Source: an uncultured archaeon | Lineage (GTDB): Archaea > Asgardarchaeota > Thorarchaeia > Thorarchaeales > Thorarchaeaceae | Reading direction: 5' to 3' | DNA: 19,184 nt | Assembly: GCA_964354495.1 (NCBI GenBank) | Contig: CAYHAA010000018.1 | Span: 1 to 19,184, forward strand | In this document: piece by piece, positions 1 through 19,184 of the stretch | Layout: each line of letters starts with the position of its first letter | How positions within the stretch are numbered: position 1 is the stretch's first letter | Program-made: the position numbers and the translations under genes | The notes under the pieces: model-generated | What the model was told of the DNA's origin: nothing | The model's database searches: none | What the model saw: the letters and a program-made list of their open reading frames with translations, nothing else

Positions 1-144
1 ACTCATTCGACATGACCCTATCTCCCTCGGAATTTGGATACATAGCTTCACTATTGCAGCAGTCTGTGAAACAACAAGCATCGCTAAGAAGACGGTCACG
101 AAAGTAGCACTAAACCGAGTCAATCGACGTACATATATTGACAT
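1..144 (-). CDS. N-terminus of a probable secreted/membrane protein (runs off the window edge)
   Basis: Open frame from ATG at 144 to the edge: MSIYVRRLTRFSATFVTVFLAMLVVSQTAA..., with a basic N-terminus and hydrophobic core. GAGGGGT SD-like motif upstream. Confidence 0.5.
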   Translation of the reverse strand, partial: MSIYVRRLTRFSATFVTVFLAMLVVSQTAAIVKLCIQIPREIGSCRMS

Positions 145-273
145 GTGGCTTACCCCTCTCTTTTGCGACGATATCAAATACCATCAGTATCGATGCTTGT
201 TAATAAATTCTTTCCTAAAATCTTGGTTTCTGAAAAATGAGAAGTAACTTTGCTCCTCTCATAAGCAATTGGC

Positions 274-1638
274 TTGATTGCACATCAACATTATATGCAG
301 ATGGGAACAATATGCAGTCAGATGATGACGCCGCATGAAACGAATGATCGGTTACCTCTGAGTCTGTTTTACGGGAGATTGAGGATCAACACTGCAGCTG
401 AGGCAGAGCATCTTCCGCGCTTTCCCTCCGTCGTGACGATTGAGATACTGCCCTCTGCACTGAACAACATGGACACCGCACTCTTTTCAAGGTGCCAGCA
501 GCTGGCAGAGATTGTCGTCAAGGACTATACCGGAGGAGTTCTCGACCTGCGCTTTCTTGATAATCTGTCTACCTTAGAACAGCTCAAGGTGTATAGTCCC
601 TCGAAAAGTGATGATACACCAACGCGAATCACTTCGAGTGCTTGGAGGCTTCCTGCTCATCCTAGCATTACTTTCATGACCCTGAATGGAGTCCAGCCCG
701 AGGCGGACTTCATCAGACAGGTTTCGACATGGAACTTGGACCACCTGAGGTTTCATCGCGTCAATTTTGATAGCAGCAGTTGTCAGCTCCTCGGTCGCGT
801 CGCGGTGAGGCTGCTCGCATTTGATGGCTGCCGACTCCCGTTTCTCCCTGAGATCGGCGATGTTGAGGGCCTCCAGTTTTGGGATGGTTGCGTGGTGGAC
901 ACCCTTGACCTCAACAATCTGGGATTATCCGGGACAAGTCAGCTTCTCATCGACCTCAGCAAGCTCGTCCACATTGTCTGCCCATCACGACCACAGTCCC
1001 AGCTAAAGGGGCTTGTACTGCAGAATCTCTCTCCTGACCATGTACCTCTGCTGGACAGCTTCCCCAAGACGCTCAAGAAGCTTGAACTATGGCTTGGCTC
1101 CATTGGCAACGAGTATCTCACAATAATCAGGCAGATGCACTCTCTTGAGGAGTTGTTCATTACCTCTGCTGTAGCACAGCTCGACCTCTCTCTCCTCGAC
1201 GGGCATCCGAGTCTTCGAAAGCTGTTCGTAAAGATACCCAACGTCAATGCGGACCCTCATATTCCCAGACTGCCGAACATTGAGGACCTATCACTTCAGA
1301 GGGACACGAGGTCGTCGAAACTAGACCATCTTGACCTGTCCCCATTGACCAACGCTACACAGCTCACTGAACTCAAGATAAACGATTGCCCATTATCTAA
1401 GATTGACCTGGGTCCGTTGTCCTCCTGTGCTGGTCTTCAAAGGCTCGAACTCTACGGTAACCAAACTGAAGAATACGACCTCACGCCTCTTCTTCATCTC
1501 AAGTCGCTGGACTTTCTCCTTGTTGGGAATCTACTAATGCAAAATCCAGTCCTCTTTGCTGACAGCAGACAAAAAAACACGATTGTGAGCCCAGAAATGC
1601 TGCGTCTCGATATAGATGACGAGATAGAGTGGAGATAA
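274..1638 (+). CDS. Leucine-rich repeat protein
   Basis: Repeated LxxLxL and LDLSPL/IDLGPL/YDLTPL units in the C-terminal half (e.g. LDLSPLTNATQLTELKINDCPLSKIDLGPLSSCAGLQRLELYGN). True start uncertain, probably one of the ATGs at about 295-325. Confidence 0.85.
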   Translation: MIAHQHYMQMGTICSQMMTPHETNDRLPLSLFYGRLRINTAAEAEHLPRFPSVVTIEILPSALNNMDTALFSRCQQLAEIVVKDYTGGVLDLRFLDNLSTLEQLKVYSPSKSDDTPTRITSSAWRLPAHPSITFMTLNGVQPEADFIRQVSTWNLDHLRFHRVNFDSSSCQLLGRVAVRLLAFDGCRLPFLPEIGDVEGLQFWDGCVVDTLDLNNLGLSGTSQLLIDLSKLVHIVCPSRPQSQLKGLVLQNLSPDHVPLLDSFPKTLKKLELWLGSIGNEYLTIIRQMHSLEELFITSAVAQLDLSLLDGHPSLRKLFVKIPNVNADPHIPRLPNIEDLSLQRDTRSSKLDHLDLSPLTNATQLTELKINDCPLSKIDLGPLSSCAGLQRLELYGNQTEEYDLTPLLHLKSLDFLLVGNLLMQNPVLFADSRQKNTIVSPEMLRLDIDDEIEWR

Positions 1639-1813
1639 GTAGATCATTGGCAGTCAGTCTTGATGATGGAGATTAATGCCACATGAGCCTATCACAGTAT
1701 CTGTCAAAGAAGTCCCCTCAGACACATCAATACCTCATACAATCTCCATTTTAGCCGGATGTTTCATTGCGGAATAATTGCTCACTGGGATATGTTTATA
1801 TACTGTGCATCAT

Positions 1814-1866
1814 ATAGTATATGGTGAATAGTATATGACATATACTAAATGACGAATAGTATATGA
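1814..1866. promoter_or_regulatory. Probable PadR operator: repeated ATAGTATATG boxes and a perfect 9-1-9 palindrome
   Basis: ATAGTATATG at 1814, 1828 and 1856. TAGTATATG-A-CATATACTA palindrome at 1829-1847, just after a TTTATA box (~1796) and upstream of the PadR gene. Confidence 0.6.
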
Positions 1867-1940
1867 GATACAATATGCCTTGGTGACTATGGTTACCCTT
1901 GACAAGGCTCGAATACTATTCTGAGGTAAACACAGTGTCA

Positions 1941-2300
1941 ATGTCAAAAAAAACGCAGGAGGAATTGGACCGCTGGTCCAAGGAAGTCAAACGGGGTGCA
2001 GTGACTCTTGCAATCTTGGCTCTTCTGAGCAAGAGGAGAGCATACGGATACGAGGCGGTCAAAATCCTCGATGAAAAGATGTCTTTCTTAGCTCTCGAGC
2101 AAGGCACAGTCTACCCTCTGCTGAGACGACTAGAGCAGCGTGAGCTCCTCACGTCCGAGTGGGACTATGAGGACCAGGCTAAGCCCAAGAAGTACTATGC
2201 TGTTACTGACGAGGGTTCGATGGCTCTGGGAGCAATGACGCAGTCCTGGTCTGATCTCTCTAGCGAGATGCGCGACATCCTATCGGAGGTTGAAAAATAA
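1941..2300 (+). CDS. PadR-family transcriptional regulator
   Basis: ILALLSKRRAYGYE...GTVYPLLRRLE...L...KKYYAVTDEG winged-helix signature. ATG at 1941 preferred over TTG at 1899. Confidence 0.92.
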   Translation: MSKKTQEELDRWSKEVKRGAVTLAILALLSKRRAYGYEAVKILDEKMSFLALEQGTVYPLLRRLEQRELLTSEWDYEDQAKPKKYYAVTDEGSMALGAMTQSWSDLSSEMRDILSEVEK

Positions 2301-3421
2301 TGAGTAGCAATAATCCATTGGAATTAATAGAACAATATCTAGAACGAGTTAGAGTGTATCTCCCTCTAGACAGTGAAGACGCCATCGTCGAGCTTCAGAC
2401 TCATCTGATTGAAGAGGCTCAGAGAATCGGCGGAGGTACAATGACTGCTGGCTCTGCAATGATGGCCATTGAAAGAATGGGTGATCCAAAGAGCGTTGCA
2501 AATGAATATGCTGGGTCTGGGAAGAGAGTTGGTCCTGTTCCGGCTGAATATGTCAATCCTGTGACCCGAATCATTGTGGTGCTTCTTGGGGTCGGAATTG
2601 CACTCACAGTAGGTTTCTACATGCTGGGAGTGACCTTGTCTCAAGTGATTGGGACAGATATCCAGAACTGGCCACTGAGCATTCCTCTGATGATAGGCCT
2701 GAATGCAGTCATTATCATCGTCATCATCGGTGGCTTGTCCCTACTTGATCGTGACAAGCCTCTGACAGAGAAGACCACCCTTGAATCAGTATTCGGAATT
2801 GGAGTAGATGGTTTCAAGCCCAAGGGCAGATGGGATGCCGCCTGGGACCTGGTCATGGGGATATTCTGGGGAATAGTCATCATGCTTCCCGGCGTTGTCA
2901 TTCTCTACACCGACGCATTCGCCGCTGTCTATATGACTGTAGTCCTCTTTCTCTTCCTAGGTGCAATCAAAGGAGCGCTCTTCTTCCTTGGCGGTGAGAA
3001 CAACTTCAACCTGGCTGTGGAGGCATTCCTCAGTGTGGTCTGGATTGCTCTTGCAGTCGTACTGATTAACGTGGGCTGGCCTGTCAGGTATGTCTATGCC
3101 AACGGCGGTGCCGGATGGACCCTATTTGACCTCGAGGCCTTCTTCATCAGCAACGACATTCCATTTGTGCCATTCGACTGGATATGGGCGGTCATCATGT
3201 TCGTCACAGTCGTGGTTGCCATCTGGAGAGTCATTGTTTCAAGCATGAAGATCACTATGTATCTTCGTGCAGGGAAGAGGCTCTGGTGGCAAGGTAACTG
3301 GGGTGAACGCCGCAGCCTGAGAACTCCCCTATGGAAGAGGATTCTCGGAGAGCATGACCAATTCCAGAAAGAAACTTCTGTGCGTCATGATGAGCACAGA
3401 GAACCTGACGAGAATCAATAG
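2300..3421 (+). CDS. HAAS-domain (DUF1700-like) multi-pass membrane protein, partner of PadR
   Basis: N-terminal IEQYLERVRVYLP...ELQTHLIE...AIERMGDPKSVANEY motif, then about 7 hydrophobic segments. TAATG stop/start overlap with PadR. Confidence 0.85.
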   Translation: MSSNNPLELIEQYLERVRVYLPLDSEDAIVELQTHLIEEAQRIGGGTMTAGSAMMAIERMGDPKSVANEYAGSGKRVGPVPAEYVNPVTRIIVVLLGVGIALTVGFYMLGVTLSQVIGTDIQNWPLSIPLMIGLNAVIIIVIIGGLSLLDRDKPLTEKTTLESVFGIGVDGFKPKGRWDAAWDLVMGIFWGIVIMLPGVVILYTDAFAAVYMTVVLFLFLGAIKGALFFLGGENNFNLAVEAFLSVVWIALAVVLINVGWPVRYVYANGGAGWTLFDLEAFFISNDIPFVPFDWIWAVIMFVTVVVAIWRVIVSSMKITMYLRAGKRLWWQGNWGERRSLRTPLWKRILGEHDQFQKETSVRHDEHREPDENQ

Positions 3422-3432
3422 AAAGCACACTT

Positions 3433-3461
3433 GCGGGGAGATACTCCCCGCCTCTCTTTTT
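3433..3461 (+). terminator. Hairpin plus pyrimidine tract after the PadR/HAAS operon
   Basis: GCGGGGAG-ATA-CTCCCCGC (8-bp stem) followed by CTCTCTTTTT. Confidence 0.55.
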
Positions 3462-3559
3462 CTTACCTGAGCTATTCGATGATTCCAGTAGTCTGCTCAG
3501 ACACACTTACCGCACTACCTACATGTATGCAGTGACAGTGAGGTTCGGAGAAGAAGGAG

Positions 3560-3587
3560 TGGTGCTGAGGGAGTGATTTGGTCTTCA
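3560..3587 (-). repeat. 3' fragment of host tRNA-Phe (att-like left boundary of the island)
   Basis: Minus strand reads TGAAGAC-CAAAT-CACTC-CCTCAGC-ACCA. The last 21 nt match the 3' end of the tRNA at 5176-5196 at 19/21. Followed by a C/T tract; composition shifts to AT-rich right of it. Confidence 0.88.
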
Positions 3588-4027
3588 TGTTAAGAAATTT
3601 GTAAGGCTGATTTTACAGTCCCTTCATAAACCGTGTTTTCGTTTTATATCATCAGAACAGTTTCTTGGTTCGTTATTGATACTCTCAGAGACTTTCCGGA
3701 TTGAGTGGAATTAGGGGAAGTAACAGAAATTGTTTCACCTTCAATAGTTGCTGTTTGTTTAATCCATGAGTTGCAAACAACGAATTGCAGCTCAAACATT
3801 GTACCACTTTCTAAAAGTCGAACGTAAATCTCAGAGAGTATTTTCTAGAAGTTCCACTACCAATACCTCAAGCATCTCCAAGTATGAGATTCCACTGACG
3901 GGGAGCCTTTCAATGGCAAGATTGACACTTCAACAACTAGAATGTCACTTGGTTGCAGTTGCAGATATCCTTGGTATATCCTTCTCAGACCAGAGCATGT
4001 TGAGAAGATTGTTGATATAGCGCTAGA

Positions 4028-4634
4028 CTAAAGCTTGCTGGGAGTCTGATTCTCTTTTTGGAGTTGGTTAATCCTATCTTGATTTATGAGTGATGCAATT
4101 CGAAAGAGAAGATAGATGCAAGTTACAAGAAGTAGCATGCCATCGATGAAAAGCCACACAATAATAGTAGTAAAATAGAATGGCAAACATACCAATACGA
4201 GAGCATTACACTTGTTAAGAATCTTAAACATTATTGGAAGATACTAACAAGAAAAACAATGCGATATCCATTCTTTTTGAGCACAAGCTTGTGAAAAAAG
4301 ATGAAGCTTCTACTAGAACAGCTGGGTTCGTTTCAATATTTGCCAACTCAAACTTCAGGTTTTCAAGTTCTCCTTTCTCCCTTACATCTTCCTGAAGCGT
4401 CTTGCCAGATATAGGAGCATGGCAATTCACACATCTATTTTCAGTAGCTGGGATGTCCATACCACATCTCCAACACTTGTCAGGCTCAATCCTTACGGAA
4501 ACTTCAATGTATTTCCCAAGAGCTGCAAGCTCAGCAACCTTTTGCGAGTCATCACCATATTGAAGATACCACTGTTCGAAGGTTCGACTATGTCTACTAT
4601 GACCTGGCCTCTGTCTGATTGCAGGATCTGGCAA
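4028..4634 (-). pseudogene. Decayed zinc-ribbon/membrane protein gene(s)
   Basis: ORF 4224-4634 has CWRC-x10-CVNC. The overlapping 4028-4231 ORF is two hydrophobic helices. No good start codon, and stops lie just upstream in all frames checked. Confidence 0.4.
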
Positions 4635-5014
4635 CTTACCAATTTTCTTCTAGTAGGTCGATGCTGATTTTCTGAAGAGTGTTGATCATACTCTCTTGCC
4701 TAGGTGTTTACCTATCTTTGACTGTGAGAGTATCTTCTCAAGACATCTGAGGTTATTCGAGTTTCTGAAGCGGTCTGAAACAACGGTCCTCTCCCTTGAT
4801 GTTGTACGTAATAAGGTGTGAAATACTTCAACCCGATCTCAGAGATTAAAACATAGGCATAAGAAACTCTACTCTTAAGAAACCTAACACTTCCTGTTTG
4901 AAAATCGATATAATTCAACAAAACTCCCTCACTTTTAGAGATGAGTTATCTCAACAAAGAGTGGCTTTTTCCCAAAGGGATATGCCCAAATATAGGAACA
5001 GGTTCCCGTATTGT

Positions 5015-5030
5015 CCACTATATTTAAAAA
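5015..5030 (+). promoter_or_regulatory. Promoter (TATA box) of the island tRNA-Phe
   Basis: CCACTATATTTAAAAA about 30-40 nt upstream of the tRNA; a similar motif precedes the host 5' half. Confidence 0.6.
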
Positions 5031-5057
5031 TGGAATATAAGTAACGGTGAAAACATC

Positions 5058-5196
5058 GCCGAGGTAGATTAGCCCGGGAGCGATTTTCTCTTTTCGAGAA
5101 GCTCCCCGTCATCGCGCGGCTGAAGACCGCGTTGTCGTCGGGCTCATCCTGTCGACACGGGATTCGTCGAGTGTTCGAATCACTCCCTCGGCACCA
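5058..5196 (+). tRNA. trnF-GAA: tRNA-Phe(GAA) with two non-canonical introns (22/23: 5081-5110; 43/44: 5132-5163)
   Basis: Acceptor GCCGAGG/CCTCGGC plus ACCA; D-stem GATT/GATC; anticodon arm CGCGG-CTGAAGA-CCGCG; T-arm GAGTG-TTCGAAT-CACTC. Removing the 30- and 32-nt BHB-bounded hairpins gives a 77-nt cloverleaf. Confidence 0.93.
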
Positions 5197-5202
5197 CTTT
5201 CC

Positions 5203-7155
5203 TTAATCTTGAACATGAAATCCCTCTGATGCTAATTGTATCTTCGATTGTTGAACGTCATTTTCATTCTGCTTTGATAACCAATCCAGGAGTACTTTTT
5301 CTTTAGTATCGAAGTTGGGTTTAATAATTAGTGCACTTCTAATCTTAGATTCATAACCACTAACTCTTGCCTCCCATCTAATACTTATCCTGTTAGATTT
5401 TTCGAAATATGATATACGCACAGGATTTAGGTTAATGTGGATTCCTAGACTTGTAGCTATTGCTTTTTCATCATCGATTAGTCTATTCCGATAATTAGAA
5501 ACCACGATGGATAACTCGTCAGCAATATTGGATATATGATTATCACTGTGATTCTTCAAAGAATTTAAACGACCGATTGGGATGTACTGCTCAGTAACGA
5601 TGCCTTGATATTTATGCATATGATTTGAATGCATTAGAAACTCAATTGCTTCTTGAGAAATCTTTGGTTTGAATCTAAGCAGAGGTCCTTTCTTGCTGTC
5701 AAATAGTGCATGAGATCTGGACCAATTAATTACGCCATTTTTATCAACACTGCCTTCTTGTGCAAGCATTTCTTGCATGTAGCCACACCTTGCTATTGAT
5801 GACCATAATCGAAATTCGTCAGGAAGACCATAATTGATGATAGTTCGATCACCCGATGGTATCCCCCAATAGTTCAATGCATGAGTAAGAGGGCTTGCAA
5901 TATAGAATTCATAGTTTCCAATCCTTTTACGCATAGATTCATTGCTGTAGGCAACACCAAAATTATCGATTATTTTCTTGATGCGATTAATGCGGTCAAA
6001 GCTCCCCTCTGTCAATTTCAAGCTTCCAGTTATAGGAATATGGCAATCACTTACAGCTATTCCGATAATGCGGGCTTTTAATACCTCTAGACTATCACTG
6101 GATGGGAATTTTGGATTGCGAATACCGCCCTGTCCATTAGCTCCCGATATTTTAGCGAATTTCCCTTCTAATTGGTTTATGGATAGTCCTACAATATCAC
6201 ATAACAAGTGTAGTGAAACTCCAAGGACTCGATGAGTGTCTTCAGAAATATATCTTGTATCCAATCCAGTTAGTTGCTTAGATAATTTACTGAGATGGGG
6301 AATTCCTGAAATCATTGGACCTACTTCTAATTGTGATGTTGCATCCTCAACTAGCCTAGTCAAATCGTTTTCATTATTGAAGTAGAAGTATAAATCTGCA
6401 TATGCTCTAAGCAGATTATTAGACTGCGTACTAGGAGTCCAAGTATAATGTCTTCCTTCTACATTACACATTCGAATATTTTTTGATGAATCGTCTGCTC
6501 TCTCATTATCTGCTTTTTCTAAAGTCTCATTGTTGATTGAAAAAACAAGATGAGGTCTTCCTCTATCACCTAATCCAAATCTGCTAATGGACTCACTGAT
6601 GTTTGTTTCATACAAGTCTGTTTTCTCAAGGGATTCCAACTGGCTAATCAAACTATCTTTCTTCTTTCCTTTAGCCCATCTGGACACAGTAGTTCGATGG
6701 ACGCCATGAGCTTTAGCAAATTCCCTATATCCTTCTGGCGTAGGTGGCATTTTTCGATTATCTAGAGCTTCAAACAAAGAACAATAGGTTACTGCATAGG
6801 TATATCGTTTATTGAAATTGGATGTCATTATTATTTTCCAATGTTTGTTTAGAGCAGCTATTAGCTTTTCATTAGAACGGATAATCCATCCTGGATACTT
6901 CTCCAGTGTGAAGTTGTGTTTTTTTGAAATCGGATCCGAAAACTCATGTTTTAAACAAGAATTTTCTGAGTCAACAAAATTACTTTCCGATTGTCTTGTT
7001 CTATCTTTATCTTCAGGAGCAATTCGATGTATGGAATATTCACTATTGTAATCACGAAAAGCCTTGTTTCGTTCTTCAATAGTCAGATACTGTTCCTCAT
7101 TGTCTTTCTTCTCAAGGTGAGGACTCTCATCCGAGAAATCATCAATCTCTCTCAT
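5203..7155 (-). CDS. Free-standing HTH plus double-motif LAGLIDADG (DOD/intein-type) endonuclease-like protein, ~650 aa
   Basis: HTH YREFAKAHGVHRTTVSRWAKG (~6669-6729). LAGLIDADG-like helices IIGIAVSDCHI (~6040-6069) and YMQEMLAQEGSV (~5747-5785). SD AGGAGGTG 9 nt before ATG 7155. Confidence 0.68.
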   Translation of the reverse strand: MREIDDFSDESPHLEKKDNEEQYLTIEERNKAFRDYNSEYSIHRIAPEDKDRTRQSESNFVDSENSCLKHEFSDPISKKHNFTLEKYPGWIIRSNEKLIAALNKHWKIIMTSNFNKRYTYAVTYCSLFEALDNRKMPPTPEGYREFAKAHGVHRTTVSRWAKGKKKDSLISQLESLEKTDLYETNISESISRFGLGDRGRPHLVFSINNETLEKADNERADDSSKNIRMCNVEGRHYTWTPSTQSNNLLRAYADLYFYFNNENDLTRLVEDATSQLEVGPMISGIPHLSKLSKQLTGLDTRYISEDTHRVLGVSLHLLCDIVGLSINQLEGKFAKISGANGQGGIRNPKFPSSDSLEVLKARIIGIAVSDCHIPITGSLKLTEGSFDRINRIKKIIDNFGVAYSNESMRKRIGNYEFYIASPLTHALNYWGIPSGDRTIINYGLPDEFRLWSSIARCGYMQEMLAQEGSVDKNGVINWSRSHALFDSKKGPLLRFKPKISQEAIEFLMHSNHMHKYQGIVTEQYIPIGRLNSLKNHSDNHISNIADELSIVVSNYRNRLIDDEKAIATSLGIHINLNPVRISYFEKSNRISIRWEARVSGYESKIRSALIIKPNFDTKEKVLLDWLSKQNENDVQQSKIQLASEGFHVQD

Positions 7156-7367
7156 GTTATGCAGCACCTCCTTTTCATGTCTTCAATAGCATTTGCGAAC
7201 TCAACGCTTAAGACCTCAACAGAATCTCCAAGATTGCCTGTTAGATCTGGAAACTCGGAAAAGAACATCGTATTATCCTTGACAATAGTCTGAGAATCAT
7301 TGTCGAGGGGATTACAAAACGTGCTATTGTATTGGCGATCATTAGTTCTGTTATGTGAATTTTGCAT
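7152..7367 (-). CDS. Small hypothetical ORF overlapping the start of the nuclease-like gene
   Basis: Short open frame whose 3' end contains the SD of the next gene; no recognisable motif. Confidence 0.25.
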   Translation of the reverse strand: MQNSHNRTNDRQYNSTFCNPLDNDSQTIVKDNTMFFSEFPDLTGNLGDSVEVLSVEFANAIEDMKRRCCIT

Positions 7368-7711
7368 AATGAATACCTCATTTCTATTCTATTTGGAAAA
7401 TACAGTGTTTAAGTGAAAAGTAGTAAGTTGTATGAGATACTCTTCTATGGGCTCAGGAGGCTATATCTCCCTCAAGTCGTTCCAGACTGTGTGGAAAAGT
7501 GACCATATGTTTCGCGCGGATTGCCAGAAAATGACCGATTGGATGATTAACAGTCGTTGAAATAGCCGTTCTTTTCCATGAATTTCGATGCTTTAGCCAA
7601 TTGGAGCACTCATTATTCTATTTACTAGCCAGAGATTCCCATGAGATAGTTAGAAAATTACCATTAATGACGAGTATAATAACCGACCTACAGACATAGT
7701 AATGAAATAGG

Positions 7712-9448
7712 ATGACATCTGACCTGCTAGATAGTGAGGCCCAAAAGGAGTATGTTCAAAATATCATTCTCAACAGAGGGCGCAAAGTTGACCTGTACCA
7801 ATATCTCAGAAAACATCCCGAAGAACTACTCAAGGGGGTTCTTGTTGCAGGATCAATAGGGTCTGGGAAGACACACCGTTCAATCAGTGTCATCCGTTCA
7901 GCTCTCGATTCGGGATATGGAGTATTGGTGTTCGACCCTTCCAATGATTATCAGAGATTATTGCACAGTTATGAGGCAGGTGTTGTCATTGATTTTAGTG
8001 AGTATTATCTGAACCCACTGGAGCCGTCACCAGGATTATCGCTCAAAGATTGGTCTTCAATCTTCATTCAGGTCTTTGCTCAAAACTTTGGACTGAAGGA
8101 TCCTTGAATAGCAATCCTTCAGGCATCGTTAAACAACCTAATAGTTAAGTCATATGACAACTATCCTACTCTTAGAGAGCTTCTTGAGGAGGTAATGCAA
8201 TACCTACCAATGTCACACTCATCAGAAACAAGTAGTCATGCTAGCGTACAGAACCGCTTAAAGAGTGTACTAGAATCTGAATGGGGGAGATGCCTTGATG
8301 TTCATCAGGGATATTCCCCTGTCGACTTTGAAGAAGGTCTCCTTGTAATCAAAATAAGGCCTGTAGGTATCGAACGGATACATGAGCTTGTTGTAGGTCT
8401 TACCGTTGCTGGAATATTCGCTTATAGGTCATGGAAACAGAATCGTGGCGAAGCACTGAGTAAGGATATCCTTATCGTCATTGAAGAAGCTCATAGATTT
8501 CTAAGCGAAGGACGGCAAGGTGACAGATATGGACAGATACTCTATCTTGAACGAGCACTTGTCGAATCTAGAAAGATCGGTGTAGGTTTTGTGATAATAG
8601 ACCAGATGCCAAACAGAATCAGCGACTATGTTCTTGGTAGCTGCAGTATGTGGATAGTATGCAAGCTTATAGTTCCAAATGCACGAAGATTGGCCGGTGA
8701 GGCGCTTAGGACGGATGTTGTCTAGAGTCATATTGGTCTTATGGAATTGCCAATTGGTGCAGCAATAATCAAAGTAGATAATCAACGCGAATTGGAAGAA
8801 ACAAGTCCAATGGTTCATGGAAACGAAAAACACCTCTACGATGTCAGAGGGTTGCCAGCCACTGTTGCCTTACCATCAAGCCCAGAAGAGTTACTTCCTT
8901 CAATGGAAAGCAGAGAAGTATGGGAGAAGATGGTACAGAATGAACGATACATGAGATATTTTGAACGTGTCATTATGCAAGACTATGAGCGAGTTGAGAA
9001 ATCACTTCGAGAAGATGAGAAAACAATGATTCGAAGATTCATATCTTGTACTCTGAAGAAAAATCACAGAGATGCAATTCTGGACACTGAAATGCAATCT
9101 GAGATTTCAAGGCTCATGGACAGATATCAAGGTGATGAGTTAAAGCAGCTTATTGGAATTCTGTCATCAAGTCTCAATATTGCAATACTAAATGAGGTAT
9201 TCACTTCTGATAAGGCAGACAGAGCTTCTCTTTCTAAATCTGCTTCCCGTTCATTAAGTTGGATTAGTCGAACACTAAAAATTATGCTTGAAGCAAAAAT
9301 CATCCAAGAGCAATCAGACCTATTTTTCATCACTGATAAGGGTAGAAGATTACTCCATTGGGGTGAGTTGGTAAGTAAAGAAAGTAGAAGCTTAGACATT
9401 TCCTCACTAGTGATTGAAACCGATACTAAGCAACTGACTGTATCCTGA
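7712..9448 (+). pseudogene. HerA/FtsK/VirB4-like (DUF87) ATPase with C-terminal winged helix, interrupted by two in-frame stops
   Basis: Walker A VAGSIGSGKT, VLVFDPSNDY, Walker B IVIEEAHRFL and ESRKIGVGFVIIDQMP motif. The three track ORFs share one frame, joined across TGA 8105-8107 and TAG 8723-8725. C-terminal wHTH SLSWISRTLKIMLEAKII...FFITDKG. Confidence 0.85.
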
Positions 9449-9453
9449 AGACG

Positions 9454-9957
9454 ATGTCAAAATATAGAATATCCCGTGAAAAGGAAACTATAGCTGGATG
9501 GAGAGGTTCTCAGGAAGATCTAGATGAGATCATTCGTACCGAATATCTTCTGCGATATTTTATGGAATAGAAAACTAAGGATTTTGAACCTTTACACCAA
9601 TTAGATATCAAACCATTTCGCGCATTGAAGATAGCTCTGGAAAGTGGGATTTTATCTTCATTACTGACCAATGATCATTTCATTTTCCTTGAACATCTAA
9701 TCAAGTTATCAAACCTTGGAGAGCGAAGTAATATACGACAACTTAGGCTATTGGAGCATCATAGAATAGTGAAAGGATTTTGGAATGAAGGCAGAAAGAG
9801 TGTGCGACTAAATCAGACCTGGAAACTAATGTTGGCTCATCTTGTTTCCAGTATCATGTTTAAATCAATTGTTCCTGTAGATTTACTTCACAAAGCTCAT
9901 CGGTTAGCAAAGGATTATTCAATCCGTGAACAATTGCAGATGTTTCACAGATCTTAA
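9454..9957 (+). pseudogene. Small winged-helix-like protein with one in-frame TAG (9568-9570)
   Basis: ATG 9454, 5 nt after the ATPase stop, is in frame with track ORF 9625-9957. LIKLSNLGERSNIRQLRLLEHHRIVKG...RKSVRL resembles an ArsR/MarR-type wHTH. Confidence 0.6.
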
Positions 9958-9961
9958 TGCA
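9850..9961 (+). repeat. 112-bp direct repeat, copy 1 (3' end of the wHTH gene)
   Basis: 101/112 identical to 13611-13722, with no indels. Confidence 0.95.
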
Positions 9962-10561
9962 CCTTTTGCGCTCTTCCTTACAGCACATTATTACTTCTTC
10001 TCAAAAAGATATGCACGAATATCTCCATCATCTATTAGTGGAAACCAACAGACTACTGCTACAGACAATAACTCCATGCCTACATATCCCTATGTTAATT
10101 GTGTGGACAGTATGCCAAGGATACGCCCCACAGACCTGTCATCGGTGCTGGGAGCGAAGAAGGAGAGTAGAGAATTAGACTTCCTCCATCGAGCGAGAGG
10201 GTGATGAGTACTTCCAGTGCTTCAAGCATGAGATGTACTTCCACGTCGATATCATCACAGCACGAAACATCACTCATGCTCATGGCTCGATTCTACCGTT
10301 CCCGGAAGGACAATGGAAGTATATTCAAGTCTGTCCAACTTATAGTGAACAATAGAATGCTGTTGATTTGTTTCTGTAGAAGCTGAGGGTGGGGACAAAA
10401 AGAGAGTACCATGAGCGCTGTCTGAAACTCAGAAACAACACTGAGCAGTCTTCAGCTCTTCAAATATGAGCAACTCAAGAGTTGTTCTTCTGATCTCAAT
10501 CATGAGATAGTGAAGCTTTATTAGAAATAATGAATAACGCTCAATCGAGGGATTTCGGCCG

Positions 10562-12919
10562 ATGGGGATGTATTCATCCTATACGTGCAATTCAAAGTTG
10601 AAGATATTGCTTTTTTGGTTGACTGTAAGTGTTCTTATGTTTGTACCGAATGCTGCTCATGCAGAACCTGTTGATACTTTGCAGGACACAGTTGGACCAA
10701 GAGCATGTATACGATACTTTGAAAACTTCACGCTCTGTATTGGGGTAGAGATTCTAAATACATGGTCTAACTCTATTGAAATAACTGAGAATCTTACTCT
10801 TCCTAGGAGTTATCAGGACAGATTTGATGACAACTCAACTGAAACAGAGAATCCATATTTCATTCAGGGAGTCAAAGGAATTGTTGGTAATTGTTCATAC
10901 ATTCCAGGGAGTCAATCAAGAGTGTCAGTATTCCGTTTCTCAATCAATGGCTCTTTTGCAGAGAGTGAGTACTACAATCTTGAGCTGAAATGGGGATTGA
11001 CACCCGCTACTGAAGATACTCTCCAACCAATGCCCAGGTATACACAGAGGTTCAATGTCACACCTTTTGATTGGATTGATCAGGATACAATGTTGCCAAA
11101 AGCAATAGAATGTGAAGGAGGAGAGATAGATTCCACTTACGACCTGAGAATCACCTCGATAGTTCTTCCTGACTCATCAATATGCAAGGGAGATTCTGTT
11201 CTCGTCTATGTCACTGTTCATAACTATGGTTCTTGCAGTCTGAAGGCGTTTTTGAATGCAAGAATCAAGGAGGACAGCGGACTCTATATTGGCTTTGATC
11301 AGGGAGTATGGTCATATTATGGGAACGGAGTGGACATGATCTTTTATGTCTCTCCAGGATATACATATACCTATTATTTTGCATTTGGACCTGTCCTCTA
11401 TGATGACAATAGAGGTATCTGGGCTCTAAATGGGAGAATCGATGCAAGCAGTTATCAGACGGTCTCTCTCTGGTATAAGGTGTACCAGATGAGACTTCGA
11501 GGTTATGCTTCGGGATTTCAAACAACTTTTGACTACTACTGCAGTGAAAGCTTCTATGTCATTCAGAACACTGGGACTCGACGGATATTGGCTGCAGTTG
11601 TTGACGACGAATCTTGTTGGACAAACCCTGCTATGTTCTATGAATCGGTAGTTGATTTTGAAATTCGCATTGGTGAGGGTTGGACCCTTGGTCCGTACAC
11701 AACATTCGAACAAGAATTCGATGTTGATATTCAATTCTTTGATGTTGGTTCGTATGACTGGCTTGATGGTGCCTTAGGACAAGCAAGTGCAGCTGAAGCG
11801 CTTCGAAATTCTGAATATGCACTTGGACAAGGACTGAAACTTGGAGGCAATTGGGTTTCTATATTCGTTATCAATCCTGATACTGAAGACTACAGTTATT
11901 GTTACACTCAACGTGAGAATCATGGATTTGACATTGGTGTCGGACTCCTGCCAGCTGGATATTATTTGCACAGCGGTGAGGGAAACTCTGTTTTCTTAGG
12001 ATCCTCCTGTGTTACAATGGGTGCATATCTACCCGATTATTTCAGGGTCATGGAGTGTGCTCTACATGAACTGTGTCATCTGTTTGGCGCTCTACATGGA
12101 GATCAGTACGGACCGGATTCATTCGGTCCAGATAAAGATGGATATACATATGTAATGGCTGGAGGAACCGGTCGGGATTTATCTCCATGGGTAGGATGGA
12201 GGATGCATACCCTGACAGCACAGAAGATCAATGAGAACAATCATCTGAGGAAGTTTGATGGAGCTCCTGCCCCGGAGTATACGTCTGGAAAGTGGTATGG
12301 ACAGATTGAGTGTCATGTGGTGATGAATGCTAATCATTATGGTGAACCAGTGTACAGACTGGACTCTGATGGATTGTATCATTGGGGTTATAACAGTCAG
12401 AACTACAAACGGTTCTCAGTGACAGATAGTTTCGTATCTGGAATAGAACAGAGTGGGCGGGTTCTAAGCTCAAAGGAGATAGATGCAGAGGTTTCGTATC
12501 CTAATCCGGGGATGGGTTGCTTCTATGCTGCCTACAAGCTCTACTGGAGTTCCAGTCATTGGCCAACTGGATTCTCTCCCAGTCAAGGCATCAAACTGTA
12601 TGTTGTATACTGGTCATGGCAAGATAGTGATACTACATCCTCATCTGTTGATAATGTCATAATGGTAATAATATCATCCAGATCCTCTACTCCATCTCAG
12701 TACTACTCAGCATCCTTTGAGGCTGCTTCTCCAACAGGTGGTTGGAAATACTGTCACAATCAATGGGTTATTCAGGATGACATGAAAGACATCAACCTCA
12801 CAGATTCCACAGTCTATCTTCTACTAGGTTTCCGTGATGCTTGGTCTGCAGACTATCATCAGAAACTTAAGGTGCATCCAATCTGGATTCTATTCGCATA
12901 TACATGGAACAGTTGGTGA
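10562..12919 (+). CDS. Secreted multidomain zinc metalloprotease (metzincin) with a CARDB/Ig-like domain
   Basis: Signal peptide ILLFWLTVSVLMFVPNAAHA; CARDB-like DLRITSIVLP...VYVTVHNYG; HELCHLFGALH (HExxHxxGxxH) followed by a Met-turn-like YVMA. Confidence 0.8.
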   Translation: MGMYSSYTCNSKLKILLFWLTVSVLMFVPNAAHAEPVDTLQDTVGPRACIRYFENFTLCIGVEILNTWSNSIEITENLTLPRSYQDRFDDNSTETENPYFIQGVKGIVGNCSYIPGSQSRVSVFRFSINGSFAESEYYNLELKWGLTPATEDTLQPMPRYTQRFNVTPFDWIDQDTMLPKAIECEGGEIDSTYDLRITSIVLPDSSICKGDSVLVYVTVHNYGSCSLKAFLNARIKEDSGLYIGFDQGVWSYYGNGVDMIFYVSPGYTYTYYFAFGPVLYDDNRGIWALNGRIDASSYQTVSLWYKVYQMRLRGYASGFQTTFDYYCSESFYVIQNTGTRRILAAVVDDESCWTNPAMFYESVVDFEIRIGEGWTLGPYTTFEQEFDVDIQFFDVGSYDWLDGALGQASAAEALRNSEYALGQGLKLGGNWVSIFVINPDTEDYSYCYTQRENHGFDIGVGLLPAGYYLHSGEGNSVFLGSSCVTMGAYLPDYFRVMECALHELCHLFGALHGDQYGPDSFGPDKDGYTYVMAGGTGRDLSPWVGWRMHTLTAQKINENNHLRKFDGAPAPEYTSGKWYGQIECHVVMNANHYGEPVYRLDSDGLYHWGYNSQNYKRFSVTDSFVSGIEQSGRVLSSKEIDAEVSYPNPGMGCFYAAYKLYWSSSHWPTGFSPSQGIKLYVVYWSWQDSDTTSSSVDNVIMVIISSRSSTPSQYYSASFEAASPTGGWKYCHNQWVIQDDMKDINLTDSTVYLLLGFRDAWSADYHQKLKVHPIWILFAYTWNSW

Positions 12920-13494
12920 GGAGAGTGATGAAGGCAATGCAGAGATATTTCACTTTTGTTGTGGTTGTTGCAACAATATGCTCTCTTCTATACATATCAC
13001 CAGTATCTGGACATGGTCATCATTTCGACTTGGGCTATCTCCAGTCAAACTTTCAGGATGACACCATCTTTGGTAACTATACCTATACGTACCCTAATTA
13101 TTACCCGTGGCCTGTGTTAGTCTATATTGATGTGCAAGATTCAGATGGGGTGGATTCCGTATGGTTGAGTTATCAACGCGAGAATGAGACCTTAGTATTG
13201 AATCAGTCTATGAGTAGAACTGTTCTTGGTAGCGGTAACAGATATGTTGGTGACTTTAGGGCTAATGTCAGTCAGACTGTAACCAAGTTCATAGTCCACT
13301 TCCATGCCAATGATACTCTTGGTCATCAGACGTCATCGATTGAATACTCGCTGATTGTTTACTATAACCCTCCTGATACACTTCCGAACGAAGACTACGG
13401 TCTACAGTTTATAATAGGGCTGTCAATTGCATTAGTGAGTGTAGTGGGACTCTTCTATTCTTGGAGAAAAGGTCGAGGTAGATCAGATGAGTAG
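12904..13494 (+). CDS. Surface protein with signal peptide, Ig-like domain and C-terminal TM anchor
   Basis: N-terminal hydrophobic segment, beta-rich middle with N-x-T/S sequons, C-terminal FIIGLSIALVSVVGLFYSW plus basic tail RKGRGR. Overlaps the protease gene by 16 nt. Confidence 0.78.
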   Translation: MEQLVRRVMKAMQRYFTFVVVVATICSLLYISPVSGHGHHFDLGYLQSNFQDDTIFGNYTYTYPNYYPWPVLVYIDVQDSDGVDSVWLSYQRENETLVLNQSMSRTVLGSGNRYVGDFRANVSQTVTKFIVHFHANDTLGHQTSSIEYSLIVYYNPPDTLPNEDYGLQFIIGLSIALVSVVGLFYSWRKGRGRSDE

Positions 13495-13610
13495 CTAATC
13501 AGATGTCATGTGTCGGATATGACTGATCATCTCTAGTTTTTCTCACCCCATCTCTCTACTAATCTGTTGGGAATGATGATTGAGGGGATCTAATATAGAA
13601 GAGAACCCCT

Positions 13611-13722
13611 AGTACCAGATTTGAATCAATTATTCCTGTAGATTTACTTCACAAAGCTCATCGTTTAGCAAAGGATTATTCAATCCGTGAACAATTACAA
13701 ATGTTTTGCAGACCTTAATGCA
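13611..13722 (+). repeat. 112-bp direct repeat, copy 2 (orphan 3' fragment of a wHTH paralog)
   Basis: Same frame ends at the same TAA (IPVDLLHKAHRLAKDYSIREQLQMFCRP*). No homology upstream of 13611. Confidence 0.95.
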
Positions 13723-13813
13723 ACCATACAGCGGTATGTAATTGTGTTCAAACTCTATTGAAAATTTGGAATACAAAATAAAAAGCATCTGTAGGATAAT
13801 TCATAGAACGAAA

Positions 13814-13845
13814 TCTTCAGATCTCCCAGGCTAATCTACCTCAGC
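13814..13845 (-). repeat. 5' fragment of host tRNA-Phe lacking the 22/23 intron (att-like right boundary of the island)
   Basis: Minus strand reads GCTGAGG-TA-GATT-AGCCTGGGA-GATC-TGAAGA. This is 24/26 identical to the spliced 5' end of the 5058 tRNA, followed directly by the anticodon-loop core. Confidence 0.9.
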
Positions 13846-13878
13846 AATGCCTGTATTTTGTCTTCCGCTGATTTTGTG

Positions 13879-13893
13879 ATATAAAGATAGTGG
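13879..13893 (-). promoter_or_regulatory. Promoter of the disrupted host tRNA-Phe
   Basis: CCACTATCTTTATAT 35-48 nt upstream of the 5' half, resembling CCACTATATTTAAAA before the island tRNA. Confidence 0.55.
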
Positions 13894-13903
13894 CAATGTG
13901 CGA

Positions 13904-14377
13904 CTATGCCAGTTTCTTCACGGCCATCTCGACCTCTTCAAATGGAGGAAGTTTCCCAGGGTCATCACTGACCCAGCAGTACACGACGGTTCTGTCCACA
14001 TCCACCACAAAGACCGACCGTTTTGCGACTTTGGTCATGCCTGCAAGGTCCTTGTGTACTATTCCATAGCTCTTGATTGTGGTCTTCTCCCAATCAGAGA
14101 GCAATGGAAACTGGATACCGTTGCTCTTCTTGAACGCAGCATGACTAAATATCCCATCGACGGAGATTCCCAAGACATTTGCGCCAAGCTCATTATAGCT
14201 CGTCAGAACATCCCTGAATTGACAGAGCTCCTTCTGGCATACCGAGCTGAAGTCTGCAGGGTAGAAGACAAGCACCACTGGACCTTTCTTGAGTTCTTCG
14301 CTCAGCGTCACACTCTTGCCAGGTGCCTCCCAGAGGGTGAAGTCTGGGGCTTCACTTCCAACAGTCAGTTTCGTCAA
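13904..14377 (-). CDS. Peroxiredoxin (AhpC/TSA family, BCP/AhpE-like)
   Basis: VGSEAPDFTL...VVLVFYPADFSSVCQKELC...GISVD...LLSDW...RSVFVVD; PxxxS/TxxC active site with CxxxxC. Confidence 0.93.
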   Translation of the reverse strand: MTKLTVGSEAPDFTLWEAPGKSVTLSEELKKGPVVLVFYPADFSSVCQKELCQFRDVLTSYNELGANVLGISVDGIFSHAAFKKSNGIQFPLLSDWEKTTIKSYGIVHKDLAGMTKVAKRSVFVVDVDRTVVYCWVSDDPGKLPPFEEVEMAVKKLA

Positions 14378-14460
14378 TCCACCAACCTCACTATAGTTAA
14401 TGTTTTTCCTTCATTGTCTATTAAGGCTTAGGATACGTGTTCAGTATGCACTAGAACGTT

Positions 14461-14979
14461 CTACTTGATCTTGTAGTTCATATAGCTGGCAACAATTGCT
14501 GCTGCAATCGCGGCTGCATTCACTGCAAGGGGGTATATGTACACTGTATCAAGGAAAGCTGCAGTTGCAAGCCATGATGGAAGACTGCCCAGATCTGCAA
14601 CGCCAAAGGGGATGAAATAGAACAGCAGGAACAGACAGGTCAGCAGGCCGACCCCAACGAACGCTGGCATATCCGACCAGGAACGCGCGAATGCTGAGAG
14701 CTTGCCAATCCACGAGAACTGTGCTCTCTGACGTCGTCGTTGCTTTCTCTTGGATACGATATGTGCCCAGCGGTACATTGTCTCTGCCATGAGAACATAT
14801 CCTCCTCCGAGAACAGCCATTGCTCCTAACGAGACCATGAGCTGCAACTCAGCACTTAGAACATTCACATAGACTTGAGCATGCCATAGAATCGGAATCT
14901 GCACGAAACCAGCTATCGCTAGAAACATGATTATGAGTCCGGGCTTACTGCCACGTCTCCACCAGACCGCTAGGCTCAT
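14461..14979 (-). CDS. Hypothetical membrane protein (~4 TM)
   Basis: Four hydrophobic segments with an Arg/Lys-rich cytoplasmic loop; normal ATG and stop. Confidence 0.75.
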   Translation of the reverse strand: MSLAVWWRRGSKPGLIIMFLAIAGFVQIPILWHAQVYVNVLSAELQLMVSLGAMAVLGGGYVLMAETMYRWAHIVSKRKQRRRQRAQFSWIGKLSAFARSWSDMPAFVGVGLLTCLFLLFYFIPFGVADLGSLPSWLATAAFLDTVYIYPLAVNAAAIAAAIVASYMNYKIK

Positions 14980-15054
14980 CGCTTCTCACCAAGTGTGTGA
15001 ATGCCAGAGCGGACATCGGTCTGCACTTTAAGGTTTTGGAACAAGTGAATTCTG

Positions 15055-15669
15055 CTATGCCTTATGCGCATGAACCTTGAACCACCAATCGTTGTCCTCG
15101 GTATGGAGGTCATCAAAGCCCACCCTCTTCAGTAGTGAACGCACGCTATCTGTCGTCTGTCCCTGATTTCCTCGAACTCCGTATCCGACCTTTGAAACAG
15201 TTCCATCGGGCAGGATGAGCAGAGCATTGAATATGAAGTGTTCCTCCCTGCAGTCAATACGGCTTGCGTAGATGGACAGGTCGCCTCCTCTCTTGAGAGC
15301 TCTAAACGACTGCGCCAAGATGCGCTCCTTGGTAGTCCAGCCGGTCATATATCCTAGAGAGAACCATAGGGTGATCATGTCAAAAGAACAGTCCCGAAAG
15401 GGCAGACTTCCAGCATCTGCGACGAACCAGTTCGCGGGCGGATCATGTATCTTGGCCTCAAGAATCTCACTCATCCTGTAGTCCACCGCACAGACATGTT
15501 TTCCACCGATTCGGGATACCAATCCCTCACCGCCGCCGCCTATGTCAAGAATGAGTCTGTCTTTCGGTAAGTCCTCTAAATGAATTATCTGGACAGGTGA
15601 TGATGAGCTGCTAAGACTATCTTTCATTGAAGATGACAATTTTTGAGTCTGACACTCGCTCATTAACAT
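15055..15669 (-). CDS. Class I SAM-dependent methyltransferase
   Basis: LILDIGGGGEG motif I, AVD, VADAGSLPFRDCSFDMI motifs. Start uncertain (15669, 15663 or 15627). Confidence 0.88.
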   Translation of the reverse strand: MLMSECQTQKLSSSMKDSLSSSSSPVQIIHLEDLPKDRLILDIGGGGEGLVSRIGGKHVCAVDYRMSEILEAKIHDPPANWFVADAGSLPFRDCSFDMITLWFSLGYMTGWTTKERILAQSFRALKRGGDLSIYASRIDCREEHFIFNALLILPDGTVSKVGYGVRGNQGQTTDSVRSLLKRVGFDDLHTEDNDWWFKVHAHKA

Positions 15670-15671
15670 AA

Positions 15672-15977
15672 TGCATTCCCAGTCCACGAATTTGCGATTA
15701 TTCACAATCTGATGAAAAGACCACTGAATACGGGTTTCTGGATGTGGATGGGCCCGATGTCCATTGGGACGTGAGAGAACTCTCTGTGGGAGGAGAATAC
15801 CTCATACGCGTTGTCGCCAGAAGTTCAACAGGCATTGTTGCAGAGGATGTGTCCGATTCAGTCTTTTCGGTTGCCAGCAGGGACTATTCAACTATCATAC
15901 TGACGGGTGTTGGCAGTGCGATTATCTTGGTAGCAGTGATTCTAATCTATGTACGCCTCAGAAGAGGAACGGCGTGA
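15672..15977 (+). pseudogene. C-terminal remnant of a large surface protein (Ig-like repeat plus TM anchor)
   Basis: HWDVRELSVGGEYLIRVVARSSTGIVAEDVSDSVFSV, then a TM helix and RLRR tail. The frame opens after TAA 15669-15671 with no convincing start. Confidence 0.6.
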
Positions 15978-16144
15978 CAAGAGAGAATAGCAGAGTATGA
16001 GCGCTATTCAGCAAGTAATCTCTGGATGAACAGTGTATCCTCTGAGAAAAGACAAGTGAGGGTTCAACAGGCTCAATCAACACGCCATAATTCTTTTAAC
16101 CATTTCAACCGGCATTACAACCCGCACGAAACGTGCAGAACTGT

Positions 16145-16284
16145 GGGCCGGTAGATTAGCCCGGTAGTCACTGCGAATTGTCGCAGTGGCCAGGAGAGAT
16201 CGCTTCCTTGGCATGGAAGAGGTCGCGAAACTCTGTGAATCTAGTTTTCACGGAGCGCGAGTTCAAATTTCGCCCGGTCCACCA
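16145..16284 (+). tRNA. trnA-GGC: tRNA-Ala(GGC) with two non-canonical introns (D-arm ~16167/8-16195/8; 53/54: 16230-16261)
   Basis: Acceptor GGGCCGG/CCGGTCC with the G3:U70 Ala identity pair plus ACCA; anticodon arm CTTCC-TTGGCAT-GGAAG. Textbook BHB (CGCG/CGCG helix, 9-bp inner stem) for the T-arm intron. Confidence 0.93.
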
Positions 16285-16363
16285 CACTCTTTTTCCACGA
16301 AGAGGAAGACTTACGCTAATGGACATCATATTAAGGTGGCAGGCAAATCGAAAAGCGAGCAGA

Positions 16364-17047
16364 ATGAAGATACTTGCATTCAATGCCAGTCCTCGAAAAT
16401 CTCAGGGTACTACTGACATACTAATGGAGGCTTTCATTGATGGAGCAAGGAAAGCTAATGCTGAGGTTGAGAAGCACTACATCGTTGATCTGGACATAAA
16501 AGGATGCTTGGGTTGTTTCACTTGCTGGTGGAAGACCCCTGGCAAGTGTGTTCATAGAGACGATATGGACTGGATTCTCCCTAGCATCATTGAAGCGGAC
16601 ATATTGCTCCTTGGTACGCCCGTCTATGGTCGCAACATAACACATTACATGCAGCGACTGCTTGAACGTACATTCTCATTGACTCTTCCAGAGATGCAAA
16701 TCAGAGATGGAGAGACCACTCATCCCGTCAGACCACACAGGTCTCTGCATTTAGTCCTGTGTGCCACTTGTGGATTTCCGGATGTCAGCAACTTCAATCA
16801 CATAAGAGCTCTGTATCCAACAGCAGTACACATCCTACTGCCTTCGGCTCAGATTCTTCTCAATGACAATGGCAGAGAGCATCTTTCCGATTTTCTAGAG
16901 GCCACGAGCCTGACGGGGCAAAAAATGGCTGATGGAGAGGAAATTCCAGCGTCTCTGGCTGATAGATTAGTATTTGAGTATTCAGATGAGATGAAGAAGA
17001 ATATCATCGAAGCCCACAATCAGTATAGCGCATCTCGAATTGAATAA
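16364..17047 (+). CDS. Iron-sulfur flavoprotein / flavodoxin-like NAD(P)H-dependent FMN reductase
   Basis: MKILAFNASPRKSQGTT flavodoxin start, CLGCFTCW...GKC Cys motif, LLGTPVY. The track's 16178 start overlaps the tRNA and is rejected. Confidence 0.9.
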   Translation: MKILAFNASPRKSQGTTDILMEAFIDGARKANAEVEKHYIVDLDIKGCLGCFTCWWKTPGKCVHRDDMDWILPSIIEADILLLGTPVYGRNITHYMQRLLERTFSLTLPEMQIRDGETTHPVRPHRSLHLVLCATCGFPDVSNFNHIRALYPTAVHILLPSAQILLNDNGREHLSDFLEATSLTGQKMADGEEIPASLADRLVFEYSDEMKKNIIEAHNQYSASRIE

Positions 17048-17129
17048 CTGACTACAGTAGCTCTTTTGCATATTCATCAGACAAGCACGCACAATGGATG
17101 TATTATTCTAAAACGATTTCACATTTCAT

Positions 17130-17155
17130 GAGTTCAAATCTCGACCGGTCCACCA
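17130..17155 (+). repeat. tRNA-Ala 3'-end copy 1 (att-like)
   Basis: GAGTTCAAATCTCGACCGGTCCACCA, 24/26 identical to 16259-16284. Confidence 0.9.
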
Positions 17156-17292
17156 CTTCTTCTTGTATCGTCGCACCAAGCCTATATACTAGTCGAATAT
17201 CATTCTATCAGAAGCTCCTTCATACTCGAATGAAGTAAAGTGGGAAAACCTGCATCACGAGCACGGCGGATTAGAGGATGTGAGCTGACTCG

Positions 17293-18420
17293 ATGGTAGA
17301 CCAAGAAACTTGGGAGCGTGTTGTGCTCCAGAAACTCGAATTGCCAAATGGCATGATTGCATCAAACCGAATTATGCGGGCTGCCACTTGGATGGGTCAG
17401 GCGGAAGAGAATGGAGTATGCGGGGAGGCAATCATCGAAACTTATGGCAAAATCCAAGCAGGCGTCGTGGTAACCGGTTTTCAATATGTAATGTATGAAG
17501 GACAGACGATTAAGCGCATGATCTCTAATTCAAAGGCAAGCGATGTTGAAGGTCTGAAACGCCTTGCTGGGGCAATTCATGCTTCAGGTGGTCTGGCAGC
17601 AGCTCAATTGGTTCATTGCGGGAGCAAGAGCTTGCCAAAATTGACAGGCAACGATGTAGCGTTTGGACCCAGTGATATGGAGATTCCTCAACCTAAGGGG
17701 GATGTTGTTCGAGTAAAGGCTATGACAGTGGACCATGTAGAAAGAGTCGCTCAGGCGTATGCTGACGCAGCCAAACGTGCAGTTGAAGCCGGATTTGATG
17801 TGATTGAACTACATGGAGCTCATAATTATGGGCTTTGGCAATTCTTTGACCCATCGTTCAATAGACGCCCAGTGGAAGACCCATATACCGGAGTAACAAT
17901 CGAAGGACGTTGTAAGGCGATGGTGGATGCTGTAAGAGCTGTGAAGAATGCGGTTGATATTCCCATTCAGGTGAAGGTGGACTCAAGCTCGAAAATGGTC
18001 AGACCCGAGGAAGTAGGTGAGTTGACAAAGAGGCTTGCTGAAGCGGGGGCATATTGCGTTATATTCAGTGGGCCCAACCCAAGTCAGAACCCGAAGGATG
18101 TAGGTGAGGCGTATTTCTTGGATGACGCAACGATTATCCGTTCGATAGCTCATGACAGTGGTCTCTTGTTCGGATTGGTAGGTGGAATCCGGTCGCCGGA
18201 AACTGTTGTTAAGCTACTGACAGGGAACGGAATTTCAAAGGCTGCTTTCGATGTGATTCAGCTTAGTCGCCCATTGATTAGTGAACCCGCGCTTTTGCAC
18301 CGTTGGACTGAAGAAGCGAAGATCAGTAAACAGGAACCTGCTCGATGCATTTCTTGTAACCGTTGTTTTGCAGCAGGGCTTAGAGGAAAGGTAGAATGCG
18401 TTCAGTTTGAGGGAGAGTGA
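17293..18420 (+). CDS. NADH:flavin oxidoreductase / Old Yellow Enzyme family protein
   Basis: NRIMRAAT, AAQLVHCG, GFDVIELHGAHNYGLWQFFDP..NRR, VGGIRS, LSRPLISEP, and C-terminal CISCNRC...C cluster motif. Confidence 0.92.
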   Translation: MVDQETWERVVLQKLELPNGMIASNRIMRAATWMGQAEENGVCGEAIIETYGKIQAGVVVTGFQYVMYEGQTIKRMISNSKASDVEGLKRLAGAIHASGGLAAAQLVHCGSKSLPKLTGNDVAFGPSDMEIPQPKGDVVRVKAMTVDHVERVAQAYADAAKRAVEAGFDVIELHGAHNYGLWQFFDPSFNRRPVEDPYTGVTIEGRCKAMVDAVRAVKNAVDIPIQVKVDSSSKMVRPEEVGELTKRLAEAGAYCVIFSGPNPSQNPKDVGEAYFLDDATIIRSIAHDSGLLFGLVGGIRSPETVVKLLTGNGISKAAFDVIQLSRPLISEPALLHRWTEEAKISKQEPARCISCNRCFAAGLRGKVECVQFEGE

Positions 18421-18527
18421 TATTCCGAGCTAGCGGAGAACAAGATTCCCATCAGGGAACTAGGATATTCTAACAAGCATGACTATTGAGACCTGAACTC
18501 AGATGAGGGCCAAGAGAGCACATATGC

Positions 18528-18548
18528 CAAATCACGCCCGGTCCACCA
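18528..18548 (+). repeat. tRNA-Ala 3'-end copy 2 (att-like)
   Basis: CAAATCACGCCCGGTCCACCA, 19/21 identical to the tRNA 3' end. Confidence 0.88.
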
Positions 18549-18636
18549 TTTCCTTCTCTATCGAATCTCTATGTTACACGAGAAGTAGTTCAAAGGAACT
18601 GCATTGCCATATCAGCACGAGAAATCTGTCATCCTT

Positions 18637-19116
18637 CTAGAAATCTCTCCTGAAGCTGCTGGCATCCAATATCGCTCTTCCTCTTCTTTGAGCGCAATCC
18701 TCGCATGTTACTCGTTTGGCGGGAACAATTCTATAGCCAACGTGCGTTGTCACTCCCGATTCGTGGTTTGTTGACACAACAAGTCCACACGAGGTCTGGA
18801 ACAACCCCGCCTCAGTTCCTTTCTTCCAGGCCCTCCCTGAGTGGATGGGCCCCCCATTATTGGCAAGAAATGGTTCTCTCTCTCCGAATCTCCTTTGAAT
18901 ATTCCCTCCGCCGAGAATCATAGCGAATCCAATGATTGCGAATCCAGCAAGTATGATGATGTATTCCTCAAAGAGCTCAGGAATGTATTCCCCCATAACC
19001 CATATGCTCCAATAGACAAGAATGGGGATGAATAGTAGCATCGCTCCAATGAATACCAGTATCTTGGCAATCAAGCTATAGAAATGCTCCCTCATCTGGT
19101 TTGCCTTCCAATACAT
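18637..19116 (-). CDS. Hypothetical protein: two N-terminal TM helices plus a small Cys/His C-terminal domain
   Basis: Two hydrophobic segments, then H...TSCG...TCEDC; fills the interval between att-like copies 2 and 3. Confidence 0.7.
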   Translation of the reverse strand: MYWKANQMREHFYSLIAKILVFIGAMLLFIPILVYWSIWVMGEYIPELFEEYIIILAGFAIIGFAMILGGGNIQRRFGEREPFLANNGGPIHSGRAWKKGTEAGLFQTSCGLVVSTNHESGVTTHVGYRIVPAKRVTCEDCAQRRGRAILDASSFRRDF

Positions 19117-19152
19117 ATATTGTTCAAATGAAGAATCGCTGGTGGACTCGAC

Positions 19153-19172
19153 TTCAAATCTGGACCGGCCCC
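19153..19172 (+). repeat. Degenerate tRNA-Ala 3'-end copy 3
   Basis: TTCAAATCTGGACCGGCCCC; 17/20 to copy 1 and 15/20 to the tRNA. Confidence 0.6.
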
Positions 19173-19184
19173 CTGCAACTTCTT

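Follow-up and report, generated by a model that had tools for sequence, protein, structure and literature searches.

How did a resident tRNA-Phe gene come to be left in two pieces, with a complete tRNA-Phe gene lying between them in the opposite orientation? It has long been asked how archaeal tRNA genes acquired their many non-canonical introns and how their fragmented and split forms arose; the main idea so far is that introns protect tRNA genes from integrating elements. The locus described here, in a stretch of 19,184 nucleotides from a Thorarchaeota genome (the window), is a natural test case, with an intact intron-less allele, the same allele reduced to stubs, a two-intron replacement and a candidate nuclease attached. 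All of these allele states are present in public data, and the island occurs in at least two diverged backgrounds.

The resident tRNA-Phe gene and its two stubs

A 10.2-kb island of low GC content lies inside the resident tRNA-Phe gene, of which two stubs are left (Table 1). The first-pass annotation had recognized a 5′ piece, a 3′ piece and an internal tRNA and had assigned the flanks and the internal gene to different alleles. All three pieces are found where it had placed them, and the acceptor arms of the flanks, GCTGAGG and CCTCAGC, pair so as to give T3-A70 (U3-A70 in the RNA), whereas the internal gene has C3-G70. Its description of the flanking pieces as tRNA-Phe halves holds as far as their derivation from the resident gene is concerned, but they are stubs rather than halves. 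With the intact allele of loci L116 and L117 as the reference, positions 26–32 are absent between the 5′ stub and the right copy of TGAAGA, and positions 41–57 are missing on the side of the 3′ stub. The resident gene has lost 31 nt, among them the two arms of the anticodon stem and the 5′ arm of the T stem.

Table 1. Features of the tRNA-Phe locus and its island, in window coordinates.
Feature	Coordinates	Strand	Remarks
Resident tRNA-Phe 3′ stub with native C/T-rich trailer	3548..3579	-	stub 3579..3560 (AAATCAC...CCA), positions 57/58–76, CCA, A70
TGAAGACC, left repeat copy	3580..3587	-	positions 33–40, with two further anticodon-stem bases; direct reading
84-aa ORF	3766..4020	+	no Pfam or PHROGs match; short homologues in G050, G011 and G024
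Tyrosine-integrase pseudogene	4305..4888	-	equals residues 122–316 of an intact relative; N-terminal 121–176 residues missing
Candidate island tRNA promoter	5015..5057	+	CCACTAT-ATTTAAAAA box about 30 nt upstream
Island tRNA-Phe(GAA), C3-G70	5058..5196	+	encoded CCA; opposite orientation to resident gene
Island tRNA-Phe exons	5058–5080, 5111–5136, 5169–5196	+
Island tRNA-Phe introns	5081–5110, 5137–5168	+	BHB-type; D arm (22/23) and variable region
Free-standing 654-aa LAGLIDADG homing-endonuclease-like gene	5203..7167	-	intact; N-terminal HTH region
Broken HerA/DUF87 ATPase and winged-helix gene	7712..9448	+	three ORFs, 7712–8107, 8195–8725 and 8741–9448; Pfam DUF87, HTH_45
112-nt direct repeat, left copy	9850..9961	+	3′ end of 110-aa ORF 9625–9957; repeat search, family D1
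Nested two-gene cassette (785-aa and 196-aa proteins)	10562..13494	+	no Pfam match; Atlas leads weak (at most 0.79)
112-nt direct repeat, right copy	13611..13722	+	90% identity to left copy; 91 nt from island right end
TGAAGA, right copy of 6-bp direct repeat	13814..13819	-	anticodon-loop positions 33–38; direct reading
Resident tRNA-Phe 5′ stub	13820..13845	-	positions 1–25, T3; acceptor 5′ arm and whole D arm
Resident tRNA-Phe promoter region	13846..13898	-	downstream of peroxiredoxin stop at 13904

The view that the stubs are relics of the resident tRNA-Phe gene is supported by sequence comparison. The 5′ stub, which is unique within the window, is identical to the resident allele of L116 and L117 at 26 of 26 positions, and the 3′ stub together with its trailer shares 93% identity with the tRNA-Phe 3′ end and trailer in L116, L117, G006 and G017. 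The promoter region agrees in all 53 nt with the segment that precedes the intact tRNA-Phe at the empty-site locus L116 and is conserved in L117, G002, G006 and G017. Shuffled sequences gave zero expected matches to the 26-mer of the 5′ stub and the motif of the 3′ stub, so their occurrence is not due to chance.

The direct repeat at the island borders consists of the 6 bp of TGAAGA only, the neighbouring stem arms being absent on both sides, and the island-side sequences next to it bear no resemblance to anticodon-stem arms. The left-hand sequence TGAAGACC matches the anticodon loop of the resident allele and that of the island tRNA alike. When joined, the stubs (54 nt) are not called as a tRNA, and neither island junction is a tRNA; the target has thus not been reconstituted. 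An attP form, an empty relic and a second copy of the island ends were looked for and none was found.

At least 20 genomes of the genus have a tRNA-Phe in convergent orientation to the HAAS gene, some 60 nt downstream of peroxiredoxin. The lineages closest to the present one, L116 and L117 (HAAS at least 90% identical at the amino-acid level), possess an empty site with an intact intron-less tRNA-Phe, which is of the U3-A70 flank allele and under the same promoter, and the empty site with an intact target is likewise present on the P0155 contig. The GC content is 0.36–0.43 within the island against 0.48–0.51 outside, with a step at both borders. This step marks the island as foreign DNA, and so does the occurrence in other genera of relatives of its integrase remnant and nested cassette. 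The first-pass annotation had proposed that the resident gene was destroyed and replaced by a foreign copy with its own promoter; the intact tRNA-Phe between the peroxiredoxin and HAAS genes of relatives, the GC step, the different allele and the gene count given below all support this proposal.

The island tRNA-Phe and the adjoining endonuclease-like gene

The internal tRNA-Phe is complete and intron-containing, as had been claimed, with two introns and a diverged putative promoter of its own. Once its introns are removed, ARAGORN identifies the gene as tRNA-Phe(gaa) of 77 nt, and in the fold of the pre-tRNA the acceptor, anticodon and T arms are kept (z -3.7). Intron 2 is homologous to intron 2 in many relatives. 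The mature sequence is identical to the resident allele at 73 of 77 positions, and exon 2 (25 bp, including the anticodon stem-loop) differs from that allele in one variable-loop base. The segment upstream of the gene is probably its promoter, with a CCACTAT-TTTA-A core that is common to the resident tRNA-Phe promoters of the genus and a remainder that has diverged. Given the U3-A70 pair of the stubs versus the C3-G70 pair of the island tRNA, together with the non-homologous promoter flank, neither gene is a recent duplicate of the other, and the island gene is a C3-G70 xenologue of the resident one.

Three scans of the 3.30-Mb assembly, which is 97.7% complete and whose unassembled 2.3% might hold a second copy, detected no other tRNA-Phe, which agrees with the earlier suggestion that the island copy might be the only one. 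Since it is the only tRNA-Phe found, the cell may well depend on the island, a form of addiction.

Standard tRNA finders miss the island tRNA-Phe and about a third of the tRNAs of this genome. ARAGORN with default settings and Rfam report no tRNA anywhere in the window, and ARAGORN recognizes the internal gene only with introns allowed, in which case it mistypes it. Annotation pipelines would therefore report an organism without tRNA-Phe.

The stop codon of the endonuclease-like gene is located 6 bp from the CCA end of the island tRNA, so that the two genes lie tail to tail. The protein has no Pfam match and no PDB sequence match. Its AF2 model, with a pLDDT of 77 overall and above 90 over residues 300–650, predicts a LAGLIDADG fold with two alpha-beta-beta-alpha-beta-beta-alpha domains, and the 50 best PDB matches returned by Foldseek are all LAGLIDADG enzymes, including PI-PfuI, I-Tsp061I and I-DmoI (TM 0.60–0.66 by target) as well as PI-SceI. 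Across 27 endonuclease homologues, D370 (..IAVSDC..) is invariant and E467-G468 (..LAQEGN..) is conserved in at least 90%; in a motif alignment made by eye, D370 and E467 would be the acidic residues at the two motif, or catalytic, positions.

Among 28 genomes of the genus, orthologues of this gene are found beside tRNA-Phe in only three (G000, G011 and G024). The distribution is patchy, and both empty and filled alleles occur among the nearest lineages. At this locus the orthologues always converge on tRNA-Phe, and in the relatives the gene adjoins the native tRNA-Phe in its native orientation. Its paralogues lie flush with the 3′ ends of other tRNAs with multiple introns, on contig C3 of G000 and in at least six cases in the genus. 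At three loci of the genus (L036, L047 and L051) an endonuclease gene adjoins the CCA end of a tRNA with several introns; the cassette there brings a replacement tRNA part, and the old part remains. A T-loop intron is present in all six of the other endonuclease-linked tRNA-Phe genes examined and absent from the island tRNA. Both stub deletions coincide with the places of the island tRNA introns (22/23 and the variable region). Because the endonuclease is coupled to a replacement tRNA, the mechanism is likely to differ from that envisaged in the first-pass annotation, which left this gene unused.

Proposed origin and spread of the island

We propose, with belief and doubt about equally balanced, that the first insertion, at the anticodon loop, was the work of an integrase and that the endonuclease now spreads and enforces an intron-shielded tRNA. 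The element would first have entered at the anticodon loop by means of the tyrosine integrase whose pseudogene persists at the left end, TGAAGA serving as the 6-bp crossover core, and would have brought a complete tRNA-Phe instead of rebuilding its target. The endonuclease may recognize the uninterrupted tRNA-Phe gene sequence, in which case the island copy would be immune because its introns at 22/23 and in the variable region split the recognition sequence. The losses of positions 26–32 and 41–57 from the stubs could then be the outcome of cutting and misrepair. The same cutting could copy the island into empty alleles, with the stubs and flanks serving as homology, which would account for the same junction in two lineages and for an island younger than its flanks. 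Since excision would be unable to restore the resident gene, the cell could not lose the island tRNA. Exon 2, however, is nearly identical to the resident allele, so that a recognition site wholly inside it would not be shielded, and this counts against intron immunity.

Further observations stand against this explanation. The island tRNA is without the T-loop intron of the six other endonuclease-linked tRNA-Phe genes examined, in G050 and G058 the elements that carry this integrase are not located at tRNA-Phe, and the loss of both anticodon-stem arms exactly beside the repeat is explained only post hoc. The dissimilarity of the island-side sequences to anticodon-stem arms and the negative outcome of the search for an attP form, an empty relic or a second copy of the island ends count against it as well.

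A bolder form of the proposal, which we regard as tentative and on the whole doubtful, is that the tRNA–endonuclease pair works as a gene drive that enforces itself on an essential gene present in one copy, the nuclease destroying the uninterrupted resident gene and the introns acting as an immunity device. If this were true, it would amount to addiction without a toxin, survival being possible only by keeping the drive's own tRNA-Phe, and it would provide a direct route by which non-canonical tRNA introns, tRNA fragments and possibly also split tRNA genes could spread among archaea, Asgard lineages included. Should the nuclease cut the intact allele and not the intron-bearing one, it would follow that tRNA introns confer immunity against a homing endonuclease and that a mobile element has made itself indispensable by taking the place of an essential tRNA gene with a single copy; a mechanism of intron spread would also become testable at the bench.

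The locus could also be read as a purely integrase-type island, in which a tRNA-carrying plasmid- or virus-like element integrated once at TGAAGA and then decayed, with the endonuclease as a passenger of the captured tRNA that had no role in the insertion, in the deletions of the stubs or in the spread. The integrase pseudogene adjoins the left end, and the 6-bp direct repeat lies at the anticodon loop, reportedly a classical sublocation for tyrosine integrases. The HerA-type ATPase with its winged-helix domain is typical of archaeal plasmids and the GC content of the island is low, and the decay would have broken the integrase and ATPase genes and produced small deletions at both att sites. 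In Caldiarchaeum there is a precedent of an integrating element that left a tRNA fragment behind (PMC3293823). We nevertheless consider such an origin unlikely, as it explains neither the coincidence of both deletions with the intron positions of the island tRNA nor the general tie of the endonuclease family to tRNA genes, and in other genera the elements with this integrase occupy sites other than tRNA-Phe. It also leaves unexplained why the island, whose integrase is dead, shows less divergence than the flanking DNA and has the same junction in a second lineage, where the island is 1–7% and the flanks are 8–12% diverged, on short metagenome contigs such that flank and island contigs may partly be from different strains; on one contig of 2130 nt, HAAS is 12.7% diverged and the tRNA/endonuclease part 4.5%. 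The low divergence of the island relative to its flanks also argues against an old, vertically inherited rearrangement, by which the neighbouring tRNA–endonuclease module was scrambled by insertions, partial duplication and inversion, with nothing mobile now and with dependence as an accident of which tRNA copy decayed. The relatives with the endonuclease beside a native tRNA-Phe in native orientation and the several pseudogenes of the island speak for such a history, as do the tRNA-Phe 5′ stubs of G007, G009 and G010, which mark the locus as a rearrangement hotspot (a second complete tRNA-Phe copy lies nearby in G007 and G009, and none was found in G010). This history is quite improbable, though, in view of the clean empty site in the nearest lineages, the difference between the U3-A70 stubs with their promoter flank and the C3-G70 island tRNA, and the absence from the island borders of inverted repeats able to mediate an inversion.

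That the arrangement is real and not an artefact was confirmed. The source is a metagenome-assembled genome of 51 contigs with 3.8% contamination, in which a chimeric contig joined at tRNA-like repeats might be suspected, but this is very improbable: the points at which the contig departs from the native locus and returns to it are complementary positions of a single gene, and no long exact match exists between the stubs and the island tRNA. Moreover, contigs from two sequencing runs, which may be the source samples, were assembled separately and match at 100% identity over 2600–9901 and 4123–8011, and independent contigs from other studies bridge both island junctions; a soil contig of 3347 nt runs across the right junction, with 98.5% identity and no indel listed. 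The chance that the flanking pieces function as a split tRNA gene of the Nanoarchaeum or Caldivirga type, joined in trans, is negligible. The promoter is kept on the 5′ piece and the acceptor arms are complementary, but the missing stems refute this reading; in addition, no obvious promoter box is visible by eye upstream of the 3′ piece, and the sequences adjoining the two pieces are not complementary to each other.

Known systems and the other contents of the island

In classical tRNA-targeting elements the attP normally carries the 3′ (or 5′) part of the tRNA, so the gene stays intact. The present island resembles archaeal elements of the SSV1 and pNOB8 types in its insertion into a tRNA gene, its short border repeat, a tyrosine integrase near one end, a deviant composition and the existence of an empty site. 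Unlike them, it repeats no more than 6 bp and has destroyed the gene; its integrase, a pseudogene, is not split by the junction. A further comparison is with the tRNA-Thr(GGU) locus of Caldiarchaeum subterraneum, for which a mobile-element model of tRNA gene disruption was put forward by Sugahara et al. 2012 (PMC3293823). Both loci show a resident tRNA fragment beside an inserted recombinase-encoding element, heterogeneity among close strains, and a working copy with an extra intron in the D arm (at 24/25 there and 22/23 here). In Caldiarchaeum, however, the 5′ fragment and the rebuilt tRNA stand in direct repeat, with the target restored at the junction, whereas here it is not rebuilt, both ends remain as stubs lacking 31 nt, and the complete tRNA is inverted, with its own promoter and an attached endonuclease gene. 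What is new here is the replacement of a whole tRNA gene in inverted orientation.

With regard to the endonuclease, the proposal of a nuclease that spreads a shielded tRNA has its nearest parallels in free-standing endonucleases with 'collaborative' or intron-less homing, namely F-CphI beside the intron-containing psbA of cyanophage S-PM2 (PMC6083498) and T4 mobE (PMC2790892). As in those systems, the endonuclease gene lies outside but flush against its presumed target gene, which has an ORF-less intron that could interrupt the site, and nuclease, intron and flanking DNA would move together. Those cases concern phage protein-coding genes, group I introns and HNH or Endo VII enzymes, whereas the present one concerns an archaeal tRNA gene, BHB introns and a LAGLIDADG-type protein with putative cleavage activity; here, too, a whole replacement gene with about 8 kb of cargo is involved, and the resident allele is not converted but killed. 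The single-chain LAGLIDADG enzymes I-DmoI and I-Tsp061I of archaeal rRNA BHB introns are similar in the predicted fold of the C-terminal 350 residues and in having two motifs that end in D and E. Different from them, the island protein has no detectable sequence similarity to either, is free-standing with an HTH-rich N-terminal extension of 300 residues, and is encoded beside a tRNA gene instead of in an intron.

The island as a whole is a decayed mosaic and not an intact element. Its tyrosine integrase is a pseudogene. This remnant, near the left end of the island, shows 77% identity to the integrase of G015:C120 (PF00589, E 7.7e-12) in tblastn, with one frameshift and two in-frame stops, and 80–86% nucleotide identity across genera; its N-terminal part was not found anywhere in the genome. 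It is ancestral to the island, seeing that no more than the first ~30 codons survive in a related strain. The broken ATPase gene has the same domain order as an intact 807-aa HerA-type paralogue on contig C15. The nested cassette recurs as a pair in other genera, with amino-acid identities of 55–57% for the 785-aa protein and 33–37% for the 196-aa protein, and it is present in soil metagenome contigs at a divergence of 1–1.7%.

Remnants of the resident tRNA-Phe gene

The two pieces of tRNA-Phe sequence on the minus strand, as well as the complete gene with a C3-G70 pair between them, are present in the window on direct reading as described in the first-pass annotation. The acceptor arms of the two pieces are complementary and pair with T3-A70, and a C/T tract comes after the CCA of the 3′ piece. 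Both are derived from tRNA-Phe, but they cannot be called halves: relative to the allele of L116 and L117, the loci of the closest lineages with an empty site, resident positions 26–32, which would link the D arm to TGAAGA, are missing, as are positions 41–57, which would link TGAAGACC to the T-loop end. Because of these losses the pieces are stubs, and the two fused together were not called as a tRNA.

In more than 20 genomes of the genus, a methyltransferase gene, a 172-aa gene and the peroxiredoxin gene are followed ~60 nt downstream by tRNA-Phe on the same strand, and this run of genes converges on the HAAS and PadR genes. The closest lineages were reached by way of the HAAS protein, through its 90% protein cluster. 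L116 and L117 are 88–91.5% identical to the window flanks, and the empty site expected in relatives is found in both: a 77-nt tRNA-Phe with U3-A70, intact and free of introns, stands between the 53-nt promoter and the C/T trailer that the window also has. Since these empty sites carry an intact U3-A70 gene, the stubs represent the resident allele, of which U3-A70 was the working form, and the pieces on either side of the island are what remains of the resident tRNA-Phe. In a third close contig the gap between HAAS and peroxiredoxin is 287 nt only, and in L118, another close HAAS contig, the downstream context differs and is uninformative about the site. The spacer between HAAS and tRNA-Phe is 139 nt in the window (3422–3559) versus 0.3–2.7 kb in relatives (for example L032, 9580–11620), where as many as three small genes, among them a Staygreen-like one, lie in it; this spacer would be either variable in itself or deleted in the window.

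Features of the window and corresponding features in other contigs
Feature	Position	Strand	Remark
5′ stub: tRNA-Phe acceptor 5′ arm and complete D arm	13845..13820	-	read directly
TGAAGA	13819..13814	-	read directly; directly after 5′ stub
TGAAGACC	3587..3580	-	read directly; directly before 3′ stub
3′ stub: T-loop end, T stem 3′ arm, acceptor 3′ arm, A73, CCA	3579..3560	-	
Complete tRNA-Phe gene, C3-G70	5058-5196	+	within island
654-aa ORF	5203-7167	-	stop 6 bp from tRNA CCA end, tail to tail
Tyrosine integrase pseudogene, C-terminal two thirds	4305-4888	-	77% identical to PF00589 protein of genome G015
HerA-type ATPase and winged-helix gene	7712-9448		broken into three ORFs
Nested two-gene cassette (785-aa and 196-aa proteins)	9962-13610		112-nt direct repeats at both ends
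Paralogue-tRNA pair, genome of the window (G000)	contig C3:34293-34513 and 34540 onward	+ and -	
Paralogue-tRNA pairs, relatives	L088, L091, L093, L094, L098, L100		
Other 5′ stubs	L037 (G007:C38) 5040-6470; L045 (G009:C145) 5700-6089; L112 (G010:C168)		

The tRNA-Phe gene carried by the island

No tRNA was found anywhere in the window by ARAGORN with default settings or by Rfam. ARAGORN with introns allowed recovers 5058–5196 as the wrong type, and once introns 5081–5110 and 5137–5168 are taken out it calls a 77-nt tRNA-Phe(GAA); the fold of the unspliced RNA retains the acceptor, anticodon and T arms. A second tRNA-Phe was sought in the 3.30-Mb, 97.7%-complete assembly by gene similarity, by a scan for GAA anticodon stem-loops and by a scan for T arm and acceptor pairs, and none was found by any of the three; the relatives have one tRNA-Phe per genome. 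Of its 77 positions, the spliced island tRNA shares all but four with the resident allele, the exceptions being 3, 18, 70 and one variable-loop position. The promoter of the island gene has only the core box in common with resident promoters. These differences bear out the earlier reading of flanks and internal gene as two alleles, and by them the island tRNA-Phe is a xenologue and not a recent duplicate. The resident tRNA-Phe gene has been destroyed, as the first-pass annotation had proposed, and the sole tRNA-Phe found is borne by the island; with 31 nt gone from the stubs, excision cannot restore the resident gene.

In the whole of G000, 26 tRNA genes were identified by Rfam and 31 by ARAGORN with introns. 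Those for Phe, Ile, Val, Thr, Pro, Asn, Tyr and Trp were missed because of multiple non-canonical introns, and standard annotation would therefore list several tRNAs of this genome as absent. The 5′-part pattern search also matched a tRNA D-arm-like sequence at 16150–16167 of the window.

Island content and the putative endonuclease beside the tRNA

The GC content drops from 0.48–0.51 in the flanks to 0.36–0.43 over 3600–13800. The content of the island reads as a mosaic, much of it broken. The integrase pseudogene has one frameshift and two in-frame stops, and its N-terminal part is absent from the whole G000 genome. Because intact copies share 87% protein identity between genera, this integrase belongs to a mobile element. 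Members of the family (the window pseudogene; L077, 12352–13350; G050:C52, 19574–20540) often lie at contig ends, as might be expected of a multi-copy mobile element, and a 40-nt stretch right before the integrase start codon is conserved. The Zn-ribbon ORF at 4224–4634 was rejected as a homologue of the native Zn-ribbon gene that some relatives have upstream of tRNA-Phe (E 0.04) and is a portion of the integrase pseudogene. No tRNA-Phe fragment was found on any of the integrase contigs of G050, G058, G015, G024 and G020, and G050 and G058 each have an intact tRNA-Phe on a contig other than that of the integrase.

An intact 807-aa paralogue of the broken ATPase gene is located on contig C15. 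The nested cassette is 3.65 kb long; together with its repeats, which duplicate the 3′ end of a 110-aa ORF, it covers 9850–13722. Its gene pair is found together again in two other genera, and the cassette is probably a separately mobile unit. The 785-aa protein has no Pfam or PHROGs match, with weak Atlas leads (at most 0.79, metalloprotease or CARDB-like). A motif of ~60 nt at 13550–13610 is found again in other genomes.

The 654-aa protein encoded beside the tRNA has no Pfam or PDB sequence match. Its AlphaFold model, based on 27 homologues, reaches a pLDDT above 90 over residues 300–650, and the best PDB matches of the model are all LAGLIDADG endonucleases (PI-PfuI, I-Tsp061I, I-DmoI and PI-SceI). 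Among the 27 homologues D370 is invariant and E467-G468 is kept in at least 90%; in a motif alignment by eye, D370 and E467 fall at the positions of the two catalytic acidic residues of LAGLIDADG enzymes. Orthologues are found on other Thorarchaeota contigs, in each case convergent with tRNA-Phe at the same locus and in native orientation, and some kb beyond them lies a displaced 3′ tRNA piece beginning in the T loop. A T-loop intron is present in all six of the other nuclease-linked tRNA-Phe genes examined; the window gene is without it, its two introns lying at 22/23 and within the variable region. Paralogues adjoin the 3′ ends of other multi-intron tRNAs, on contig C3 of G000 and in at least 6 of 20 cases examined in the genus, with a chance expectation roughly estimated at less than 1 in a thousand per gene, and this looks like a tRNA-linked endonuclease family spread over the genus. 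The tRNA-abutting paralogues are 30–42% identical to the 654-aa protein, and their partner tRNAs have two to four introns. G000 has five paralogous matches, some of them partial, at contig ends, and no stubs of the endonuclease-linked tRNA of contig C3 were found. In phages, free-standing nucleases beside intron-bearing genes are described as collaborative homing (PMC6083498, PMC2790892).

Shared junctions, entry and recurrence

Logan contigs from two separately assembled runs, possibly the source samples, are 100% identical to 2600–9901 and 4123–8011, and hence the left junction and the inverted tRNA are not binning products. The second set comes from two further studies, as contigs of soil and sediment metagenomes; the metagenome runs were compared at contig level with a small share of the words of the window matched, and they show presence, not absence. 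A 3347-nt contig spans 10549–13895 at 98.5% identity, through the right junction into the resident promoter, with no indel listed. A single 2130-nt contig links 2660–3578 (12.7% diverged) with 4798–5839 (4.5% diverged), 145 other letters replacing 1219 of the window, and therefore a second lineage has the 3′ stub beside the inverted tRNA and endonuclease. There the integrase remnant is reduced to its first ~30 codons, the retention of which shows that the remnant is ancestral to the island. Divergence is 8–12% in the flanking host genes, 4.5–7% in the tRNA, endonuclease and ATPase part and 1–1.7% in the nested cassette, as calculated from contigs with letters unread that may stem from more than one strain. 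Between G000 and the relative G024, HAAS and the endonuclease have similar nucleotide identities (76% and 79%), so that a difference in rate does not by itself explain the contrast between island and flanks; the island looks to have been shared more recently than its surroundings.

The 6-bp repeat TGAAGA is the anticodon-loop sequence of the interrupted gene itself, and the anticodon loop is reportedly a classical crossover site for tyrosine integrases. Given this site and the dead integrase at the left end of the island, the first entry was most likely an integrase event by an element carrying a whole tRNA-Phe instead of a repair fragment. What the stubs have lost coincides with the two sites at which introns interrupt the island tRNA. 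This would follow if the endonuclease recognised the tRNA-Phe gene in its uninterrupted form and no copy could keep that sequence in a genome that has the nuclease; intron gain would remove it from the working copy, and misrepair after cutting from the dead stubs. The same cutting could copy the island into empty alleles, with stubs and flanks serving as homology, which would account for both the shared junction and the low divergence of the island. Against integrase entry followed by endonuclease spread stand the single base by which exon 2 of the island tRNA differs from the resident allele, the neighbours of TGAAGA within the island, which do not resemble integrase core arms, and the outcome of exact-pattern scans of genome and metagenome collections: with the attP junction, both stub junctions and the empty 54-nt relic as patterns, these gave only seven chance matches, none tRNA-related, and no attP form. 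A single inversion from a G024-like ancestor cannot give a complete inverted tRNA, both stubs and a different promoter together, and an SSV-type split integrase was rejected, as no ORF crosses the reconstructed circular junction. At the island ends no terminal inverted repeats or long direct repeats were found beyond TGAAGA; the right end (13723–13819) was not found elsewhere among 86 family genomes, and homology with the ends of the endonuclease islands in G024 and L047 is limited to the tRNA part.

Replacement is a recurrent event at this locus: in G007, G009 and G010, too, the 5′ end of the resident tRNA-Phe survives as a stub that breaks off in the variable region, at about position 45–47. 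At 0.1–1.2 kb downstream of the stub, and in direct orientation, G007 and G009 have a second tRNA-Phe that is complete and has a different promoter; in G010 a complete copy was not found. The anticodon loop of the G009 stub is mutated to CTAAAGA. Among published cases the closest is the tRNA-Thr locus of Caldiarchaeum subterraneum, where a 5′ fragment of the tRNA and an added intron at 24/25 go back to an integrating element; unlike in the window, the junction there restores the gene, and the fragment forms a direct repeat (PMC3293823). Three things are new in the window variant: replacement extends to the whole gene, the new copy points the other way, and the old gene still has both its ends in place. 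G024 has two modules of endonuclease and tRNA-Phe on separate contigs (L036 = G024:C206, 6148–9043; L051 = G024:C303), and in one of them two displaced 3′ tRNA pieces stand in tandem, 600 nt from each other; either repeated insertion or a bin (7% contamination) that mixes two strains could be behind this double module.

Follow-up and report, generated by a model that had tools for sequence, protein, structure and literature searches.

Mobile units termed mORFs have been described in fungal mitochondria, in atp6 of Allomyces macrogynus and in atp6, atp9, cox2 and nad3 of Glomus; they consist of a LAGLIDADG ORF with a replacement terminus for the gene, the native terminus persists approximately 1 kb further downstream, duplicated but unexpressed, and their mobility has been ascribed to cleavage of ORF-less alleles (PMC3630166). 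In the collaborative homing of phages, a free-standing endonuclease targets an intron insertion site (PMC3984707), and trans-homing is attributed to T4 mobE (PMC2790892). At the tRNA-Thr(GGU) locus of a natural population of Caldiarchaeum subterraneum, a tRNA fragment and an intron-richer full gene have a putative mobile element of 1.8 kb between them, whose integration was proposed to lead to intron gain and to the scattering of fragments (Sugahara et al. 2012, PMC3293823). T4 SegB is a free-standing GIY-YIG endonuclease of a phage tRNA gene cluster (PMC13096335). Searching the literature on LAGLIDADG and free-standing homing endonucleases with tRNA genes, and on tRNA introns of Thorarchaeota, we found no published description of a cassette at tRNA genes such as that reported here.

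The present locus lies in a stretch of 19,184 nt from an Asgard archaeon, called the window below, in which the gene for a protein designated P0001 adjoins a tRNA-Phe gene. As in mORFs, a LAGLIDADG ORF lies in a gene having a replacement 3' terminus, and the proximal copy is not identical in sequence to the native one. Whereas mORFs occupy mitochondrial protein genes, the host here is a tRNA gene of an Asgard archaeon; moreover, the ORF is unfused and on the opposite strand, the replacement end often has a BHB intron, and what travels with the nuclease gene in the window is an entire tRNA gene, promoter included, that points the opposite way to the stubs of the native gene. As in collaborative homing, a free-standing nuclease gene adjoins an intron-containing gene and the proposed target is the intron position, which would give immunity and co-inheritance, although that target and intron share a site is read here from the junctions; the intron, however, is a protein-spliced BHB tRNA intron and not a self-splicing group I intron, and the nuclease is of the LAGLIDADG type. 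The Caldiarchaeum locus likewise has a tRNA fragment beside an intron-bearing full tRNA gene, but here a minimal cassette has a single gene, for a LAGLIDADG nuclease, and the 3' end is present twice. Like SegB, P0001 is a free-standing protein, predicted to be a homing endonuclease, whose gene is linked to tRNA genes; SegB is of another nuclease family and occurs in a phage, with neither a rebuilt tRNA end nor a stub. On the basis of the evidence below, we regard P0001 as a probable (roughly 0.62) free-standing, single-chain LAGLIDADG homing endonuclease cassette in tRNA genes, resembling mORFs.

The tRNA-Phe locus and its island

Table 1. Positions of the features in the window
Feature	Position	Strand	Remarks
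3' stub of second (native-position) tRNA-Phe allele	3560..3580	-	T-loop CAAAT to CCA; preceded by TGAAGAC
Low-GC island between the stubs	3581..13819	.	approximately 10.2 kb; GC 0.37-0.44, flanks 0.46-0.52
Intact tRNA-Phe(GAA), CCA encoded	5058..5196	+	exons 5058-5080, 5111-5131, 5164-5196
tRNA-Phe intron 1	5081-5110	+	30 nt, after nt 22 (22/23)
tRNA-Phe intron 2	5132-5163	+	32 nt, at 43/44 or equally 44/45
Spacer CTTTCC between the tRNA-Phe CCA and the complement of the P0001 stop (TAA)	5197..5202	.	6 nt
P0001 gene: HTH, conserved middle domain and predicted double-LAGLIDADG endonuclease	5203..7155	-	650 aa from ATG 7155
P0001 double LAGLIDADG core, residues 357-634	5266..6099	-	catalytic-position codons D374 = 6046-6048, E471 = 5755-5757
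P0001 middle domain, residues 215-356	6100..6525	-	conserved family-wide; invariant GANGxGGIxNPxFP loop
P0001 putative helix-turn-helix, residues 146-169	6661..6732	-	in clade-specific N-terminal region; weak Pfam HTH matches
5' stub of second tRNA-Phe allele	13820..13845	-	nt 1-25, GGGAGATC; followed by TGAAGA

Standard ARAGORN and Rfam at its gathering threshold assigned no tRNA in the window, and ARAGORN with the option -i recovered tRNA-Phe with bounds identical to those in Table 1. Two introns had been proposed for it in the earlier note, and their excision leaves 77 nt that ARAGORN calls tRNA-Phe and that match the intron-less gene in a relative (G002) at all but 1 nt. The T-loop, TTCGAAT, has no intron, and its G57 is present also in G002, which is nuclease-free. 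This is the sole intact tRNA-Phe found in the genome, and the cell now depends on a tRNA-Phe that travels with the nuclease gene.

The second allele has been reduced to two stubs, between which nt 26-55 are missing. Its 5' stub retains the ancestral promoter and the syntenic flank (AhpC, a 172-aa gene and a methyltransferase), and because nt 1-25 are contiguous, this allele has no D-arm intron, as had been supposed for the broken host allele. The acceptor halves of the stubs co-vary (GCTGAGG/CCTCAGC), the intact gene having GCCGAGG/CCTCGGC. TGAAGA, found at both stub junctions, was considered as an anticodon-loop att core, a target-site duplication and a product of microhomology joining, and was set aside in all these roles because each needs extra deletions.

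Inside the island the tRNA-Phe/P0001 module is inverted relative to the stubs and is accompanied by approximately 6.6 kb of decaying cargo, namely a HerA-like ATPase pseudogene, a 785-aa HExxH protein and a 196-aa membrane protein. The pseudogene (HerA/DUF87-like, 7712-9448) is a single frame interrupted by TGA at 8105-8107 and TAG at 8723-8725, in agreement with the view that the neighbours of the intact ORF are decayed; recoding was dropped as its explanation because one in-frame stop is TGA and the other TAG. The segment 3579-4797 is an indel among strains. Misassembly at short inverted repeats was also rejected, because both island junctions are reproduced in independent soil-metagenome contigs, that at the 5' stub being spanned as well as that at the 3' stub; these public-run matches are contigs of related strains, 88-99% alike to the window, and not raw reads.

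The earlier note had sought to explain the destruction of the host allele without an integrase, and the present searches agree. Among the island ORFs of at least 80 aa, none had a recognisable recombinase domain, and the PF00589 profile at E<=0.01 had no match in the whole genome (97.7% complete) and matched all control genomes. Because no integrase gene was found among these ORFs, a tRNA-integrating element driven by an integrase, of the SSV/pNOB8 type or with another tyrosine recombinase, was rejected.

P0001 and its LAGLIDADG core

The reading frame of P0001 extends over 5203..7167 on the minus strand (654 codons if counted from GTG 7167), and its probable start is ATG 7155, which has GGAGGTG 10 nt upstream and agrees with the database copy P0002; the intact ORF of about 650 aa, convergent with the tRNA and ending 6 nt past its CCA, is thus as first read. 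The core has the LAGLIDADG fold, with two alpha-beta-beta-alpha-beta-beta-alpha domains packing via both LAGLIDADG helices. Helix 1 terminates in AVSD374 and helix 2 in AQE471G; D374 is kept in 68 of 69 family members, position 471 is acidic in all 69 (D in 51, E in 18), and the adjacent G472 is kept in 64. The two helices with acidic ends that the earlier note had recognised by eye are therefore borne out, and the HTH of the same reading corresponds to weak Pfam matches at residues 146-169 (E 0.03-0.06). The N-terminal model (residues 88-360) is of low confidence, with pLDDT 57.

Searches with the sequence (Pfam, NCBIfam, and PDB both with the single protein and with a profile) gave no match beyond the weak HTH, and P0001 reaches no threshold of the Pfam models LAGLIDADG_1/2/3; PF14528 is weakly matched by 11 of 69 relatives, the best E of 0.0013 being below the gathering score. 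Some relatives in AFDB carry an automatic annotation as DOD-type. I-DmoI, I-Tsp061I and PI-PfuI, single-chain LAGLIDADG endonucleases that rRNA introns and inteins of archaea encode, have only 13-19% identity to P0001 and no significant sequence match; unlike them, P0001 is free-standing outside an intron or intein and has approximately 350 extra N-terminal residues (the HTH and the GANGxGGIxNPxFP-loop domain). Judged from the substitution pattern, the gene is under purifying selection: dN/dS against homologs is 0.15-0.21, with 0.21 overall and 0.09-0.15 in the core.

The family at tRNA genes of related genomes

P0001 belongs to a large free-standing family whose genes occupy the 3' part of tRNA genes as small cassettes. 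The family comprises at least 264 clusters at 50% identity, and every named homolog comes from Thorarchaeota. Its distribution is patchy and multi-copy: 12 of 24 genomes of the genus have it, with up to 7 copies each, and it is absent in the nearest relatives of the window by flank identity (G006, G017 and G002). Family copies are located at contig ends. The survey of homolog neighbourhoods suggested in the earlier note revealed a strong linkage, in that a convergent tRNA or tRNA stub lies at or within approximately 1.1 kb of the stop in 24 of 36 sampled loci (21 within approximately 0.6 kb), these counts being drawn from related genomes and hence not independent. Our scan required a T-arm as well as the acceptor stem/CCA, because the latter alone is too unspecific. 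All homologs of the tRNA-Phe clade stop 6-7 nt from the CCA of tRNA-Phe, and tRNA identity follows the family tree with 9 label changes against 18.9 after shuffling (none of 200 shuffles was as low); a basal subclade of 9 members has no tRNA neighbour. Because the LAGLIDADG fold was found and the homologs are linked to tRNAs, the outcomes that the earlier note had named against its own proposal, absence of the fold or of such linkage, were not observed. The P0001-tRNA-Phe pair also recurs at the syntenic tRNA-Phe locus across the genus, and the impression of an exotic island feature has to be given up.

In the tRNA-Phe clade, the gene forms a cassette of 1.8-2.2 kb between two copies of the tRNA's 3'-terminal 24 nt, the spacing of these direct repeats being 1813-2185 nt in four loci (L012, L013, L014 and L009); an equivalent bracket with a spacing of 1665 nt is found at another tRNA (L030). 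Including L008, six loci have two termini around the gene, with the proximal copy within the working gene. The canonical order is the replacement tRNA 3' end, a spacer of 6-7 nt, the oppositely oriented endonuclease gene and approximately 0.3 kb of upstream DNA; displaced downstream, the original 3' end survives as a stub that runs from G53 to CCA without an intron. What had been taken for destruction of the host allele thus includes, in its 3' stub, a normal by-product of this cassette type. Minimal cassettes consist of the nuclease gene alone, and the nuclease unit always adjoins the working tRNA at the fixed 6-7 nt. The window itself has only a 21-nt stub, in inverted orientation, instead of the repeat bracket. 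Direct repeats of tRNA 3' ends were not found in the DNA covered around members of the Asn-like clade, of tRNA-Asp and L036; with long genes in short loci, this is no sign that they are lacking there. In L074, the DNA past the nuclease gene has no tRNA-Asp 5' stub.

Comparison of filled and empty sites identifies the gene as part of an insertion. There are 21 nuclease-free tRNA-Phe loci with shared 5' synteny. Relative to the nuclease-free L053, L008 has 6.5 kb extra at T-loop nt 54-58 with a flank identity of 92-93%, and L014 has a 2.2-kb insertion at the same T-loop point. The cassette is small and probably mobile.

In relatives, the junction of the insertion (nt 53-58) lies directly beside position 58/59, where the T-loop intron sits, and the replacement 3' end of canonical cassettes usually has a T-loop intron of 30 nt. 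Such an intron is present in 6 of 7 nuclease-linked tRNA-Phe alleles, with three sequence types and positions, versus 3 of the 21 nuclease-free alleles, all from related and hence non-independent genomes; overall the figures are approximately 16/20 for nuclease-linked tRNAs versus approximately 11/41 for the tRNA genes of this genome, in which T-loop introns are frequent without a nearby nuclease. All stubs are intron-less. The idea of a module made of a nuclease and a protected tRNA, as put forward in the earlier note, fits this pattern in relatives, but the nuclease-linked intron there is the T-loop type, and the tRNA-Phe of the window has introns at 22/23 and 43/44 instead.

How the cassettes may spread, and what they may mean

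We propose that the enzyme would cut tRNA-Phe genes that have no cassette, in the T-arm or close to it, and that repair templated by a cassette-bearing copy would carry the cassette into the cut gene. The rebuilt tRNA would avoid re-cutting because its target is interrupted by a T-loop or variable-region intron, or altered, as perhaps by the T-loop G57 here, which the nuclease-free G002 has as well; introns are possibly the basis of immunity of the cassette-bearing tRNA. In the window, the module includes a complete tRNA-Phe that has its own promoter, and it is placed in inverted orientation between two stubs of the native gene. Simple homing would predict neither this inversion nor the loss of nt 26-55 from the native gene.

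The most serious competitor, which we nevertheless hold to be rather unlikely, is a site-specific system acting in trans, integron-like or tycheposon-like with the T-loop-to-CCA segment as att, that moves the cassettes while the LAGLIDADG protein is a passenger, either hitch-hiking selfishly or stabilising the cassette by cutting cassette-free copies without inserting it. The tRNA-Ala of the window is trailed by nuclease-free one-gene units (FMN reductase and OYE oxidoreductase) that are bounded by tRNA-Ala 3'-end repeats and missing in related strains; because cassettes with the same type of repeat exist without a nuclease, such a system could move all of them. Arrays with nuclease-free distal units are held also by L008 and L009, and two small serine recombinases are encoded elsewhere in the genome. 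Furthermore, we infer that a crossover in nt 59-76 alone would yield an intron-bearing working tRNA and an intron-less stub, the pair that would be expected from any site-specific crossover 3' of a pre-existing intron. Against this stand the lack of any tyrosine recombinase found in the genome or in and near the cassettes, the nuclease gene as the sole content of minimal cassettes, and its invariable adjacency to the working tRNA; that clades follow tRNA identity is predicted for a target-specific enzyme, although vertical descent at syntenic sites could produce it too.

Much less probable is that P0001 is a domesticated, non-cutting DNA-binding protein with the LAGLIDADG fold, a WhiA-like regulator or a factor associated with tRNA genes, whose adjacency to tRNA-Phe is a conserved arrangement. 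The additional HTH and large conserved non-nuclease domain, the genus-wide synteny of the locus, the purifying selection and the basal subclade away from tRNAs would suit such a protein. WhiA-like regulators, however, have lost the catalytic acidic residues, have a C-terminal HTH and exist as a single conserved chromosomal copy; in the P0001 family both acidic positions are kept, and the HTH is N-terminal. The gene is moreover missing from half of the genomes of the genus, including the nearest relatives, occurs in multiple copies and at contig ends, and is marked as an insertion by the filled and empty sites. A maturase-like action on RNA, aiding the splicing or processing of the adjacent multi-intron pre-tRNA, is scarcely credible, because BHB introns are cleaved by the splicing endonuclease without need of a maturase, most intron-bearing tRNAs of this genome have no family member nearby, and the duplicated tRNA ends are a phenomenon at the DNA level.

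Some archaeal lineages have introns in 92-95% of their tRNA genes (PMC11291895), and the origin of tRNA fragments and split tRNAs is an open question (PMC3293823), as is the reason for the many oddly placed introns in archaeal, above all Asgard, tRNA genes. The homing cassette proposed here offers a concrete and testable agent, a family that resides in tRNA genes, rebuilds the tRNA end, leaves stubs and is found preferentially beside tRNAs with an intron adjoining the insertion point, and such cassettes may help to explain both the introns and the fragments of these genes. With its only tRNA-Phe tied to a predicted selfish nuclease, this organism shows a form of addiction. The family is also a new and diverse source of predicted long-target endonucleases whose targets, tRNA genes, are predictable. 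A broader proposal, which is tentative and on balance doubtful, is that the family, through cuts in tRNA T-arms, drives, in cis and in trans, the insertion of arrays of single genes trailing tRNAs, and both spreads and selects for non-canonical BHB introns (T-loop, variable region and D-arm) as immunity marks in Asgard and perhaps other archaea. If this is true, tRNA genes that are rich in introns or broken into fragments would record an arms race between these genes and the homing endonucleases that target them.

The tRNA-Phe gene of the window and its two stubs

The window (C18:1-19184) comes from a 3.3-Mb, 97.7%-complete MAG, G000, and all named homologs returned by a database search with P0001, the protein of the ORF beside tRNA-Phe, originate from Candidatus Thorarchaeota. 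The convergent arrangement pointed out by the earlier note was confirmed: only six bases, CTTTCC, separate the tRNA CCA from the complement of the P0001 stop codon TAA. The tRNA gene was not detected by standard ARAGORN or Rfam. When 5081-5110 and 5132-5163 were taken out, the resulting 77-nt sequence was called tRNA-Phe by ARAGORN and matched the intron-less tRNA-Phe of the relative G002 except for one base in the D-loop; this places the introns at 22/23 and 43/44, as had been proposed, the second equally well at 44/45. A genome-wide search of G000 found no second intact tRNA-Phe.

Features of the window
Feature	Position	Strand	Remarks
P0001 ORF	5203..7167	-	likely start ATG 7155, preceded by GGAGGTG; 650 aa; same as database copy
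tRNA-Phe(GAA)	5058-5196	+	CCA encoded; bounds also given by ARAGORN with intron search
tRNA-Phe 5' stub, nt 1-25	13845..13820	-	no D-arm intron
tRNA-Phe 3' stub, T-loop to CCA	3580..3560	-	137 nt from PadR-HAAS gene pair
HerA/DUF87-like ATPase and winged-helix gene	7712-9448	+	one 578-codon frame; stops TGA 8105-8107, TAG 8723-8725
Direct repeat, 112-nt	9850-9961, 13611-13722		90% identical
Inverted repeats, 27-nt	5054-5080, 13823-13849
tRNA-Ala(GGC) and its downstream 3'-end repeats	16145-18550	+	tRNA has two introns
tRNA-Ala 3'-end repeats	17117-17156, 18528-18550

GC content is 0.37-0.44 between about 3500 and 14000 and 0.46-0.52 outside. The two stubs bounding this island share the acceptor pair T3:A70, unlike the intact gene with C3:G70, and thus a single former gene was the source of both. 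The promoter and the AhpC, 172-aa and methyltransferase genes lie ahead of the 5' stub, as before tRNA-Phe across the genus, and the uninterrupted nt 1-25 bear out the earlier view that the host allele lacked the first intron; the intact tRNA and the ORF run opposite to the stubs. Both stub junctions are covered by contigs (88-99% alike) from four independent soil metagenomes, one contig having 145 nt in place of 3579-4797, and therefore the arrangement is real and common to related strains. The island neighbours had been described as decayed, in accord with the two stop codons breaking the ATPase gene, which, judged from its reading frame, looks like an island gene inactivated recently.

The native allele is without nt 26-55, including the anticodon stem, and TGAAGA, an anticodon-loop sequence, borders both stubs (3581-3588 and 13814-13819, minus strand); all mechanisms considered for this combination need extra deletions. 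The 112-nt repeat encloses a 785-aa secreted protein with a metzincin-like HExxH motif and a 196-aa membrane protein.

Since both a complete tRNA gene and the promoter of that gene are contained in the module, either orientation could be functional, and we infer only tentatively that a block inversion between the 27-nt repeats would bring back the canonical order. A similarly odd geometry was seen in L074 (G004:C69, 8628-13668), where tRNA-Asp (9949-10056, plus) adjoins a 1197-aa family member (10075-13668, minus) and has an inverted 3' stub of tRNA-Asp (8628-8652, minus) 1.3 kb upstream.

The protein family and its genomic setting

The HTH suggested by the earlier note was weakly supported: sequence models of P0001 gave weak HTH signals and nothing more, and the N-terminal part was poorly modelled. 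A whole-library HMMER search found 264 clusters having the C-terminal 430 or so residues in common and variable N-termini. For residues 215-654, an AlphaFold2 model (69-sequence alignment as input) reached pLDDT 93.8, and its best Foldseek matches in PDB were PI-PfuI, I-Tsp061I and I-DmoI, with PI-SceI and an intein endonuclease domain, so that the predicted structure supports the LAGLIDADG fold previously read from motifs; AFDB relatives (TM 0.87-0.91) carry the automatic name DOD-type homing endonuclease. Acidic residues are kept at the catalytic positions as claimed, D374 ending helix 1 in 68/69 sequences and D or E at the position of E471, ending helix 2, in 69/69, a pattern relevant to function. 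The dN/dS of P0001 against homologs is 0.17-0.21, and 0.09-0.15 for the core.

On metagenomic and MAG contigs, homologs at 50-75% identity occupy the matching chromosomal place, with a convergent tRNA-Phe, a 6-7 nt gap after CCA, then the 172-aa and methyltransferase genes and, at one locus, PadR-HAAS upstream; the pair thus recurs as part of the syntenic tRNA-Phe locus rather than being of exotic origin. The family is present in 12 of the 24 genomes of the genus, in up to 7 copies; G000 has five or six, three at contig ends. Linkage to tRNA genes was found also in the neighbourhood survey, where in 24 of 36 sampled loci a tRNA, or a stub of one, lies convergent to the gene, at the stop or within about 1.1 kb of it (Phe, Asn-like multi-intron, initiator-type, Asp, Lys and others). 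On the core-domain tree the tRNA label changes 9 times, against a shuffled mean of 18.9 and as low in 0/200 shuffles; part of this clustering is due to vertical descent at syntenic sites. Monophyly is highly supported for each of the Phe, Asn-like and initiator clades, and none of the nine members of a basal clade has a neighbouring tRNA.

Cassettes and introns in tRNA genes

In the Phe clade, the nuclease gene lies between two direct repeats, each made up of the final 24 nt of the tRNA (G53 to CCA) and spaced by 1813 nt in L012, 2051 in L013, 2154 in L009 and 2185 in L014; the unit of L008 is larger, further nuclease-free units follow in L008 and L009, and L030, at another tRNA, has a like structure (1665 nt). 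Compared with nuclease-free L053, L008 contains a 6.5-kb insertion whose flanks align at 92-93% on both sides and overlap on T-loop nt 54-58, and L014 a 2.2-kb insertion at the same nucleotides. These repeats and filled/empty comparisons indicate a minimal mobile unit, or cassette, consisting of a single gene and an extra 3' end of the tRNA.

A T-loop intron of roughly 30 nt, of three sequence types at slightly different positions, occurs in 6/7 nuclease-linked tRNA-Phe alleles; the exception, the window allele, has its introns in the D-arm and the variable region and carries G57 in the T-loop. Of the 21 alleles without a nuclease, 12 are intron-less, 6 have the variable-region intron only and 3 a T-loop intron; displaced stubs are intron-less in every case. 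Over all clades, about 16/20 nuclease-linked tRNAs have a T-loop intron, against about 11/41 tRNA-like genes of G000. All these intron counts, being drawn from related genomes, overstate significance. The proximal/distal intron pattern would equally arise from a crossover 3' of a pre-existing intron.

The introns in these about 11 G000 genes are 29-30 nt long at T-loop 58/59, with 3' ends alike (...GGAACAA); examples among the 41 are C1:103075-103192, C6:89040-89176 and C18:38527-38728, and just two of the about 11 (C3:34293-34513, C36:1190-1328) lie close to a family member. A tRNA-Lys containing an 1836-nt intron is predicted by ARAGORN -i at C5:88752-90682, which may be a false call or an insertion-split tRNA. 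In loci L040-L069, of one genus, five co-varying forms of the tRNA-Phe T-stem occur (GTGTG/CACAC, GTGTG/CACGC, GCCGG/CCGGC, CGCGG/CCGCG, GAGTG/CACTC), with little variation elsewhere in the tRNA, a pattern that a nuclease reading the T-arm could produce by selecting for escape. 5' stubs of tRNA-Phe that cover nt 1 to about 47 (L051/L066, G007:C38; L063/L069, G009:C145; L048, G010:C168) lie 0.13-1.1 kb upstream of a full gene, or alone in G010; they form a mirror-image insertion class replacing the tRNA 5' part, and the variable-region break is the variable-region intron site.

Proposed homing and a trans-acting alternative

The main rival is that a putative trans-acting cassette system moves the cassettes, and the nuclease-free arrays at tRNA-Ala in the window, variable among strains, speak for it. 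The repeats there delimit one-gene units (FMN reductase, OYE oxidoreductase), which vary within populations, because related-strain contigs join 16164 straight to 18528 or have an intron-less TGC-anticodon middle. No tyrosine recombinase was detectable in the island or in the 97.7%-complete genome, in keeping with the earlier note's proposal of a mechanism that needs no integrase. Pfam Phage_integrase (PF00589, E<=0.01) had no match in G000 and matched all 14 control genomes; two 201-aa serine recombinases are present on C22 and C24.

Our literature search found no description of LAGLIDADG cassettes in tRNA genes, and the nearest archaeal precedent invokes a recombinase-bearing element (PMC3293823). 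In fungal mitochondria, mobile endonuclease ORFs (mORFs) consist of a LAGLIDADG ORF with an inserted replacement terminus, the native terminus being pushed downstream (PMC3630166). Because the tRNA-Phe cassette matches this design in all three elements, and also the logic of collaborative homing (PMC3984707), we read P0001 as a putative homing endonuclease, which would cut cassette-free tRNA-Phe genes near the T-arm; repair would then copy the cassette in, and an intron or sequence change would protect the rebuilt tRNA-Phe gene.

Follow-up and report, generated by a model that had tools for sequence, protein, structure and literature searches.

A gene-swapping hotspot in Thorarchaeota: small gene modules arrayed behind tRNA-Ala between copies of its 3' end

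The gene arrays described here are a lineage-wide gene-swapping hotspot, integron-like but built differently, because relatives bear the same type of array with different modules and without a recombinase. We studied one such array in a window of 19,184 nucleotides (the whole stretch of DNA that was analysed) of the thorarchaeal genome G000; other G numbers denote relatives, X public sequencing runs and C contigs of G000. According to our best explanation, in which as a whole we have about even confidence, three (perhaps four) small gene modules are anchored at the tRNA-Ala(GGC) gene of this locus. The repeat between the modules corresponds to the segment from the T-loop to the CCA end of tRNA-Ala and is about 23 nt long. 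A reading of the sequence alone had claimed that this end recurs three times, and we confirmed three direct copies (att copies) 3' of the tRNA gene, at 17130, 18528 and 19150. The features of the locus are as follows:

16145-16284, plus strand: tRNA-Ala(GGC) gene with encoded CCA, the head of the array; called by ARAGORN as tRNA-Ala(ggc) with two introns taken out.
16163-16192, plus strand: intron 1, in the D-loop, about 30 nt; approximate, splice sites not resolved; its brute-force removal yields a valid tRNA.
16225-16256, plus strand: intron 2, in the T-arm, about 32 nt; approximate, its end being the start of the repeated segment; brute-force removal.
16285-17155, plus strand: cassette 1, 871 bp; precisely absent in the X2 contig, and a beta-helix gene occupies its place in G012.
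16364-17047, plus strand: NADPH-dependent FMN reductase/flavodoxin-like gene, 227 aa (Pfam PF03358, E 1.3e-13).
17130-17155, plus strand: att copy 1, T-loop to CCA; 24/26 identical to the tRNA-Ala(GGC) 3' end.
17156-18548, plus strand: cassette 2, 1393 bp; 94% identity to G012 over the whole repeat-to-repeat span, with flanks lacking homology.
17181-17188, plus strand: TATA-like box (cctatata), putative promoter; conserved in the leader of this cassette in an alignment of 19 loci.
17293-18420, plus strand: NADH:flavin oxidoreductase of the Old Yellow Enzyme (OYE) family, 375 aa (Pfam PF00724, E 1.7e-32).
18528-18548, plus strand: att copy 2; its last 20 nt are the exact tRNA-Ala(UGC) 3' end.
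18549-19175, plus strand: cassette 3, 627 bp; other sequence follows straight after 18548 in G012 and in the X1, X2 and X5 contigs.
18637-19116, minus strand: membrane protein gene, 159 aa, no Pfam family (ORF and Pfam search).
19150-19175, plus strand: att copy 3, degenerate; 20/26 identical to copy 1, inside a 55-mer doubled around a scaffold gap.

Because of its two introns, the tRNA-Ala(GGC) gene was missed by both ARAGORN and Rfam in the raw window, where neither detected a tRNA at 16145-16284. The G012 orthologue of this gene is 84% identical, and the upstream neighbours of the array are genes for a peroxiredoxin, a membrane protein and a methyltransferase.

For copy 1, a match of this quality was expected 0 times in 200 shuffles. 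The source of the match of copy 2, exact over 20 nt, is the tRNA-Ala(UGC) gene of G000 on contig C9, and the contig bearing this gene, aligned at both places, confirms the identity of the copy. Copy 2 is a different att allele, of the tRNA-Ala(UGC) type, and not a product of decay. The sequence-only reading had proposed that identity to the tRNA drops with distance, which was not borne out: the 20-nt core contains two mismatches in copy 1, two in copy 2 (with respect to the tRNA) and seven in copy 3, so that only copy 3 is decayed. A genome-wide search for the repeat (up to 6 mismatches, 3.3 Mb, both strands) returned true tRNA 3' ends, the array copies and one unrelated chance match on C21, and for this reason copy 3 is considered to be above chance. 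Pyrimidine tracts lie directly 3' of copies 1 and 2, as had been noticed before, and a logo of 77 distinct fragments revealed about 10 pyrimidine-rich nt after the CCA, so the tract is general. On the 5' side of the T-loop, the logo of these 77 fragments displayed no conserved sequence, second binding arm or inverted partner. On its left side the repeat has no sharp boundary: the fragments range from about 20 nt up to a 50-nt 3' half, and some copies contain the T-arm intron.

One ORF fills each of the three intervals, in the orientations +, + and - that had been proposed. The FMN reductase family (FAM3) is also present in the arrays of G016 and G020 and at the G006 locus, and the membrane-protein family (FAM4) was found between tRNA-Ala(UGC) copies in G011. 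The OYE cassette is flanked by att copies in most of 20 Thorarchaeota loci, and the TATA-like box in its leader may act as a promoter.

The window edge coincides with a 100-N scaffold gap that has the same 55-mer on either side, and the contig runs on to 62 kb. Behind copy 3 lies an accessory TrmO-like gene, followed by the conserved core genes L37e, Sm, PUA protein, helicase and FttA. Therefore, the array has no long continuation, contrary to the suggestion that it may run past the window edge. The TrmO-like gene, whose only orthologues in the genus are in G012 and G006, was ruled out as an anchor of the array for its lack of conservation in the genus. It might be a cassette in its own right, because a degenerate att is present behind it in G012; there is none behind it in G000.

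We then compared the locus with those of relatives and near-strains. Homology between G000 and G012 is limited to the tRNA and positions 17134-18559 and breaks at the repeats. A 7.6-kb X2 contig, which is about 98% identical, joins 16285 to 17163 and thereby the tRNA directly to cassette 2, and cassette 1 is therefore precisely absent there. The contigs of X1, X2 and X5 diverge immediately past 18548; in the search of public runs, no run contains more than 34% of the sampled words. Cassette content varies among G000, G012, G006 and run X2, so the three genes are not a syntenic, fixed set in relatives. Both neighbours of the OYE cassette are variable, and its homology across loci starts at the left repeat and in many loci stops at the CCA of the right repeat. 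Five families (FAM1, FAM2, FAM3, FAM5 and FAM7) recur across genomes, the same families are found at different array positions, and the order of FAM2 and FAM5 is reversed between G004 and G010. Between G000 and G012, the OYE cassette is 94% and the flanking core genes are about 95% identical; the identity of shared cassettes tracks that of core genes, and some cassettes are evidently inherited vertically. At the level of sequence, these comparisons show gain, loss and exchange of whole modules, the breakpoints falling within the repeats. The claim of discrete, recombinase-free and mostly single-gene units bounded by tRNA-end repeats is upheld, and the homology breaks at the repeats make these units modular.

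The repeat 20-mer is present in 4 to 19 copies in each of 28 genomes of the genus, and 0 copies were found with the reversed-pattern control. The 35 Thorarchaeota loci analysed contain 123 att sites and 89 units with a median length of 1004 bp and a median coding cover of 0.84; 62 of the 89 units (70%) have a single ORF. A few units are gene-poor (unit 9 of G010 and unit 5 of G005, 21-26% coding), and many internal repeats are decaying. The cargo includes an APH kinase, a beta-lactamase-family protein, a PLD and TIR pair, AFOR, an Rce1-like protease, LVIVD-repeat proteins and many ORFs without a family. The comparison of cassette content across Thorarchaeia relatives proposed by the sequence-only reading revealed that the array type recurs in the 35 loci with variable content, and the suggested search of other tRNAs found the pattern at tRNA-Leu(GAG) and tRNA-Arg(TCT) of G000. 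In the closed genome G044, an intact tRNA head of the array was not found, nor was a 5' exon or anticodon arm of tRNA-Ala(GGC). Among 121 sampled genomes of the phylum, excess repeat copies are limited to family f1, which points to a lineage-specific agent. These data show that the same architecture and a common cassette pool are present throughout this Thorarchaeota family. We did not find a description of such arrays in Asgard archaea in the literature.

The repeats might not be recombination sites but owe their presence to selection for a role in RNA function or transcription, for instance as terminators or as tRNA-like tags at the 3' ends of the cassette mRNAs. Each repeat has the pyrimidine-rich, terminator-like tract of the tRNA gene, and in 40 of the 62 single-ORF units the gene is co-oriented with the repeat. 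However, the other 22 genes have the reverse orientation, sequence homology between genomes ends at the repeats, a tRNA fold would require the 5' half that is missing from the fragments, and many copies decay freely, all of which make this explanation highly improbable.

No recombinase was found in or beside any array examined. A tblastn search with 16 integrases of the genus against 362 kb of array loci detected neither an integrase nor a remnant of one. The G000 genome (97.7% complete) contains no intact tyrosine recombinase, gave no match to PF00589, PF16795 (SSV-type integrase), NF040815 (XerA) or PF01548 (IS110), and its two PF00239 matches are 201-aa serine recombinases on other contigs without a link to the arrays. 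Positions 88-519 of C35 were considered as a candidate integrase; the sequence resembles an N-terminus but is merely a 143-aa ORF. Tyrosine recombinases are encoded by 8 of the 28 genomes of the genus, serine recombinases also by 8, and 17 encode neither. None of the 15 tyrosine-recombinase contigs of the genus has a tRNA-Ala att nearby, a scan of IMG/VR with the 20-mer for an attP-bearing element gave no match, and a cognate integrase-bearing element using the same att was not found in the lineage genomes and contigs searched. Most matches of a metagenome scan were plain tRNA-Ala genes of other organisms. One archaeal contig, L105 (GC 0.39), contains a tRNA-Ala(UGC) with the same 22-nt end and, 70 nt later, a gene for a 421-aa integrase; it is unrelated and has nothing in common with G000 but the tRNA end. 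In this unrelated contig, the tRNA-Ala att thus serves as a genuine integrase target. Elsewhere in our window there is a decaying island of about 10 kb at tRNA-Phe, with an integrase pseudogene at 4305-4888 that is the only such pseudogene found.

These results bear on the possibility that the units are eroded, immobile remnants of viruses, plasmids or islands of several kb, each with an integrase, which inserted one after another at tRNA-Ala, with deletion leaving only the selected cargo, a CIME-like form of 'gene capture'. In archaea, tyrosine-recombinase elements are well known to use the same tRNA att sites repeatedly and in tandem, which has produced arrays (PMC6563490); such elements typically measure 9-23 kb (PMC9897764), and CIMEs (cis-mobilizable elements) are decayed elements that retain attL and attR (PMC5704250). 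The likeness is considerable: the repeats are the 3' part of a tRNA, an intact tRNA is located at one end, and the units are in tandem, keep both att sites and lack integrase and transfer genes. The tRNA-Phe island, the few gene-poor units and the many decaying internal repeats are also in line with erosion. However, the units are about 1 kb and mostly of one gene, instead of multi-kb, and none of the 89 contains an integrase, its remnant or other decayed element genes. Neither their high coding cover and predominance of single ORFs nor the lack of any intermediate stage among the 35 loci fits erosion. Moreover, one and the same compact cassette is found at different array positions, complete with its two repeats, near-strains differ by presence or absence exactly at the repeats, the searches of the lineage yielded no cognate partner with an integrase, and the arrays are the rule across an archaeal family, as opposed to an occasional by-product. 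We therefore regard erosion as unlikely.

Alternatively, there may be no dedicated recombinase, the tRNA end and pyrimidine tract serving as portable homology with which host homologous recombination moves modules, as in displacement arrays. It would delete, insert and swap them within and between cells, possibly spurred by breaks at tRNA genes. The 17 array-bearing genomes without a tyrosine or serine recombinase match, the absence of conserved sequence 5' of the T-loop, the fuzzy left boundary, the arrays at several different tRNAs of one genome and a cassette GC content equal to that of the genome all favour this explanation, and precise loss between direct repeats is possible without a recombinase. 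On the other hand, 20-26 bp of homology is short for efficient insertion, homologous recombination cannot alone make the first duplicated tRNA end beside a new gene, and the excess is present in only one family, whereas general recombination and tRNA-Ala ends are presumably phylum-wide. Host recombination is hence a possible explanation, and one that we hold to be rather less than probable.

The explanation that we prefer is an anchored cassette array formed by Campbell-type insertion with a recombinase acting in trans, to which we assign an even chance of being correct. The repeats would stem from DNA circles that bore a copy of the tRNA 3' end and were inserted there; every such event would leave the tRNA intact and add one repeat. 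The crossover would take place 3' of tRNA position 61, because the unusual U61 is kept in the tRNA of G000, G012 and run X2 although the adjoining cassette is different in all three. The most likely catalyst of insertion would be a site-specific recombinase encoded by a mobile element that is episodic or unbinned, and precise losses and some swaps would result from recombination between flanking direct repeats. Each module has its own leader and promoter-like box and ends with the tRNA-end copy and pyrimidine tract. In favour of this explanation are the breakpoints at the repeats, the precise absence of cassette 1 in X2, the unit structure, the shared cassettes at different positions, the restriction of the excess to one family and the integrase next to the att in L105. 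Against it are the lack of a cognate recombinase in the lineage, the sporadic occurrence of recombinases, the missing attP-bearing element and second binding arm, and the partly vertical inheritance of cassettes; circular cassette junctions were not seen. The catalyst could be a trans-acting recombinase or homologous recombination at the repeat; arrays at no fewer than three (at least 3) different tRNAs of G000 would need several specific recombinases or one generic one. The proposed polar addition beside the tRNA was not supported, as repeat decay did not rise significantly with rank in five arrays (rho 0.24, p 0.24) and both neighbours of the OYE cassette vary. Reverse transcription primed by tRNA was rejected as the origin of the repeats: the repeat passes position 58 and takes in the tract behind the CCA, and the majority of the genes point the same way as the repeat. 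More tentatively, and with considerable doubt, the arrays may be the work of a dedicated Thorarchaeota gene-capture system in which tRNA 3' ends are universal junctions for circles of about 1 kb, handled by an unrecognised recombinase family or by host machinery.

Integrons, with IntI, attI and attC arrays, have reportedly been found in Archaea (Ghaly et al. 2022 are said to have described them). Like integrons, the Thorarchaeota arrays are made up of compact cassettes that mostly contain one ORF and end in a repeat resembling a recombination site, with diverse and largely uncharacterised cargo whose content and order vary between relatives. They differ in that no IntI-type tyrosine recombinase adjoins the array, the repeat is a tRNA 3' end whereas attC sites are imperfect palindromes that fold as single strands, a functional tRNA gene takes the place of attI as anchor, genes lie in both orientations, and no polarity was detected. 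Integron cassettes are promoterless, co-oriented and expressed from a common Pc promoter, whereas the cassettes here may have promoters of their own, such as the TATA-like box of the OYE leader. SSV-type 'suicidal' integrase elements, which She et al. 2001 reportedly linked to 'gene capture in archaeal chromosomes', similarly become trapped at archaeal tRNA genes as permanent cargo flanked by tRNA fragments. In that type of capture the att is located within the integrase gene, whose Int(N) and Int(C) halves come to lie on either side of the unit. Unlike those, the units here are not flanked by split integrase halves, and the repeats are located outside ORFs, the adjacent ORFs belonging to unrelated Pfam families or to none. 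Displacement ('orphan module') arrays of Rhs/CDI genes also have a copy of the anchor-gene 3' end between cargo modules, and a recombinase is in principle dispensable, whereas here a tRNA serves as anchor, the repeat measures only about 23 bp and the cargo does not consist of toxin/immunity pairs.

Asgard archaea, the closest prokaryotic relatives of eukaryotes, have large, transfer-rich genomes, and to our knowledge little has been established about how they acquire genes. The arrays provide a concrete, recurrent and site-specific hotspot across a Thorarchaeota family, at which one-gene modules are stacked and exchanged with no recombinase linked to them. The modules carry genes for redox enzymes and membrane proteins, defence-like genes, members of the beta-lactamase and kinase families and many unknowns. 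In practical terms, the arrays break metagenome assemblies, and tRNA fragments and intron-bearing tRNAs evade standard annotation. If the modules are truly mobile, they would add to integrons a second cassette platform of independent evolutionary origin and provide a way to study how single genes join a recombination site. If there is indeed a dedicated capture system, it would be an integron analogue in Asgard archaea and a main route of accessory-gene flux.

The array lies in the window, which covers the first 19,184 nt of scaffold C18 (62 kb) of the archaeal genome G000; this genome is 3.3 Mb in size and 97.7% complete. Scanning of the raw window with ARAGORN and Rfam did not call a tRNA at 16145-16284, but ARAGORN identified this region as tRNA-Ala(ggc) once two introns, of about 30 nt in the D-loop and about 32 nt in the T-arm, had been removed. 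The T-arm intron (within window 16225-16284) stops where the repeated segment begins. Intron-like sequence is also present 5' of the T-loop in some array fragments of relatives (loci L028 at 2011, L041 at 5880 and L055 at 4027), and the tRNA-Ala(GGC) heads of genomes G004, G005 and G010 contain no intron. Several other G000 tRNA 3' ends have ...GGAAC followed directly by AAATC... instead of a T-stem upstream (e.g., C1 103192, C15 66698, C6 89176 and C18 38728), which suggests that many tRNAs of this genome may contain T-loop introns missed by ARAGORN. For G000, ARAGORN reported no more than 33 tRNAs, including some spurious calls.

The 26-nt T-loop-to-CCA end of the tRNA (att) is found again at 17130-17155 with two mismatches (copy 1; shuffle expectation, none), and three occurrences of CCGGTCCACCA were counted where 0.15 would be expected. 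Copy 2 (18528-18548) is another att allele rather than an eroded repeat; its last 20 nt agree without mismatch with the 3' end of the G000 tRNA-Ala(UGC) gene on contig C9. Copy 3 (19150-19175) shares 20 of 26 positions with copy 1; apart from the array copies and true tRNA ends, a genome-wide search at this stringency returned a single match, an unrelated chance hit on C21. In agreement with the sequence-only reading, one ORF is present in each of the three intervals, in the order +, +, -:

16364-17047, + strand, FMN reductase-like protein, sole ORF of cassette 1
17293-18420, + strand, Old Yellow Enzyme-type (OYE) flavin oxidoreductase, sole ORF of cassette 2
18637-19116, - strand, 159-aa membrane protein, sole ORF of cassette 3

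The GC content of the cassettes (0.45-0.48) is the same as that of the genome. Peroxiredoxin, membrane protein and methyltransferase genes are located 5' of the array, and no recombinase is present among the upstream genes. Copy 3 is followed by a TrmO-like gene and then by genes for L37e, an Sm protein, a PUA protein, a helicase and FttA; therefore, the array ends there, and its continuation past the window edge, earlier named as a possibility, is not supported. The TrmO-like gene, which has orthologues only in the relatives G012 and G006, may be a fourth module, because a degenerate att and extra genes are located 3' of its G012 counterpart. Just beyond the window end is a 100-N scaffold gap (C18 19185-19284) with the same 55-mer on both sides, so that the sequence is in effect continuous there; att copy 3 is inside this 55-mer. 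The assembly break falls within the array, and the arrays of relatives are likewise often located at contig ends.

Comparison with close relatives revealed that the intervals behave as modules. The homology of G012 to G000 extends over the tRNA and over the stretch 17134-18559, which runs exactly from one repeat to the next (94%). In G012, a beta-helix gene stands in place of cassette 1, and 3.5 kb with a 2-thiouracil-desulfurase-like gene and a P-type ATPase gene in place of cassette 3. G006 contains other genes bounded by three tRNA-Ala fragments, and its FMN reductase gene is located 3' of a 50-nt tRNA-Ala(GGC) 3' half. In a relative from sequencing run X2 (~98% identical), a public 7.6-kb contig joins the tRNA CCA (16285) to 17163, and cassette 1 is precisely absent. 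Contigs of three runs depart from the window sequence immediately past 18548. The unusual AAATTTCGC T-arm of the tRNA is retained in G000, G012 and X2, while the neighbouring cassette is not the same; because of this, we infer that exchanges must take place 3' of tRNA position 61.

A 20-mer of the repeat, allowing at most two mismatches, is present in 4-19 copies in each of the 28 genus genomes, versus none for a reversed-pattern control. The copies are often in runs with 0.5-2.3 kb spacing, many at contig ends, and in a sample of 121 phylum genomes, an excess was found only in the family of G000. Extraction of 35 loci yielded 123 sites and 89 units, with a median length of 1004 bp (interquartile range 761-1537) and a median coding cover of 0.84. 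Most units (62/89) contain a single ORF (cutoff, at least 60 aa), on the same strand as the repeat in 40 and on the opposite strand in 22. Cassette families recur between genomes at differing array positions: OYE and a ~147-aa family were each found in five genus arrays among those first compared, FMN reductase, a methylase fragment and others also recur, and the order of families FAM2 and FAM5 is reversed in G004 versus G010. The OYE cassettes of 20 Thorarchaeota loci are homologous from the left repeat onwards, through a conserved TATA-like box and leader, and in many of these loci homology stops at the right-repeat CCA; the OYE-flanking repeats of distant genomes, among them the closed chromosome CP070658.1, are decayed yet recognisable. 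A logo of 77 distinct fragments showed conservation from the T-loop TTC through CCA and ~10 pyrimidine-rich nt, and none upstream of the TTC. Repeat decay did not rise significantly with rank in five arrays (rho 0.24, p 0.24), so that the suggested polar addition beside the tRNA is not supported. CP070658.1 (G044) also contains a six-site array at 1758159-1762214 (L063), with NMD3 upstream, luciferase-like, LVIVD, Rce1-like and flavodoxin cargo, and no recognisable intact tRNA-Ala at its head.

Other G000 tRNAs have a similar pattern. On C21 (26654-28074, - strand), two 3'-end fragments behind tRNA-Leu(GAG) bound ORFs of 89 and 167 aa, and on C28 (199-919, - strand), a 165-aa ORF lies behind tRNA-Arg(TCT), with a fragment at the end of the contig. 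Runs of a second repeat type, AAATCACGTCCGGCCCACCA, are also present (e.g., G023:C130 10153-15282, G006:C207 622-6879 and G002:C7 97962-98823), and this repeat corresponds to the 3' end of a tRNA-like gene end at position 12154 of G000:C28; these runs suggest possible arrays at yet another tRNA in genus genomes.

Array cargo includes an APH kinase, a serine beta-lactamase-family protein, a metallo-beta-lactamase-fold protein, AFOR, an AMP-binding enzyme, a PLD+TIR pair, an Rce1-like protease, LVIVD and NosD repeat proteins, a luciferase-like monooxygenase, flavodoxin and regulators, and many ORFs without a family. The PLD-like nuclease gene and adjoining TIR-domain gene are located in the first unit behind tRNA-Ala(GGC) in L028 (G010:C201, 10048-11691), and look like a defence system carried as cargo. 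Locus L031 (G011:C146, 2357-4074) contains a perfect 849-bp tandem repeat, which was either duplicated recently or is an artefact of the assembly, each unit having a full tRNA-Ala(UGC) copy, a membrane-protein gene related to cassette 3 (FAM4) and a 62-aa ORF.

Searches of G000 for Phage_integrase, the SSV-type integrase family, XerA and IS110 gave no match. When 16 genus integrases served as queries in a local search, the only matches were a short fragment on C35 and a frameshifted tyrosine-integrase pseudogene (window 4305-4888, - strand; 77% identity to residues 137-331 of a 348-aa integrase of G015:C120), which the Pfam-based search had missed and which is located in a tRNA-Phe island separate from the tRNA-Ala array. 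The array loci, 362 kb in total, contained no integrase-like sequence. Of the explanations for the units, simple decay of large islands fits least, because none of the 89 has a remnant, whereas the neighbouring tRNA-Phe island has one. Tyrosine and serine recombinases are each present in 8/28 genus genomes and neither in 17, and genus integrase contigs contain no tRNA-Ala att. In the closed genome, the single tyrosine recombinase is located 660 kb from the array. Contig G020:C116 (2.7 kb) carries three tandem tyrosine-recombinase genes (L066, 289-2736) with no tRNA att near, resembling a "recombinase in trio" element. The att site is a genuine integrase target in nature, since an unrelated archaeal contig has the classic layout, with an identical 22-nt att and an integrase gene starting ~70 nt past the tRNA CCA.

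Both the tandem re-use of att sites in tRNA genes and CIMEs that lack an integrase are established (PMC6563490, PMC5704250). Archaeal elements are typically 9-23 kb (PMC9897764), whereas the units here are ~1 kb and recombinase-free; our literature search found no paper on such arrays in Asgard archaea. A purely homologous mechanism moving the modules is a serious rival: no recombinase is detectable in most genomes, there is no sign of a second binding arm, the repeat has a fuzzy left boundary and several tRNAs are used. We consider it more likely that a recombinase supplied in trans inserts circular DNA at the repeat, because the excess is lineage-specific and insertion at 23 bp needs help; modules would be lost through repeat-to-repeat recombination. 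The locus is very probably an att-bounded modular array.
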